This document shows, piece by piece, positions 1-64,000 of a stretch of DNA of 64,000 nucleotides. The DNA is taken from positions 288,001 through 352,000 of the forward strand of contig CAVUKB010000005.1 of NCBI GenBank assembly GCA_963741955.1. Reading direction: 5' to 3'. The DNA comes from an uncultured Acidobacteriota bacterium. Lineage in GTDB: Bacteria; Acidobacteriota; Thermoanaerobaculia; Gp7-AA8. The translations under genes were made by a program, and so were the position numbers. The notes beneath the pieces were generated by a model, which had not been told where the DNA came from, ran no database searches, and saw nothing but the letters and a program-made list of their open reading frames with translations. Numbering within the stretch: position 1 is the stretch's first letter; each line of letters opens with the position of its first letter.

Positions 1-1233
1 CCGGTTCCTGATATTCGCCGCGGAGAAGTAACGGGGGTCGACCAGATCGCTCTCGATGAACGCGCCCGGGACGCCGGTCCGCTCCTCGATCTGCCGCAGC
101 ATCAGCAGCTGCCCCACGCTGAACGAGTTGCAGCTCTTCACACTGTTGATCAGGAATCCGTCCGCCGAATACTCGCGGACGTAGCGCTCGAGGAGTTCGA
201 CCCGCGACGGGAGTCCGAGATTCGTGTAGCAGCCGAGGCAGTAGTCGGCGAGCGTCTCCAGAGGATGGTCGGGGTCGTGACGGAATCCCCGGTCGTACAG
301 ACCTCCCACTTTCGTGTAGCTGCTCGCGACGACGACCGCCCCTTCCTCGTAGAACATCTTCCAGAACTCCCGGAAACTGGTCCAGTTCGGAGGCCCTTCC
401 ACCACCAGCCGGTATCGCTCCTCCGCCATCGGACCATCGGGAGTGATCGGGCCCACTCCAGCTGCGATGCGTGCTTCGACTTCCTGGCGCAGCGCGTCGT
501 AGTAGGCAGAGCCCTCCTCCGTTCCGCGGAACGCGGTGAACATCGGGCCGATGTAGTAGACGCCTCCGAAGTACGCATCGATGGGCGAAGGCGTCGCTTT
601 CGCGCTCTCCAGAATCCACACCAGATCGTCTTCGGCACGCGCCGAGAGCCTGAGCATCCCACGCAGTCGATCTTCGTCGAAGGGACGTCCGCTCACTTTC
701 TCCAGCGCGGGAATCACTTCACGGACCAGCTGGTCGGTGACGTACGCGCGCTGATGCGGGTGGATGCTCCCGTCGGCCTGATACGGAACGTGGAGCATCA
801 CCACCGGGCAGTCGTACTCCTCCCGCAGCAGCTCGAACCACTTCATGAACGTGAAGCATCCGGTATACGAAAGAAGGAGGAGATCCGGAGGCGGCAGGCG
901 CTTCCCCGTCGGCCCGATGTTCCCCTTCTTCATCATTCCGACGTCGCACTTCACGTACGTGCATACGTCTTCACTGTGACCCTGCTTCTCCGCTTCGGCG
1001 ATGTACTCGCCGGAGAGTTTCCGCATCCCGGACTGCAGAACATTGATCTCCGGGAAGACCGGCAGGAGATCGAACGAGCGAATCAACTCGTTCAGGTTTC
1101 CCGGGACGAAGGTGTAGACGACCTTTCGATTCTCCTCGGGGGCGCGAGCGAGCGCGTCGAAGTGATCTGCCAGCATCTGCTTCTGCAGCAGCATGCTCGG
1201 TTCTTTCCGGATGTCGTTCGGCCGTGCGGTCAT
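1..1233 (-). CDS. bcrB: Benzoyl-CoA reductase subunit B (class I, ATP-dependent), 3' end beyond the window
   Basis: Not in the ORF track because it runs off the edge. Manual translation from ATG 1233, which overlaps the bcrC stop: MTARPNDIRKEPSMLLQKQMLADHF...VYTFVPGNLNEL...SEDVCTYVKCD...YTGCFTFMKWFE...NSVKSCNSFS...ESDLVDPRYFSAANIRNR. Typical BcrB/BadE motifs. Confidence 0.92.
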   Translation of the reverse strand, partial: MTARPNDIRKEPSMLLQKQMLADHFDALARAPEENRKVVYTFVPGNLNELIRSFDLLPVFPEINVLQSGMRKLSGEYIAEAEKQGHSEDVCTYVKCDVGMMKKGNIGPTGKRLPPPDLLLLSYTGCFTFMKWFELLREEYDCPVVMLHVPYQADGSIHPHQRAYVTDQLVREVIPALEKVSGRPFDEDRLRGMLRLSARAEDDLVWILESAKATPSPIDAYFGGVYYIGPMFTAFRGTEEGSAYYDALRQEVEARIAAGVGPITPDGPMAEERYRLVVEGPPNWTSFREFWKMFYEEGAVVVASSYTKVGGLYDRGFRHDPDHPLETLADYCLGCYTNLGLPSRVELLERYVREYSADGFLINSVKSCNSFSVGQLLMLRQIEERTGVPGAFIESDLVDPRYFSAANIRNR

Positions 1234-2402
1234 GCTTCGCTCCAGAGGCGGATGGAATCGGAGAACGTCCCCGCCTGCTCGCGGATCACCGCGAACTGCC
1301 CCGTATCTTCCGAGTACTTGAGCTCCGTGTGTGGAATCGACTCCCGGTCGAGCGCAGACATCAGGATCGGCTGCTCGAGGAGTGCCGGGTCGCAGAAGCT
1401 CGGTGCGCAGAAGATCACCCCTTCCGCACGGTCACGACGCACCGAGTCGACCAGCCAGCGCGCGCGGTTCCCTTCCGGCGCGTACTTCGACGCGGTCGCG
1501 ATCGAGGTCGAGAGCGTCGCCGCGACGAGACTCTCGATCAGATCGCCTTCCGTAGAAACATCGGAGGTGAGCCACCGGAGCCCGAGGAGGAGATCGTCGT
1601 TCACCACCCAGCAGCCGGCGCGCTCGAGAGTGACCAGGAGTCCGTGCGGCGGCTGCTCGCAGAACGTGCCGACCACCACCACCCGGCTCAGATCCTGTTC
1701 TTTACGGTCGCCGGCACGAGGCGCTTCCTCCAGATACGACCGGATCATCTCCGTGTGCTCCTCGGGAGGAATGAGGTTCCCGGCGCGGAGGATGAGATAG
1801 ACCTCGGAGAGCGGATAGAGCCAGGGAGTGCGCGTGCGCGCGTCGTAGAGTTCACGGATCGCACGACGGTTCACGTTGTAGACCTCGATGCTCCGACGAA
1901 GCGCTTCGTCTTCGATCCGGTGTCCCGCTATCGCACCGAGCTCCTCGCGCAGCGTCTGAAGCTCGGAACGCCAGAACTCGCCGCCGATCTCGGGATCGAA
2001 GTTCTGCGGGACGTCGATGTAGCGGACGTAGCGATCGGGGAAAAGCATCGACCACATCCCGGAGAGGTTCCGGATCACGTCGCAGATCGACGGAAAGAGC
2101 ATTCCGTCGAGAACGTCGAGTCTCCTCGAGAGCGCCATCTCGATGGTGCTTCGAGGGATTCTGCAGATGTAGCTTTGAAAGTACGCGTCCCCGCGGATGA
2201 TCTCCAGCCGGTCGCCGCCTCCCATGATTCCGACCGGGAGCATTCCCGCAGCGTGAATCAGTTCGCGCGGCACCCAGATCGGCATGTGTCCGATCGCACC
2301 GGCACCGCGATGGCGTTCCTTCCACCCGCGGACCGACATCAGGTCGACGTCCTCGTAGAGCATACGGGCACGTTCGACGACCTCGCGAAGTGCGGCGGTC
2401 AT
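1230..2402 (-). CDS. bcrC: Benzoyl-CoA reductase subunit C
   Basis: GDAYFQSYICRIPRSTIE, FPSICDVIRNLSGMW, APSFCDPALLE and EQAGTFSDSIRLW; 2-hydroxyacyl-CoA dehydratase-like BcrC family; context with oah and had. Confidence 0.92.
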   Translation of the reverse strand: MTAALREVVERARMLYEDVDLMSVRGWKERHRGAGAIGHMPIWVPRELIHAAGMLPVGIMGGGDRLEIIRGDAYFQSYICRIPRSTIEMALSRRLDVLDGMLFPSICDVIRNLSGMWSMLFPDRYVRYIDVPQNFDPEIGGEFWRSELQTLREELGAIAGHRIEDEALRRSIEVYNVNRRAIRELYDARTRTPWLYPLSEVYLILRAGNLIPPEEHTEMIRSYLEEAPRAGDRKEQDLSRVVVVGTFCEQPPHGLLVTLERAGCWVVNDDLLLGLRWLTSDVSTEGDLIESLVAATLSTSIATASKYAPEGNRARWLVDSVRRDRAEGVIFCAPSFCDPALLEQPILMSALDRESIPHTELKYSEDTGQFAVIREQAGTFSDSIRLWSEA

Positions 2403-2448
2403 GCGGCTCCTCCTTCGAGGACGCCACGATCCGGTGATCTCCGAAGGG

Positions 2449-3552
2449 TCATGAAACGACTTCCTCCGTCTTCCGGACCCACGGCGCGATCTCTTCGATC
2501 AGATCCTCGCCCCAGGCCGCGCCTTCCGCGAGCCGCTGGCGCAGCCGGATGAAATCGACTTCGCGCTGCTGCTTCGTACCGTAGTGAAAGGCGCGGAATC
2601 CCGCGTTCGCTTCGGTCATCATGTTCAGCGAGAGCCAGGCGCGGTTGGTCTCGCGGTTGCGGTCCCAGTGCTCGAGCTTGTGCTTTCGAACGCTCTCGAT
2701 CGTTTTGATCAGGCAGTCGGGCATGGTGTAGAGAAGCTTCGTGGTCATCGAGTCGACGGCCTGGTCGAGGAGGGTCAGGTCCACGGTGCCGCGTGCGAGA
2801 AGGGTTTTCCCTTCGTCGCGGGCCCGGCCTTCCTTCGGTTCGCCGTAGACCAGGCGCCCGTGCTGATCCAGAAGGCGGTCGGTGTAGACTAGAGGGTTCG
2901 CCATCCACTCGCCATCGACCCGCAGGACCGGGACGATCTCGGTCAGTCCGCCCATCCAGTAGAAACGGTGGGCGCTCCAGATCTGGCAGAGGGTGGCGCT
3001 GTACATGGCGCGCTCGATTCCCACGAAGAGAGGGAGGAAGTCGGTCGATCCGCCGTCGGGCGCCGAGCCGTGCTTCGGGCCGGCCTGACTGAAGATCGCC
3101 AGATCGCTGGCGATCGAGAAGTCACAGGCCATCCCGATCTCCTGCCCTCCCCCGACCCGCATGCCGTTCACGCGTGAGATCACCGGCTTGTCGCACTGGA
3201 GGATCGAGGTGACCATGTCGTTGAAGAGGCGCATGTACTGGCGGTATTCGCCGGGGTGTCCCGCGTACTCTTCTGCGTACTCCCGCGTGTTCCCGCCGGC
3301 GCAGAACGCTTTGTCACCGGCACCAGTGAGGACCACCGCCACCGCAGCGCGGTCGTTGCTCGCCGCCCGCAGCGCGAGGATGATCTCCTTGACCATCTCC
3401 GTCGTGTAGCTGTTCATCTCCGACGGGTTGTCGAGTGTGATCCAGATGTTGCAGAGACCGTCGACGGGAAGCCCCTCCCGATCGAGGACGGGACGTCGCG
3501 AGATGGAGATGTGCGCGGGAGTTAGATCCGCTACCAGATCGTGATTCTTCAT
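2449..3552 (-). CDS. oah: 6-oxocyclohex-1-ene-1-carbonyl-CoA hydrolase (ring-opening, crotonase family)
   Basis: WITLDNP..NSYTT, FCAGGNTREYAEEYAG, RVNGMRVGGGQEIGMACD, GPKHGSAPDGGSTDFL, WLSLNMMTEA. Confidence 0.92.
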   Translation of the reverse strand: MKNHDLVADLTPAHISISRRPVLDREGLPVDGLCNIWITLDNPSEMNSYTTEMVKEIILALRAASNDRAAVAVVLTGAGDKAFCAGGNTREYAEEYAGHPGEYRQYMRLFNDMVTSILQCDKPVISRVNGMRVGGGQEIGMACDFSIASDLAIFSQAGPKHGSAPDGGSTDFLPLFVGIERAMYSATLCQIWSAHRFYWMGGLTEIVPVLRVDGEWMANPLVYTDRLLDQHGRLVYGEPKEGRARDEGKTLLARGTVDLTLLDQAVDSMTTKLLYTMPDCLIKTIESVRKHKLEHWDRNRETNRAWLSLNMMTEANAGFRAFHYGTKQQREVDFIRLRQRLAEGAAWGEDLIEEIAPWVRKTEEVVS

Positions 3553-4673
3553 TCGAACGACTCCTTCGCTGCTGCACCGGCCACCGCGAGCGGCTGCTCC
3601 GTCCGTCTGGGGACGACGATCGCTCGGCGGCGCAACTGATGATTCTTCGCGGCTTCGAAAAGGGAGGGGAGGTCTTCCAGCGCGTGCAACTCGACGTACG
3701 GCGCGATTGCGACCTTCCCGTCGAGCACGAGGGCCAGAGCACCGGGGTAGTTCTCCGGAGCGCAGCCCCAGTTCCCCCGCATGCTGGCGTCGAGCGCCAT
3801 CAGGTTCGAGAGCCGGAGTGAGATCTTCTCCGCCGTGTATCCGACCACCGCGAGGTATCCGCCGAAGTCGAGGAGCGAGAAGGCCGTCTCCTGACCGGCT
3901 TTCGTCCCGCTGGTCTCGAAGATCTTCGATCCGATCAGCCCTTTCCCGGTCGCCTTCGCGAGCCCCCGGATCCTGCTCTTCATCTCCTTCGGATCGCCCT
4001 CCTTCGCGTTCAGAGCCAGCGATGCGCCGTGCCGCGTCGCGAGCTGAAGACGTTCGTCGTCGACGTCGATCGCGACCACTGCGGCTCCGGTCGCGGCGGC
4101 AACCTGGACTCCAAAGCCGCCCACTCCGCCCACCCCGACGAAAATTGCGACGTCGGTCTCGCCGAGGCCCGCCCGGAGCACCGCCTCGTAAGGAGTGGTG
4201 ACCGCGTCGGCGACCACGGAGAGCATCTCGAGGGTCAGGCCTGCAGGAAGAGTGTCCGGAACCGGACAGAGACCGCGCGCCGGCACCATCACGTGGGTCG
4301 CGAATCCTCCGTCACCGTCGTTCCCCGGCATGAACTGGTTGCGGCAGATGGTGGGACGCCCGGCGAGACAGGGAAGGCAGGCCCCGCACGGAATGACGGC
4401 CGGGACGATGACGCTCTTTCCCACCCACTCCCGCGCGCCTTCTCCGGCGAGGACGACTCTCCCCGCGATCTCGTGTCCCGGAACCAGCGGAAGGGGGTGC
4501 CGGGTCGGGACGCCGTCGAACGCGAACCCGATGTCGGTGTGACAAAGGCCGCATCCCGCGACTTCGATCACCACCTGATCACGGCCAGGGACGAGCGGCG
4601 CGAGCTCCTCGAGCTCGAGCGGGTTTCCCACGCTCTTCAAACGGAATCCGAAAGCTCCTCGAACGGATGACAC
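3549..4673 (-). CDS. had: 6-hydroxycyclohex-1-ene-1-carbonyl-CoA dehydrogenase (Zn-dependent MDR)
   Basis: GCGLCHTD, GHE and CxxCxxC motifs, QFMPGNDGDGGFATH, VVADAVTTPY, GNWGC; GGAGGAGG SD before a GTG start. Confidence 0.88.
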   Translation of the reverse strand: MSSVRGAFGFRLKSVGNPLELEELAPLVPGRDQVVIEVAGCGLCHTDIGFAFDGVPTRHPLPLVPGHEIAGRVVLAGEGAREWVGKSVIVPAVIPCGACLPCLAGRPTICRNQFMPGNDGDGGFATHVMVPARGLCPVPDTLPAGLTLEMLSVVADAVTTPYEAVLRAGLGETDVAIFVGVGGVGGFGVQVAAATGAAVVAIDVDDERLQLATRHGASLALNAKEGDPKEMKSRIRGLAKATGKGLIGSKIFETSGTKAGQETAFSLLDFGGYLAVVGYTAEKISLRLSNLMALDASMRGNWGCAPENYPGALALVLDGKVAIAPYVELHALEDLPSLFEAAKNHQLRRRAIVVPRRTEQPLAVAGAAAKESFE

Positions 4674-4924
4674 TTCGATCCCTCCTCCGGATGACGGGAT
4701 CGCTGCGCTCGAAAACGAGATTCTTTCCTCGAGAAGCCGCGGTCCCGACGATTGATCCTGCGGGTCCTGGAATGGCCGCTTCCCGGCCGAGCCATTCCGA
4801 GTTGAAAGCCTGCCAAACTGGTCAGATTTCCCTTTCTGTCAGTCTAGGAGGCCCCCCCGCCTGGAGTCGTGATGTTGGTCACCCGAGATCGTGACGCATG
4901 GCGAGTCGAGGTATCCTCCCCGCC

Positions 4925-5818
4925 ATGAAGCCCCTCCGCCGTTCGTACTTCCGAGCCTTCGTCGTGGTCACGCTGCTGGCCGGGAGCACTCTTTTCTGGG
5001 GAACGGCCGTGCTCGCAGTCGGGCTCTTCAAGTTCCTTCTCCCCACCGGAAAGCTTCGGACCCGGGCCGTACTTCTCATGGCCCGCCTCGCCGATCGCTG
5101 GTCGCGTACCAACAACGGAGTGATCGACCGCCTCCTGCCAACCCGCTTCGACATTCGAGGAGTGTCGGGACTGAGGAAGGACGGCCGTTACCTGATCATC
5201 TCCAACCACTGCTCGTGGACGGATATCCTCATCCTCTACCGCACCCTCGGGGAGAGAATCCCGTTCCTCCGTTTTTTCATGAAGCGCCAGCTCTTCTGGT
5301 TCCCGTTGATCGGGCTGGCCTGCTGGTCGTTCGAGTTCCCGTTCGTCCGGCGCTATTCGCCCGAATACCTCGCCCGCCATCCGGAGAAGCGGGCCGAAGA
5401 CATCCGGACCACACGCCGCGCGTGCCGCCGCTTCGCGCGGATTCCGATCTCTCTGCTGAACTTCGTCGAGGGGACGCGATTCACTCCGGAAAAGCATGCG
5501 AAGCAGGAGTCACCGTACCGGAATCTGCTGATCCCCCGAGTCGGGGGCATCGCGCACGCACTCTCCGCGGCCGGACCGGTGGTCGATCAGATTCTCGACG
5601 TGACGCTCGCCGCTCCCGGTTCGAGGCTGCACATCGTCGACTTCGTGAGCGGCGCCATCCCTCTGATCGTGGTCGACGTCCGGCCGATGGAGGTTCCACA
5701 GGAGCTCACGACCGAGTCGGTCACCGAGCCGGGCGCGAGCCGCAATCAGCTCCGCTCCTGGATCGAGTCGATCTGGAGCGAGAAAGACGCGCTGCTCGAG
5801 GAGATCGAGGGGGAGTGA
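4925..5818 (+). CDS. Acyltransferase, PlsC/YihG-like
   Basis: NHxSWxD motif, RFFMKRQL, FVEGTRF, PYRNLLIPR; TATCCT lies 7 nt before ATG 4925. Confidence 0.85.
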   Translation: MKPLRRSYFRAFVVVTLLAGSTLFWGTAVLAVGLFKFLLPTGKLRTRAVLLMARLADRWSRTNNGVIDRLLPTRFDIRGVSGLRKDGRYLIISNHCSWTDILILYRTLGERIPFLRFFMKRQLFWFPLIGLACWSFEFPFVRRYSPEYLARHPEKRAEDIRTTRRACRRFARIPISLLNFVEGTRFTPEKHAKQESPYRNLLIPRVGGIAHALSAAGPVVDQILDVTLAAPGSRLHIVDFVSGAIPLIVVDVRPMEVPQELTTESVTEPGASRNQLRSWIESIWSEKDALLEEIEGE

Positions 5819-5920
5819 GAGAGGGGGCGAGAGGCGAGAAGCTGTCCGACAGGTCAGACCTGTCGGACGAGTCTGACCGGTCGGACGGCCCTCTCGCCTG
5901 TTGCCTGTCGCCTCCCTCTC
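5819..5920. repeat. Intergenic palindromic element (GTCCGAC/GTCGGAC core inside GAGGCGA/TCGCCT arms)
   Basis: gtccgacaggtc-a-gacctgtcggac hairpin flanked by complementary gaggcgaga and tctcgcct arms. Confidence 0.5.
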
Positions 5921-5966
5921 TTCTGAGGCCCGTCCTGGCGCGCTATTCGCGATACGATTCGCCGCC

Positions 5967-7385
5967 ATGGAGCATCCGCACGAGACCAGTCCCTGGTGGG
6001 TCCTCGCCGCCGTCGGCGTCGGCACGTTCATGTCCGCACTCGACGGCAGCGTCGTCAACACCGTCCTTCCCGTGCTCCGCACCGACCTCCACACCACCGT
6101 GGCCGGCATCGAATGGGTCACCACCGTATATCTCCTCGTGGTCAGCGCGATCCTCCTCGGCGTCGGCCGCGCCGGCGATCTCTACGGACACAAGAAGATG
6201 TACCTCGCCGGCTTCGTCATCTTCGTGCTCGGCTCCGCTTCCTGCGGTATCTCCCCTTCGGTGGAGATTCTCGTCGGTCTGCGCGGGTTCCAGGCCCTCG
6301 GCGCCGCGATGCTGTTCGCCAACTCCCCGGCGATTCTCACCAAGGCCTTCCCCGCCTCGATGCGCGGCCGCGCACTCGGCGCTCAGGGCACGTTCACCTA
6401 TCTCGGATTGACCGTCGGACCCTCACTCGGCGGATGGCTCGCCCACTCCTTCGGCTGGCGATGGGTCTTCTACATCAACATCCCGGTCGGCGTGATCGGC
6501 ATCTGGATGGCCCTCCGCTTCATCCGCAGCGACGAGCCGGAGGGGAAGGTGGAGCGGTTCGACTGGAGCGGCGCTTCGCTCTTCACGTTCGGACTGGTGG
6601 GACTCCTCGTCGCGCTCAATCAGGGACACGCCTGGGGATGGACCTCGGCGATCACGCTCTCGATCCTCGCAGCCGCGGTCTTGGTCCTCGCGATCTTCAT
6701 CGCGTTCGAACGATCGAAGAGCGCTCCGATGCTCGACCTCTCGCTCTTCGGCTCGAAAGTCTTCAGCGCCACCAGCGCCGGCGCGCTCCTGAACTACGTC
6801 TGCATCTACGGCATCATCTTCGTCCTTCCCTTTCTTCTGATCCAGGGACGCGGCCTCGATACGCAGCAGGCCGGGATCGTCCTCACCGCGCAGCCGATCG
6901 TGATGGCCGTCGTCGCTCCGTTCAGCGGCGCCCTCTCCGACCGGATCGGTCCGCGCATCCTCGTCACGCTGGGACTCCTTCTCCTCTCGCTCGGCATCTT
7001 TCTCCTCGCACGCTTCGCCGGAGGAGGCTCGATCGGCGCCATCGCTGCGGCGCTCGCGGTCTGCGGGCTCGGCGTCGGCCTCTTCGTCTCGCCGAACAAC
7101 AGCGCTCTGATGGGCTCCGCCCCACGTCATCGTCAGGGAATCGCATCGGGAGTTCTCGCGACTGCACGCAACGTCGGAATGGTCCTCGGCGTCGGCCTCA
7201 CCGGGGCCGTGTTCACCACCATCCTGGCGCGAGGTCACGGTTCGGCCCCCGCGCTGGTCCACGGCGTGGAAGTGAGCTTCCACACCTGCGCCGCTGTTGC
7301 GCTTCTCGCCGCCGTGATCGTGTTTCTCTTCGTCCGTGACCCCGGTCGCCAACACGGGGAGATGCCCGTCCCCGGCGGCCACTGA
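5967..7385 (+). CDS. MFS drug:H+ antiporter, DHA2 (EmrB/QacA) family
   Basis: ALDGSVVNTVLP, GRAGDLYGHKK, WRWVFYINIPVG, GALSDRIGPR; about 14 hydrophobic segments. Confidence 0.9.
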   Translation: MEHPHETSPWWVLAAVGVGTFMSALDGSVVNTVLPVLRTDLHTTVAGIEWVTTVYLLVVSAILLGVGRAGDLYGHKKMYLAGFVIFVLGSASCGISPSVEILVGLRGFQALGAAMLFANSPAILTKAFPASMRGRALGAQGTFTYLGLTVGPSLGGWLAHSFGWRWVFYINIPVGVIGIWMALRFIRSDEPEGKVERFDWSGASLFTFGLVGLLVALNQGHAWGWTSAITLSILAAAVLVLAIFIAFERSKSAPMLDLSLFGSKVFSATSAGALLNYVCIYGIIFVLPFLLIQGRGLDTQQAGIVLTAQPIVMAVVAPFSGALSDRIGPRILVTLGLLLLSLGIFLLARFAGGGSIGAIAAALAVCGLGVGLFVSPNNSALMGSAPRHRQGIASGVLATARNVGMVLGVGLTGAVFTTILARGHGSAPALVHGVEVSFHTCAAVALLAAVIVFLFVRDPGRQHGEMPVPGGH

Positions 7386-7407
7386 GAAACGTTTGCCATG
7401 TTACGCA

Positions 7408-8138
7408 GTGGGTCGCGCATCCCGTGGGTCGCGCGCATGTGGGTCGCGCGTCATGTGGGTCGCGCGCATGTGGGTCGCGCGTCTCGCGCGAGGCTCCCCG
7501 GCATCCTGCCGGGGAGCGATGACGTCAACGACACGGCGAAGCGCGCCTCTCGCGCCGCGGTCCGTTCGTCTTTTCTCTCGCGGGACGATCTTCGCGTTTC
7601 GCACCGGACAGGGCGGCGCGGGACGCCACCCTGCATCGGACGGGACGTCCAACCCACATGTGGGTCGCGCGTCATGTGGGTCGCGCGCATGTGGGTCGCG
7701 CGCATGTGGGTCGCGCGCATGTGGGTCGCGCGTCTCGCGCGAGGCTCCCCGGCATCCTGCCGGGGAGCGATGGCATCAACGCCACGCGAATCGCTCCTCT
7801 CGCGCCGCAGTCCGTTCGTCTTTTCTCTCGCGGGACGATCTTCGCGTTTCGCACCGGACAGGGCGGCGCGGGACGCCACCCTGCATCGGACGGGACGTCC
7901 AACCCACATGTGGGTCGCGCGCATGTGGGTCGCGCGTCTCGCGCGAGGCTCCCCGGCATCCTGCCGGGGAGCGATGGCCTCAACGACACGCACATCCTTC
8001 CTCTCGCGCCGGAGTCCGTTCGTCTCTCTCCTGTCAGAACGATCGTCGCAACTCGCCCCAGGCAGGGCGGCGCGGGACGCCACCCTGCATCGGACGGGAC
8101 GTCCAACCCACATGTCATCGGACTGGACGTCCAATCCC
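7408..8138 (+). repeat. REP/REPIN-like array: three ~190-bp units with stuttered 15-16-bp GTGGGTCGCGCGCAT ends
   Basis: Unit runs TGTGGGTCGCGCGTCTCGCGCGA...GCTCCCCGGCATCCTGCCGGGGAGC...CAGGGCGGCGCGGGACGCCACCCTG...GTCCAACCCACA (first unit 7469-7658). Confidence 0.85.
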
Positions 8139-8277
8139 ATCCTCCCTCGACCGACCAAACAAGATGCTCCATCTCGACCACTGGGCAGAATATTCTTCGG
8201 TCTGAAGGGTGCACTTCTGCAGCATCCACTTTTCTACTACCTTGCCTTTCAGAACATTTCCGGCACTTACCACGGTC

Positions 8278-9030
8278 ATGGAGATGCTCACGGCCCCCTC
8301 TGGCACGCCTGTTGCCGTCCCCCTCACCCCGATGGGATACGACTGGCTCTCGTTCCTCGCCGAACCGTGGTTTGTGATTCCCTGGTACGCGATCGGATTC
8401 GCCGGCGCGATCTGGGTCATCTACGACGTTCTGAAGAAGAACACCCAGGTGAACACCGCGCTGAAACCGGCCTGGCCGATCATCATTTTCTTCTTCTCCG
8501 TCATCGGGATCGTCCTCTACATCTGGACGTGCCGCCCGCCCGGTATTGGTGAGAAGAGCGGAGAGGAAGAGAAGAAGGTCCACCACCAGTACGTGACCAC
8601 GACGTTTCGCAAAGTGGTGGGGTCGGCCATTCACTGTGTCGGAGGTGACGGGCTCGGAATCATGACCGCGATGGTGGTCGCACGCGTGATCCGGGTGAGC
8701 TTCTGGCAGGAATTCTGGTTCGAGTACATCGTCGGTTTCGCGTTCGGCTGGTTCATCTTTCAGGCGCTCTCGATGAGCAAGATGGCCGACAGCATCCCGA
8801 AGATGCTCTGGATGGCCGGGCGCGCCGAATTCTTCTCCATGATCACGGTGATGGCAGGGATGGGATATGTGATGTCGGCGGTCACCCCGCACGTGGTGGG
8901 CGCGCAGCCGATGCCGAATACGTTCGCATTCTGGGGATTCGGCGCGCTCGGGCTCCTGGTCGGATTCATCGCGACGTATCCGATGAATCTGTGGCTCGTG
9001 AAGATCGGATGGAAGCATGGAATGTCGTAA
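8278..9030 (+). CDS. DUF4396-family membrane protein
   Basis: HCVGGDGLG, YIVGFAFGWFIFQAL, AEFFSMITVMAGM, ATYPMNLWLVKIGWKHGM. Confidence 0.8.
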   Translation: MEMLTAPSGTPVAVPLTPMGYDWLSFLAEPWFVIPWYAIGFAGAIWVIYDVLKKNTQVNTALKPAWPIIIFFFSVIGIVLYIWTCRPPGIGEKSGEEEKKVHHQYVTTTFRKVVGSAIHCVGGDGLGIMTAMVVARVIRVSFWQEFWFEYIVGFAFGWFIFQALSMSKMADSIPKMLWMAGRAEFFSMITVMAGMGYVMSAVTPHVVGAQPMPNTFAFWGFGALGLLVGFIATYPMNLWLVKIGWKHGMS

Positions 9031-9700
9031 GACTCTCACCGCAATCGCGATTGCAGCCGCGCTCGCACTTCCTTCGACCGTCGCCGCACAGATGCCGCAC
9101 GCCTCTGCGCGCACGGTCGAAGCGAATCTCGCCACCCTGATGGACGGCGCCGCCCGGTCGCTCACGCGTGCTGCGACCGAGCTTCGAGCAGGCCACCGTC
9201 GCTCCGCGACCGCTTCGATCGACGCCGCAAACCGGATCACCCACGTCGGCACAGAAGCCTCCGTCGGTCCGGTGCGCGATGCGTTCTTCCGCGCGAAGGA
9301 GACCATCCATCGCGGACGTCAGGCGCTTCAGAACGGCGACGCGGGGCGCGCCGCGGATCTCTTCGACCAGGCAGCGCGCCAACTGGCTTTGGAGACGCGC
9401 CCCACCGGCTCGACTCCCGTTTCCCGCGAGCACCTCTGGGATCAGTTCATCGGCGCGCGACTCCTCAACGCACGTGGAGAGACCATCGGGGAGATCGTCG
9501 CGTTCGAGCGCTCCGGGGGTCAGGTCACCAGCATCCGCTTCGATGCCGGGGGCTGGCACGACGTCGGCGGCTTCATGGACTTCGGCGGCACGCCGGTCTC
9601 CCTCCCCTACGACCGGTTCGTGTTTGGCGGCCCGAAGGTGATCGGCGAGACTCTCGTCGCTCTCGCGGAGGACGTCACGGTGAAGGAACTGACCCGATAG
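9017..9700 (+). CDS. Secreted protein with helical N-region and C-terminal PRC-barrel-like domain
   Basis: Signal peptide; FIGARLLNARGETIGEI...GGFMDFG resembles a PRC barrel; overlaps the upstream gene. Confidence 0.6.
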   Translation: MECRKTLTAIAIAAALALPSTVAAQMPHASARTVEANLATLMDGAARSLTRAATELRAGHRRSATASIDAANRITHVGTEASVGPVRDAFFRAKETIHRGRQALQNGDAGRAADLFDQAARQLALETRPTGSTPVSREHLWDQFIGARLLNARGETIGEIVAFERSGGQVTSIRFDAGGWHDVGGFMDFGGTPVSLPYDRFVFGGPKVIGETLVALAEDVTVKELTR

Positions 9701-9708
9701 CTGTCGCC

Positions 9709-10390
9709 TGTGGGTTGGGCGTCCTCGCCCGATGCAGGGTGGCGTATGTGGGTTGGGCGTCCTCGCCCGATGCAGGGTGGCGTCCCGCGCCGCCCTGTTC
9801 CGTGCAACCTACGACGATCCTCCCGAGAAGAGAGACACGAACTCGCCGCGTCGCGAGAGGAACGATTCCTGCGCCGTTTACACCATCGCTCCCCGGCAGG
9901 ATGCCGGGGAGCCTCGCGCAGGATGCGCGACCCACCGTGCGCGACCCACTTCTGTGGGTTGGGCGTCCTCGCCCGATGCAGGGTGGCGTATGTGGGTTGG
10001 GCGTCCTCGCCCGATGCAGGGTGGCGTCCCGCGCCGCCCTGCTCCGTGCAAGCTACGACGACCCTCCCGAGTATAGAGACACGAACTCGCCGCGTCGCGA
10101 GAGGAACGATTCCTGCGCCGTTGACTCCATCGCTCCCCGGCAGGATGCCGGGGAGCCTCGCGCAGGATGCGCGACCCACTATGCAGGGTGGCGTCCCGCG
10201 CCGCCCTGCTCCGTGCGAGCTACGACGATCCTCCCGAGAAGAGAGACTCGAACGGATCACATCGTGAGGGGAACGATTCGCGTGGCGTTGACACCATCGC
10301 TCCCCGGCAGGATGCCGGGGAGCCTCGCGCGAGACGCGCGACCCACCGTGCGCGACCCACCGTGCGCGACCCACCGTGCGCGACCCACCG
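9709..10390 (-). repeat. Second REP/REPIN-like array, inverted relative to 7408-8138
   Basis: Three units with GCTCCCCGGCAGGATGCCGGGGAGC and CAGGGTGGCGTCCCGCGCCGCCCTG hairpins; stuttered GCGCGACCCACCGT ends. Confidence 0.85.
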
Positions 10391-10505
10391 TCCCCCCTCC
10401 CGCCAATGCCCGTCCGCTCTGCGTCCTCCGTCACAGACGGGCGGCACCCCTCGATGCTACTGATCCTTTGCAGGGTTGGACCATGACCCGGCTCAGGAGA
10501 CATTC

Positions 10506-11249
10506 ATGCATCTCACAGGAAAAGTCGCACTCGTCACCGGTGCCAGCCGAGGAATCGGCGCCGCAACCGCGAAGGCTCTCGCCGCGGAAGGGGTCCACGT
10601 CGCGGTCAACTATCATCACTCCGAAGATGCCGCCGCCGAGGTCGTGCAGAGCATCGTCGCCGCCGGTGGGCGTGCCCTCGCCGTCCAGGCTGACGCCCGC
10701 GACGCCGCCGCCGTCGAGGCGATGGTCGCCACGGTCCGCGACGGGCTCGGACCGATCGACGTCCTGGTCATCAACGCGTCCATCGGCTTCCCCGTCACAC
10801 CTTTCCTCGAATACCGATGGGAAGACTTTCAGGCGAAGCTTCTCGGCGAGATGGGCGCCGCGTTCCACGCGTGCAAAGCCGTGGTGCCGTACATGGCAGC
10901 ACGCGAGAGCGGATCGATCGTCGCGGTCACCAGCGGCCTCGCGCGGCATCCGGGATGGGGCTTCTCGGCGCACACCGCCGCGAAAGCCGCGCTGGAAGGA
11001 TTCGTCCGCGCGCTCAGCTTCGAGCTCGGACCGATCGGCATCCGCGTCAACTCCGTCGCTCCGGGCCTGACCATCACCGACGCGACACAGAACATCCCCG
11101 ACGAGCGGAAGACGGCCGCAGCCGAGCACACCCCGCTCCGGAGAAACGGGTTGCCGGAGGACATCGCCGAAGCCGTGGTCAGCCTCGCGGGATCGAGCTT
11201 CATCAGCGGCGTGACGGTCTCGGTCAACGGCGGGAGCTACGTCTTCTGA
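10506..11249 (+). CDS. Short-chain dehydrogenase/reductase (FabG-like)
   Basis: TGASRGIG and RVNSVAPG motifs; catalytic YxxxK appears as HTAAK; AGGAG SD. Confidence 0.85.
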   Translation: MHLTGKVALVTGASRGIGAATAKALAAEGVHVAVNYHHSEDAAAEVVQSIVAAGGRALAVQADARDAAAVEAMVATVRDGLGPIDVLVINASIGFPVTPFLEYRWEDFQAKLLGEMGAAFHACKAVVPYMAARESGSIVAVTSGLARHPGWGFSAHTAAKAALEGFVRALSFELGPIGIRVNSVAPGLTITDATQNIPDERKTAAAEHTPLRRNGLPEDIAEAVVSLAGSSFISGVTVSVNGGSYVF

Positions 11250-11322
11250 TGATCCGGGAGGAAACGTCGCGGCGCGTGGATCCAAACGCGAACACCGTGG
11301 CCAAGCCGTCACCCGGCTCGAG

Positions 11323-12354
11323 TCACTCCTCGATTTTTCCTCCCATCAGCTTTCCGTCCCACCACACCACGCCTTCACGCGTGAAGGCGAATGCTCGAGG
11401 AGAAATCCCCGTGGCGATCGGAGTCACCGTTCGGCCCACCACCGACCAGAGCGTCCCGCGGAGCGAGTCGTAAGCGAGAACGAGCCTCCCTCTCGACGCG
11501 ACGCGATCCACTGCCGAAGGAAACTCCACCGCAGATCCGTTGAAGAGACCGAGCCCCAGGAGGCCGCGAAGGAAACCGCGGCCGAACGCCGCGCCTGTCG
11601 ATTGCGGTACCTCGATTCTCAGAACGCGTTTCCCGGCCGCATCTGCGATCGAAAGGAGCCGAGCAGTCATGAGCGTTCCCCGAGTGCCGGCGTCGAGGTC
11701 CGCCGGCACACCCGCGACCTTCGACTGGTCCCCTTCGAGAAACGTCTTCAACTCCAGCGACCTGATTCTGCGCTTCGTCGGATAGACGAAATACGCGAAG
11801 TGCTGATCGACCTCGAGGTCCGACGCGAACGGTTCGATCCGCATCGAGCGCTCGACTCGAAGCGGCTTCGTGGAGATCTCCTGAAACAATCCGTCGCCGC
11901 GCGAATAGACGTAGATCTTCCCGTCCATCTTCCGCATCGAATCCGGATAGATCCCGGTCGCGATCGACGCGCGCGCGCCGTCCGCCTCGATGCGCGTGAG
12001 AGTTCCGGCATCGCGGTCGAGAACCATGAGGGCGTCCCCCGACCACTCCGCCGCGACCGGAGACCCGCGACTCGCCAGCGTCGCGGCGTTTCCTCCATCG
12101 AGACCCACCACACGAATCGCGTCGTTCAGCGGATCGAGAACCGCGATCCGTTTCTCTCCGATCGCGATCGCTCCCGGATGCCGCACGCCCTCGACCTGCC
12201 AGAGACGCCGATGCCCCGATCCGTCGTACATCTCGATTACGCCATCGTGCGCGACCACGATTGCACCGGATGGCGCGACCTCGACCACCTGCCCCATGGC
12301 CCCGGAAACAGCGGTAAGTACCACGACGACGAGCCCGATCGCGATTCGCGTCAT
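11323..12354 (-). CDS. Secreted beta-propeller protein (YncE-like)
   Basis: Signal peptide and repeated PxAIA / TGIxP blades; last gene of the VWA-TPR operon. Confidence 0.6.
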   Translation of the reverse strand: MTRIAIGLVVVVLTAVSGAMGQVVEVAPSGAIVVAHDGVIEMYDGSGHRRLWQVEGVRHPGAIAIGEKRIAVLDPLNDAIRVVGLDGGNAATLASRGSPVAAEWSGDALMVLDRDAGTLTRIEADGARASIATGIYPDSMRKMDGKIYVYSRGDGLFQEISTKPLRVERSMRIEPFASDLEVDQHFAYFVYPTKRRIRSLELKTFLEGDQSKVAGVPADLDAGTRGTLMTARLLSIADAAGKRVLRIEVPQSTGAAFGRGFLRGLLGLGLFNGSAVEFPSAVDRVASRGRLVLAYDSLRGTLWSVVGRTVTPIATGISPRAFAFTREGVVWWDGKLMGGKIEE

Positions 12355-13949
12355 GGTTCCCTCCTCAGCGAGATGGCATCGAGGAGAAGCGCGGCGGTTC
12401 CGTTCATCCGCGTGGCGCCGAGAATCCGGAACGTGAACAGAAGTGGCTCTCCCGCGGGAAACGAACCGGTGAACGTGACCGGTCGCGAGAAGCGGAACGG
12501 CATCTCGCCGATCGTCCCGCTCTCGAATGTGGTCCTCACGGCATCGGGTGCCGGAGAGGTTCCGTCGAAGACGGCAGCGGTGGAGAACGACGTCGCGTCG
12601 AGTATCACGCGCTGTGCCGGTGCCAACCGATTCTGCGCCAGAAGACGAACCAGCGCATCGAGCTCCGCCGCAGTAGGAGTCACAGATGCACCTGACACGC
12701 CGTTCGTGAGAAACGCCGGTACATCGGGCCGTGTGGAGAGCGTGGCGTCGATCTCTTTCCTCAATTCAGCGAGATGAACGGAACGGCTCCGAGCACGATC
12801 GAGATCGCCGAGGCCGGCGTCGTTGAGCGCCAGGAGGTACTGAACGACGTCGGCCTCGGGATAGGAGGCAGCGAGCGCTTCGAGCGTTTCCCGAGCGGTA
12901 CGGTAGTCGCCCGCTTCCATCTCCCGGAGGGCCCGCCGTACGGATGCTCCGGAGGAAGATCTCCCCTCCGCCATCTCTGCAGGCTGCTGACCCGACTGGA
13001 GCATCGTCCGATACTCACGGATCGCTTCGAGCGAGAAGGGATTCGCATCGAGAGCAGCGTTGAGCCGGCGTTCCCGTTCGGTCGCATCACGGGTCAGCCG
13101 GGCGAGTGCGGCGAGCGCGATCGCGTCGTCGGTCCGGCCGGCGAGAGCCGTTTCATACATCCGTTTCGCGCCGTCGACATTTCCTCGGGACTCGTACACC
13201 TGCGCGAGCTTCAACTGCGCGCGGTGAAGCAGTGAATTGTAGGCCGCCTCGTCGTCCGCAGTGGTCGAGTAGATCTCGAACGATTCACTCTGCGCGATCT
13301 TCGTCCGGATTTCATCGAACGCGCTCGATTGAAGCGATCGCACGATCTCCGACAGCAGGGACTCCGCTTCGTCCTCCCTCCGCAGATGCGTGAGCGCGAG
13401 GGCGAGAGTGTAGCGGTCGACGTCGAGGTCCAGGAGAGAGGACGGATTCGATTCCCGAGCCGCCGCACTCGCGATCGCGACGGCGTTCCGGGCAGCACTC
13501 GCCGCCTTCTTCCATTCCTCCATCGTTCCGAAAGCGCCGGCGACCACGTTCCAGTTCGTTCCGCGATCGGCTGCGTAGCGCGTCCCTTCTTCCAGGAGAT
13601 CGAAGGCCGCATCGCGGTTGCCGAGCTTCGCCTGCGCTAAACCGGCGTAGATGGTGGCGGTGGCGTAGAGAGAGACGTTCGAGTGGCGGCGCGCGACTTG
13701 CCGCTCCCTTTCCGCGATGCCGAGAACGATCCGCAGTTCTTTCCGGGCGGCTGCGATCTCGTTGCGCGTGGCCCGAGCCGAGGCGAGGTTCAGATGCGCC
13801 TGGAGCTGTGGAAGGAACCCCTGCTGTGACGCGGCGAGTTTCTCCATCCGTGCGATCTCGAAGTCCGTTGCGATGCGTGCGCTCTGTGCGCGAACCGCAA
13901 CCGGGATAAGGAGCGTTGCGAGAGCGAGAACCACGGTCGCGCGTTTCAT
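12351..13949 (-). CDS. Secreted TPR-repeat protein
   Basis: MKRATVVLAL signal peptide; Ala/Leu helical repeats; ATG overlaps the stop of the VWA gene. Confidence 0.7.
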   Translation of the reverse strand: MKRATVVLALATLLIPVAVRAQSARIATDFEIARMEKLAASQQGFLPQLQAHLNLASARATRNEIAAARKELRIVLGIAERERQVARRHSNVSLYATATIYAGLAQAKLGNRDAAFDLLEEGTRYAADRGTNWNVVAGAFGTMEEWKKAASAARNAVAIASAAARESNPSSLLDLDVDRYTLALALTHLRREDEAESLLSEIVRSLQSSAFDEIRTKIAQSESFEIYSTTADDEAAYNSLLHRAQLKLAQVYESRGNVDGAKRMYETALAGRTDDAIALAALARLTRDATERERRLNAALDANPFSLEAIREYRTMLQSGQQPAEMAEGRSSSGASVRRALREMEAGDYRTARETLEALAASYPEADVVQYLLALNDAGLGDLDRARSRSVHLAELRKEIDATLSTRPDVPAFLTNGVSGASVTPTAAELDALVRLLAQNRLAPAQRVILDATSFSTAAVFDGTSPAPDAVRTTFESGTIGEMPFRFSRPVTFTGSFPAGEPLLFTFRILGATRMNGTAALLLDAISLRREP

Positions 13950-15079
13950 GGGGCGAAGTACCCTTTCCTCGACGCGTTGATACGGATACCGCGTCCGCGC
14001 GGACTCACCTCGATCGACCGCCACCCGGGAGGATTGCCGTGACTCTGGTACACCACTGTGTAGCGGGCGTTGATGTCGTCGACGACCGCGGCGAGCGAGT
14101 TGCCGATCGTGGCGCGCGATGCGCGCACCAGCAACCCTCCACTCTTTGCGGTCGCCTTCTCGAGAAAGGGTCCCGGGGATCCCAGGACGATCGCACTGAT
14201 GATCGATCTCGTTCCGCTGACCTTCCGGAGCGCTTCTTCTTCGGTCAGCTCGCTGTTCCTGTCTCGGCCGTCCGTGATCACGATCGTGTACGTGCGCTCC
14301 GCCGGGACGGATCCGGAAGCGGTTGCCGAGGCGACCGCGTCGCGGAGAGAGGTTCCTCCAGAGGGAGCGACCTCGTCACTCCGTTGCGCTGCTCGAGCGC
14401 CTTCGCCGATCGGGCGCGGAGGAGAGACGACGTGGTTGAAGAGGATGAGCGACGCCGAATCGCCGGGGCGAAGGCGGCGGAGGTTCGCGTCGATGGCGCG
14501 GAGCGCGGCATCGAGTCTCCCGTCCCCCATGCTGAGCGAGCGATCGACGACGAATGCGAAGTGCGCCACACCGCGATTCGGAAGGACGCTCCGGATCATT
14601 TGATCGATCCGGTTCTCGCGGAGGCGGAGATCGCCGGCGTGGACCACCCGGGAGGAAGTGATGCGAAGTGAAACTTCGACCAGATCGACGTCGAGGTGCG
14701 CGCCGGCGGTGAGCGCAGCAGTCCGGATCGTCGCGCTGCTCTTCTCACGATAGTGGTCGCTGAAGAGGGTCGCCGAGATGGTGCGGCTGGAGAGCTCGGA
14801 GCCGAAATCGAAGACGATGCGGTACGGCGGATGTCGGACCACTCCGGCGAGAACGCCATCGACGGAAAATTCGACCCGGTCGACGTTCTGCGCGTCGGTG
14901 GTGACCTCGATGGGCTGAGATCCGACCGCCTGCCCTCCTTCGAGCGGATGGACGAACGTCACGGTGGCGGCAGACGCTCCAGGAGCAGCGGAGAGAATCG
15001 CGATTGACGAGAGAATCGCGAACCACCGACCGGCGGCGGATCTCGGAACGAACGCGACGATTCCTGCGATCCGGGCCAT
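13946..15079 (-). CDS. Secreted Ig-like plus VWA domain protein
   Basis: RVEFSVDG..PPY Ig-like domain; MIDAS motifs DRSLSM, GGTSLRDA, ITDGRD; C-terminal ASRKGYFAP. Confidence 0.8.
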   Translation of the reverse strand: MARIAGIVAFVPRSAAGRWFAILSSIAILSAAPGASAATVTFVHPLEGGQAVGSQPIEVTTDAQNVDRVEFSVDGVLAGVVRHPPYRIVFDFGSELSSRTISATLFSDHYREKSSATIRTAALTAGAHLDVDLVEVSLRITSSRVVHAGDLRLRENRIDQMIRSVLPNRGVAHFAFVVDRSLSMGDGRLDAALRAIDANLRRLRPGDSASLILFNHVVSPPRPIGEGARAAQRSDEVAPSGGTSLRDAVASATASGSVPAERTYTIVITDGRDRNSELTEEEALRKVSGTRSIISAIVLGSPGPFLEKATAKSGGLLVRASRATIGNSLAAVVDDINARYTVVYQSHGNPPGWRSIEVSPRGRGIRINASRKGYFAP

Positions 15080-15122
15080 CGCCCTCGGAAACAGAGCCGC
15101 GTGCCGGTGCTATTTCGCGCGA

Positions 15123-15180
15123 CGAGAAGTCTGCGCGGCAGGAACGTTCGTAGCGAGAAAGCGGAGTCGCGAGGTCGAAA
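15123..15180 (+). mobile_element. Degenerate end fragment of the IS1182-associated MITE
   Basis: agtctgcgcggcaggaacgttcgtagcgagaaagcggag closely matches 63661-63700. Confidence 0.55.
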
Positions 15181-15208
15181 ACCGAGAGTTTCTCATCCGA
15201 GCGCCTGG

Positions 15209-15634
15209 TCAACGACTCTGAGCGTGGCGGTACGCTCGGACGAACCGGGCGGCGATCGACTGGGCGCATCGCTCCGCCCCCGCGTCCCACCGGCTCTGAT
15301 CCGTCGTCTTCCAGAGGAGGCGGTTCTTGTTCTGCTTCGTGCGCGTCAACACGTACGCTCTCGCGCCCGTGTCGTGCTGGAAGATGGGGAATGCGCGGAA
15401 CCGTAGAATGAATTCGGCGTCTTCCCTCTCCTCGACGAGTTTGATCTCGGGCGCTGCCACGGAGATCTCGTCGTCGATGAGCTTCTCGAGTGCCTTGTCA
15501 CCCGCATCGACGTACAGCAGCGTGAGCCCCTTCATCTCACGCGCTTTTCCCGTTTCGTCATAGACTCGTTCACGCGAGTACGCCGAGAGCGGGATCATTC
15601 CGAGAACAAGGACCAGAACAGCCAGGCGCTTCAT
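15209..15634 (-). CDS. Hypothetical secreted protein
   Basis: GGAGG SD, MKRLAVLVLVLG signal peptide, protein-like composition. Confidence 0.6.
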   Translation of the reverse strand: MKRLAVLVLVLGMIPLSAYSRERVYDETGKAREMKGLTLLYVDAGDKALEKLIDDEISVAAPEIKLVEEREDAEFILRFRAFPIFQHDTGARAYVLTRTKQNKNRLLWKTTDQSRWDAGAERCAQSIAARFVRAYRHAQSR

Positions 15635-15719
15635 GTTCGAACCTCCGATGCCGGACCCGTGGGCTCCTGGCTTCTCCCTTCAGTATTTCACACTCCGGAA
15701 TTACGCGTGAAGCACAACG

Positions 15720-16841
15720 TCAGGTCCACTCTTCCCGGCCGGTCTTCCCCTTCGCGGTGGTCCCGGGTCCGGGACCGGCAGCATCGGGACGGAGCTCGGT
15801 GAAGCGGGCGTGGTAATCGGCAACCGCAGAACTGAGAGCGTCGAACGTCGGCAGCCGCCGCGTCTTTCCACTCTGCAGCAAGCGGCAGTGCTCGCGGTAC
15901 GCCTCTCCGCGCTCGTGGGCCTCGGCGAGCCGCCTGCCGAAAGCGACGTCCTCCTCTCCCCTCTTCTCGACCGCCGCGGCGAGATCCCTCACCCCTTCGA
16001 CGTACGCGCAGTAGAGCACCACGTCGTTTCCGGCAGCGATCGCCTGGGTGGCGATCTTCGGGTAGGGTCCCAGGTCCGCGACGGCGTGCATTTCCATGTC
16101 GTCGGAGACGGCGATTCCTTCAAAGCCGATCTCTCGGCGAAGAATGTCAGTGCTGATCTTTCGGCTCAAAGTCGCAGGGATCCTGTCGTCGATGCCGAGG
16201 TATGATTGGTGCCCGATCATCACGGCACCGGCCCGCTTTGCGAGAGCGCGGTAGGGGGCCAGGTCTTCAGCAATTCCGGCGAGATCCTCGTCGATGATCG
16301 TCTCGTTGTGGTGCGGGTCGGCTGCACCCGGCCCGAGGCCCGGGTAATGCTTGAGGCACGAGGCGACTCCGGCGCTCTCCTGGCCTCGCATGAATGCACC
16401 CGCGAGCTCGATCACTTCCGCCGCGCTTTTCCCGAAGCAGCGTCGCAGGAGCGACTTCGAAGGCTCGGCGCGCTCCACGTCGACCACCGGAGCGAGGTTC
16501 ACGTCGATCCCGAAGTAATCGAGTGCCTCTCCGACCAGCCTTCCCGCCTCTTCTGCGAGATCCGCTCCGTTCTCCCCGTTGCGGTAATCCTCTGCCGCAG
16601 GGATCCCGGGGATCAGATCCCGAAGACGATCGACCCGGCCTCCCTCCTCATCGATCATGATCAGAGGCGAAGGATCGCAACCATTCTTGATCTCGCCGAC
16701 CAGTTTCCGGAGCTGCTCGGGCGTCCCGACGTTGCGTGCGAAGAGTACGACCGCGTAGGGCCGTACGTCGGAGAGGAGCGAGCGCTCGAGCGCGCTCAGC
16801 TCCGTACCGGCGATTCCGATGCCGAGAACCTGATGTTTCAC
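15720..16841 (-). CDS. nagZ: Beta-N-acetylhexosaminidase (GH3)
   Basis: LFARN, IDEEGGRVDRL, APVVDV, KHYPGLG...DPH, SDDMEM. Confidence 0.88.
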   Translation of the reverse strand: MKHQVLGIGIAGTELSALERSLLSDVRPYAVVLFARNVGTPEQLRKLVGEIKNGCDPSPLIMIDEEGGRVDRLRDLIPGIPAAEDYRNGENGADLAEEAGRLVGEALDYFGIDVNLAPVVDVERAEPSKSLLRRCFGKSAAEVIELAGAFMRGQESAGVASCLKHYPGLGPGAADPHHNETIIDEDLAGIAEDLAPYRALAKRAGAVMIGHQSYLGIDDRIPATLSRKISTDILRREIGFEGIAVSDDMEMHAVADLGPYPKIATQAIAAGNDVVLYCAYVEGVRDLAAAVEKRGEEDVAFGRRLAEAHERGEAYREHCRLLQSGKTRRLPTFDALSSAVADYHARFTELRPDAAGPGPGTTAKGKTGREEWT

Positions 16842-16845
16842 TGCG

Positions 16846-19437
16846 TCACCTCTCGAGTCGTTGTTTGAGCTCCTGGAGCAGCGTGAGGGCCTGGAGCGGC
16901 GTCATCGTTTCGATCTCCATCCCACGGATCTCGCGCGCCACGTCGTGCTCGCGCGACTCGAAAAGCGAGAGCTGTGCGGCAGCGGGCGTTCCGGACGGGC
17001 GGTGGTGCCGCGTCTCTTCAACCACGTCTCGCTCTTTCCGCTCCAGGGTGTCGAGAATCTCCCGCGCCCGTACGACCACTTCCTTCGGGATTCCGGCGAG
17101 CTTCGCGACCTGGATGCCGTAACTCTTGTCTGCCGCCCCGTCGATCACTTTCCTCAGGAAGATGATCTGGTCGTTCCACTCTTTCACCGACACGCTGAGG
17201 TTCGCAACCCGTGCCTTCGTCTTCGCGAGATCGGTCACCTCGTGGTAGTGGGTGGCAAAGAGAGTGATCGCGCTCCGCTCGTCGTGGTCGTGGAGGTATT
17301 CGATGATCGCCCAGGCGAGCGAGAGGCCGTCGAATGTTGCCGTGCCGCGTCCCACTTCGTCGAGGATGATCAGCGAGCTCGCGGTGGCGTTGTTCAGGAT
17401 GTTCGCCGTCTCGTGCATCTCGACCATGAATGTCGACTCGCCGCGTGCGAGATTGTCCGAGGCACCGACGCGGGTGAAGATCCGGTCGAAGACGCCGAGA
17501 CGCGCCGATCTCGCCGGGACGAAACTTCCGATCTGGTTGAGGAGGACGATCAGCGCGACCTGACGGAGGTAAGTCGACTTGCCGCCCATGTTCGGTCCGG
17601 TGATGATCTGGATCCCGTTCTCCTCGCGCACGATGCGTGTATCGTTCGGGATGAAGCGCTGCACCAGGGTCTCGATCACCGGATGACGGCCGTCCTCGAT
17701 GGTGACCTCATGCGCGTCACTCAGTTCCGGACGGACGAAGCGGTTGCGGATCCCGACCACCGCGAGCGAAGCGAGACAGTCGATCTCCGCCGTCGCTCGG
17801 GCCGTGGCGAGGATCTCTCCTCCCTCGAGGCTGATCCTCCCCAGCAGATCTTCATACAGACGGCACTCGATCTGGTTCGCCTTCTCCTCGGCGCCGACGA
17901 TCTTCTCCTCCAGTTCCTTCAGCTCGGGGGTGATGAAGCGCTCCGCATTGACCAGCGTCTGCTTGCGGATGTACTCCGCGGGAACTTTCGAGAGATTCGC
18001 CTTCGACACTTCGATGTAGTAGCCGAAGACGCTGTTGAATCGGATCTTCAGCGAAGGGATGCCGGTCCGCGTCCGCTCGTCCGCTTCGATGCGGAGAAGG
18101 ATCGACTTCGAGTCGTGCGCGATGGCGCGGAGCTGGTCGAGCTCCTCGTCGATACCTTTCCGGATCACTCCACCATCTCGCGGGGTGACGGAGGGCTCGT
18201 CGTCGAGCGTCGCGTCGATATCCGCAGAGCACGCTGCGACCGGGTCGAGACGGTCGTGGATCGATCTGAGTAGCGGGCCGGCGAACGATCCACTCTCCTT
18301 CCGAAGATCGGCGATGGCGCGGAGCGACGATGCGAGCGTGAGGCACTCGCGAGGCGAGGCGGTGCGAAGGGTCACCCGGGAGGTGAGCCGCTCGAGATCG
18401 GCGATGGAACCGAGAATCGACGTCACGAGGTCGAGCGCGGAACGGTTGCGCGTCAGCTCGTCGACCGCGTCGTGGCGGGCGAAGATCGCGTCGCGCTCAC
18501 GGAGCGGACGGCCGATCCAGGTGCGAAGCGCGCGGCCGCCCATCCCGGTCCTGGTGAGGTTGACGATGTCCCAGAGAGTCGCCTTCGCACCGCCCTCGCG
18601 CGATTCGAAGATCTCCAGGTTCTGCATCGTCGATCCATCGACGAGCATGTAAGGGGCGCTGTTGTCCACCCGGATGGCCCGGATGTGGAGGAGATCCTTT
18701 TTGTGGTTGACCGCGGCGTAGCGGAGCGCGGCTCCCGCGGCGGCGACGCGCTCGTCCGCCCGCTCGAGACCGAACCCGCGCAGCGAGTCGGTGCCGAAGT
18801 GACGCGTCAGATAGTCGTGCGAATGCCCGGGATCGAAGGACGACTCCTCGACCGGGGTCATCGCGAGTCCACGCGTGGCCAGCGATCCGGCCAGGCCATT
18901 GAGTCCCGTCTTCGGGTAGATCGCCTCCTTCGGCGCGAATCGGACCACGTCGTCGATCAGAGCGGGGTCGTTCTCCCCTTCGTACGAAGTGACCACGAGC
19001 TCGCCGGTGGAGACGTCGAGCCATGCGGCTCCGAGGCTTTTCTCCCCCGGTGCGAGCCCGAGAAGGTAGTTGCTCTCGCGGTCGAGAATGGAGCCGTCGA
19101 TCGCCGTCCCGGGAGTGACGATGCGGACGATCTCGCGCTGGACGAGCCCTTTGGCCGCCTTAGGATCTTCGACCTGGTCGCAGATCGCGACGCGGAAGCC
19201 GCGGCGGATCAGCCGCGCGATGTGCTGTTCCGCGGCGTGGTACGGCACCCCGCACATCGGCGCTTCATTCTCCCCTCCCTTTCCGCGGGCGGTGAGAACG
19301 AGGTCGAGGATCGGAGCGGCGGTCTCGGCGTCCTCGAAGAACATCTCGTAGAAGTCTCCGAGGCGGTAGAAGAGGATGGCGTCGGGAACCTGCCTCTTGA
19401 TCTCGAAGTACTGCTCGAGCATCGGGGTGAGTTTCAT
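16846..19437 (-). CDS. mutS: DNA mismatch repair protein MutS
   Basis: TPMLEQY, RLGDFYEMF, TGPNMGGKSTY, STFMVEM, DEVGRGTATFDG, SYGIQVA; start placed at MKLTPML. Confidence 0.97.
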   Translation of the reverse strand: MKLTPMLEQYFEIKRQVPDAILFYRLGDFYEMFFEDAETAAPILDLVLTARGKGGENEAPMCGVPYHAAEQHIARLIRRGFRVAICDQVEDPKAAKGLVQREIVRIVTPGTAIDGSILDRESNYLLGLAPGEKSLGAAWLDVSTGELVVTSYEGENDPALIDDVVRFAPKEAIYPKTGLNGLAGSLATRGLAMTPVEESSFDPGHSHDYLTRHFGTDSLRGFGLERADERVAAAGAALRYAAVNHKKDLLHIRAIRVDNSAPYMLVDGSTMQNLEIFESREGGAKATLWDIVNLTRTGMGGRALRTWIGRPLRERDAIFARHDAVDELTRNRSALDLVTSILGSIADLERLTSRVTLRTASPRECLTLASSLRAIADLRKESGSFAGPLLRSIHDRLDPVAACSADIDATLDDEPSVTPRDGGVIRKGIDEELDQLRAIAHDSKSILLRIEADERTRTGIPSLKIRFNSVFGYYIEVSKANLSKVPAEYIRKQTLVNAERFITPELKELEEKIVGAEEKANQIECRLYEDLLGRISLEGGEILATARATAEIDCLASLAVVGIRNRFVRPELSDAHEVTIEDGRHPVIETLVQRFIPNDTRIVREENGIQIITGPNMGGKSTYLRQVALIVLLNQIGSFVPARSARLGVFDRIFTRVGASDNLARGESTFMVEMHETANILNNATASSLIILDEVGRGTATFDGLSLAWAIIEYLHDHDERSAITLFATHYHEVTDLAKTKARVANLSVSVKEWNDQIIFLRKVIDGAADKSYGIQVAKLAGIPKEVVVRAREILDTLERKERDVVEETRHHRPSGTPAAAQLSLFESREHDVAREIRGMEIETMTPLQALTLLQELKQRLER

Positions 19438-19528
19438 CGGAGGTAGTTTAGTGATTCGGACTTCGCTTGTCTTTCGCTCGGTGCCGGTTCCGGCCATAGC
19501 CGCGGAGCGGACCGCGGGACGGATCGCT

Positions 19529-19915
19529 TCAAGGGACGGAGGGGACGGCGGCTGAATCGGGGCTGACCCCGGCCGGGCGACGGATGTCGAGCTTCGCACC
19601 GCTCTGCCCGTCGAGCTCGACGACCACCGCTCTCCGGAGCGCACTTCGCTCAGGTATGTCACAGAGGATCACCCAGCGTCCGTTCGGATCTCCCGGGCCG
19701 CGGTCGTACGCGGAGTGGACCACGTCGAAGCGCGCAAACGCCGCCGGATCGGTCGCGCGCAGCACAGACAGCGAGTGGACCCGCGCGACCTCGTCGCGCA
19801 GATGATCGGAAGGACGGGCCGGATCGCCCGTTCCCTGGAGGAGAACGAAGAGCGCCGCACAGACGACGATCCATGCGGGATAGACGATCCAGTAGTGACG
19901 GCGGACGAAGCTCAC
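19529..19915 (-). CDS. Hypothetical membrane-anchored protein (start uncertain)
   Basis: 3' part of the long 19529-21778 frame; TM segment YWIVYPAWIVVCAALFVLL followed by a plausible soluble domain. Confidence 0.45.
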   Translation of the reverse strand: MSFVRRHYWIVYPAWIVVCAALFVLLQGTGDPARPSDHLRDEVARVHSLSVLRATDPAAFARFDVVHSAYDRGPGDPNGRWVILCDIPERSALRRAVVVELDGQSGAKLDIRRPAGVSPDSAAVPSVP

Positions 19916-20032
19916 GATCTGTCGAATCGGAAAACGGACCCGAAAATTGCATTCCGCCGCCGCTCGAGCAGCGGAGGCTCCCGATCCGAACCACCGGCCC
20001 GGTTCGCGGGAGGCGGCCCTATAATAGTTGCA

Positions 20033-20293
20033 ATGAGTCAGAATCGAGAGATGACGCGGGCGGACATCGAAGAGAAGCTCCTCACCATCATCCGGAACGA
20101 GAAGACCCTCCCTCCGGGGCAGCTCGACCCTGACCGGCCACTCTCGGAGGTCGGAGTCGATTCGCTCGACGCGCTGAATATTCTTTTCGCGATCGAGGAG
20201 ACCTTCGGAATCTCCGTGCCGGACGATCAGGCGCGCAAGATCCGTACGCTGAACGACATGGTGCGAACCGTCGAACAGCTCCGGGCAGCGTGA
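20033..20293 (+). CDS. Acyl carrier protein
   Basis: GVDSLD phosphopantetheine motif and IEETFGISVPD; TATAAT 7 nt upstream of the ATG. Confidence 0.9.
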   Translation: MSQNREMTRADIEEKLLTIIRNEKTLPPGQLDPDRPLSEVGVDSLDALNILFAIEETFGISVPDDQARKIRTLNDMVRTVEQLRAA

Positions 20294-20296
20294 CCG

Positions 20297-21511
20297 ATGG
20301 ACGACCGCATCGCGATCACCGGAATGGGGATCGTCTCCCCTCTCGGTGTCGGCCGTGAACGGACGCTCGAAGCGGTCCGAAATGCGAGCCCCGGCATCCG
20401 CGCTCTCTCGAACTTCGACGCTTCCTCCCTCTCCTGCCGGATCGGCGGCGAGATTCCCGACGCGTGGCTGGATGGCTCGGATCTCGACCACGACCGCTTC
20501 ACGACGCTCGCTCTGATCGCGGCCGCGGAAGCCTGCGCGACGTTGCCGGAGGAATCGGATTCCCGGCGGACAGGGGTGCTGATCGCTTCGGGGCTCGGCG
20601 GAGGCGAAACGCTCGACATCGGATATCAGCGGCTCTACGGCAGGAACCAGGCAAGGGTTCACCCGATGACCATTCCGCGGGCGATGTACAACGCAGCGAC
20701 GAGCGCGGTAGCGCGGGTTCATCAGGCGAAGGGGCCGGCATTCAGCATCGTCTCCGCATGCGCTTCCGGGACTCACGCAATCGGCCAGGCCGCGCTCTGG
20801 ATCAAGGCGGGACTCGCAGGGAGAGTGATCGCCGGAGCGGCGGACGCCCCTCTGCATACCGGGACCATCCGGGCGTGGGAGAGCCTCCGGGTTCTCGCCC
20901 CCTCGGACGGCGACCCCGGCCGCGCGTGTCGTCCCTTCAGTGCCGACCGCTGCGGAATCGTGCTGGGAGAAGGCGCAGCGGTGGTGGTGCTCGAGCGGAT
21001 GGAGTTGGCGAAAGCACGAGGGGCCGAGATTTTCGGGGAGATCGCCGGATTCGGGATGAGCAGCGATGCGGGTCACGTGACCGACCCGTCGGTCGACGGA
21101 GCGGCGAGAGCGATGGAAATGGCGATGGAAAGCGGGCGCCTCGCTCCGGACGCAATCGGCTACGTGAACGCCCACGGGACCGCGACCCGGGCAAACGACC
21201 CCGCCGAGACCGCTGCGATCCGGCAAGTCTTCGGTGCGACAGCCGAGCGGCTGCAGGTGAGCTCGACCAAGTCGATGCACGCTCACGCCATGGGGGCGAG
21301 CGGCGCGATCGAACTGGTGCTCTCGCTCACCGCGCTGAACGAAGGGGTGATTCCAGCGACCATCAACTATACGGTCCCCGATCCGGAGTGCGACCTCGAC
21401 TACGTTCCGAATGCCGCGCGTGAAGGACGGGTCGACGCGTTCCTGTCGAACTCCTTCGGCTTCGGCGGTTTGAACGGCGTGCTCGCGGTCCGGACGAAAC
21501 ACGGTTTGTGA
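20297..21511 (+). CDS. fabF: Beta-ketoacyl-ACP synthase II family
   Basis: SACASG, NAHGTAT, SSTKSMHAH, SNSFGFGG. Confidence 0.88.
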   Translation: MDDRIAITGMGIVSPLGVGRERTLEAVRNASPGIRALSNFDASSLSCRIGGEIPDAWLDGSDLDHDRFTTLALIAAAEACATLPEESDSRRTGVLIASGLGGGETLDIGYQRLYGRNQARVHPMTIPRAMYNAATSAVARVHQAKGPAFSIVSACASGTHAIGQAALWIKAGLAGRVIAGAADAPLHTGTIRAWESLRVLAPSDGDPGRACRPFSADRCGIVLGEGAAVVVLERMELAKARGAEIFGEIAGFGMSSDAGHVTDPSVDGAARAMEMAMESGRLAPDAIGYVNAHGTATRANDPAETAAIRQVFGATAERLQVSSTKSMHAHAMGASGAIELVLSLTALNEGVIPATINYTVPDPECDLDYVPNAAREGRVDAFLSNSFGFGGLNGVLAVRTKHGL

Positions 21512-21777
21512 GAGTCGTACGATCTCGAACGGTCGTCTCTCCGGTACGTTCGGGGGGGACCTTCCGCTCTCGCGCTCGTCGTATCTCACTCTGCCGGAAG
21601 CATTTCGTGTCGTACGGCTTCTGCGTTTCCGTGCACCCCGCGAGAGCGGCGGCGCCGGACCGCGCCACTCCTCTTCCGGTCCGGCGCGGCACCGGTCTTG
21701 CTTCAGTCTGGCGTGAACGAATCCGGCGACCCGGGTCGAAATCCGGTCTCGGTTCACCGCCGTCAGGGAGGCTCTCA

Positions 21778-22134
21778 TTGATCGTAGAAAAGAAGCACCA
21801 CGATTCCTTCACGATTCTCTACGTGGAAGGACTGATCAAGCTCGGTGAGAGCGCGGAATTCTTCTCCTCCGCCCTGGAGAACGTGCTGAAGAACGAGAGC
21901 ACGAACGTGATCGTCGATTTCACCAAGATCGACTACATCGATTCGACGGGGATTGGTGAGCTGGTCGGGTACCTCGGAAAATTCACCTCACAGAACCGCA
22001 AGCTGATTCTGGTGAACCCATCGGAGCGGATCCAGAAGCTCCTCAAGCTCGCCAAGCTCGACTCGGTGTTCAAGATCTACGCGACGGAAGAAGAGGCGAT
22101 GTCGGCCGAAGCGTCGACGAGCGCCAACGCGTGA
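21778..22134 (+). CDS. STAS-domain anti-sigma factor antagonist
   Basis: TTG start after GGGAGG; IDYIDSTGIGELV phosphoacceptor motif. Confidence 0.85.
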   Translation: MIVEKKHHDSFTILYVEGLIKLGESAEFFSSALENVLKNESTNVIVDFTKIDYIDSTGIGELVGYLGKFTSQNRKLILVNPSERIQKLLKLAKLDSVFKIYATEEEAMSAEASTSANA

Positions 22135-22190
22135 ACCGTCCCGGCACTTTTTCACCCGCGGGCGGCCCGATCTGATTTAGAGTTGGTTGG

Positions 22191-23255
22191 ATGAGTGCGC
22201 CTCTCGTGCAGATCCGACGCGGAGGGTTCGTCGAGTCGGTCCACAGCGGCTCGATTGCCGTGGTCGATTCCGGAGGACGCCTGATCGCCTTCGCGGGCAA
22301 TCCCGAGCTCCCGGCGTTCCTTCGCTCCGCGGCCAAGCCGTTCCAGGCCATTCCTCTGGTGGAGGAAGGAGGCGTGGAGGAGTTCGAACTCACGACACAG
22401 GAGCTCGCGCTCATCTGCGCATCGCATGGAGGAGAGCCGCAGCACATCGCCACCGCAGCGGCGATTCTCCGGAAAGGCGACTTCGACGAATCCGATCTTC
22501 TCTGCGGCGCCCACCCCCCTCTGACCGAGAAAGCCGCGGCCGAGCTCCGGCAGTCGGGCGAGCCGCCGACTCCCCTCCACAACAACTGCAGCGGAAAGCA
22601 CGCGGGAATGCTCCTCGCGACGCGGCTGCTCGACGTCGGAAGCACCACGTACATTGCACCGGAGCATCCGGTTCAGCAGCGCATCCTCGAGACGGTCGGC
22701 GAGTTCGCGGGCCTCGGTACGGACTCGATTCCGTTCGCCACGGACGGCTGCGGCGTTCCGACGTTCCGTCTGTCGCTCTATCGCGCCGCGCTCGCCTACG
22801 CCCGGTTGATGGCATCGGCGAGTGGCGACGCGCCGGGAGCGCTCGATCGCTACGTCGATCCAGCGAGGGAAGTCGTCGATGCGATGACCGGTAGTCCCGA
22901 GTACGTGGCCGGCGAGTGGAGTATCACCACTCCCCTGATGCAGGCGTTCGGAGGGGATCTTCTGGCCAAAGAGGGGGCGGAGGGGTATTACGCGATGGCC
23001 ATCTCGCCCGAGATTCTCGACGAGCGGTTCGCGGGACCGGATTCGCCGGGGCTGCCGGTCGGGGTGGCCCTGAAGATCGACGACGGGTCGATGGAGCGCG
23101 GGAGAAACCCCGCCATTCTGCGGATTCTGGAGATTCTGGGGATCGGCGTCGAAACGAATCCCGCCCTCGAATCGTATCGAAGAAGAGAGCTGTTCAACGC
23201 GGCGGGGACGCGGGTGGGAGAGACCTGCGCCGAATTCGATCTGATTTTTCTCTGA
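22191..23255 (+). CDS. L-asparaginase, Rhizobium etli type (Asparaginase_II)
   Basis: RSAAKPFQA, CASHGGE, NNCSGKHAGML, DGCGVP, AKEGAEG, KIDDG. Confidence 0.88.
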   Translation: MSAPLVQIRRGGFVESVHSGSIAVVDSGGRLIAFAGNPELPAFLRSAAKPFQAIPLVEEGGVEEFELTTQELALICASHGGEPQHIATAAAILRKGDFDESDLLCGAHPPLTEKAAAELRQSGEPPTPLHNNCSGKHAGMLLATRLLDVGSTTYIAPEHPVQQRILETVGEFAGLGTDSIPFATDGCGVPTFRLSLYRAALAYARLMASASGDAPGALDRYVDPAREVVDAMTGSPEYVAGEWSITTPLMQAFGGDLLAKEGAEGYYAMAISPEILDERFAGPDSPGLPVGVALKIDDGSMERGRNPAILRILEILGIGVETNPALESYRRRELFNAAGTRVGETCAEFDLIFL

Positions 23256-23260
23256 GGAGA

Positions 23261-23677
23261 ATGATGAGGCGGTACTCGATACTGGTCCTGGTTCTGTTGC
23301 TGCTGGCGGCATGCAAGACCGTCGGCATTTCGCACCAAGATGGCGGATACGCCGAAGTTTCGGTGAACATCGCCCATCAGATGCTGCTCGACGACCGGCA
23401 GATCCTGGTCCTCGACATCCGTCCGGCGGAAGCGTACGCCGGAGCGACCGGTCACATCGCCGGATCGGTTTCCGCACCACTGGCGACGATCGAGCAGCGG
23501 CTGCCGCAGCTCATTCCGTATCAGAGCGGGACGGTTCTGGTGTACGGCGATTCCGAATCGTCGAGCAAGGACGCGTCGAAGCTCCTCGTCGCGTCAGGAT
23601 TCCGCAACGTCGTGCGGATCGAGGGCGGAATCGATCGATGGATTGAAAAGGGATACGAGACTGTTACCGTGCACTGA
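23261..23677 (+). CDS. Rhodanese-like domain lipoprotein
   Basis: LAAC lipobox; LDIRP..Y...GHIAGS and GGIDRW; active-site Cys absent. Confidence 0.75.
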   Translation: MMRRYSILVLVLLLLAACKTVGISHQDGGYAEVSVNIAHQMLLDDRQILVLDIRPAEAYAGATGHIAGSVSAPLATIEQRLPQLIPYQSGTVLVYGDSESSSKDASKLLVASGFRNVVRIEGGIDRWIEKGYETVTVH

Positions 23678-23705
23678 ATTTTCCCCGAGAGGCTCAGACC
23701 AGAGG

Positions 23706-24794
23706 ATGATGAAGAAGACGCTCGCTCTACTCGCACTCGCCGCCGCACTCCCGATCTCGTTGTACGCCGCACCTCCCAACAGGGTCACCGGCACCGTGGT
23801 CCACGACGCGAAGCTCGAGAAATACTTCGCCCGAGCGATGACCGTCTGTCCGGGATCGGCGCTGAAGATCGAACAGGCCGACCAGCAGGGACCCGCTGGG
23901 TTCATCGTCTACCGGGTGACGCAGACCTCCGCCGAATCGAACTGCGGCGAGTCGACCCTCGCGGTCGTCTCCCCCTCCTCGGGGCAGACGTTCATCGGAA
24001 GTGTCCTTCCTGTGCCGTTCGATCTGAGGCCGGTGGACAAACGGCTGGGCGAGATGGCCGGTCAGATGCTCAAGAAGCCGGTCCAGGCGTCGGTCTCTAC
24101 GAAGGCGTACGCGGACGGAGTACGGCTGGTGAGCCTGACCATCGATACGACGGAGGGACCGTTCTCGTATCACGGATACCTCGACAACTCCCAGCGATAC
24201 CTGATCGTCGGGCGCCGCGGAAACCTGAGCGTCGACCCCGGGAAGAGTCTTCTCGAAGACATCGCGGCTTCGACCGGCATGTCGAGAGGATCGAAGGACG
24301 GACCGATCGAGATCGTCGAGATCTCCGACTTCCAGTGTCCCACCTGTGGCCGCGCACATCAGCCGATGGAAAAGTTCTTCGAAGAGAACAAGTCGAAGAT
24401 CCACTACATCAGGCTCGATCTTCCGATCTTCGAACATCACGAATGGGCGCTTTACGCCGCACTCGGCGCACGTGCGGTGCAGAAAGTGGCTCCCGAGCAT
24501 TACTGGGAGTACGTGAACTACATGTTCCACAACCAGGAAGACATCACGCGCGCGAACGTCGACGACATGATCAAGGCCTTCGCCGGCATGGTCGATATTC
24601 CGTGGAAGAAACTGGAGAGCGTCTATCGCTCTCCTGCCGAGCGGAAGGCACTGATGGAACAGGTGGCGCGCGAGTACGACAGTGCGATCTTCGCGACCCC
24701 GACCTACATCGTGAACGGCCGGAACGTCTACTACGGCCACGACGGCGACTATCTCCACAGCTATCTGAACTCTCTGGTGGGCAAGAAGAAGTAG
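23706..24794 (+). CDS. DsbA/Thioredoxin_4 family periplasmic protein
   Basis: Signal peptide, SDFQCPTC, ATPTYIVNG. Confidence 0.85.
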   Translation: MMKKTLALLALAAALPISLYAAPPNRVTGTVVHDAKLEKYFARAMTVCPGSALKIEQADQQGPAGFIVYRVTQTSAESNCGESTLAVVSPSSGQTFIGSVLPVPFDLRPVDKRLGEMAGQMLKKPVQASVSTKAYADGVRLVSLTIDTTEGPFSYHGYLDNSQRYLIVGRRGNLSVDPGKSLLEDIAASTGMSRGSKDGPIEIVEISDFQCPTCGRAHQPMEKFFEENKSKIHYIRLDLPIFEHHEWALYAALGARAVQKVAPEHYWEYVNYMFHNQEDITRANVDDMIKAFAGMVDIPWKKLESVYRSPAERKALMEQVAREYDSAIFATPTYIVNGRNVYYGHDGDYLHSYLNSLVGKKK

Positions 24795-24820
24795 CTGCGC
24801 ACCGGACAGCTGAATCGTCG

Positions 24821-24853
24821 AACGCGGCCGGACATCCGGTCGCGTTTTCTTTT
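24821..24853 (+). terminator. Intrinsic terminator
   Basis: acgcggccgga-ca-tccggtcgcgt followed by tttctttt. Confidence 0.75.
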
Positions 24854-24896
24854 GGGGCGTGCAAGCACCCCGGCGCGTCGTGCACGGGCTCCGCGC

Positions 24897-25045
24897 AGGG
24901 GGTCAGAGCCGCCGTTCCGACGTCTCGAAGCGACACAGGGGGTCAGAGCCGTTCTGCCAACGTCCCCCCGTCAAATGGGGTCAGAGCCGTCTTGCCGACG
25001 TCCCCGGGTCAAACGGGGTCAGAGCCGTCTTGCCAACGCCCTGAA
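24897..25045 (+). repeat. Four tandem ~38-41-bp GGGGTCAGAGCCG REP-like units
   Basis: ggggtcagagccg repeated with related downstream sequence (tgccaacg/tgccgacg). Confidence 0.8.
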
Positions 25046-25071
25046 GGGAAACCCCGCTCCAGGGTGACGTT

Positions 25072-26733
25072 TCACGACCCGGCAGGTCCGGTCGACAACA
25101 GATCGATCGTCGGCCGCCGGTGCACCGCAACTGCCCTCCCGGACGGATCCGCTGACGCCGCGAACGCCGAGTCCCAGGCGATCGCGGCCGGCGTGCTGCA
25201 GGCGATGCTCGGGCCGCCCGGAACCAGTCGCGCGAAAGCATCTCCCGGAAAATGCCGCTCGAACATGCACCGGTAGAGATACCCCTCCGCCGTCACAGGC
25301 GGGTTGAGCGGAAACCGGGAGGCCGCGCTCGCGAGTGCGGCGTCGGAGATCTCCTCGCGCGCGAAGTTCTTCAATGCATCGATCCACCGGTAGCCGACAC
25401 CGTCGGAGAACTGCTCCTTCTGCCTCCAGAGAATCTCGGGAGGAAGATCGCCCTCGAATGCCGAACGGAGCACGTGTTTCTCGATCTTCCCATCCCGCGC
25501 CATCTTCTTCTCGGGATCCATCGACATCGCGAGATCGATGAATTCGCGGTCGAGGAACGGCACTCTCACTTCCACTCCCCACGCGGCCATCGATTTGTTC
25601 GCCCTCTGGCAGTCGTAGGTGTGGAGGAGCTCGAGTTTCCTCACTGTTTCCTCGTGAAATGCCCGCGCGTCCGGAGCGCGGTGAAAATAGAGATACCCCC
25701 CGAAGATCTCGTCCGAGCCCTCACCGGAGAGAACCATACGGACTCCAGCCGATCGAATGCGTCTGGCGAGAAGGTACATCGGAACCGATGCACGCACGGT
25801 GGTCACGTCGTACGACTCGATGTGGTAGATCACGTCCGAGAGCGCATCGAGTCCCTCCTCCACCGAAAACGTGAACTGCCGATGCTCCGATCCGATCGCT
25901 TCGGCGACGCATCGGGCCGCCTCCAGGTCCGGCGACTCATCCAGTCCGATCGCGAAGGAGCGGAGTCTCGCATCGGGATCGATCTTCCGGATCGCCCGTG
26001 CCGCAGTCTTCGCGATGATGGATGAATCGACGCCCCCGGAGAGGAGGACGCCCCACTCGACGTCACTCATCAGTTGGCGCTCGACCGCCGATGTCAATCC
26101 ACGCCGGATGTCGTGAATCCCTACCTTCCCTCCTTCGATGTTCCCGTACTCCCGCCATTCGCGCGGCTCCCGCGCGGTGATCACACCGGTGGCGCCGTCG
26201 AGAAGACTCCCCGGAGGGAACTCCTCGACGAATGCATCGAGCCCGGTCAGGCTCTTCACCTCCGAGGCGACGTAAAGCGCGCCCGATGCGGCGCGTGCGT
26301 AGTAGAGCGGTACGACGCCGACCGGATCGCGGCCGATCAGATACCGGCGGGATTCGCGGTCGTAGAGAACGAAGGCGAAGATCCCGTTCAGGTGGCTCAC
26401 CAGATCCACCCCATATTCGCGGTAGAGCGGGAAGAGCACCTCACAATCGGATTCACTGACGAACGGGAACGAAGGGAAGCGCTCGCGAAGCTCACGATGG
26501 TTGTAGATCTCACCGTTCACCGCGAGGACGAGGTTTCCGTTCACCAGCGGCTGCGCTCCGTTCTCCGGTGCGACGACCGCCAGCCGCTCGTGAACGAGAA
26601 CCGTCCGATCGTCCGCGAAGACTCCGCGCCAGTCGGGACCTCTGTGCCGCTGACGCCGAGACTGCTCGAGAGCGAGCTGCTTCAATCCGAGGGTGCCCTC
26701 GGGGGCATCGAGAATGCCGAATATTGCGCACAT
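25072..26733 (-). CDS. asnB: Asparagine synthetase B (glutamine-hydrolysing)
   Basis: MCAIFG (Ntn Cys2), HRGPD, NGEIYNH, SGGVDSS, SGEGSDEIFGGY, WRQKEQFSDGVG, DPSGRA; GAGGAGG SD; 553 aa. Confidence 0.96.
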   Translation of the reverse strand: MCAIFGILDAPEGTLGLKQLALEQSRRQRHRGPDWRGVFADDRTVLVHERLAVVAPENGAQPLVNGNLVLAVNGEIYNHRELRERFPSFPFVSESDCEVLFPLYREYGVDLVSHLNGIFAFVLYDRESRRYLIGRDPVGVVPLYYARAASGALYVASEVKSLTGLDAFVEEFPPGSLLDGATGVITAREPREWREYGNIEGGKVGIHDIRRGLTSAVERQLMSDVEWGVLLSGGVDSSIIAKTAARAIRKIDPDARLRSFAIGLDESPDLEAARCVAEAIGSEHRQFTFSVEEGLDALSDVIYHIESYDVTTVRASVPMYLLARRIRSAGVRMVLSGEGSDEIFGGYLYFHRAPDARAFHEETVRKLELLHTYDCQRANKSMAAWGVEVRVPFLDREFIDLAMSMDPEKKMARDGKIEKHVLRSAFEGDLPPEILWRQKEQFSDGVGYRWIDALKNFAREEISDAALASAASRFPLNPPVTAEGYLYRCMFERHFPGDAFARLVPGGPSIACSTPAAIAWDSAFAASADPSGRAVAVHRRPTIDLLSTGPAGS

Positions 26734-26766
26734 CTTCGTCTCCTCCTCTCCCGGATCCTTCCGGGC

Positions 26767-26798
26767 AAAAGAAAAGGCCCGCACGTTGGTGCGGGCCT
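26767..26798 (-). terminator. Attenuator terminator upstream of asnB
   Basis: AGGCCCGCAC-caac-GTGCGGGCCT then TTTCTTTT, ending about 33 nt before the asnB start. Confidence 0.85.
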
Positions 26799-26823
26799 CG
26801 TGTCAATTTCGAATGGAAAGGAT

Positions 26824-26949
26824 CTACACGTGCCGCACCGTATGCGCCCTGCGATTGTTCAGATTGAAGTTGGGACGTGCGTCGACGGCCGCGCGAGAGG
26901 TCACGCGAGCGGCAGAACGGACGACAGCCGGATCGGCGATGCGGGGCAT
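26824..26949 (-). CDS. Putative Asn-rich leader peptide of asnB (41 aa)
   Basis: MPRIADPAVVRSAARVTSRAAVDARPNFNLNNRRAHTVRHV*; its only four Asn lie within six codons, nine codons before the stop. Confidence 0.75.
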   Translation of the reverse strand: MPRIADPAVVRSAARVTSRAAVDARPNFNLNNRRAHTVRHV

Positions 26950-26958
26950 GAGGCTGAA

Positions 26959-26987
26959 AGAGTGCCCGAATCGGGCTCCCGAGTCAA
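26959..26987 (-). promoter_or_regulatory. Sigma70-like promoter for the asnB leader
   Basis: TTGACT-17 nt-CACTCT, ending 9 nt before the leader ATG; no SD. Confidence 0.5.
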
Positions 26988-27180
26988 CAGCAGCGGAGGC
27001 TCCCGCTATTCATCGGCATGGGACAGCTCGATGGGGGTTACGTCGTTTCGACGGCGCGCGGCATGATCCGGGTCGCTTCGGAGAGGAAGCCGATCGACGG
27101 ACGGCCGCCTTCGCGAGCCGGGACGATGAGTGCGGTCGTGAATCAAGGAGTGCGGTGCGCCGGGTCCGCGTGGCGCAGTT

Positions 27181-28089
27181 TCAGGGCCGCAGTCTGGAAA
27201 CGAGAATCTGGCAATCGGTACCGTAATCCCTGGCCACACAGTTCGTGAAATAGAGGGTCTTCCCGTCCGGCGACCAGCGAGGCGCCGTCGCGCGACCCTC
27301 CGTGTTCGCCACCAGACGAACGTTCGAACCGTCACTGTTCATGACGAAAATCTGGTAGCGCCCCCGGCGGTTCGACGCGAAGGCGATTTCACTTCCGTCC
27401 GGCGACCACTCAGGCCAGGCATCGAAGGCGGGATGGTTGCTCAGATTGCGAACGTGATTCCCGCTGGCGTCGGCGACGAAGACTTCCGAGTTCGTGTCGC
27501 CGATCATTCTGCGAAACGCGATCTGCTTACCGTCCGGCGACCATGACGGATAAGTGTTCACGCCGCCGCTGAGCAGGGTGGTGATCTTCCCGCTCGAGGG
27601 ATCAACGACGTCGATCTCCGCGGCGTTCTTCTTCGGCGGATGCAGATCGTCGTCGGTGCAATAGATAATGCTCCTGCCGTCAGGCGACCAGCGCGGATGT
27701 ATCGCGCGCACGCTATCCGGGGTCAGAGCCTTTCTGCCGCTGCCATCCGTGTTCATCGTGTAAATCGTTTCGCGTCCGGCCGAGAGCAGCACGAATGCGA
27801 TTCTCTTTCCGTCCGGCGACCATGCGGGGTCTTCGTGATCGGCATCATCATGCGTGATGAGCCTCTGTCCTCTGCCGTCGGCGTTCATCATGAAGAGCTG
27901 TTCCCGCCCTTCGAAGAGGGAGCCATAGATCATCCTCTTCCCGTCCGGCGACAGTGTGGGATCGAAATTCTCGGTATAGGTGAGCTGGTAAGGGATCGTC
28001 AGAGGCTCTGCGGCGAGCGCCGCGGCCGCTGAAAGCAGAATCACGGCGGCTTGCACGGCACAGAAGGCACTGCGAACGGACAACTCCAT
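27181..28089 (-). CDS. TolB-like PD40-repeat periplasmic protein
   Basis: Signal peptide and six P.(W/L)SPDG repeats; GGAGG SD. Confidence 0.88.
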   Translation of the reverse strand: MELSVRSAFCAVQAAVILLSAAAALAAEPLTIPYQLTYTENFDPTLSPDGKRMIYGSLFEGREQLFMMNADGRGQRLITHDDADHEDPAWSPDGKRIAFVLLSAGRETIYTMNTDGSGRKALTPDSVRAIHPRWSPDGRSIIYCTDDDLHPPKKNAAEIDVVDPSSGKITTLLSGGVNTYPSWSPDGKQIAFRRMIGDTNSEVFVADASGNHVRNLSNHPAFDAWPEWSPDGSEIAFASNRRGRYQIFVMNSDGSNVRLVANTEGRATAPRWSPDGKTLYFTNCVARDYGTDCQILVSRLRP

Positions 28090-28349
28090 GGCGTTTCCTC
28101 CTCCGGTTCCGGCGATTCAGTCGAATCGACGCCATGAACAATCAGGGATAGCGACAGGCGTTTTCGAACTCGCCTCCAAAGGGGTGAGACATCGAGCTCT
28201 TCGCTGCGTTTCCCATGCTCGCTCACGATTCTGCGCCGATCCCCGGTACGAAGCAAAGTCGGATTCGCCAGACTCGAGACGAGGGCCGGGGGAAGAGTTC
28301 GTGCGGAAAGGAGCGAACGGAGGCGGGATCTGCCATCACGCGAAGGAGC

Positions 28350-28549
28350 CGGGGTCAGCGAAGGTATCGGGGTCAGAGCCGCCATTTTCGCGGGTGGAAG
28401 GCCGGGGTCAGAGCCGCCGTGTCTCCAGCAGAATATTGTTTCTCAGAGCGAGAGCGACCAGGTCGCTTCCGGCCGGCATCGGCTCGGAAGCAGGCAGCTG
28501 CGGGCGCTCACGGTCGGGTGGTGTCCCTTCTGAATTGGGATCTGACCCG
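28350..28549. repeat. GGGGTCAG REP-like cluster (three direct copies, one inverted TCTGACCC)
   Basis: ggggtcagcg, ggggtcagagcc twice, and tctgaccc at about 28541. Confidence 0.65.
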
Positions 28550-28676
28550 GATGACCGAACCGTCATCGACGATCCATCCGGAGGAAGTCACAATATGACT
28601 CCTGATTGGCGGAGCCGGCTGCACCCGCTGCGCCCGGGCCACTCTCTTCTGCCGGTCGACGAAAAGGAGCGCATCC

Positions 28677-29705
28677 ATGCGGTCGACTCTCACATATGCT
28701 GCGATTCTTTCCTCGCTCTTACTCCTGACTCTCTCTGCGGCCGCGACCGCGGCAGACGGCGAGTATCGCGTTCAGACGATCGAACTTCCGGGCGCGAGCG
28801 GCGGGATCTCGATCGACTACATCGCGTACGACCCGGCAACCGGGAGCGTCTGGGTACCGGCCGGCAACACGGCTGCGGTCGACGTGATCGATTCCCGAAC
28901 CGGAAAAATCCGCCAGATCACAGGACTCCCGACGACGGAGATCACCTGGCGGGACCGCAAGCACGTGGTTGGACCGAGCGCGGCATCGGCAGGAGACGGC
29001 GTCGTCTACGTCGGAAATCGAGGTGATTCGAGCGTCTGCGGGTACGACTCGAAGACGCTCGAGCGCCGGGCGTGCGAAACACTCCCCTCGATGCCGGACG
29101 GAGTGAAGTACGTCTCCGATGTGCGCGAAGTCTGGGTGACCACCCCGCGGGATCGTTCCCTCCACATCCTCGACGCGAAAACGCTTCACGAAACCGGACA
29201 CGTCGTGCTGAAGGGAAGCCCGGAGGGCTACGCCGTCGATACCGGACGGCACCGCTTCTACACGAACCTGGAGGATGCGGACCGGACGGTGGTCCTCGAC
29301 ACCCGGACCCATCAGGCTCTCGCGACGTGGAGTCCGAAGTGCGGTGAGGAAGGTCCGCGCGGTCTCGCCATCGACTCCGCCGCCGGACATCTCTTCGTTG
29401 CCTGCACCGATCACGTGGAAGTGCTCGATACGCGCAACGGGAACATTCTCTCGACCCTCGACACGGGCGCCGGCGTCGACAATCTCGATTACGCGCCGCA
29501 CTCTCACCTCCTGTACGCCGCGGCGGGACGGGCCGGAAAGCTGATGATCGCGCGCGACGATGCGAAAGGGGAGCTCACTCTCGTGGCGAGCGTCCCGACG
29601 CGAACCGGCGCGCGCAACGGCGTCGTGACGGATGACGGGACGGTGTATGTCGCGCACGGCGGCGCCGGAGAGATGGTCGTCGTATCGCCGCCCACGGTGA
29701 AGTGA
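28677..29705 (+). CDS. YncE-family secreted beta-propeller
   Basis: AAGGAG SD, signal peptide, DYIAYDP, GLAID..HLFVAC, TGAGVD, PTRTGAR. Confidence 0.82.
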   Translation: MRSTLTYAAILSSLLLLTLSAAATAADGEYRVQTIELPGASGGISIDYIAYDPATGSVWVPAGNTAAVDVIDSRTGKIRQITGLPTTEITWRDRKHVVGPSAASAGDGVVYVGNRGDSSVCGYDSKTLERRACETLPSMPDGVKYVSDVREVWVTTPRDRSLHILDAKTLHETGHVVLKGSPEGYAVDTGRHRFYTNLEDADRTVVLDTRTHQALATWSPKCGEEGPRGLAIDSAAGHLFVACTDHVEVLDTRNGNILSTLDTGAGVDNLDYAPHSHLLYAAAGRAGKLMIARDDAKGELTLVASVPTRTGARNGVVTDDGTVYVAHGGAGEMVVVSPPTVK

Positions 29706-29810
29706 CGAAACGCCTCGGCCAGAGCCGCGGCGCCCGATGTTCTTTTCCCCTCTCGAGCCAGATGGAAGAAGGGAGGAGCGATCACTGCTCCTCCCTTTTC
29801 TCACTCAGAG

Positions 29811-30203
29811 CTACGCCCCTTCACCGGCTTCGCCGTGCTCGTGCGTCTCGCCCTTTTCATGAGCTTCGCCGCGCTTCTGCTCCTTCTCTTGACGCGACTC
29901 GACGGCCTCATGAGCCGCGCTCTCCTTCTGTATGTCGATGATGGCGCCGGTATTCGCGTTCACCAGTATTTCGGTGATGTTCTTCTCGTTCTTCGCGATG
30001 TCGAAGGACCAGACCAGTGCTCCCTTCTCGTTCTCGAGCTCGGCGCTGGTGACCTTCCCGCCGTTTACTCGCTGTAGCGCGATCTTCTGCGCCTGCTGTC
30101 GGGTCAGCTTCGGATGCGGGCTCTTCTGTCCGGCCCAGGCGACGACTCCGGTGGCAAGAAGTACGAACGCGAATGCGATAGCGGCGATATTTTTCATTTT
30201 CAT
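29811..30203 (-). other. PepSY-domain secreted protein with His/Glu-rich tail
   Basis: LTRQQAQKIAL...ELENEKGALVWSFDI...VNANTGAII; tail AHEKGETHEHGE. Confidence 0.85.
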
Positions 30204-30263
30204 GTCTCCTCCATGTGATGGGCGGAATCTCCGCCACGATGGAGCGAGTATGAGCGTGGAACG

Positions 30264-30312
30264 ATGAAAGGATCGTGAATCCGCGCTCTGACGTGATTCA
30301 TCTGATCTTCAT
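30264..30312. promoter_or_regulatory. Two oppositely oriented TTCA direct-repeat pairs (11-bp phase), OmpR-type operator candidates
   Basis: ATGAA-n6-GTGAA (30264-30279) and TTCAT-n6-TTCAT (30297-30312) between divergent genes. Confidence 0.55.
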
Positions 30313-30364
30313 GTTCGGGACGATAGATTCGGAACCGCCGTGGCATTCCGCGGGAGCGAAATCA

Positions 30365-30969
30365 ATGCGAATTCTCGTCGTGGAAGACAACCGAGGAGTC
30401 GCTCCCCCCGCAGAGGCCCGTACGATCTACTGGTTCTGGACGTGGGGCTTCCGGACATCACCGGGTTCGAAATCTGTCAGCGGTTGCGGACCGAGGGATC
30501 CAGGGTGCTCGTGCTCATGCTCACGGCCCGTGACGCTGTCGCCGATCGGGTGATCGGTCTCAATGCCGGCGCGGACGACTACCTGACCAAGCCGTTCGCG
30601 TTCGACGAGTTGCTGGCGCGTGTGCGGGCACTTCTCCGGCGCGGGACGGTCACCGTTCCTCCCATGATCGAGGCCGGCGATCTGCTGCTCGACACTGCGA
30701 AACGAGAGGCTTCGCGCCACGGCCGGGTGATTGAGCTGACCGCGAAGGAGTACGCGCTGCTCGAGTATCTGGTGCGTAACCAGGCCCGCGTCATCGGACG
30801 GGAAGAGATCTCGGAGCACGTCTGGAACGAGAGCTTCGACCCGGTGTCGAATCTGATCGAAGTCTACGTCGCACGATTGCGGAAGAAGCTCGGTCCTCCC
30901 GCTTTGATCCAGACCCGGCGGGGAGCGGGGTACATCTTCGCGAATTCTTCCGAAAAGAGTTCGTCGTGA
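30365..30969 (+). pseudogene. OmpR-family response regulator with internal deletion and frameshift
   Basis: MRILVVEDN (from ATG 30365) is out of frame with YDLLVLDVGLP...TRRGAGY; about 20 receiver residues are missing relative to the intact paralog at 41002. Confidence 0.8.
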
Positions 30970-32381
30970 CACTTCGCCACAGCGTCTCGATGAGGTTGAC
31001 CGCGTGGTACGTGAGCATCACCACTCTCTTCGCAGTGCTCTTCGCGGCCGGAATCTACCTGGTCGTCGCGAGCGCGTTGACCCAGCGGACCGACTCCGGG
31101 CTGGTCGAGAGTGCGCACAGGTTTCATCGGTTGCTCATGCAGGAGCACGAGCCGGAGGAATCGTCGGCGGCGCAACTCGACCGTCTGATCGCGACCGAGC
31201 TCCCCGAAATCGATCTCGAAGACGCTCAGGCAGTGCTGAAGCCGGACGGCCGCGTCGTCGCGGAGGCGGCGGATCGTTCGAACCGGTGGATGCTTCCCTA
31301 CCTCGTCGAGGGTACCGGGAGCATCGATGGGAATGCGGATGCGTTCCGCACCGCTGGCCACGGGGAGACGTGGGCGCGCATTCACGCCGATCCGTTCACG
31401 ATCGGCACGCAGGGGTACGTACTCGTGCTCGCACGCTCGATCGAAGATCAGAACGAGCTGCTGCGTGCTCTCCGCACCGGCCTCTGGGTCGGGATTCCGC
31501 TGTGGATCCTCGGCACGGCGGCACTCGGATACTGGCTTCTCCGACGGACCCTCGCGCCGATCGGGAAGATGAGTCGTGAGGTCGCGTCGATCGGGGCGAA
31601 GGATCTCGACCGCCGCCTCCGACTGTTGGACAGCCGCGACGAGTTCGGACAGCTCGGAACGACCTTCAACGCGCTGCTCGATCGCCTCCAGAGCGGGATC
31701 GAGCAGCAGCGGCGATTCATGGCCGATGCTTCACACGAGATGCGCACTCCGGTCGCGGTGGTGCGCGGAGAAGCTGACGTGGCACTCGCCACCGCAGAGT
31801 CGGATCCTCGAAGACTTCAGGATGTCCTGGGAGTGATCGCACGCGAGGCGAACACGCTTTCGAGTGTCGTGGAAGACCTGTTCCTCCTCGCCCGCGCCGA
31901 CGCTGGACAACAGGTCCTCTCGCCTACGAAGTTCTATCTGGACGAGCTGACCGAAAGCGTGGTCCGTTCGCTGCGCTCGCTGGCCGCACAAAAGGGAATC
32001 ACGATCAGGAGCGAAGTCGCACGCGACAGCATGATCGAGGCGGACGAACCACTCGTCCGTCGCATGCTGATGAACATCCTGCAGAACGCGGTGAAGTACA
32101 GCCGTGCGGGAGGAGCGGTCCACGTCGCGCTCGAGCCGACCGACTCGGTCTATGTGGTCGACGTCACCGACTCGGGGGCGGGGATCGCGAAAGAAGAGCG
32201 CGAACGGATTTTCGAGCGGTTCTATCGAGGGACCCGCTCCGGCGGCGAGAGCGGATCAGGCCTCGGACTCTCCATCGCTCGTTATGTGGCAGAACTGCAT
32301 GCCGGATCCCTCTCGGTCGAGCGCTCCGGACCCGACGGATCGACTTTTCGCCTCACTTTGCCTCGGTCATTCTCGCGGTGA
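30966..32381 (+). CDS. Sensor histidine kinase (heavy-metal sensor type)
   Basis: Two TMs, HAMP, ADASHEMRTP H-box, NAVKY, DSGAGI, GSGLGL. Confidence 0.92.
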   Translation: MTLRHSVSMRLTAWYVSITTLFAVLFAAGIYLVVASALTQRTDSGLVESAHRFHRLLMQEHEPEESSAAQLDRLIATELPEIDLEDAQAVLKPDGRVVAEAADRSNRWMLPYLVEGTGSIDGNADAFRTAGHGETWARIHADPFTIGTQGYVLVLARSIEDQNELLRALRTGLWVGIPLWILGTAALGYWLLRRTLAPIGKMSREVASIGAKDLDRRLRLLDSRDEFGQLGTTFNALLDRLQSGIEQQRRFMADASHEMRTPVAVVRGEADVALATAESDPRRLQDVLGVIAREANTLSSVVEDLFLLARADAGQQVLSPTKFYLDELTESVVRSLRSLAAQKGITIRSEVARDSMIEADEPLVRRMLMNILQNAVKYSRAGGAVHVALEPTDSVYVVDVTDSGAGIAKEERERIFERFYRGTRSGGESGSGLGLSIARYVAELHAGSLSVERSGPDGSTFRLTLPRSFSR

Positions 32382-32423
32382 CCGCTCGAGCTCTCACCCA
32401 CTCTCTAACGCCTCTCCAGGAAG

Positions 32424-32905
32424 TTCGGGGTCAGAGCCCCATTCTGAAAGGAAATTCGGGGTCAGAGCCCCTCTCTGAAACTGAGCCGAAAAGCATATTG
32501 TGCTGCGCAATCAACCTCTTGTAGAACGATATTCTGCGCCATGGCCAGTTTGCCGACGTTTATTCTGGAAGCGAGCCATCGCGGTGGGCGCCGCACTCCG
32601 ACTCGCTACGGCTCCAAGCCGACCGCCGGAGAGCCGGCCGGTCCCTGGGAGTCTGCGCGGTAGGAGCCGTCCTGCTGCGGAGCGCGATCCGCCCTTTCTC
32701 CAGACAGTGGCTCTGACCCCCATTCCCCTCTGCTGACCCCCATTCCCTCTGTACTGTTCCCCGAAGAGTCGCTCTGACCCCCGACCCCTGCCCCGACCCC
32801 TGCCCCGACCCCTGACCCTCTGACCCCGCTTCCGCCGCGAAGAACCAAAGGTGTCGCGCTCTGACCCCCATTCGTGCTGTGACCCCATTCGTGCTGACCC
32901 CATTC
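32424..32905. repeat. Inverted clusters of GGGGTCAGAG and (C)TGACCCC REP-like repeats
   Basis: Two direct copies at 32424-32470 face many inverted copies at 32711-32901. Confidence 0.8.
32645..32695 (+). mobile_element. Degenerate end of the IS1182-associated MITE
   Basis: ctgggagtctgcgcggtaggagccgtcctgctgcg resembles 58307-58341. Confidence 0.5.
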
Positions 32906-33022
32906 GTGCGATCTCGAGGCCGGCGAGTTTGCGCCAGAGGCGCGACCACCTCGAGAGCCACCCCTGGAGGCAACCACTGGAGCCATGACTCCGAGGGTGA
33001 ATCGCAAGAGGATGCCTCCCTG

Positions 33023-33886
33023 TCAGAACGAGCGGTGGAACCCGATCGTCGCCCTCCATCCCCGGAGTCCGTTCTTGACCGCGAAATCGCGGGTGAGCGA
33101 CAACGTCAGCGAATCGCGCAGAGATCCCCGCGGCGCGGCGCTCAACATCACTCCTCCGATGGCGCCGTGCGCGTTCCGGTTCGCGAAGAAGTTTCCTTCC
33201 TGACGCGCCGCCGTCCCGCCGTGGACCCCCGCGACGGCGGAGAGAAACAGCGAGCTCCCGCGCCACGTCGCAATCCGAGGACCGCTCGCCGCGAGCAGAT
33301 CGACCGCGACGTAACGGGGAGCCGTCTCGTGCCGAAAACCGTACTGGAGCCTTCCCATCGCCGCAACACGGAGGTCCGCGGCCGTCATCGGCCGCGTGGA
33401 CCGCAGATCAAGCGATCCGGTCACTGTCCTGATGTCGTCGTTGATGGTGATCGGCTGATCTCCCCCGGTACCCGGTCGGAAGTAATCCAGCCGGAACGAC
33501 GGCGAAAAGCGCCGGAATGTTCGACGCGGATTCCAGTCGAAAAAGACTCCGACACCGGGCACACCCGAGGCCACGTACGAGGCTGTCAGCTCACTCGATT
33601 CGAGGTACGACCGGCGGTATGGCACCGTCACGCCGACCGAAAGATTCTCGAAGAGCCGCCGGGAGAGGCGCATCTCGGCCCGGTCGAAACTGAGGTCGCC
33701 CGGGAACCGGATCGCGTCGTGATTGCGGTCGACGAAGGTGTCCGGACGATAGTTCGAGATCACCGCATCGAAACGCCACGGACCGGCCGGCGACTCGACT
33801 CCGTAACCCCGGAACAGTCCCACCTCCTGCGCGGACATCGAGCCCGCGATCAGAAACACGAACGAGGCGATGAGAATCCGCTTCAT
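33023..33886 (-). CDS. Putative outer-membrane beta-barrel protein
   Basis: Signal peptide, alternating beta-strand pattern, C-terminal Phe; coupled to the upstream phosphatase gene. Confidence 0.6.
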   Translation of the reverse strand: MKRILIASFVFLIAGSMSAQEVGLFRGYGVESPAGPWRFDAVISNYRPDTFVDRNHDAIRFPGDLSFDRAEMRLSRRLFENLSVGVTVPYRRSYLESSELTASYVASGVPGVGVFFDWNPRRTFRRFSPSFRLDYFRPGTGGDQPITINDDIRTVTGSLDLRSTRPMTAADLRVAAMGRLQYGFRHETAPRYVAVDLLAASGPRIATWRGSSLFLSAVAGVHGGTAARQEGNFFANRNAHGAIGGVMLSAAPRGSLRDSLTLSLTRDFAVKNGLRGWRATIGFHRSF

Positions 33887-35040
33887 CCGTGCCTCCTCAC
33901 TCGCCGGCTCCTCGTGCCCGCCTTCGGGGGCGGCCCACTTCCGAGAACCACAGAATCGAAAACGCGGCCATCGGGATCGTGCGCTTCCAGTGTCAGCATC
34001 GTTCGGTCGATCCTCGCCGTCACGTAACAGAACCGCGCATCGACGAACGCGGAGTCATCCTCTGGCTGGAATCGACTCAGCTTCGCGCCTCCCCCTCCGA
34101 CGGTCACGTAGATCACGCCCTTCCCCTTCTTCACGAAGTCGTGGATCGCCGAGGTCCGTTCATAGAGATGCTCGTGACCGGAAAAGACCACGTCCACTCC
34201 GTAGTATTCGAAGATCGGACAGAGAACCAGCCGCACCAGATTGTTCGCCTGGGCCGAGCTGTAAGGCGGCTCGTGCAGCCAGACGAACTTCCAGGTCGCA
34301 TCAGAGGTTCTCAGAACCGAATCGAGCCAGCGGTACTGCGCCGAGCCGTAACCGTAGGACGAGGTCTCGACGTCGAGGCAGATAAAGAGCGCATTCCCCT
34401 GCCGGAGTGCGTAATAGCGAGAATTGCCGGAGTCGTTCTTCGGCAGGACGAAGTCGTCGAGCAGAGCCGCTCCCTTCGCCGTCTTAGCGTCGTGGTTCCC
34501 GATCGCGGGCAGAACCGGCACTCCTTCGATCAACGACTCGAACGGACGAAAGAACTTCGCGTCGTAGTCCGCCTCCGCTCCCGCCGGGTAGACCACGTCG
34601 CCGGTGTGGAGAACGAAGTCGACGTTCTCAGTGGCCATCGCCTTCGCCAGCGTTCCCGCCGCGTCGCCGTCGGTATCTCCGATCACCCCGAACGAGAACG
34701 TGGTTTCGTCGCCGGACCTCGGCGCGACGAACGTCCCCTGCGCCAGCACCGCGCCTCCGTCGCCGACCGTGTATCCGTAGCGCGCGCCGCTCTCGAGATG
34801 ATCGAGGGCGATGCGGTGCTCGGTCGCGGACGACACATCGTCCACCGTCGTCCACGTTTCACCGGCGATTCCGTAGCTCAGAACGCCGTTCGTCGCCACA
34901 TCCGTGCGCCAGACGACGGCGACGCTCCGGTCATCAGGCCGCCCAAGGTATGGTCCTCGGGTGAGGCTGGTCGCGGACGCCACCGGGGCGATCATCAGGA
35001 TCGCGCTCCAGGCGAGAATCGAGGTCAGTGCTCTTCTCAT
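33883..35040 (-). CDS. Secreted metallophosphoesterase, purple acid phosphatase-like with N-terminal FN3-like domain
   Basis: GD, GDVVY, GNHD, HEPPY and GHEH motifs. Confidence 0.88.
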   Translation of the reverse strand: MRRALTSILAWSAILMIAPVASATSLTRGPYLGRPDDRSVAVVWRTDVATNGVLSYGIAGETWTTVDDVSSATEHRIALDHLESGARYGYTVGDGGAVLAQGTFVAPRSGDETTFSFGVIGDTDGDAAGTLAKAMATENVDFVLHTGDVVYPAGAEADYDAKFFRPFESLIEGVPVLPAIGNHDAKTAKGAALLDDFVLPKNDSGNSRYYALRQGNALFICLDVETSSYGYGSAQYRWLDSVLRTSDATWKFVWLHEPPYSSAQANNLVRLVLCPIFEYYGVDVVFSGHEHLYERTSAIHDFVKKGKGVIYVTVGGGGAKLSRFQPEDDSAFVDARFCYVTARIDRTMLTLEAHDPDGRVFDSVVLGSGPPPKAGTRSRRVRRHG

Positions 35041-38000
35041 TACGTCTCCTCACTCTCCTCCAGTCTCTCCGACCGACCGCGCCGCGGCGCTCGGCCGAGT
35101 TGCCCTCGGGGATCCATCCAGGCATACAGCGCGGGGAGCAGAAAAAGAACGATCGGTCCCGAAAGAATGAACCCGCCGATCACCGCGATCGCCAGCGGCT
35201 GCTGGAGCTGTGATCCCGACCCGAGCCCGAGAGCGAGCGGCGCCAGAGCGAACGACGTCGCGAGAATCGTCATCGCCACCGGCCTCTCGCGCACCCGGGA
35301 GGCGTGGCGCCATGCCCCGCGCACACCTTCACCTCTCTCCAGCATCAGCCTCGCCTCGTGGATCACGAAGACGGAGTTCTCGCCGACGATCCCGACCATC
35401 ATGATCATCCCCACGAAGCTCGAGACGTTCAGGGTCACCCCGGTCACCCAGAGCGCGGCGAAGACGCCGAACAGCGAACTGAGGGCGAGGATCGCTGTCA
35501 GCACGGGGGCCCGCCAGTCTCCGAACTCGAAGAGAAGAACCACGCCGACGAGGAGCAGCCCCGCGAAGAGGATCAGGATGAACTGACGGAACGAGCTCTG
35601 TTGCTGCTCGTACAGGCCGCCGTACTGAATCGACATCGCAGACGGGAGATGGAGGTCCGTATCGAGCTTCGAACGGATCGAATCCATCGCCGCGCCGAGA
35701 CTGATCCCGCTCAGTCGCGCCGTGACACCGAGATAGGTCCGAAGATTCTGCCGGTCGATCTCCGCTTCCGGCTCTCCGCTCGAGATCGTCGCCACCGATC
35801 CGAGCGGCACGATCGGACCCGCAGGCGTGCGGATCTGGACCTCGGAGAGCGGTCTGGTCGTCGGATTCAGGACGCGCAGATCGTACACTCGTTCTCCCAC
35901 CCTCACCTGCGAGGCGACCGTCCCGTGGATCACCGAATCGACCGCGTTCTGCAGGGCTTCCGTCGTCAGCCCGAGGCGCGCCGGATTGACCCGCATCGGC
36001 GCGGGAGGTACTCCACCCGCACTGATCCCTCCCACTGAACCACCACCTCCTCCCGGTGAGCGCAAGCGCATGGTGAGAAGCGGCCCGGAGATCACGATAC
36101 CGTCGAAGACGTCCTCCACCCCGTCGACCTTCGAGATCAGCTCCGCCGTCTGCTTCGCTTTCTGCTGAAGAAGATCCTGATCCTCCCCGAAGATCCGGAT
36201 GTCGATCGGTTGCGGTTCACCTCCGGTGAGATCGCCGATGTTGTCTTCCAACAGCTGACCGAAATCGGTGTGAAGAGCAGGCTCGGCGACGCCGATCCGG
36301 CTGCGGAGGTCGTCGATCACGTCATCGACTCCGCGTCGGGTTCCCATCGGTTTCAGCTTGATCACGTAGTCGCCGCTGTTGGGTTCGGTAATGAAGAACC
36401 CGAGCTGGGTTCCGGTCCGGCGGGAGTAGTTCTGCACGTCAGGGAGCGACATGATGATCTGCTCGACATGCATCAGCATTCCGTTCGTCTCTTCGAGTGA
36501 AGTGCCCGGCGGAGTCCAGTAATCGAGGATGATCGAGCCTTCGTCCATGGAAGGGAGAAAGTCCGAATCGAGCGAACCGTAGAAATAGTACGCGGTGCCA
36601 ATGAACGCCATGACGACGAGCAATGCGATCCAGGCGAATCGGAGGAAGAAGTGAGTGGCTGCTCCCACCCCTCGGGAGATGACCTCTCCCACCCTTCCGG
36701 TCAGCCGCCTCAGCGGGCCGAACCACCTTTCGAACCTCCGCTCTCTCCGCTCTCTGAAACAAACGATCCCCGGGATCGCGAACGCCGCGATGAGGAACGA
36801 GATCACCAGAGCGACGGCCATGGTGAGCGCGAGCGGCTTGAAGAAGGCACCGGCGACGCCGGTCATCAGCGAGAACGGGAGGAAGATCAGAATGGTCGAC
36901 AGACTCGAACCGATCAGGGCCGGCCGCATCTCCCGCACTCCTTCTTCCTGTGGATGATCCGAACCTTCGTCGTGTTTACGAGCGATGTTCTCCACCACCA
37001 CGATCGCATCGTCGGCAATGAGCCCGATCGCCGCAGCGATCCCTCCCAGCGTCATCAGATTGATCGTCTGGCCGAACACGACCCATCCGAGAGCCACGAT
37101 GGCAACGGTGAGCGGAATGGCGAGGACTCCAATCAGAGTGAGCCGCCAGTTGCGGAGGAAGACGAAGAGGACCAGTGCGGCGAGACCGACACCGATCAGA
37201 ATCGCGTCTCTGACCCCGCTCACCGAGTCGGAGACGAAGCGGGCCTGGTCGTAGAAGGTGGTCCACTTCACGCCGGGAGGGAGAAGATGCGGCTTGTCTT
37301 TGAAAAGCTGCGAGACTCGGTCCGCGATGGCCAGAGTGCTGGCCGACGGCTGGCGGATCAGATTCACGAGAACCGCCGGCTTCCCGTCCGCGGTGGTGCG
37401 GATGTACGAGACCGCATCGGCCGACCGCACATTGGCAATGTCCCCGACCCGAGTTGGAGGCGCATTGTCTCCGACCGGCACGGGGATCTCCTCGATCTCC
37501 CGTAGCGTATGGACGCTCCCATCCGCCAGGGTCAGATATAGCTCGTGATTTGCCTCGAGGAGCCCTGCCGATTCGACCATGTTGTTGTTTCGGACTGCGT
37601 CGACGACGTCGGAGGCGGTCAGCCCGCGTCCAGTGAGCTCCTCGTCATTCAGAACGATCTGGAACTCGCGCTCACGACCTCCCTGAATCTGCACCTGCGA
37701 GACTCCGTTGATCCGGATCAACTCGGGCTTGAGCGTGTATTCGGCGAGTTGGCGGAGGTCGGCCTGACTGTGGCTATCGGATGTGAGGGCGTACCCGAGA
37801 ATCGGGAAGATCGCGGTGTTCATCCGTTCGATGTCGACGTGAGCATCAGACGGAAGATCGGGGCGGATACGCTGCACTTCGGCTTCGACCCGCTGCATCG
37901 CGAGCTGGATGTCGGTTCCCCACGAGAACTGGCCGGACAACTCGGTCGAACCGCGGGAGGTGGTCGAGACGACTTTCTGAATTCCGGGCACTCGGAGAAT

Positions 38001-38195
38001 CGCCTCTTCGAGAGGCCGGGTCACAGTGGGGATCATCGTCGCCGCCGGCTGTTCGCCGACATCCGCGATCACCTTCACCAGGGGAAAGGTCACATCGGGA
38101 AAGATCGAAGAAGGGAGTCGCGTCCCGAGCAGCGCACCCGCCGCTGCGGCCAGGACCAGCAGAACGATGATCGCCGTCGTGCGATTCGTCGTCAT
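35040..38195 (-). CDS. RND efflux permease (CzcA/AcrB superfamily)
   Basis: 1051 aa; TRPLEEA, INLMTLGG, GLIADDAIVVVENI, FLPSMDEG, RERPVAMT, QPLAIAVIGG. Confidence 0.93.
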   Translation of the reverse strand: MTTNRTTAIIVLLVLAAAAGALLGTRLPSSIFPDVTFPLVKVIADVGEQPAATMIPTVTRPLEEAILRVPGIQKVVSTTSRGSTELSGQFSWGTDIQLAMQRVEAEVQRIRPDLPSDAHVDIERMNTAIFPILGYALTSDSHSQADLRQLAEYTLKPELIRINGVSQVQIQGGREREFQIVLNDEELTGRGLTASDVVDAVRNNNMVESAGLLEANHELYLTLADGSVHTLREIEEIPVPVGDNAPPTRVGDIANVRSADAVSYIRTTADGKPAVLVNLIRQPSASTLAIADRVSQLFKDKPHLLPPGVKWTTFYDQARFVSDSVSGVRDAILIGVGLAALVLFVFLRNWRLTLIGVLAIPLTVAIVALGWVVFGQTINLMTLGGIAAAIGLIADDAIVVVENIARKHDEGSDHPQEEGVREMRPALIGSSLSTILIFLPFSLMTGVAGAFFKPLALTMAVALVISFLIAAFAIPGIVCFRERRERRFERWFGPLRRLTGRVGEVISRGVGAATHFFLRFAWIALLVVMAFIGTAYYFYGSLDSDFLPSMDEGSIILDYWTPPGTSLEETNGMLMHVEQIIMSLPDVQNYSRRTGTQLGFFITEPNSGDYVIKLKPMGTRRGVDDVIDDLRSRIGVAEPALHTDFGQLLEDNIGDLTGGEPQPIDIRIFGEDQDLLQQKAKQTAELISKVDGVEDVFDGIVISGPLLTMRLRSPGGGGGSVGGISAGGVPPAPMRVNPARLGLTTEALQNAVDSVIHGTVASQVRVGERVYDLRVLNPTTRPLSEVQIRTPAGPIVPLGSVATISSGEPEAEIDRQNLRTYLGVTARLSGISLGAAMDSIRSKLDTDLHLPSAMSIQYGGLYEQQQSSFRQFILILFAGLLLVGVVLLFEFGDWRAPVLTAILALSSLFGVFAALWVTGVTLNVSSFVGMIMMVGIVGENSVFVIHEARLMLERGEGVRGAWRHASRVRERPVAMTILATSFALAPLALGLGSGSQLQQPLAIAVIGGFILSGPIVLFLLPALYAWMDPRGQLGRAPRRGRSERLEESEET

Positions 38196-38376
38196 GCGCT
38201 ATCCACCGCCTCACCCACTCTCTCCGGTTGTCGATCCTTCCGGACGCCACTCGTGTCGTGCGGCGGCACCGATTCCAACCGCGGGATCGACGACCCCTGA
38301 GTCGGATCGGAACCGAGCGCACCAACGGATGAACGCCATCGTCGAGGGATCATCCCGGTCCTGATGCCGCTCCTTC

Positions 38377-39354
38377 TCAATGCACCACCTCGACCGGCGT
38401 CCCCTCCGTGAGGCCGACCTGTCCGGAGGTGATCACCTCCGTCCCTGCGGCGAGAGGGGGGCTGACGATCTCCACCAAGCCCTGGTACGAGAGTCCGGTC
38501 CGGACGTCCTTCCACTGCAGCTTCGCGTCCGCGGTCACCACTGCCACCCGCGTAGTCCCGTTCACGTCGTTTCGGAGAATCGCCTCCTCCGGAACGACCG
38601 GAACGTTCCGATGCTCCGCGACGACGACGTCTGCAGTTCCGACGAGACCGATGGTCACTCCGCGGGTTCCCTCGAGGAAACGGATCCGCACCGGGGTGGT
38701 GAGATTCGACGAGTTTCCAGGGAGAAAGCTTTCCACTTTTCCGGCGATTCCTCCGCCGGTTCCGCTCAGCTCGACCGAAGCCATGTCCCCCGGGTGGATC
38801 TTCGCGGCCTGCGACTGACTCACGTCGGCAACGAACGCGAGGCTGTCGATCGCAGCGATGGTGAGCAATTGCTCGTCTTCACTCACCCGGTCGCCGCTCA
38901 CCGCCGAGTGGGACGTGACAATTCCGGAGACGGACGCGCGAAGGTCGTTCTCGATCACGTTGTTTCTCGCCAGCGCGACGGCTCGATCGGCTTCCCGGCG
39001 TTGCGCCGGAGTATTCGCGCGCCGGAGCATCTCTTCAGCGCCGTTCAGTTCGGCCATGCTGTCACGGGCGACGACCCGTGCGACGACCTGACCCCGTCGA
39101 ACCCGGTCGCCGTCTGTGACGAGGATGGCAGTCGCGGTTCCGGAAAACGGTGAGCGGATTCTCTCCTCGCGCGTGGCCGACGTCGAGCCCGGAGCAGTGA
39201 CGATGTCCGGGAGGTTGCGGATCTCCACACGTGCGACCCGGACCGGCGTCGCAGTCGGCGCCGGAGGTTCCGACGCGGCGGGGGACGATCCCCCTCCACC
39301 ACTACACGCGGCGATCAGCAGCGCTGCGATCGGGAGCGTTGTCTTCATATTCAT
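38377..39354 (-). CDS. RND periplasmic adaptor (membrane fusion lipoprotein)
   Basis: IAAC lipobox, GDRVRRGQ biotinyl-like domain, VPEEAI, VRTGL. Confidence 0.88.
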   Translation of the reverse strand: MNMKTTLPIAALLIAACSGGGGSSPAASEPPAPTATPVRVARVEIRNLPDIVTAPGSTSATREERIRSPFSGTATAILVTDGDRVRRGQVVARVVARDSMAELNGAEEMLRRANTPAQRREADRAVALARNNVIENDLRASVSGIVTSHSAVSGDRVSEDEQLLTIAAIDSLAFVADVSQSQAAKIHPGDMASVELSGTGGGIAGKVESFLPGNSSNLTTPVRIRFLEGTRGVTIGLVGTADVVVAEHRNVPVVPEEAILRNDVNGTTRVAVVTADAKLQWKDVRTGLSYQGLVEIVSPPLAAGTEVITSGQVGLTEGTPVEVVH

Positions 39355-40886
39355 TTCGAGCTCGTCCACCTCATCAGAAGCGCTTCGGCTTCCCGGTACC
39401 GCCGCTCGGCGTTCGCCAGCCCGAGCTCCGAATCGATCCAGGATGCGTAGGCGTCGCTGACGTCCACGAAGGGCACCGCGCCGCCGAGGTACCGGCTCTT
39501 CGACTCGATCCACGCATCTCGCGCGGAAGCCGTCGTCGAGCGCAGCAGCTCGACCTCTCGATAGGCGTCCCGAAGCGCCGTCAGTGCCTGACTCTGCTGG
39601 AGGATGGCGTTCCTCTGTGCGACCGTCAGACTCTCTCTCGCCTGCTCCACTCCGAGCCGTGCCTGCGCGAGCCGAGCTGCATACGTCTTATCGCGAAGCG
39701 GAAGAGAGAAATCGACCGTCAAGGAGTAGCCGAGGTCACGCTGCAGACGGTCGACAGGTGTCGCGCGTGAACCGAGGTCCGGCGGAACGAGGTGCGCGGT
39801 GTCGGATCCCCACAGCCCGGCGTCCGCAGTCAGGTCGAGCCGGAAGCCGTGCTCGGCTCGCGTCTGGAGGAGCGCCGCTTCGGCCGATTGGATCTGGGCG
39901 AGCGCACTCGCCGTCTCCGGAAGCGTCATCGCGGGCGAGCTCGGAGATCCCGACTCTCCACTCCCCTGTCGCGCCTCTTCGTGCGCCATCGCCGAAGGCG
40001 AAGGAGGAGCGAGCGGCGCGCTCCCTCCAGACTCTGCCGGAGGTGCAAGGGCAAACGCGACACCTCCTCGGTGCGGAAGAGTGGAAGGATTCCCGGGAGC
40101 ATTCGTTGAATCGGATTGAGGAGAAGCTCCGGCGGGCATAGTGCCCGGCGAGACGAGTGGTGGGAGCGGCGCGAGATCGAGCGGCGCGTCGGGTGTACGT
40201 CCCATAAGGTCGTTCAGAATCTGAATCGCCTGACGCTTTCTCGCTTCGGCCTGGAGAATCGACGCTTCTTCCCCCGCAATTCGCAGATCGAGGCGGAGGA
40301 TCTCGGGACCGACCGGCATTCCCCCGCGGTGGAGGCTCTGGAGCAGAAGCCGGTAGTCGTGAAGCTGTTCCACCCCGGTTCGGCGCGTCTCGATCTCACG
40401 TTGCGCGTCGCGGGCGTCGATGTAGCTGTTGCGCACTTCGAGATCGAGATCGCACTCGGCGATCCGGTAGGCTGCTCGTGCGCCCTCGAGAGCGGCATTC
40501 GCGGCCGCGATCTCTGCCCGGCGTGCTCCGGCGTCGAGGATCGGCCTCGTCGCGATGACCTGAGCGCGCTCTTCGCCGAGGTTGGTGATTGCAGGATCGT
40601 ACCCGGAAGGAGGCGCTACGATGAGGTCCCCGCTGAACAACACCCTCAGCTCATTCACCGCGAGAGCTTCCCGCCGCTTCTGTCGCGCAATCGCGACGTC
40701 GTACCCGGGGAGACGGAGCGCGGCGTTGGCCTCGCGGGCGCTGCGGAGAACCTCGTCGAGTGTCATCGGTGCGGGGCTCACTTGCGCGGCGAGGGCGCCG
40801 GCGAAGATACTGAAGGCGACGAACGCGAATACGGTCGCCGCGAGACGGAAGGGAACACGGCGAGCCGTGTATGAACGAGATGGCAT
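39351..40886 (-). CDS. TolC-family outer membrane factor
   Basis: MTLDEVLRSA N-region and two OEP-like halves; operon with MFP and RND; start approximate. Confidence 0.8.
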   Translation of the reverse strand: MPSRSYTARRVPFRLAATVFAFVAFSIFAGALAAQVSPAPMTLDEVLRSAREANAALRLPGYDVAIARQKRREALAVNELRVLFSGDLIVAPPSGYDPAITNLGEERAQVIATRPILDAGARRAEIAAANAALEGARAAYRIAECDLDLEVRNSYIDARDAQREIETRRTGVEQLHDYRLLLQSLHRGGMPVGPEILRLDLRIAGEEASILQAEARKRQAIQILNDLMGRTPDAPLDLAPLPPLVSPGTMPAGASPQSDSTNAPGNPSTLPHRGGVAFALAPPAESGGSAPLAPPSPSAMAHEEARQGSGESGSPSSPAMTLPETASALAQIQSAEAALLQTRAEHGFRLDLTADAGLWGSDTAHLVPPDLGSRATPVDRLQRDLGYSLTVDFSLPLRDKTYAARLAQARLGVEQARESLTVAQRNAILQQSQALTALRDAYREVELLRSTTASARDAWIESKSRYLGGAVPFVDVSDAYASWIDSELGLANAERRYREAEALLMRWTSSK

Positions 40887-41001
40887 GCAGTGCGCAGACC
40901 CGCTCTGAACGGCGCCGTCACGATCGACCACGCTGCGGGTACGGGGTCGAGTGTCCGATACCCAAGCTGAACACACGATAAATGACCGTGGAGCGGGATC
41001 G

Positions 41002-41709
41002 ATGCGATTGCTGTTGGTCGAGGATGACGAACGAATTCGTCATTTCCTGAGAAAAGGTCTCGTGGAAGAGTCGTGGGCGGTGGACTTCGCCACTTCGGGA
41101 GAAGAAGCGCTCTACTACGCCAGCGTGAACGCGTACGATGTGATCATCCTCGACATCATGATCCCCGAGCCCGACGGACTCGAAGTCTGCAGGCGCCTTC
41201 GTGCCGACGGCTGCCCGGCTCCGGTGCTGATGCTGACTGCGCGGGACGGCGTGGGCGACAAGGTGGAGGGCTTCAACGCGGGGGCGGACGACTACCTGAC
41301 CAAACCGTTCGCCTTCGCCGAGCTGACGGCACGTCTCCGTGCACTGGTGCGGAGAAAATTCGAACAGCGGCCGGCGGTGCTCAGCGTCGCGGATCTGAGG
41401 ATCGATACCCGTTCGCGATCGGTATGGCGTGGCGAACGAGCGGTTCTACTGACGGCGAAAGAGTACGGGCTGCTCGAGTATCTCGCGGTGAACGCAGGGA
41501 AAGTCGTGACCCGCGGCGAGATCTACGAGCATGTGTGGGACGAGACGCTCGACCCGATGTCGAACGTGATCGAAGTGATGATCAACAGGATCCGACGGAA
41601 GATCGACTCCTCTGAACCGGTCAAGCTCCTTCACACCCGTCGCGGGGCCGGATACGTCCTCGCGCGGGAATCGAAAATCCCAGGGGGGCCGGAGCCGGCG
41701 GCACGATGA
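41002..41709 (+). CDS. OmpR-family response regulator (CusR/CzcR-like)
   Basis: MRLLLVEDD, LDIMIP, GADDYLTKPF, HTRRGAGY. Confidence 0.93.
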   Translation: MRLLLVEDDERIRHFLRKGLVEESWAVDFATSGEEALYYASVNAYDVIILDIMIPEPDGLEVCRRLRADGCPAPVLMLTARDGVGDKVEGFNAGADDYLTKPFAFAELTARLRALVRRKFEQRPAVLSVADLRIDTRSRSVWRGERAVLLTAKEYGLLEYLAVNAGKVVTRGEIYEHVWDETLDPMSNVIEVMINRIRRKIDSSEPVKLLHTRRGAGYVLARESKIPGGPEPAAR

Positions 41710-43178
41710 GATTGCCGATTCGCGTCTACCTCACCGCCTGGTACAGCATCGTCCTTCTCGCGACACTGGTTCTGTTCAGCGGGCTGGCATACCTCTTCAT
41801 CGGACGCCACTTGAGGACTCTCGCAGAGGCGTCGATCCGCGGCACGATGATCTCGTTCCAGTCGGCCGTGATTGCGGAAGAAGCCGAAGAGCCGGGCGAT
41901 TCTCGGGTGAAGGTTCTCCGAGAGGTGGCGGCCGATTTTCGATTCAGTGGATTTCAGATCGTGGTGTTCGATGCGCACGGCCGTCCCATCGCATCTTCCG
42001 GGAACCGGGACGGGCTTCCGGTCGGCATCGATCCGGAGATCCTGAATCTCGGACGAGGCCCCGCAGTGCTGCGACACCTGCACGGGGACGGCGCACGGGA
42101 ACGACGAGTGCTGGTGGGACGGACGACGTTCGGTCCGTCCAGCTATGCAACGGTGATCGTCGGCTCGCTCGCGGCGGAGCGGAGACTGCTCGAACTGCTC
42201 CGGACGGCCTACCTCGTCGGCATCCCTCTCGCCCTTCTGCTGTCTGCCGTCGGAGGATATCTTCTCGCCCGGCGCGGGATGACACCCGTGGCTTCGATCA
42301 CCAAGACGGCCGAGAGGATCAGCGCGCGAAATCTCGACGAGCGGCTCGAAGGAGAAGAAGGATCGGACGAGCTGGCGGCGCTGGTCAGAGTGCTCAATGC
42401 CCTTCTCTCGCGACTTCAGATCGCGTTCGAACAACAGAAGAGTTTTCTCGCCGACGCGTCGCACGAGCTGCGCACACCGATGACCATCATTCAGGGTGAA
42501 GCCGGCGTCGCACTTTCCAGGGAGCGGAGCGCTTCCGAATACCGCGAAGCGCTCGAGATCGTGCACGCCGAAGCAACGAATCTCATGCACGTGGTGGAGA
42601 ACCTCTTCCTGCTGGCCCGCGGCGACGCGAAGAGATATCCGCTCGAGAGACGGGCGGTCGATGCTGCGGAGCTGCTGCGCGAATCGCTCCACAGTCTCCG
42701 TTCCCGAGCAGGTTCACGGGATGTGAGCCTCCATCTTCAGTGCGATCCTGCGCTCGCGCTCTCCGGCGACGAAGATCTACTCCGCCGCATGCTGGTCAAC
42801 CTGCTGGACAACGCAATCCGTCACACCCGCGGTGGCGGTGTCGTTTCAGTGGAAGCATCGAGGAAGGGGGCCGACGTTCGGATCTCGATTCGAGACCAGG
42901 GCCCGGGCATTCCATCCTCGGCACAACCTCATCTGTTCGAGCGCTTCTATCGAGTGCGGCAGAATCCTCCGGGCGTGGAACAGGGAGGCGGCGGCCTCGG
43001 GCTCTCGATCGTCCGCTGGATCGCGGAGCTGCACGGGGGACGTGCATTGCTCGAATCGACCGGGGCTGAAGGCTCCACTTTCGTGGTGCTTCTTCCTGCC
43101 GGCGACGATTCACCCGAGAACCGGACCGGGGAGCCACCGTCGGCCACCACTCCGAGTATTGCGACGTCCAGGTGCTGA
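41706..43178 (+). CDS. Sensor histidine kinase (heavy-metal sensor type)
   Basis: Two TMs, HAMP, ADASHELRTP, NAIRH, DQGPGI, GGGLGL. Confidence 0.92.
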   Translation: MRLPIRVYLTAWYSIVLLATLVLFSGLAYLFIGRHLRTLAEASIRGTMISFQSAVIAEEAEEPGDSRVKVLREVAADFRFSGFQIVVFDAHGRPIASSGNRDGLPVGIDPEILNLGRGPAVLRHLHGDGARERRVLVGRTTFGPSSYATVIVGSLAAERRLLELLRTAYLVGIPLALLLSAVGGYLLARRGMTPVASITKTAERISARNLDERLEGEEGSDELAALVRVLNALLSRLQIAFEQQKSFLADASHELRTPMTIIQGEAGVALSRERSASEYREALEIVHAEATNLMHVVENLFLLARGDAKRYPLERRAVDAAELLRESLHSLRSRAGSRDVSLHLQCDPALALSGDEDLLRRMLVNLLDNAIRHTRGGGVVSVEASRKGADVRISIRDQGPGIPSSAQPHLFERFYRVRQNPPGVEQGGGGLGLSIVRWIAELHGGRALLESTGAEGSTFVVLLPAGDDSPENRTGEPPSATTPSIATSRC

Positions 43179-43413
43179 TCGTCACTGACCGAAGCGGTGC
43201 AGGATGCTTTCGGACCGTGCGGCACGTAAACGCCCGAGGAAGAGAGCGAACGCTCTCGACGTGTTGGGACGAGAATCGCGGAGACGAGCAACGCGGCCGA
43301 GTACGACGAGAGCACGTCGCACCAGTCGCCTCCTGACAGAGGATCTGATGCTGTTCCAAGCGCTGGATCGAGGGGACTGCCAGCCGAAGAGCTGATGATT
43401 CCAAAGACTCAGC

Positions 43414-44208
43414 CTATCGAGGATTTCGCGTGAAGACGTTTTCGAGCCGGTCGACCTGGTCGAGGATCGACTTCGCCACCTTCTCGGATTCCGTGACCGA
43501 GCTCGCAATCTCCAGTTTCTTCACCTCGGACTCGAACGCTTTCGCCTCACTCCCTCCGCCGTGACGTTCGACTTCGGGTCTGACCGAATCCCACCTCCGA
43601 CGGATCTCGTGGGCAGTCCGCTTGAGCGCCGCCTCATCATTCGCTGCTGCGTCCGTCTGGATTTTACGGCCTTCGTAATCGAGCAGAGACACCTCCACCG
43701 GCGTTGGAACGCTGTACCGACGCATCAGCTCTGCGGCCTGGCGGGTCATCTCGTTCGAGACGCTCATCGTTCCCAGACGATCCTGCTGTCGGATCTTCGT
43801 CTCCAGATCCGGAAGCGATGCGACGAGCGAGGGGTAGGCACCGCTGCTCGTCTTCAGATCGGCCGCTTTCGCTTCGGCTTGCTTCCACTGGCTGGTATAG
43901 GCCGCGTCATAGATATTCTCCGCGTACTCGGCAGAGTCGGTAAGGGACGAGGGCGGCGGCTCAGTGGAGTTCGCCATGGTCGAGGTCTGCGGAGAGGTCG
44001 GCTCGTTTCGGGTCGTGGAGGAAGTCGCCGTCATCGGCGGTGCCGCCGCCCTGTACGTGCCGGACGTTCCGACAGTCGAGGTGGATTCGTTCCCCTGCTT
44101 TGCGCAACCGGTCAAACCTGCCAGGGTCATCAACAGGAGCAACCCCGCCGTGCCGATCCCCACCAAGAAGTGTTCGAAGAGCCTTCTGCTCGGAAATTCT
44201 GGGGACAT
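43414..44208 (-). CDS. Hypothetical lipoprotein with Ser/Thr linker and helical bundle
   Basis: LTGC lipobox, AAAGGAG SD; AENIYD and LDYEGR segments. Confidence 0.7.
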   Translation of the reverse strand: MSPEFPSRRLFEHFLVGIGTAGLLLLMTLAGLTGCAKQGNESTSTVGTSGTYRAAAPPMTATSSTTRNEPTSPQTSTMANSTEPPPSSLTDSAEYAENIYDAAYTSQWKQAEAKAADLKTSSGAYPSLVASLPDLETKIRQQDRLGTMSVSNEMTRQAAELMRRYSVPTPVEVSLLDYEGRKIQTDAAANDEAALKRTAHEIRRRWDSVRPEVERHGGGSEAKAFESEVKKLEIASSVTESEKVAKSILDQVDRLENVFTRNPR

Positions 44209-44404
44209 CTCGTCCGCTCCTTTCCGTACCATTCTGGGAGATCCACCATGAACCGTGAATGACTTCGCAGATCGCAATCGTTCAGTGTGCGTTCATCTCG
44301 CGAAGCATGTAATCGATGCAGCAGGCATCCGGTCGTGGTCCAGGTGGGGCCACCTGCACCCGACGCCATTCCCGGTCGGACACGAAAGAGAGGGAGATCG
44401 CGCA

Positions 44405-45256
44405 GTGATCGTGAGACGCAGCTTGAACCTTCTTCTTGCAATTACGTTGACGGTGTCGGCCGCGTCGGCGGCTGAGCTCTCTCCGGGCGACTCGCAAGAT
44501 CCTTCAGTTCCGAGCGCGAGGTCCAGCCGGTCGAATCCCGTGGTTCGGGAGCTCAGACGCTACGAGCGCGACGCGATCTCCATGGCAAAGGCTCCGGCGC
44601 ACTGGGATCGCCACACGTGGCTCCGATTCGCCGAAGGGACGGGGGCAGTGGCGACGGTGTTCGCGGCGGACAAGCCTCTTTACGACGCGGTGCAGCGCAA
44701 CCGGAATCACACCACGGACGACTTCGCGAGAACGGTCACGCCGTGGGGAGCGAAGCGGGCGGAAGGAATCTCTGCGCTGCTCATCGTGGCGGGGAGCTGG
44801 AGCGGAAACGCGGAGATTCGTGATGCCGGGCGTGACTCTCTGGAGTCAGAGATCTTCGCGGCGGGGATCGTCACCCCGGTCATCAAGCGAATGGTGGGAC
44901 GCTCCAGGCCGATCCAGCAGGAGGGAACGCATTCGTTCCATCCGCTTTCGGGAGCTCACCAGAGCTTCCCGTCCGGACATGCAACCAACGCGTTCGCGTT
45001 CGCGACGGCCGTCGCCGCCCACTCTCACGGATGGCTGGTGCCGACGATCGTCTATTCGATGGCCACGAGCGTCGCGCTTTCCAGGGTGAACGACGAGAAG
45101 CACTTCCCCTCCGACGTCCTGGCAGCGGCACTGATCGGGCGTGCGGTAGCGAAGGGAGTGGTCTACCGTCACCAGCACGGGGCGGCGGCGTGGGAGATCT
45201 CTCCTGCGATGTTCGGTGACGCACCCGGCATTTCCGTGCACATCGTGGTGAGGTGA
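44405..45256 (+). CDS. PAP2-family phosphatase
   Basis: KxxxGRxRP, SFPSGH and SRVxxxxHFPSDV motifs; GTG start after GAGGGAG. Confidence 0.88.
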   Translation: MIVRRSLNLLLAITLTVSAASAAELSPGDSQDPSVPSARSSRSNPVVRELRRYERDAISMAKAPAHWDRHTWLRFAEGTGAVATVFAADKPLYDAVQRNRNHTTDDFARTVTPWGAKRAEGISALLIVAGSWSGNAEIRDAGRDSLESEIFAAGIVTPVIKRMVGRSRPIQQEGTHSFHPLSGAHQSFPSGHATNAFAFATAVAAHSHGWLVPTIVYSMATSVALSRVNDEKHFPSDVLAAALIGRAVAKGVVYRHQHGAAAWEISPAMFGDAPGISVHIVVR

Positions 45257-45392
45257 CCGGGGGTCCGAGAAGAGCCGGCTTGTTCATCGTCGAGACCATC
45301 AGGGAGAGGGCGTGCGGGCGTACTCCGAGCGGGCGCGTGGGGCGCCAGTGTCCCGCGGAGTCCGAATTCGTCGCGTCCGCTCGGTAGTCGGC

Positions 45393-45693
45393 AGATCGAG
45401 GGTCAGAGCTCGAGTCAGGGTTAGATCGAGGGTCAGAGCCAGCCTCACCCAAGGCGCGCGGATCGAGCGCGGGTTAGATCGAGGGTCAGCGCGGGTTAGA
45501 TCGAGGGTCAGAGCCAGCCTCACCCAAGGCGCGCGGATCGAGCGCGGGTCGAGGGTCAGGTCGAGGGTCAGAGCTTCCGGTTTCGGTCGACCATTCGGTC
45601 CGCAGATCGAGGGTCAGAGGTCCGATCAACAATCACCTCGTTCCTCCTCTCGGCCGTCCGAATATCGAGAAGAACTCGAGAGGCTCTGACCCC
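45393..45693 (+). repeat. Left REP array of the RAYT locus (AGATCGAGGGTCAGAG units)
   Basis: About eight GGGTCAG units, a ~57-bp direct duplication (45418 and 45493), and one inverted CTCTGACCCC at 45684. Confidence 0.8.
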
Positions 45694-45906
45694 AACTTTC
45701 GGTTCTCTGTGGCAGATCGTCCCTGGTCCGAGTGAAACGTGCCCCTTCTGGATGATCCGTCGAACGGATATGGACTCTACACATCGTAGACTTGGTGGTA
45801 CGCACGTTTCCATTCCGAGGAGGTTTTCGCCCAATTTCGAACGATCTTGCGTGTCGAGAACGAAAAGCCTCGGAGATCCGGAAACTCCGAGGTACGCTTT
45901 TGTCTC

Positions 45907-46944
45907 ATGAGCCGACCTTTACGGTGTGAATTCGAAGGCGCCTTCTGGCATGTGACGTCCAGGGGCAACAACTCCCAGGACATCTTTCTCGACGACTCGG
46001 ATCGACATAAGTTCCTCGAGCTCCTCGGCATGACGATCGGGCGATACAAGTGGATCGTTCACGAATACATCGAAATGACGACTCACTACCACCTGGTGAT
46101 CGAGACGCCAGAAGTCACGCTGAGCCGAGGAATGCAATGGCTCAACTCGCGCTACGTCGCGTGGTTCAACAAACGGCATGGCCGTCACGGACATCTTTTC
46201 GGAGGACGGTTCAAGGGAATTCTGGTCGACAAGGACGAGTATTTCCTCACTCTCTGTCGATACGTCTCCAGAAATCCGGTCGCGGCCGGAATGCGCAGAC
46301 ATCCGCAACAGTGGCGATGGAGCAGCTATGGTGCAAAGGCGGGCATGAGTACGGTACCCGTCTGGCTGGAGGTCGACAGAACGCTCGACATGTTCGACCC
46401 CAACGATCGTCGCGAAGCGCAACGACTATACCGGAAGTTCATTGATGCGCCATCCGCCGCGGACGACAGGATCTGGGACAAGGTGCGACATCAGGTCTAT
46501 CTTGGAGGCGAAGAGTGGATGGCCAGAATTCAGGCCGAGATCGACAGGAAGCCTAGAAGCGACGATCATCCAAAAGTCCAGCGTCACATCTACCGACCTA
46601 GAATGGACCAGATCATCGAGGCTGTCTCGGAAACCATCGGAATATCCGCGGACGAGATCCGCAACCACCGCGGAGAACCGGCCCGGGCAATCGTCTCGTA
46701 TCTGGCGGTCTACGAGGGAATTCACTTCCATCGTTCTGTCGCGAAGGAGCTCGGCGTGGGAACCAGCCGAGTGTCAGCCCTCGTGAAGGAGTGTCGCACG
46801 AGGATCGAGAATGATCCTGGATTCGCAGAGAGCGTGTCGGAGACGAGAAAACGTCTAGAGAATCGCCCCCCGACGGTTCCGTACGTGCTGCAGCATCAGG
46901 CAAGAGACCTGCTTCGCGAAGCGCCGCCATCTGCGTCGACTTGA
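45907..46944 (+). mobile_element. REP-associated tyrosine transposase (RAYT, Y1 HUH) with C-terminal DnaA_C/TrpR-like helical extension
   Basis: MSRPLR...WHVTSRGN, HYHL (HUH), GHLFGGRF, YVSRNPVAAG, WRWSSY; flanked by REP arrays. Confidence 0.9.
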
Positions 46945-47205
46945 TTCCTATCGGAGACCGTTGTCGAGCACGGCAACATCTGCGGTCATTCACGTCGCGC
47001 AGGAGCAACATCCGAATAGAAATGAATTCGATTGTTCTTCGCGACGCTCGCCGCGACGCCGGAGATTTCCTTCGAGCAGGCTGGCGCGATGCCGCTCGCA
47101 GCGAGTTCCAGCGCGCAACATGACCTGAAACGCCCCGTCGAGCCTCCGGCGATCTCCTCTTGACACGATTCGAAACCCACCCCGCCGGATTCCGCACCGA
47201 ACCCA

Positions 47206-47338
47206 GCTCTGACCTCGACCTCTTGCTCTGATCCGGCCCTTGCTTCCTTGCTAACTCAAGCTCTGACCCTCAGACGGCTGCTGACCCTCAGACGGCTGGC
47301 CTTAGCCGGCCTCGGGCTCTGACCCTCAGACGGCTGGC
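47206..47338 (-). repeat. Right REP array of the RAYT locus (CTCTGACCCTCAGACGGCTG units)
   Basis: Three CTGACCCTCAGACGGCTG copies plus degenerate CTCTGA units, inverted relative to the left array. Confidence 0.8.
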
Positions 47339-47385
47339 CCAGTCACTTCCGCCCAGGGGCGGGCCTTCTGATCATCAAAACTGCT

Positions 47386-48186
47386 TCAGAAGCCGAAACT
47401 CACTTTTGCGGCGTACGAGCGCGTCTCCGATTGCGTCGCTTCGATCACAATCTTCGGGATCAGAAGCGAGAGCCGCACACCAAGCGTGTAGCGGCCTTGC
47501 TGGAAGTCGTCCGACAGCGTCACCGGGGCGCCTCCGATGGCGGACGACTCGATGGTCCCCTTCGCGTTCGTCCGGGTGATTCCTGCTCCCGCATACGGCG
47601 TGATCGGACCGATCCCTTTGCTCAGAAAAATTTCCGCACCGTACGTCTTCAAATCGAACACGTCGACTCCCGAGATCTGTCCGTAGCTCGCGCGCACCGC
47701 GAGCGTCGGCTTTACCAGCCCGCCGTCAATGATCGGAACATCCAGCGCACCGCCGATCATCTTCACGTCGCTGTTTGGGATCTTCGCAAAAGATGCCGAG
47801 AGGGTTCCGAAGACGATGCCCTTCGATGCCACGATCCGCGGCACGACGAGATAGCCGCTGGTTGTCAGATCCGATCTCGAAGCGACCGAATTCACCCACC
47901 ACGCCTGGTTGTCGTCGATCGGAATCGCCGTCGCCGCAACTCCGACGTCGAACCCGAGGAGTCCCCCACCCCGCGCGGGATTGACCGGGGTCGGGAAGAT
48001 CGCCTGCGCAACCGTGGCCGAGAACTGGTGGAACTGATCCTGGGTGATGGCGGGATCGAACGTCACGTCACCTGCCCGTGCCACCCCCGCAAACAGCAGA
48101 ATTAGAAGAGCTGCGAGATGTACTCGTTGCTCAAAAGAAATCCTGATGGGGTGAAACCAACTCGATCGCCGCGCTGCTGCAGCCAT
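47386..48186 (-). CDS. Putative outer-membrane protein (DUF6588-like); start uncertain, overlaps the hemW 3' end
   Basis: GLLGFDVGV, GPITPYAGAG, C-terminal KVSFGF. Confidence 0.65.
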   Translation of the reverse strand: MAAAARRSSWFHPIRISFEQRVHLAALLILLFAGVARAGDVTFDPAITQDQFHQFSATVAQAIFPTPVNPARGGGLLGFDVGVAATAIPIDDNQAWWVNSVASRSDLTTSGYLVVPRIVASKGIVFGTLSASFAKIPNSDVKMIGGALDVPIIDGGLVKPTLAVRASYGQISGVDVFDLKTYGAEIFLSKGIGPITPYAGAGITRTNAKGTIESSAIGGAPVTLSDDFQQGRYTLGVRLSLLIPKIVIEATQSETRSYAAKVSFGF

Positions 48187-49235
48187 CCTTCGCTCGTTCC
48201 TCTTCGTGTCCATTCCGTACCCTCCCTCCCGGTCAGTTCGATCAGCTCAGCATACCCGATGCCCGCTGTCTGCCGAAGCGAGAGAAAGATGCGCTCCCGT
48301 CGCTGCTCTTCCTCCCCGAGGCTCTCGGAAAAGACCGTCGGGACCTTTCCCTCGCCCAGTCGTGCGATGTATTCACGGACCTCGCGAGTGTTCGCGAAGC
48401 GTTCCTCGCCCACGAATGAATGACTGCCGAGTCCGACACCGAGGTAGTGCTCACGCTGCCAGTATTTCAGGTTGTGACGCGATTCTTCGCCCGCCCGGGC
48501 GAAATTACTGATCTCGTAGTGCCGCAGCCCCCGACGCTCACTCTCCTCGATCGCATGGAGATACAGCTCCGCCGTCAACTCGTCCTCCGGCAGCGCTGTC
48601 CGTCCGTGTCGTACCTGCTTTTCGAGCGCCGTCCCTACTTCGAGGTCCAGTATGTAGAGCGACAGATGACCGGCCCCTTCGTCAATGGCAATCCTGAGCG
48701 ACTCCTCGAACGACCGCCGCGTCTGGTGCGGCAGCCCGATCATCAGATCGACATTGACTCGGAGACCACTGCGTACCGCGACCCGCAGCGCTTCGATCGC
48801 TTTCGTCCGCCCGTGCCCTCTTCCCAGCGGAAAGAGCTCGGGATCATGGAAGGACTGGACGCCGATACTGACCCGGTCGATTCCCAGCGTCTTCCATCGC
48901 TCGACCGCCTCCTCATCGACGTCTTCCGGATTCGCCTCCAGGCTGAATTCGAGCCCGTCCTGGAGCTGGTACGCGCCTCGGATGGCCGCCACAACCTTCT
49001 CCAGGCCTCCGGCGGACAGTCGAGAAGGCGTCCCTCCGCCGAAGTAGAGGGTCTCGACCCGGGCTCGTTCAGCACGCCGAAGCGCGATCTCGCTCACCAG
49101 GGCACGCACGTAGGCCTCTTCGAGCGACAGATCCGTCGAGATGGCAAAGGGGCAGTAGGAGCAGCGGATCCGGCAGAACGGAAGGTGAACGTAGAGTCCC
49201 AGATGGCCGGACTCGGCCGCCAGATCGAAGTTCAT
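48102..49235 (-). CDS. hemW: Radical SAM heme chaperone
   Basis: LYVHLPFCxxxCxYC, GGGTPS, EANP, YEISNF, HNLKYW. Confidence 0.92.
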   Translation of the reverse strand: MNFDLAAESGHLGLYVHLPFCRIRCSYCPFAISTDLSLEEAYVRALVSEIALRRAERARVETLYFGGGTPSRLSAGGLEKVVAAIRGAYQLQDGLEFSLEANPEDVDEEAVERWKTLGIDRVSIGVQSFHDPELFPLGRGHGRTKAIEALRVAVRSGLRVNVDLMIGLPHQTRRSFEESLRIAIDEGAGHLSLYILDLEVGTALEKQVRHGRTALPEDELTAELYLHAIEESERRGLRHYEISNFARAGEESRHNLKYWQREHYLGVGLGSHSFVGEERFANTREVREYIARLGEGKVPTVFSESLGEEEQRRERIFLSLRQTAGIGYAELIELTGREGTEWTRRGTSEGWLQQRGDRVGFTPSGFLLSNEYISQLF

Positions 49236-49326
49236 ATCGCTGTGGTGAACAACCTTCGACAGCCTCTGATTCGCGCGGGAGGCACTTTACGAAATTGAAA
49301 AGCGGTTCGCTTGTTATAATTGCGGT

Positions 49327-51060
49327 ATGTCTGACCGAGCCGCCACCCGCAGGCCCCGCCTGCTCTGGACGCTACTCGCGGCCCTGATCCTCGTCAGCGT
49401 TCCTCCCCTCCTGATCTCGCATTACTTCCTGATCGGGATCAACCGTGATTCGCTCGAAACGCTGGAGAAGAAGTACCTGACCCGTTCAGCGGTCGGGATC
49501 GCCAGCGACGTCCAGAACCTGGTCTGGAGTTATAAACAGCAGCTCACCAGCATCGCGGCCGGCTTCGTCACCACCGAGGATCTGCTCCCCGCGGGGAAGG
49601 ACCTCGTGACGTACGCAGCCGAGGCGAATCTGATTTCCGGGTACACGAACTCCGATCCCGATCTTCTGGCGCTGCGAGTGGTGAATCGCAAGGGGCGGGG
49701 TGCCGGAGCGCAGCCCGACGGGTTGAATGCGGCCGTGGTCGACGAAATGAACCAGGCCGCGGCGGTGGCCTTACAAGGTCAGCCGTATGTCGGCCATTTT
49801 CAGTACGTTGCGGTCCTGAATCAGCCGGCGGTGGTGATCGCAGTACCGATGATCGACGCGAGCGGAACCGTCTCGGGTACGCTCGAGGCGCTGGTCAGCC
49901 TGCGCAAGATCGCCGACCGGGTGCGCGAAGAGGGGAAGGGAGACGTGACGGCTTTCGTCGTCGACCGCTCCGGCCGCGTGCTGATCCACAGCGAGCCGGC
50001 AATCAGCGTTCAGCGACCCGATTTCTCGAATCTCAAGATCGTCCAGGAATACATGAAGGCGCCGGTCCGCCTCACTGAGTCCTACCGTGCACCCTCGGGA
50101 ACCGAGATGGTGAACATGCTCGGAACCGTTGCCCCGGTATCGACTCCGGATTGGGGAGTGATCGTCCAGAAGGAAGAGTCCAAGGCGTTCGCCTCGGTGC
50201 GGAAGATGATGCGAGGGACGATCGAATGGATCAGCGTCGCCATCCTTCTCGCGATCGTGGTGGGCGTCGGGTTCGCGACCGGCATCTCGAGACCGATCCG
50301 CATTCTCGCCGACCGGACCCGGGAGATCGCCTCAGGGAATTACCAGCAGCGGGTCGAAGTCCGCTCGAGAAACGAGATCGGTGAGCTCGCCGACAACTTC
50401 AACAGCATGTCGCAGGAGATCGAGAAGTCGATCGAGCAGCTGAAAAAGGCGGCGAACGAGAATCATCTCCTCTTCATCAACTCCATCCGGATGCTCGCTG
50501 CCGCGATCGACGCGAAGGATCCTTACACCCGCGGCCACTCCGAGCGCGTCGCGCGCTACTCGATCGCGATCGGAAAGCATCTCGACCTCTCTCCCGACGA
50601 GTTGCGGAATCTCCGGATCAGCGCACTTCTCCACGACGTTGGAAAGATCGGCATCGACGATCGGATTCTGCGGAAGCCGGGGGCGCTGACCGACGAAGAA
50701 TTCGAAGTCATGAAAACCCATCCGGAAAAGGGTGCTGCGATCATGGGCGGAGTTCCGCAGCTGGCCAACTGCATTCCCGGAATGCGGTACCATCATGAGA
50801 AATGGGCGGGCGGCGGTTATCCCGACGGGGTCAAGGGCGAACAGATCCCACTTCAGGCGCGCATCGTCGCGGTTGCAGACACGTTCGACGCCATGACCAC
50901 GAACCGCCCCTACCAGAAGGCGATGGAGCTCGGATACGTGGTGGAGAAGATCGTCAGTTTCGCCACCACCCGATTCGATCCGCGCGTGGTGCAGGCGTTC
51001 GTCAAGGCCGTCAAGCACAACGAGATCCAGGTGGAAGAACAGATCCGGGGAGCGGCCTGA
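49327..51060 (+). CDS. Membrane HD-GYP phosphodiesterase with Cache-like sensor and HAMP domains
   Basis: DAKDPYTRGHSERV, LHDVGKIG, HHEKWAGGGYP, ADTFDAMTTNRPY. Confidence 0.92.
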   Translation: MSDRAATRRPRLLWTLLAALILVSVPPLLISHYFLIGINRDSLETLEKKYLTRSAVGIASDVQNLVWSYKQQLTSIAAGFVTTEDLLPAGKDLVTYAAEANLISGYTNSDPDLLALRVVNRKGRGAGAQPDGLNAAVVDEMNQAAAVALQGQPYVGHFQYVAVLNQPAVVIAVPMIDASGTVSGTLEALVSLRKIADRVREEGKGDVTAFVVDRSGRVLIHSEPAISVQRPDFSNLKIVQEYMKAPVRLTESYRAPSGTEMVNMLGTVAPVSTPDWGVIVQKEESKAFASVRKMMRGTIEWISVAILLAIVVGVGFATGISRPIRILADRTREIASGNYQQRVEVRSRNEIGELADNFNSMSQEIEKSIEQLKKAANENHLLFINSIRMLAAAIDAKDPYTRGHSERVARYSIAIGKHLDLSPDELRNLRISALLHDVGKIGIDDRILRKPGALTDEEFEVMKTHPEKGAAIMGGVPQLANCIPGMRYHHEKWAGGGYPDGVKGEQIPLQARIVAVADTFDAMTTNRPYQKAMELGYVVEKIVSFATTRFDPRVVQAFVKAVKHNEIQVEEQIRGAA

Positions 51061-51068
51061 TCACGTTG

Positions 51069-51797
51069 ATGCGTGTCGCTATCGCGATCACTCTCCTCGT
51101 ATGGGCAGCACCGGTCCTCCGGGCGCAATCATCGGACGGAGAGTGCCGCCTCGGGGCCTACTATCTCGCCCGCGGTGACTTCGCACGAGCGTTGACCACT
51201 CTCGATTCCTATGTTTCCGACCGCTCCTCTCCCGCCTCCGATCTGAACCTTCGCGGCATCGCGGAGATGATGAGTGGCCAGCCCGACCGGGCGGCGGAAA
51301 CGTTCGCTCTGGCGATGAAGAAGGATCCCGACTCTCAGCAGGCCCGTTTCAATCATGGCCTCGCTCTCCTGAAATCAAAGAGCTTCGCCGCGGCGATTCC
51401 CGATTTCGCCTCCGTGTACGAGAAGGCGTCGAGCGCCGGACTGAAGGCCCGTGCGGCGTATCACCTCGCGCTCGCGGAATGCGGTCTGCTCCGCTACGAT
51501 GAGGCGACGAAATGGCTCGAGTTTGCCGTCCGACTCGATCCGTCGATCGATGACGCATGGTTGTTTCTGGGCGTTGCATACGAGCACCAGAACCGTTTCC
51601 AGCAGGCGGGCCGGGCATATCGTGTGTATCTCGACCGGCATCCCGATTCCATTGTGGCCATGCTCCGGTTCGGCGTTGCGGCACTGCGTGACGGGGCGAT
51701 CGATACCGCAAAGAGCTATCTGCGCAAGGTGGTGGATCGGGCTCCGTCGAGCGTCGAATCCGCGGAGGCGCGGAAATACCTCGTGATGTGGGAGTGA
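51069..51797 (+). CDS. Secreted TPR protein
   Basis: Signal peptide and several TPR-like repeats. Confidence 0.75.
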   Translation: MRVAIAITLLVWAAPVLRAQSSDGECRLGAYYLARGDFARALTTLDSYVSDRSSPASDLNLRGIAEMMSGQPDRAAETFALAMKKDPDSQQARFNHGLALLKSKSFAAAIPDFASVYEKASSAGLKARAAYHLALAECGLLRYDEATKWLEFAVRLDPSIDDAWLFLGVAYEHQNRFQQAGRAYRVYLDRHPDSIVAMLRFGVAALRDGAIDTAKSYLRKVVDRAPSSVESAEARKYLVMWE

Positions 51798-51800
51798 TGC

Positions 51801-52163
51801 GTGGTCTTTAGCAAGATTCTGAATGACATGGTCCATTCCACTCGGGGCGCCGTCGGTGCGGCCTTCCTCGACCATCAGGGTGAGGCCGTCGAGCTCGTCG
51901 CTTCCGGCCTCGAACCGTACGACGTCCAGGTGATCGGTGCCTACCAGGGAATCTTCCTCGGTCAGCTGGAAGAGCTCTGCCGACGCCTCGATGGCGGCAC
52001 TCCCCTCCGGACGAAATTCTCCTGGGAGAGTTTCAGTCTCCTCAATACCGTGGTGGACGACGGATATTATGTAGTGCTGGTTCTCGCTGACTCAGCTCAC
52101 GAAGGACTGGCATGGCAGCGGCTAGAAGAATGCCGCAAGCGAATTCTGGAGGAGATCGGTTGA
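51801..52163 (+). CDS. Roadblock/LC7 (MglB/MglC-like) protein
   Basis: GAVGAAFLDHQGEAV and YYVVLVL pattern, 120 aa. Confidence 0.7.
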   Translation: MVFSKILNDMVHSTRGAVGAAFLDHQGEAVELVASGLEPYDVQVIGAYQGIFLGQLEELCRRLDGGTPLRTKFSWESFSLLNTVVDDGYYVVLVLADSAHEGLAWQRLEECRKRILEEIG

Positions 52164-52966
52164 AACAATCGCAAGCGCCGGGTGGTCGGATCGACTACAT
52201 CGATACGGGCCAGGGCGTACCGTTTCTCTGGATCCACGGCTTTCCGCTCTCTTCCGCTGTTTTCGAGTCGCAGCTCGAGATCGGAGGGGTCCGACACATC
52301 GTTCCGGATCTTCCCGGATTCGGAAACTCTCCCCATCAGCCGAGCCTCGCGATCGACGACTACGCGAAACGTCTTCTCGCACTTCTCGACGACCTTGGGG
52401 TCGATACTGCGGTCGTCGGGGGTCTCTCGATGGGAGGATACATCGCACTCGCGCTCGCGCGGTTGGAACCACGACGCCTCCGGGCGCTCGTTCTGATCGA
52501 CTCGCGTGAGGTCCCGGATACTCCCGAAGGACGGGAAAACCGTTGGAAGCAGATCGAGACTGTTAAGAACGAAGGGACCACTCAACTGATCGAGCAGATG
52601 CTTCCGAAGATGCTCTCGCCGCGAACGCTTGCCGCCGCCGGCGAAGAGAGTCGAAAGGTTCGCGCGATCATGGAGTCGGCGTCGAAAGAGGGTGTGATGA
52701 CGGCCCTCGCCGCCATGGCGGTGCGCGGCGATTCGAGCGCGGCCTTGCGGGATCTCGACGTGCCGTTGCTGGTGACCGTCGGAGACGAAGACACGATCAC
52801 TTCGGTCGAGGATGCGCAGAGGATGCAGTCACTCGCCCGGATCGCTTCGATCGAGATCATTCCGGGAGCGGCTCATCTCTCGAATCTCGAGCGCCCCCGG
52901 GAGTTCAACCAGGCCGTGAGCGGCTTCCTTCGCCGCCATGGGATTCTTTCCGGAGAGGGACGATGA
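52160..52966 (+). CDS. Alpha/beta hydrolase (PcaD-like)
   Basis: IHGFPL, DLPGFG, GLSMGGY, GDED, AHLSNLE; TTG start. Confidence 0.85.
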   Translation: MKQSQAPGGRIDYIDTGQGVPFLWIHGFPLSSAVFESQLEIGGVRHIVPDLPGFGNSPHQPSLAIDDYAKRLLALLDDLGVDTAVVGGLSMGGYIALALARLEPRRLRALVLIDSREVPDTPEGRENRWKQIETVKNEGTTQLIEQMLPKMLSPRTLAAAGEESRKVRAIMESASKEGVMTALAAMAVRGDSSAALRDLDVPLLVTVGDEDTITSVEDAQRMQSLARIASIEIIPGAAHLSNLERPREFNQAVSGFLRRHGILSGEGR

Positions 52967-53415
52967 TGCGCATGTCCCGCATCCTCTCCTCGGTTCTCCT
53001 CGTCGCTCCGCTCGTCGGGTGCAACCCGGCGGTGCGAACACCGCAGCCTGCGGCGCAACAGGTCCGGACGATCGAGAACACTCCGATCGACGGCATTCCC
53101 ATCGAACAGCCTCCGACCACCGAACCGGTGCAGACCACCACCGCTTCCGCCACGACCGCTGCGGCGGGCAACGAAAAGGGACGTGACGAGGGGCCCGGAA
53201 TGAAGACCGGCCTCCCTCCGATCAATCCCAAGACTCTCCCCTTTTCTCCTCCCATCGCCATGGATCCGGTCGACGGCGCCAAGATTGCGATCACTCCCTC
53301 CACCCCCTACGTGGAGTACAAGGGGAAGTACTACTACTTCGGTACGCGGGAAAACGAGCGTGCGTTCGTCGCCGATCCGGAGAAGTATCTCCACGGCCAG
53401 CTGGTGCACTTCTAG
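52963..53415 (+). CDS. YHS-domain lipoprotein
   Basis: LVGC lipobox; DPVDG...EYKGKYYYF...FVADPEKY. Confidence 0.8.
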   Translation: MMRMSRILSSVLLVAPLVGCNPAVRTPQPAAQQVRTIENTPIDGIPIEQPPTTEPVQTTTASATTAAAGNEKGRDEGPGMKTGLPPINPKTLPFSPPIAMDPVDGAKIAITPSTPYVEYKGKYYYFGTRENERAFVADPEKYLHGQLVHF

Positions 53416-53446
53416 CCCGTCACGGAGAGCCGTCTCCGTCGGGCGT

Positions 53447-53832
53447 GGACCCTCTGATCCGCGTGCGGTGATCGGGGTCAGAGCCGATTGAGTCGATTAC
53501 TGCGGCAGAAGCGGAGCGGGTCGCCAGATTGACTGAGGCTCGCGGGATCCGCGACTTATCTCTTCATCTGGTACAACACCATCCTCGCTGCAGATCCCGT
53601 GATCGGGGAAAGCAGGGTCAGAGCCGATTGTATGCCTGGACCCTCTGATCCGCATGCGGTGATCGGGGTCAGGGTGATCGGGGTCAGAGCGCATTACGCG
53701 GTGATCGGGGTCAGAGCCGATTGAGTCGATTACTGCGGCAGAAGCGGAGCGGGTCGCCAGATTGACTGAGGCTCGCGGGATCCGCGACTTATCTCTTCAT
53801 CTGGTACAACACGATCCTCGCTGCAGATCCCG
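53447..53832 (+). repeat. GGGGTCAGAG REP cluster with a 135-bp near-perfect direct duplication
   Basis: 53465-53599 and 53698-53832 differ at one base by eye; several ATCGGGGTCAG units. Confidence 0.8.
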
Positions 53833-53962
53833 CCGAGCGGCATTCGCTTCCAATTCCGGTTCGTCCTTCCCGCGCGATCCTCCCCTTCGGCCGCTCCGGG
53901 CGAAACAGGACGTGAACTACGAGACCATGCCCGGGAGGCGGACGGCGGTGAACGATCGGCAC

Positions 53963-54409
53963 TCAGCGGACGGTCGGCGGGAGAAAAGGGCCGAATCCTT
54001 GCCAGATCTCCTTCGGCACGGTGGTCGGACGGCGGGTCCGTGCATCCACCCACAGGTGGCTGCTGAATCCGCGTGCACATGAGGCGGAGCCGGTTGCGTC
54101 GCACAACTCGTACGCGAAACGGAGAGCACGACTACCCGCGCTCTCGATCGAGGTCCGGATCACGACTTCGTCGTCGTAGCGGAACGGACTGAGATAGCGG
54201 CACCCGACTTCCACCACGACCAGCATCCACCCTGCAGCCTCGATCTCGCGATAGCTCAGGCCAGCTTCCCGGCAGAGATCCGTCCTTCCGATCTCGAACC
54301 AGACGATGTGGTTCGAGTGGTGGGCGATACCCATCTGGTCGGTCTCTTTGTAGCGGACTCTGATCCGGCTTTCAGTGTGGCGTCTCGATTCGCTGGTCGT
54401 CTTCACCAT
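53963..54409 (-). CDS. Acyl-CoA thioesterase (YbgC/4HBT family)
   Basis: VRYKETDQMGIAHHSN, WFEIGR; AAGGAG SD. Confidence 0.88.
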   Translation of the reverse strand: MVKTTSESRRHTESRIRVRYKETDQMGIAHHSNHIVWFEIGRTDLCREAGLSYREIEAAGWMLVVVEVGCRYLSPFRYDDEVVIRTSIESAGSRALRFAYELCDATGSASCARGFSSHLWVDARTRRPTTVPKEIWQGFGPFLPPTVR

Positions 54410-54586
54410 CGCTCCTTCGTGCGTATTATGCAGGGGAATCATCGGAGGCGGATGTGCGGCGCGGGCTGGAAGATCTCAGCGACGCGATCAGGAGGTTCGA
54501 CCGCCACGAACCGAGAAGATCGCCTCTTCGCCGAGCGGCGAGGAGCGCGCCTTCCGGCGTTCCCGGAGCGGGGGCAATCCCGAAGC

Positions 54587-55795
54587 TCACACCCGCAGCG
54601 AGCGATCGCCCTTGCAGAAGCTCACGGGACGTCCGCTGTCGTCGATCCAGAGAGTGTCTTCGATGCGCACGCCGATCTTCTCGTCCGGGAAATAGAGTCC
54701 CGGCTCGATGGTGAGGACGTCGCCGACCTCGATCAGATCGAGGTTCGACGGGGCAATCGAGAACGAGGGCCGCTCGTGGACCTGAAGGCCGACCCCGTGC
54801 CCCAGGAGGTGCACATATCCGTGATCCGTCTTCGGATCGCTGCGAAGAGTCGGATAGCCTCGCTCTTCGAAGTAGTCGCAGACGAGGTTCTGGTAGTCCG
54901 ATGCTCGCGTGCCGGCTTTCATGGAGTCGCGGGCTCTTTCGAACGCCGCGAGCACATCGGCGTGAATCTCTCCGAGTCGTGCCGGAATCTCGCCCGGACA
55001 GAGCGTGCGAGTCAGGTCGAAGAAGTAGCCGCTCTGCCGGTCCGCAGGGAAAATGTCGATTACCAGCGGGACGGACGCACGCACGGGATCCTCGGGCGTT
55101 CCGCGGGAGTGGGGCACCGCCGCGTCGAATCCCTGAGAGACGATGGTCTCGTGGTCTTCGACCATCCCGAGACGAACGATCTCCGTCGAGACCAGGGTCT
55201 TGAGGTCTCCGATGAGGAGCCGCTTCCCGTTCGTGTACAGCTCTCCGGAGCGAATCTCGGATGAGCGGAGCAGATCCCGAACGCTCTGGACAACCTGCTC
55301 GGTCCGTTCAGCAACGCTCGCGATCGCCTCGATCTCGTGCGGCTCTTTCCTCTTCCGGGCGAGCGCGAGGTAGTCCTCGCCCACTCCATGGTGGATCGGG
55401 ATTCCTTCCTGCTCGAGCCGGGGAACCACTTCGGCGTAAAGATCCACCGGCCCGAGTCCGTAAAACGCGAACGGCCCGGGAAGTGAGAGATCCGCGAAGA
55501 TGCGGCGAAAGAACCGGCTCCACGCATCGACCGGAGTCGACGCGTCACGGAAGATCGCCGGCTGATCGAAGTCGAGAACGGAGCGGGTCGGCAGACCGAC
55601 GCTGCCCGCCTCTTCACGCTCCATGGGATAGTGGAGCAGCAGAGGCTCGGAGCCGCGCGATTTCAAGACATGACCCCTGGTCAGTGCGGCTCCGCGAGTG
55701 AGCCAGCGGAACGAAGGGTCGAGCGCTTCGTGCATCGACACCACGATGGTGCCGATGCCGGCGGAGGACATGAGCGTGTCGAGGTCGGAAAGCAT
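54587..55795 (-). CDS. M24 family Xaa-Pro peptidase
   Basis: PH motif, DIFP, DLTRT, HLLGHGVGLQVHE, TIEPGLY, GVRIED. Confidence 0.9.
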   Translation of the reverse strand: MLSDLDTLMSSAGIGTIVVSMHEALDPSFRWLTRGAALTRGHVLKSRGSEPLLLHYPMEREEAGSVGLPTRSVLDFDQPAIFRDASTPVDAWSRFFRRIFADLSLPGPFAFYGLGPVDLYAEVVPRLEQEGIPIHHGVGEDYLALARKRKEPHEIEAIASVAERTEQVVQSVRDLLRSSEIRSGELYTNGKRLLIGDLKTLVSTEIVRLGMVEDHETIVSQGFDAAVPHSRGTPEDPVRASVPLVIDIFPADRQSGYFFDLTRTLCPGEIPARLGEIHADVLAAFERARDSMKAGTRASDYQNLVCDYFEERGYPTLRSDPKTDHGYVHLLGHGVGLQVHERPSFSIAPSNLDLIEVGDVLTIEPGLYFPDEKIGVRIEDTLWIDDSGRPVSFCKGDRSLRV

Positions 55796-55805
55796 CGTCC
55801 GCAGC

Positions 55806-56132
55806 TCAGAGGTTCCGCTCGATGAACTTCTTCAGCTCGTTCTTCGGGAGGAGTCCGACCGCGCGGTCCGCGACCTGACCGTTCTTGAAGATGATCAGAG
55901 TCGGGATCGCGGTGACCTGAAACCGCTGGGCAACTCCCGGGTTGTCGTCGACATTCATCTTCACCATCTTCGCTTTGCCTTCGTACGACGGCGCCAGCTC
56001 CTCGATGATCGGTCCGATCACCCGGCAGGGGCCGCACCACGGCGCCCAGAAATCGATCAGCGTCGGCTTGTCCGACTGCAGAACGTCCTGCTCGAAACTC
56101 TGATCCGAAACTTCGTGCACGTGATCGGCCAT
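55806..56132 (-). CDS. trxA: Thioredoxin
   Basis: DFWAPWCGPC, IPTL; AAAGGAG SD. Confidence 0.95.
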   Translation of the reverse strand: MADHVHEVSDQSFEQDVLQSDKPTLIDFWAPWCGPCRVIGPIIEELAPSYEGKAKMVKMNVDDNPGVAQRFQVTAIPTLIIFKNGQVADRAVGLLPKNELKKFIERNL

Positions 56133-56456
56133 CCGGTGACTCTCCTTTTGCGACTGATCGGCCTGCGGAAAAATCTCCCGCCGCGGCTCATTCGCCCTAT
56201 GTTATAGAAATCCGCTCCTCCCATCGAGCGACGATCGTCCGTACGTTCGGCATCGTACTGATCGTTGCTGTCCGCCCACTGATGCGAGAGAATCGCCCTG
56301 ATCGGGCGGAGGCGCCGAGCGAATCCTGAAACCCATTCCCCGAAGGTCCAGCAAGAGAGTCTTCCCTTCCCTGGTTTCGCGGGCTCATCCTGGCACGCCA
56401 TACGCAGTAAAGATGTAAATAACCCGCCGGCTCAGGCCGCCGGGATCACCTTTGAT

Positions 56457-57185
56457 ATGCCCGAACGAAGAAAAGAGAAGCGCCCTGCGTCTTCGGATCG
56501 CCGGTCGTTCCCGCGTCCTCCCCTCTGGTTGAATCTCACCGTTCTGATTCTGGCGCTCACGCTGGTCTCGGTCGCCAAGATCCACCGAATCAGACTCAAT
56601 CAACAGTTTCAACATTTCGTCGCGGCGGACCAGAGTTCCCCCGAGGAGCTTCGGCAGCTGCGGAATCAGCTGGCGTCGATGGATCTGAGCCGAGAGGAGA
56701 TGAAACAGGAGCTCGACAGCCGGCTCGGAATGATCGAAGGGCTGCGATCGGACGAGTTCTACCTGTCGATCGACCACGCGCGGGGAAAGCTCTATCTGTA
56801 TTACGGAGACAAGATCATACGCGAAGCAGATGTCCGCGTCGGCTCTTCTGCGACGATCCGCACCCGCGACGGAGCGAAGCAATGGACGTTCGTTCCTCTT
56901 CGCGGCGCGTTCCGAGTGACTGGAAAACGGGTTGGACTCGACTGGAAGATACCCGAATGGGTTTACGTCCGTGAGGGGCGTCCCGTTCCCGCCGAACGTC
57001 CGTCCATCGAAGGCGGCCTCGGAAACTACGTGATCTTCCTTCCGAATCATTACGTCATCCATTCGCCGCCGGCCGACTCGAGCCCTCTCCGCGGACCGAA
57101 ACCGGGGTCATTCATGGTTCCGGAAGAAGATCTCCGAGCGATATGGCCGCGAATTGAAAAGGGAATGCAGGTCTACATCTTTTAG
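56457..57185 (+). CDS. L,D-transpeptidase-like (YkuD) protein lacking the catalytic Cys
   Basis: TM plus coiled coil; YkuD pattern (RGAFRV, WKIPEW, YVIH), but PGSFMV replaces SHGCxR. Confidence 0.7.
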   Translation: MPERRKEKRPASSDRRSFPRPPLWLNLTVLILALTLVSVAKIHRIRLNQQFQHFVAADQSSPEELRQLRNQLASMDLSREEMKQELDSRLGMIEGLRSDEFYLSIDHARGKLYLYYGDKIIREADVRVGSSATIRTRDGAKQWTFVPLRGAFRVTGKRVGLDWKIPEWVYVREGRPVPAERPSIEGGLGNYVIFLPNHYVIHSPPADSSPLRGPKPGSFMVPEEDLRAIWPRIEKGMQVYIF

Positions 57186-57190
57186 GAGAG

Positions 57191-58129
57191 ATGATGTCAC
57201 GGTGGATCGGACTACTCGGATCATGGGCGCTTCTCGTGCTCGCAGTCGGCTTGCTGGTGATCGGCGCGACGGCCGAGACCATGAACGTCCGTGAATCGCG
57301 CCAGTTCAGAAGGATCGAATTCATCGACGACCTCGCCTCGGCGAGGATCGCAAAAGAGGTGACGGATCTCCGGCAGAACCGTGCAGCCGCGGCGGCTCGG
57401 GTGCAGAGCCTCCGGACGAAAGTGGCGGCCAGCGACCAACAGATCGATGACCTTCAGGATCCTGGACAGGTAATCACGGTCTCGACCGCCGAGAATCGCG
57501 TCTACCTCCGTCGTGGAAACAAGGTCGTTTTCAAGGCGGTCTGCTCGACCGGAAAGGGCACGGTCCTGGTCGATCAGGGACATACCATCGTCTTCAACAC
57601 CCCGGTCGGCAAGTTCCGGATCAAATCCAAGGAAGAGCACCCGACGTGGGTTCCACCCGACTGGTACTACGTCGAAGAAGCCCGGAAGAACGGGATGCGC
57701 GTCGTGCATCTCAATCGTGGCGATCGGATCGACGCCGACACCGGCGGTCCGGTACGCTCGAGCCGTGGTGGAGGATTCTGGTCGGTCTTCGGTGAAGATC
57801 CGTCTCCCGGGACTCGTGAGGTCATGCGCGTGTCAGGAAAGAACGTGGTGATCGACTCCGGAGGAACGACCCGTACGCTTCCAGCCGGGCACCTGATCAC
57901 GGCGGGCGACGCTGTGATCGTCCCTCCCATCGGCACCGCGCCGCGCGAGTATCCGGATGTTCTCGGCGTGCGCCGTCTGAATCTGGGCGACGGCTACGCG
58001 CTTCACGGCACGAACGCGGAAGAGCAGTTGGGAAGCAGCGTCTCTCACGGATGCGTGCGGCTGTCGAACGAGAACATCGAGCGTTTGTACGACATGGTGA
58101 ATGTCGGTGACGAAGTGGTCATCTACTAG
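57191..58129 (+). CDS. L,D-transpeptidase (YkuD family)
   Basis: CSTG, TPVGKF, PTWVPP, YALHGT...SHGCVRL. Confidence 0.9.
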   Translation: MMSRWIGLLGSWALLVLAVGLLVIGATAETMNVRESRQFRRIEFIDDLASARIAKEVTDLRQNRAAAAARVQSLRTKVAASDQQIDDLQDPGQVITVSTAENRVYLRRGNKVVFKAVCSTGKGTVLVDQGHTIVFNTPVGKFRIKSKEEHPTWVPPDWYYVEEARKNGMRVVHLNRGDRIDADTGGPVRSSRGGGFWSVFGEDPSPGTREVMRVSGKNVVIDSGGTTRTLPAGHLITAGDAVIVPPIGTAPREYPDVLGVRRLNLGDGYALHGTNAEEQLGSSVSHGCVRLSNENIERLYDMVNVGDEVVIY

Positions 58130-58310
58130 CCCGCATTTCTCACACCATCTCGCCGCGAGGAGGCGGAGAGTGGCCTGGATGCAAGGCGCGCGCAGCTTCG
58201 GCGACGAAGGCATAGTGGTGACTATGTTGAGGAGCCGAAGCGGGGCTCAACGCGGCAGACAGGCCGCTATCCGGCTCCGCAGCAGAGATGGTGTGAGAAA
58301 TGCGGGCTAG
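58126..58310. mobile_element. MITE-1: 185 bp with perfect 26-bp terminal inverted repeats including CTAG
   Basis: CTAGCCCGCATTTCTCACACCATCTC ... GAGATGGTGTGAGAAATGCGGGCTAG. Confidence 0.85.
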
Positions 58311-58473
58311 GAGTCTGCGCGGTAGAAACTGTCTTACTGCGAAAGCGGATCAGCGGTCCAAATTCGTCCGGATTCTCGGCGAGTAGCCACCGCTACGCAC
58401 CTCAAATCCGATCGAATTTGGCCTCGCTGCTCCGCTTTCTCGCTACGGACGTTCCTATCGCGCAGACTCCTAG
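58307..58473. mobile_element. MITE-2 (IS1182-associated), 167 bp
   Basis: TIRs CTAGGAGTCTGCGCG(G/A)TAG; inverted close copy at 63656-63822. Confidence 0.88.
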
Positions 58474-58549
58474 CCACTCCCGCGGGCCGGATGCGCGACA
58501 CGACGCGATCGGCATCGCGACTCGTTCCTCTCCGGCATAGAATCTCCCT

Positions 58550-59158
58550 ATGCAGATCTGGCGTGACCGACTGGGGAGATGGCTGCGACCTCTGGCTCGA
58601 CGCTCTCCCCTCTCCCCCAATGCGATCACAGTGGTCGCGCTTCTGCTGAACCTGGCCGCGGCGGTGACTCTCGCGATGGGTCTCATCCATCCGGTTCTCT
58701 TTCTCGTGTCCATCCCCCTCACGGGCGTGGGAGGATTATGCGACGCCCTCGACGGAGCGGTGGCACGTGAGCGTAATCTGCGAACCGACTTCGGCGACTT
58801 TCTCGATCATCTGTTCGATCGAATCAGCGACGCGTCCCTCACCGTCGGATGGATCGTCGGAACGGCGGTTCGGCCCTCGATCGGAGCTGCGGCCGTGGTC
58901 GGGGTGATGCTCAACGGCTACATCGGCACCCAGATTGAAGCGACGTGGGGAAGGCGATCGTACGAAGGTACCGGGCGAGGCGAGTTCATCGTCGCCCTCC
59001 TCGTCTACCCGGTCACGGCGTATCTTCTGGCTCGAAACGGAGCTTCGCAGATGAGATGGCTGACTCTCACCGTCCCCGAATGGCTGACCGCCGCGATGGC
59101 GCTCTTGGCGTTCCTCGGAATCGGCCAACGGTTCAGGGAGGCGTCGCTGCTGGGATGA
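58550..59158 (+). CDS. CDP-alcohol phosphatidyltransferase family
   Basis: SPNAIT and DALDGAVAR....T.FGDFLD..FDRISD motif. Confidence 0.9.
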   Translation: MQIWRDRLGRWLRPLARRSPLSPNAITVVALLLNLAAAVTLAMGLIHPVLFLVSIPLTGVGGLCDALDGAVARERNLRTDFGDFLDHLFDRISDASLTVGWIVGTAVRPSIGAAAVVGVMLNGYIGTQIEATWGRRSYEGTGRGEFIVALLVYPVTAYLLARNGASQMRWLTLTVPEWLTAAMALLAFLGIGQRFREASLLG

Positions 59159-59165
59159 GCGCGGC

Positions 59166-60020
59166 ATGAGAGCCTACCTATGGTTTCCGGCGGCAGTCGC
59201 GATCGTCCTCGTCGTGGCGGAGATCCTCGCCCAGTGGATGAAGAGCCGGTCGCTCTTTTTTCCCGACCAGTACCCTGCGGGCGAGTGGAACAACACCGTG
59301 CTTCAGCCGAGACCCGAGGAGGTCCGGTTCAGGACGGCCGACGGTGTCGAGCTCCACGGCTGGTTTTTTCACGGAGAGACCGGGCGTCCCGTTCTGATCT
59401 GGTTCCACGGCAACGCCGGCAACATCACCGGCCGGGCATCGACCGCCTGCAGGCTCGCCGCGCGCGGACTGTCGGTATTCCTCTTCGACTACCGCGGATA
59501 CGGGAAAAGCGAAGGGAAGCCGTCGGAGAAGGGCCTGCTGCTCGACTCTCTGGCTGCATACGACCGATTGGCGGAGAGATACGCGCCGAACGCCGATCGA
59601 TTCGTTCTGTACGGTGAATCGCTCGGCGGGCCCTACGCTGCGAAAGTGGCTACGCTGCGACCCGCTCGATGCGTGGTCATCGAAAACTCGTTCCCGTCGC
59701 TGGCCGCGATGGCGAATCACATCTATCGTCCCTTCCCGATCGGTTTTCTCCTCCCCTTCTCTCTCACCACGTCGCGATGGCTTCGTCGTGCGGGCCTTCC
59801 AGTTCTGGTCATGCATGGAAGGAGGGACATGACGATCCCGTTCGAGCTCGGTCTCGAGCTCTACCGATCGATCCCCTCCCCGAAAGAGCTGTTCATCTCT
59901 CCGGATGCCGATCACACTGAGATTCCCGAGGTGTCAGGCGAAACGTACGAGCGTACGGTGATCGAGTTCATCGAACGGGTGGGGCGAGCCTCGATGCCGC
60001 AGCGCGGGGTCAGGGGATGA
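59166..60020 (+). CDS. Alpha/beta hydrolase (ABHD13/17-like)
   Basis: FHGNAGN, DYRGYGKS, GESLGG, HGRRD. Confidence 0.87.
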   Translation: MRAYLWFPAAVAIVLVVAEILAQWMKSRSLFFPDQYPAGEWNNTVLQPRPEEVRFRTADGVELHGWFFHGETGRPVLIWFHGNAGNITGRASTACRLAARGLSVFLFDYRGYGKSEGKPSEKGLLLDSLAAYDRLAERYAPNADRFVLYGESLGGPYAAKVATLRPARCVVIENSFPSLAAMANHIYRPFPIGFLLPFSLTTSRWLRRAGLPVLVMHGRRDMTIPFELGLELYRSIPSPKELFISPDADHTEIPEVSGETYERTVIEFIERVGRASMPQRGVRG

Positions 60021-61006
60021 GCGGCCCGCGACTTCTGCGAACCGACCTCTCCGATGAGCGGGTTCTGATTGCACCCGATCGCGGAGCTCGGCCTCACGCG
60101 TTCCTTGCCGGCGCTTCCCGCCGCCGGGAAACGAATCCGGTGGACTGCCCTTTCTGCCCCGGGAACGAGGAACAGACACCACCGGAGACGCTGCGAGTTG
60201 GCGCCCCTGACTGGCGAGTTCGGGTCTTCCCGAACAAGTACCCGATGTTCGTGACCGGGACCGCGGGCAACGGCGGAAGGGATGGAACACCGGCCGAAGG
60301 CGCACACGAGGTGATCGTCGAGACCCGGGATCACCTCGCGGCGCTCGCGTTCCTCGACGCCGGACATTGGCGTGACATCGTGACCACATATCGCGATCGC
60401 TACCGGGTTCTCGCCTCGCTCGAAGGCGTCTCGTGCGTACAGCTGTTCAAGAACGCGGGCACTGCAGCAGGCGAATCGATCGACCATCCTCACAGCCAGA
60501 TCATCGCGATGGGAATCGTCCCCCCGAACCTCGGGCGCATGGCGGCCCGGTTCGAGAGCGCCGCTGCGGCCGGAGACGGATGTCCACTGTGCGGGATACT
60601 CAGTCGTTCCGAATACTCGATCGTGGAGGACGACGGATTCGTGTGGATGGTGCCGCCGGTTCCGCGGCTGCCGTTCGAGCAGTGGATCGTTCCCAGGAGA
60701 CATCACGGCAATCCAGCCGGCATAGAGGACTTCGAGATCCCTCTGCTGGCGCGCCTCCTCGGGACGATGCTCGACGCTACAGACCTGGCGCTCGGCGAAC
60801 CTCCCTTCAACTGGTACTGGTACGCGGCTCCGAAGGGATCCGCGTCCGGGACGTTTCACTGGTACCTCTCCATGCAGCCCCGTCTCACCGGGCTCGGAGG
60901 GTTCGAGTTGAGCACGGGGATCTACGTGAACGTGGTGGCCCCGGAAACGGCCGCGACGCGTCTGCGAAACTCGATGGATCGATCGAAGACTCTCCGCTCG
61001 CTATGA
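60017..61006 (+). CDS. galT: Galactose-1-phosphate uridylyltransferase family
   Basis: CPFCPGNE, FPNKYP, HEVIVET, GESIDHPHSQ, GFELSTG. Confidence 0.87.
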   Translation: MSGPRLLRTDLSDERVLIAPDRGARPHAFLAGASRRRETNPVDCPFCPGNEEQTPPETLRVGAPDWRVRVFPNKYPMFVTGTAGNGGRDGTPAEGAHEVIVETRDHLAALAFLDAGHWRDIVTTYRDRYRVLASLEGVSCVQLFKNAGTAAGESIDHPHSQIIAMGIVPPNLGRMAARFESAAAAGDGCPLCGILSRSEYSIVEDDGFVWMVPPVPRLPFEQWIVPRRHHGNPAGIEDFEIPLLARLLGTMLDATDLALGEPPFNWYWYAAPKGSASGTFHWYLSMQPRLTGLGGFELSTGIYVNVVAPETAATRLRNSMDRSKTLRSL

Positions 61007-61034
61007 TGGATCGTCGATTCCGGAGTGGTGTTCG

Positions 61035-61724
61035 ATGATCCCGCTGCGAGACTCCAATCCGAGACGATCCGCGCCCGTGATCAACACGACGCTGATCGTG
61101 ATCAACATCCTCTTCTTTTTCTGGGAGCTCTCGCTGGGGCCCCTCCTCCCTCGCGCCATGCAGCAGTGGGCGTTCGTGCCGGCCCGGTTCTGGTCGGGAG
61201 CACCATTCACCGAGGACCTCGCCCGCATTTTCACCTCCATGTTCCTGCATGGGGGATGGCTTCATCTCGGCGGGAATATGCTCTACCTCTGGATCTTCGG
61301 CGACAACATCGAAGACCACCTCGGCCATCTTCGCTACCTTCTGTTTTACTTCGCCTGCGGCCTCGCCGCCACCATGGCGCATGCGATCTCGAACACCACT
61401 TCACTCCTCCCCTCGGTAGGAGCATCCGGGGCAATCGCAGGAGTTCTGGGAGCCTACCTGGTCCTGTTCCCCCACTCCCGCGTACTCACGGTGATTCCGA
61501 TCTTCTTCTACATCATCGTCAGAGAGTTGCCGGCCCTGATCGTCCTCGGGTTCTGGTTCGTGATCCAGATCTTCAGCGGAATCGCCTCCCTCCCGGCACG
61601 CACGAGCGCCGAGACCGGAGGCGTCGCGTACTTCGCACACATCGGCGGTTTCGCCGCCGGGATCTTCCTGATCTTCCTCCTGCGAGGGAGGTCACGACCC
61701 GCGCGCCGGCGATGGCCGGAGTGA
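61035..61724 (+). CDS. Rhomboid intramembrane serine protease
   Basis: MFLHGGWLHLGGNM, GASG, AHIGG. Confidence 0.93.
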   Translation: MIPLRDSNPRRSAPVINTTLIVINILFFFWELSLGPLLPRAMQQWAFVPARFWSGAPFTEDLARIFTSMFLHGGWLHLGGNMLYLWIFGDNIEDHLGHLRYLLFYFACGLAATMAHAISNTTSLLPSVGASGAIAGVLGAYLVLFPHSRVLTVIPIFFYIIVRELPALIVLGFWFVIQIFSGIASLPARTSAETGGVAYFAHIGGFAAGIFLIFLLRGRSRPARRRWPE

Positions 61725-61781
61725 TCCAAAGACAAATGCCCGGCCGGAGCCGGGCATTGGATTTCCAGCAGAGAGAGATAC

Positions 61782-62546
61782 TCAGGCGCGGCCGTGAAAG
61801 AACGTGTCCAGAAGCTCGTATGCGTGGCGAAGTTTTTCGGAAGGCACGGTGAGCTCCGAAAAGGCATCGCGGTAGGTGAGCGATGTTCTCTGCAGGTTCT
61901 TTTCGCGCAATGAGAATGCGAGCTCCCGCAAAACCTGAGCCGAAACGGGATCGAGCTCCGGACGTTTGATCTCGGCCTCCAGAATCGAGAGCGCCTGACC
62001 GAGAGGCGCAGGAAGACCGAAGTCGCTGTGAGACGCAGAGGGATGGTCCGGCATGATCGATCCGATCGAACCCGCCGAGCGTCCCGCCGGAAGAGGCGAT
62101 GTGCTGTCGAGGTCGACCGACCCGGGCAGCTGCTTGAGCTGAGAGGTGAACTTCCCGAGCATGAGATAGATCTCCTTCTCGTTCGCGAAGTTTCCGACCA
62201 GGCGACTTCCCTTCGAGAGCTCCAGTTGCTCGGATTCCTGCAGCATGATGTACGCCTTGGCGCGATCCTCGAGGGCGATCTTCTTGGCCTGGACCTTCCA
62301 TGCGGTGAGAGTTCCCTGGATGAAGCACGCTTGCGCCGCACGAACCGTCACCGCTTCGACGCTGACGTTGTCTTCGATGCGGATCGAGCCGTTCGTGGAC
62401 TCCAGTTCGGAGTAATTGCCGGAGTTCTGAATCACCAGATTCCCCGGTGTTTTGATCGATAGCTGTCCCTGATTGTTGATGCGGATCTCCGTCCCCTTGG
62501 GAATGATCATCGTGGGAAAGTTCGTCTGTTCGGCCGCGCTCGACAT
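61782..62546 (-). CDS. Bactofilin-like beta-helix protein with helical C-terminal extension
   Basis: IIPKGTEI...GSIRIEDNVSVE...IQGTL...LELSKGSRLVGN pattern; ATG overlaps the M23 stop. Confidence 0.6.
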   Translation of the reverse strand: MSSAAEQTNFPTMIIPKGTEIRINNQGQLSIKTPGNLVIQNSGNYSELESTNGSIRIEDNVSVEAVTVRAAQACFIQGTLTAWKVQAKKIALEDRAKAYIMLQESEQLELSKGSRLVGNFANEKEIYLMLGKFTSQLKQLPGSVDLDSTSPLPAGRSAGSIGSIMPDHPSASHSDFGLPAPLGQALSILEAEIKRPELDPVSAQVLRELAFSLREKNLQRTSLTYRDAFSELTVPSEKLRHAYELLDTFFHGRA

Positions 62547-63589
62547 CACCCTCTCCTTCTCCCGCCCGTAAATGCCGTTGGCAGGGGATCGAAATCGTTG
62601 TAGTCCTTCGAGGAGGTCCGTGCCTGGATCAGGAGTCGTTCCTCGTCGTTCCACCGGTAGTTCAGGATGTAGATCCGGGGATCGACCGGAATGAACTGTC
62701 CGGCCTTCTGAAGATCCGTGCGGACTTCGTAGTGCAGATGGGAGTTGGTGCTCCATCCCGTCGATCCGACCCTGGCGATGATGTCACCCTGCCGGACCGT
62801 CTGTCCCGGACGTACGTTCACCGTGTCGCAGTGAGCGTAGATCGTGATGAACCGATCGGAGTGCCGGAGGACGACCACGTTGCCGAATCTCCACCAGGCC
62901 ACGCTCTTCCGCAGCGGGTAGCGGCCGGAAAAAGTCACCACCCCGTCGGCGGTCGCGTAGACCGGTGTTCCCGAAGGAGCCGCCAGATCGAGACCGCGAT
63001 GCGCGTCGGGACGCCTGGTGAATGGCGAGATCCGTTTCCCGAAGGGAGACGTCAGGACGAAGCGATCGGCCGGCAGAGGGAGGATGGACGGGATGTGCCG
63101 CACCATCTCCGAGTTCGCCGCCTCGTATTGCGCGAGCATCTCCACCTGATGGACCAGACGTTGCGTCGACGCCCTCAGCTGAAGCTCTTTCTCCAAAGCG
63201 TCATGAAGGGCGAGGTCGACCCCTTTCAGAGTCTTCGATCCTCCGGCACTCGTGCCGCCCTGCCCCCACCCGTCTTCGTCGAGACCGTAGACGGTGATCA
63301 GCTTCTCCACTCTCACCCTCTGGTCATCGAGCGCGCGCTCGAGAGCGCTCATCTGAGTGACGTGTTCCTGCAATCTCCGGCTCTGAACCACGCGCTGCTG
63401 ACGCATCACGCTCAGATGGCTGCTCCGGTAATTTCTGCGGATCACTGTCGGAGCGGCGAACATCGAGCCGACGACTATTCCGAGCAGAACGAAGCCCGCA
63501 GTGATCACGAGCGTGACCGTCCTCCGATCCAGGAAGAGATAGCGGACCTTGCGACGGATGTCGCTCGGATGAATCTGTATTTCGATCAT
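62546..63589 (-). CDS. M23 family peptidoglycan endopeptidase with TM and coiled coil
   Basis: HRGLD, GTPVYATADG, YAH, GSTGWST..HLHYE. Confidence 0.92.
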   Translation of the reverse strand: MIEIQIHPSDIRRKVRYLFLDRRTVTLVITAGFVLLGIVVGSMFAAPTVIRRNYRSSHLSVMRQQRVVQSRRLQEHVTQMSALERALDDQRVRVEKLITVYGLDEDGWGQGGTSAGGSKTLKGVDLALHDALEKELQLRASTQRLVHQVEMLAQYEAANSEMVRHIPSILPLPADRFVLTSPFGKRISPFTRRPDAHRGLDLAAPSGTPVYATADGVVTFSGRYPLRKSVAWWRFGNVVVLRHSDRFITIYAHCDTVNVRPGQTVRQGDIIARVGSTGWSTNSHLHYEVRTDLQKAGQFIPVDPRIYILNYRWNDEERLLIQARTSSKDYNDFDPLPTAFTGGRRRG

Positions 63590-63655
63590 GACCGTCCCCG
63601 CGGGGGAAAGGACAATATAACACCAACAATTCGAGGGACAAAGCTCGGTCCGCCG

Positions 63656-63822
63656 GTAGGAGTCTGCGCGATAGAAACGTCCGTAGCGAGAAAGCGGAGC
63701 AACGAGGCCAAATTCGATCGGATTTGAGGTGCGTAGCGGTGGCTACTCGCCGAAAATCCGGGCGGATTTGGACCGTTGATCCGCTTTCGCAGTCGGACAG
63801 TTTCTACCGCGCAGACTCCTAG
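63656..63822. mobile_element. MITE-2 second copy (inverted), abutting the IS left end
   Basis: Reverse complement of 58307-58473 with a few mismatches. Confidence 0.88.
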
Positions 63823-64000
63823 GAGTCTGCGCGGTAGAAACCCGGTTCGCGGCAAATCGGCATGATAAAAGGTGAATGGTTAGTAGTAACGATAATATGT
63901 TAAGATTAGGTCATGCCGACCACGTATAGGCCATACCGACCGGAGCAGTCGCTGCTGCTTCCGCCCTCGCCATACGAGTGGCTCCCTGAGGGTCACTTGG
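63819..64000 (+). mobile_element. IS1182-family insertion sequence: left end and transposase start (ATG 63913), truncated by the window
   Basis: TIR CTAGGAGTCTGCGCGGTAGAAAC, then MPTTYRPYRPEQSLLLPPSPYEWLPEGHL, which matches the IS1182 transposase N-terminal pattern (Q..LLPP....W.P..HL). Confidence 0.8.

Follow-up and report, generated by a model that had tools for sequence, protein, structure and literature searches.

A putative asparagine-sensing leader-peptide attenuator upstream of asnB in an uncultured bacterium of the class Thermoanaerobaculia

The asparagine synthetase gene asnB of the window (i.e., the whole 64,000-nt stretch of DNA analysed here) is very likely controlled by a ribosome-mediated leader-peptide transcription attenuator, which would make its expression follow the amount of charged tRNA-Asn in the cell. 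An Asn-sensing attenuator had been put forward at this place from a first reading of the sequence (hereafter the original prediction) and that reading is supported: the Asn cluster, the terminator, the mutually exclusive antiterminator and a promoter abutting the ATG are all in place. The element is probably a genuine, functional Asn-sensing attenuator of asnB, and the gene would most likely be switched on only when Asn runs short. The transcript start, the translation of the frame, the stalling and the response to Asn are what we infer from the sequence.

To our knowledge, the control of asparagine synthesis is poorly known in most bacteria outside AsnC (E. coli) and T-boxes (Firmicutes). The element described below apparently extends the well-known trp/his-type mechanism to a new amino acid, in a form that is leaderless. 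It would give a concrete and testable answer to the question of asnB regulation in a hardly studied soil lineage and, with the examples found in Pseudomonadota, asparagine would join the repertoire of leader-peptide attenuators. It would also represent a compact natural sensor of Asn-tRNA, whose sensory frame is seemingly translated without a 5' untranslated region.

Leader frame, terminator and antiterminator

The leader frame encodes the peptide MPRIADPAVVRSAARVTSRAAVDARPNFNLNNRRAHTVRHV and is read on the minus strand from the ATG at 26949-26947 to the TAG at 26826-24, directly upstream of asnB (ATG at 26733) and on the same strand. Among its 41 codons there are just four Asn codons, with a single adjacent Asn-Asn pair; all four are found inside six codons (26871-26854) and none elsewhere in the frame. 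Both the 41-aa frame at 26949-26824 and its sole Asn cluster had been reported in the original prediction, all the coordinates of which are correct on re-reading of the sequence. The features are collected in Table 1.

Table 1. Features of the asnB leader region (window positions, strand and basis of each assignment)
Feature	Position	Strand	Basis
-35 hexamer TTGACT (predicted)	26982..26987	-	sequence; -35 position kept in relatives
Candidate -10 hexamer CACTCT	26959..26964	-	17-nt spacer; ends 9 nt upstream of ATG
Leader peptide frame	26824..26949	-	41 codons plus TAG; counterparts in 12/30 class orthologues
Segment 1 (predicted), CCGCAUC, pairs with segment 2 in untranslated RNA	26938..26944	-	minimum-energy fold, AUG to U-tract
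Asn codon cluster AAC-TTC-AAT-CTG-AAC-AAT, proposed stall site	26854..26871	-	sequence
Segment 2, 5' arm of the antiterminator, GGUGCGG-CA-CGUGU	26826..26839	-	last five sense codons and first stop-codon base
Segment 3, 3' arm of the antiterminator, ACACG-AGGC-CCGCACC	26788..26803	-	takes in the larger part of the terminator 5' arm
Intrinsic terminator hairpin (segments 3:4)	26774..26799	-	terminator scan, 11 pairs, 8 G-C; fold -22.4 kcal/mol
U-tract UUUUCUUUU	26767..26775	-	sequence and terminator scan
asnB Shine-Dalgarno region GAGAGGAGGAG	26740..26750	-	sequence
asnB, glutamine-hydrolysing asparagine synthetase B, 553 aa, gene proposed as regulated	25072..26733	-	NF006949

The terminator consists of the hairpin GAGGCCCGCAC-CAAC-GTGCGGGCCTT followed by TTCTTTT (26799-26767, minus strand); it starts 24 bases past the leader stop, the tail of the hairpin is TTTTCTTTT and the U-tract lies 16 nt upstream of the ribosome-binding site of asnB. 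Folded alone, it reaches the energy given in Table 1 with a z-score of -5.9, none of 200 shuffles being as good. The fold displays 10-11 pairs, so that the 10-bp hairpin with a U-tract first described before asnB is right.

The antiterminator is formed by GGUGCGG..CGUGU (26839-26826) and ACACG....CCGCACC (26803-26788), i.e., exactly the pairs claimed at the outset, and both of the mutually exclusive states have been folded (-20.6 kcal/mol for the antiterminator vs. -22.4 kcal/mol for the terminator). The antiterminator value applies to the RNA between a ribosome halted on the last Asn codon and the terminator loop; it corresponds to z = -3.0, with one shuffle of 200 as good. When only the 3' part of the frame is submitted to dinucleotide shuffling, 4 of 300 shuffles do as well, for a z-score of -3.41. 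Of the 11 bases in the terminator 5' arm, 8 are paired with the short frame in the stalled-ribosome fold.

The untranslated leader, from the AUG to the U-tract, folds at -66.4 kcal/mol: 26839-26833 pairs with 26944-26938 and the terminator forms. Forcing the antiterminator in the same RNA gives -62.1 kcal/mol. When the 3' arm of the terminator is included, the equilibrium also favours the terminator form (-26.6 kcal/mol). Since the terminator wins at equilibrium, read-through, like that of the classical attenuators, must rest on the order of co-transcriptional folding, which is assumed here. The four segments are thus predicted by folding, and only predicted, to match the classical 1:2, 2:3 and 3:4 layout.

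Between the last Asn codon and segment 2 there are 14 nt, and segment 2 itself extends as far as the first stop-codon base; a ribosome terminating there therefore buries segment 2. The dimensions of the ribosome agree with the spacing between the stall site and segment 2.

The proposed mechanism would operate as follows. Transcription would start at the ATG 26949, or a few bases ahead of it, and the leader peptide would be translated from an mRNA that is leaderless or close to it. Three situations may be considered: (i) when Asn is plentiful, the ribosome would reach the TAG and cover segment 2, segment 3 would pair with segment 4 and RNA polymerase would release the transcript at the U-tract, around 26767; (ii) when Asn-tRNA is scarce, the ribosome would stall on the four Asn codons with its front edge about 4 nt short of segment 2, which would pair with segment 3 as soon as the latter is transcribed, the terminator being blocked and asnB read through; (iii) when the frame is not translated, segment 2 would pair with positions 26944-26938, close to the start of the frame, the default being termination.

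Promoter and start of the leader transcript

For the promoter TTGACT-17-CACTCT of the original prediction, both hexamers and their spacing are present and the -35 is kept in relatives, but the -10 is weak (CACTCT matches TATAAT at 2 of 6 positions) and a consensus promoter scan of the leader region found no promoter. There is no Shine-Dalgarno-like purine run in the 9 nt preceding the leader ATG. The leader mRNA appears leaderless because it is without a Shine-Dalgarno sequence and because the promoter abuts the ATG; leaderless, or nearly so, is probably what it is.

It is the relatives that support the promoter. A TTG[AC][CA] motif is located 36-41 nt upstream of the short-frame start in 11 of 14 class leaders, while its chance occurrence within a 6-nt range is expected in about 2% of loci (an estimate from base frequencies). 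Next come xATACT-like hexamers, with 6-13 nt between their end and the start codon, and none of the 14 class leaders has a Shine-Dalgarno sequence before the short frame. The leaders of Pseudomonadota have the same promoter geometry, with -35 elements of the TTGCGC type.

Distribution of the leader among asnB orthologues

Among 61 related genomes, a close orthologue of asnB (57-62% identity) is found in only seven, that of the window included, and in six of these seven a short frame and then a terminator are located upstream of the gene. The frames MFGPNRNDPNSNPARWDGAGGSLL, MTRLNRTNPNSNPLRPSGPGGLLL and MKRRNSNNATSNSLNTNFSATGGLLP are examples taken from these leaders.

The class was then represented by 401 genomes, 31 of which contain an asnB orthologue, 30 with its N-terminus. 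A terminator was defined as a hairpin of -15 kcal/mol or lower whose T-run ends 20-180 nt ahead of asnB; a short frame is one whose stop is located 15-40 nt ahead of the hairpin. The 30 orthologues are distributed as follows: 12 with terminator and short frame, 1 with terminator only and 17 with no terminator. For the asnB-like paralogues of the same genomes (20 of 23 loci, i.e., those with an aligned N-terminus) the corresponding values are 0, 1 and 19. In the window's own family the leader is found in all six genomes with an asnB orthologue. When locus L004 (genome G022, unpublished) is left out, these counts become 11 of 29 for the class and 5 of 5 for the family. The original prediction was to fall if orthologous leaders lacked the frame or the Asn cluster. 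It is not refuted: short frame, Asn codons and terminator recur together in the 12 class orthologues, in the six genomes of the family that have an orthologue and, in addition, in distant Pseudomonadota.

The gap between stop and hairpin is 23-33 nt in the 12 class leaders and 20-33 nt over 14 loci, and the last Asn codon lies 7-14 codons upstream of the stop across the loci tested.

Stalled-ribosome folds of the relatives place terminator 5'-arm bases in pairs with the short frame at 13 of 13 loci. The z-score of the antiterminator is negative in all 13, equal to or below -2 in 7 and above -1 in 2. This set of 13 is without the Rhodanobacteraceae loci whose arm had been clipped: a shuffle with a cut 10 nt past the last Asn codon gives no signal in 4 of 5 Rhodanobacteraceae loci, the cut having removed part of the arm. 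A duplex test between the leader 3' end and the terminator 5' arm of 13 loci gives a mean of -20.9 kcal/mol for cognate pairs vs. -17.8 kcal/mol for non-cognate ones. The cognate pair ranks first or second in 6 of 13 loci and that of the window is 9th of 13; the test is not decisive, as G+C-rich RNAs pair readily.

A MAFFT alignment of 14 leaders reveals conserved blocks, with helix registers that vary between lineages, so that a column-wise count of covariation is not possible. Nevertheless, the terminator and the leader 3' end are seen to vary together: CGGGGGG is found with GGCUCCCCG in L002, L004, L005 and L130, and GGAGGGGC with GCCCCC in L127. These matched differences are compensatory in kind.

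Usage of asparagine codons

Asn codons are present in all 12 class leader frames and account for 51 of their 395 codons, i.e., 12.9% (summed by hand). At least three Asn codons within eight are found in 9 of the 12; the other three have at most two Asn per eight codons. These values bear on an unlikely alternative, namely a true translation-coupled attenuator that is not specific for Asn and would respond to general translation speed or to stringent conditions, or work jointly with a protein factor, the Asn codons being of minor importance. The presence of four Asn codons only in the window's frame, the three related leaders with just two Asn in any eight codons and the richness of the frames in Arg, Ser and Pro would fit with such an element. 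However, Asn is the sole residue type common to the 12 class leaders and to those of Pseudomonadota (which contain up to 9 Asn), its share of the leader codons compares with 2.05% of the codons in long frames of the genome (G+C content 63.2%), and the downstream gene makes Asn. Moreover, AAT represents 16 of the 22 Asn codons in six class leaders (hand count) vs. 31.5% of the Asn codons in the window's genome, the only one for which background codon use is considered. This preference for AAT may sharpen the stall of an Asn-sensing leader.

It is also quite improbable that the frame is open by chance and that a terminator of the ordinary or partial kind is all that the hairpin represents, one which insulates asnB, ends a small RNA or stops read-through from the TolB-like gene upstream, with no sensing of any amino acid. 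Open frames are indeed common in DNA of 63% G+C (76 frames in 7 kb), the scan calls no promoter and the -10 hexamer is poor, the folding of the whole leader has a z-score of only -1.76, and more than half of the orthologues (the 17 of 30 above) are without any terminator. Against this stands the rarity of the Asn cluster. When ATG frames of 15-70 codons are counted in all six frames genome-wide, just 3 of the 32,394 have at least four Asn codons in six, one of which precedes an asparagine synthetase gene. The other two, identical to each other, are located on another contig, where they lie in the AT-rich 5' end of an IS transposase gene; outside that 5' end, the only small frame of the genome with such a cluster is the one directly before asnB. 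In addition, an Asn-containing frame ends at the distance reported above from the hairpin in 12 of the 13 terminator-bearing class orthologues although the upstream genes differ, no paralogue of the 20 has both terminator and short frame, and the TolB-like gene ends 380 nt ahead of the hairpin.

The asnB gene and its surroundings

The product of asnB is a true asparagine synthetase B, with 733 bits for the equivalog NF006949 (cut-off 499); its identity with the AsnB of genera such as Vibrio and Serratia is 53-64%. The ATG at 26733 leads to the N-terminus MCAIFG with the catalytic Cys, and this N-terminal Met-Cys fixes the start of the gene. The GTG at 26784, start of the longest frame, is rejected: it lies inside the terminator, and it is the ATG at 26733 that gives the N-terminal Cys. 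Automated annotation overlooks the leader and can mis-start asnB within the terminator.

The neighbours of asnB are the TolB-like protein gene and a thioredoxin-like lipoprotein gene; no regulator gene is found among the neighbouring genes. The genome encodes an AsnRS (479 bits, cut-off 342.6), thus free Asn is what charges tRNA-Asn, and its single tRNA-Asn(GUU) decodes AAC and AAT alike. asnA was looked for in this genome and not found.

It is hardly credible that the frame encodes a functional peptide, e.g., a lasso or other RiPP precursor for an AsnB-like enzyme: AsnB homologues do act as lasso-peptide cyclases and the asnB product has a weak match with NF033535, but its 131.8 bits are far below the cut-off of 525, on which family scores (with the one for asparagine synthetase B and the identity to AsnB of other genera given above) a RiPP or lasso cassette is rejected, and furthermore a terminator separates frame and gene, the peptides show no conservation other than in their Asn codons and in a 3' end under constraint from the RNA, and the flanking genes described above include no leader peptidase.

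Comparison with known regulatory systems

The mechanism of the classical leader-peptide attenuators (trpL, hisL, leuL, thrL, pheL, ilv) is summarised in the introduction of bioRxiv 10.1101/834739. The asnB leader shares with them (i) a short frame rich in codons of the end product, (ii) an intrinsic terminator before a biosynthetic gene, (iii) an antiterminator that uses the 5' arm of the terminator, the position of the ribosome picking the fold, and (iv) a predicted 1:2 pairing by which an untranslated leader would be terminated. It differs by its amino acid, which is asparagine; by its length and its density, the classical leaders being shorter and denser while 41 codons with a sparse N-x-N-x-N-N are found here; by the lack of a Shine-Dalgarno sequence and a promoter abutting the ATG, which make it apparently leaderless; and by its host class, Thermoanaerobaculia.

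A cmscan of positions 26500-27300 against Rfam 15, with E up to 10, gives nothing above threshold. The best match is Leu_leader (RF00512, 24.3 bits vs. a threshold of 50), and Trp_leader (RF00513) and Thr_leader (RF00506) reach 17.8 vs. 41 and 17.5 vs. 55, respectively. No T-box or riboswitch family is found among the 16 Rfam matches at E up to 10, and 11 related loci contain no match at the gathering level.

AsnC controls asnA in E. coli, and T-boxes control Asn genes in Firmicutes. As in these systems, a gene for Asn supply is proposed here to be under the control of the Asn status; unlike in them, there is no T-box match, asnA was not found and no regulator gene is adjacent to asnB.

A full-text search of the accessible literature found no Asn leader attenuator; papers whose main texts were checked for Asn terms contain mentions of asnB at most and no Asn attenuator. 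The original prediction knew of no characterised example either, with which the search and the Rfam scans of the window and its relatives agree.

The polycysteine leaderless short frames of mycobacteria are translational attenuators that sense cysteine (Canestrari et al., bioRxiv 10.1101/834739), in which ribosome pausing frees a sequestered ribosome-binding site. Within the literature covered, they are the closest published leaderless sensory frames. Common to them and to the asnB leader are a sensory frame at or near the 5' end of the transcript (predicted in the present case), an enrichment in codons for one amino acid, genes of the cognate metabolism downstream and control of these by ribosome pausing (proposed in the present case). 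In contrast with what is described there, the asnB leader senses Asn and not Cys in the proposed scheme, has a terminator with a U-tract between frame and gene, and has predicted alternative helices that end at this terminator, short of the asnB ribosome-binding site, which they do not sequester. Since this terminator is canonical, control of asnB is most likely transcriptional.

Leaders in other phyla and phylogeny of AsnB

A scan of named public genomes gave 80 asnB loci (53-62% identity). A strong Asn leader with a terminator precedes asnB in two Dyella and three Rhodanobacter genomes, in two other Pseudomonadota MAGs and in one Rubricoccaceae MAG. The Dyella leaders contain ...LNNNANNNNRNRGRAGV and those of Rhodanobacter ...RRNNNRANNNANRWRARA. 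By the criteria used, no Asn leader is found at the listed asnB loci of Vibrio, Shewanella, Aeromonas, Serratia, Chryseobacterium and Bacteroidales, nor at the single locus from Neomarinimicrobiota (L096). On the whole, 107 loci were classified, as Asn leader (18), weak (6) or none (83); one of the 18, the Vibrio locus L086, looks like a false positive, its frame resembling an out-of-frame reading of the end of the upstream gene. A loose screen for Asn clusters at 79 distant asnB loci also flagged probable non-leaders, and the frame of L084 starts at TTG.

The pattern GUGUAG...ACACG...GGCCCGC of the window is common to several leaders outside the class. The leaders of the window, Dyella and Rhodanobacter are alike in that a Val or Ala codon is followed by TAG, with a GGCCCGC... 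terminator. The upper helix, which spans the stop codon, is CGUGU/ACACG in the window, GCGUGU/ACACGC in Dyella and CGCGUA/UACGCG in Rhodanobacter.

The presence of the leader is clustered on the AsnB tree, which was built with FastTree only and calls for caution: 8 changes are needed vs. a mean of 16.9 after shuffling, and none of 500 shuffles is as low. The AsnB of the window is located on a long branch (0.64) within a starred group of 36 rows. This group contains most of the class sequences and a Pseudomonadota clade nested beside the leader-bearing L116, L120 and L123. The nesting of the asnB genes of Rhodanobacteraceae by leader-bearing ones of the class points to a transfer of gene and sensor between phyla, and there are hints that asnB was transferred together with its leader. 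An even chance is given to the wider reading, according to which Asn, an amino acid missing from the classical list of those under attenuator control, would be sensed by leaderless attenuators that form an undescribed but widespread family and travel with asnB, the window having in common with Rhodanobacteraceae the stop-codon/ACACG helix and the GGCCCGCAC terminator, and gene and sensor having moved between phyla. The other AsnB of the window's family are found in the opposite half of the tree, near Longimicrobiales.

AsnB phylogeny and terminator-asnB spacing

In a FastTree analysis of 108 AsnB proteins, the sequences of Rhodanobacteraceae and other Pseudomonadota nest next to the leader-bearing sequences from the class of the window (loci concerned in the tree: L001, L116, L120, L123, L032, L033, L043, L049, L050, L053 and L087). 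The AsnB of the window has a long branch and does not group with the AsnB proteins encoded by other members of its family. The topology may reflect an inter-phylum transfer of asnB together with its leader.

The distance from the terminator end to asnB is 104-172 nt in two of the Rhodanobacter loci, L049 and L050, and 25-76 nt in the other loci. In the former, the gap contains the repeated segment GCGCAAG.GCAACCCC.GGCCATCC.TGG.CGA, found twice in L049 and once in L050.

Start codon of asnB

The longest open frame of asnB begins with a GTG located within the terminator hairpin. The true start is the downstream ATG, because the catalytic N-terminal Cys results from it. Automated gene calling could misplace the start and conceal the attenuator.

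Coordinates of the features considered (window positions unless a contig is given)
Feature	Position	Strand
ATG, asnB start	26733	-
GTG of the longest asnB frame	26784	-
GTG-ATG interval	26733-26784	-
Gene convergent with asnB	23643-24791	+
IS element, copy 1 (window's genome, contig C7, outside the window)	near 656449	
IS element, copy 2 (same contig, outside the window)	near 64582	
asnB orthologue match of L125	G175:C3:114484-116163	

Other candidate frames

A frame of L086 (Vibrio owensii), ~240-320 nt 5' of asnB, was classed as an Asn leader by the screening criteria; its end (...SNFNLNLHR) is similar to PNFNLNN of the window's leader. It is probably a false positive, since in sister Vibrio loci the corresponding stretch is the 3' part of the gene upstream. 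In L125, from another genome of the class, a single TAG interrupts the frame of the asnB orthologue match, and the region upstream of it lacks a leader.

Besides the window's leader, the only Asn-cluster small frames of its genome are those of two identical IS copies; the frame, MISNNNNMVRLGHADHV, lies within the AT-rich 5' end of the element and overlaps the start of the transposase gene (MPTTYRPYRPEQ...).

Convergent gene

The gene convergent with asnB weakly matches the Rcas_1661 thioredoxin-like (seleno)lipoprotein family (56 bits vs. a cut-off of 190); a tRNA-SeC is present in the genome.
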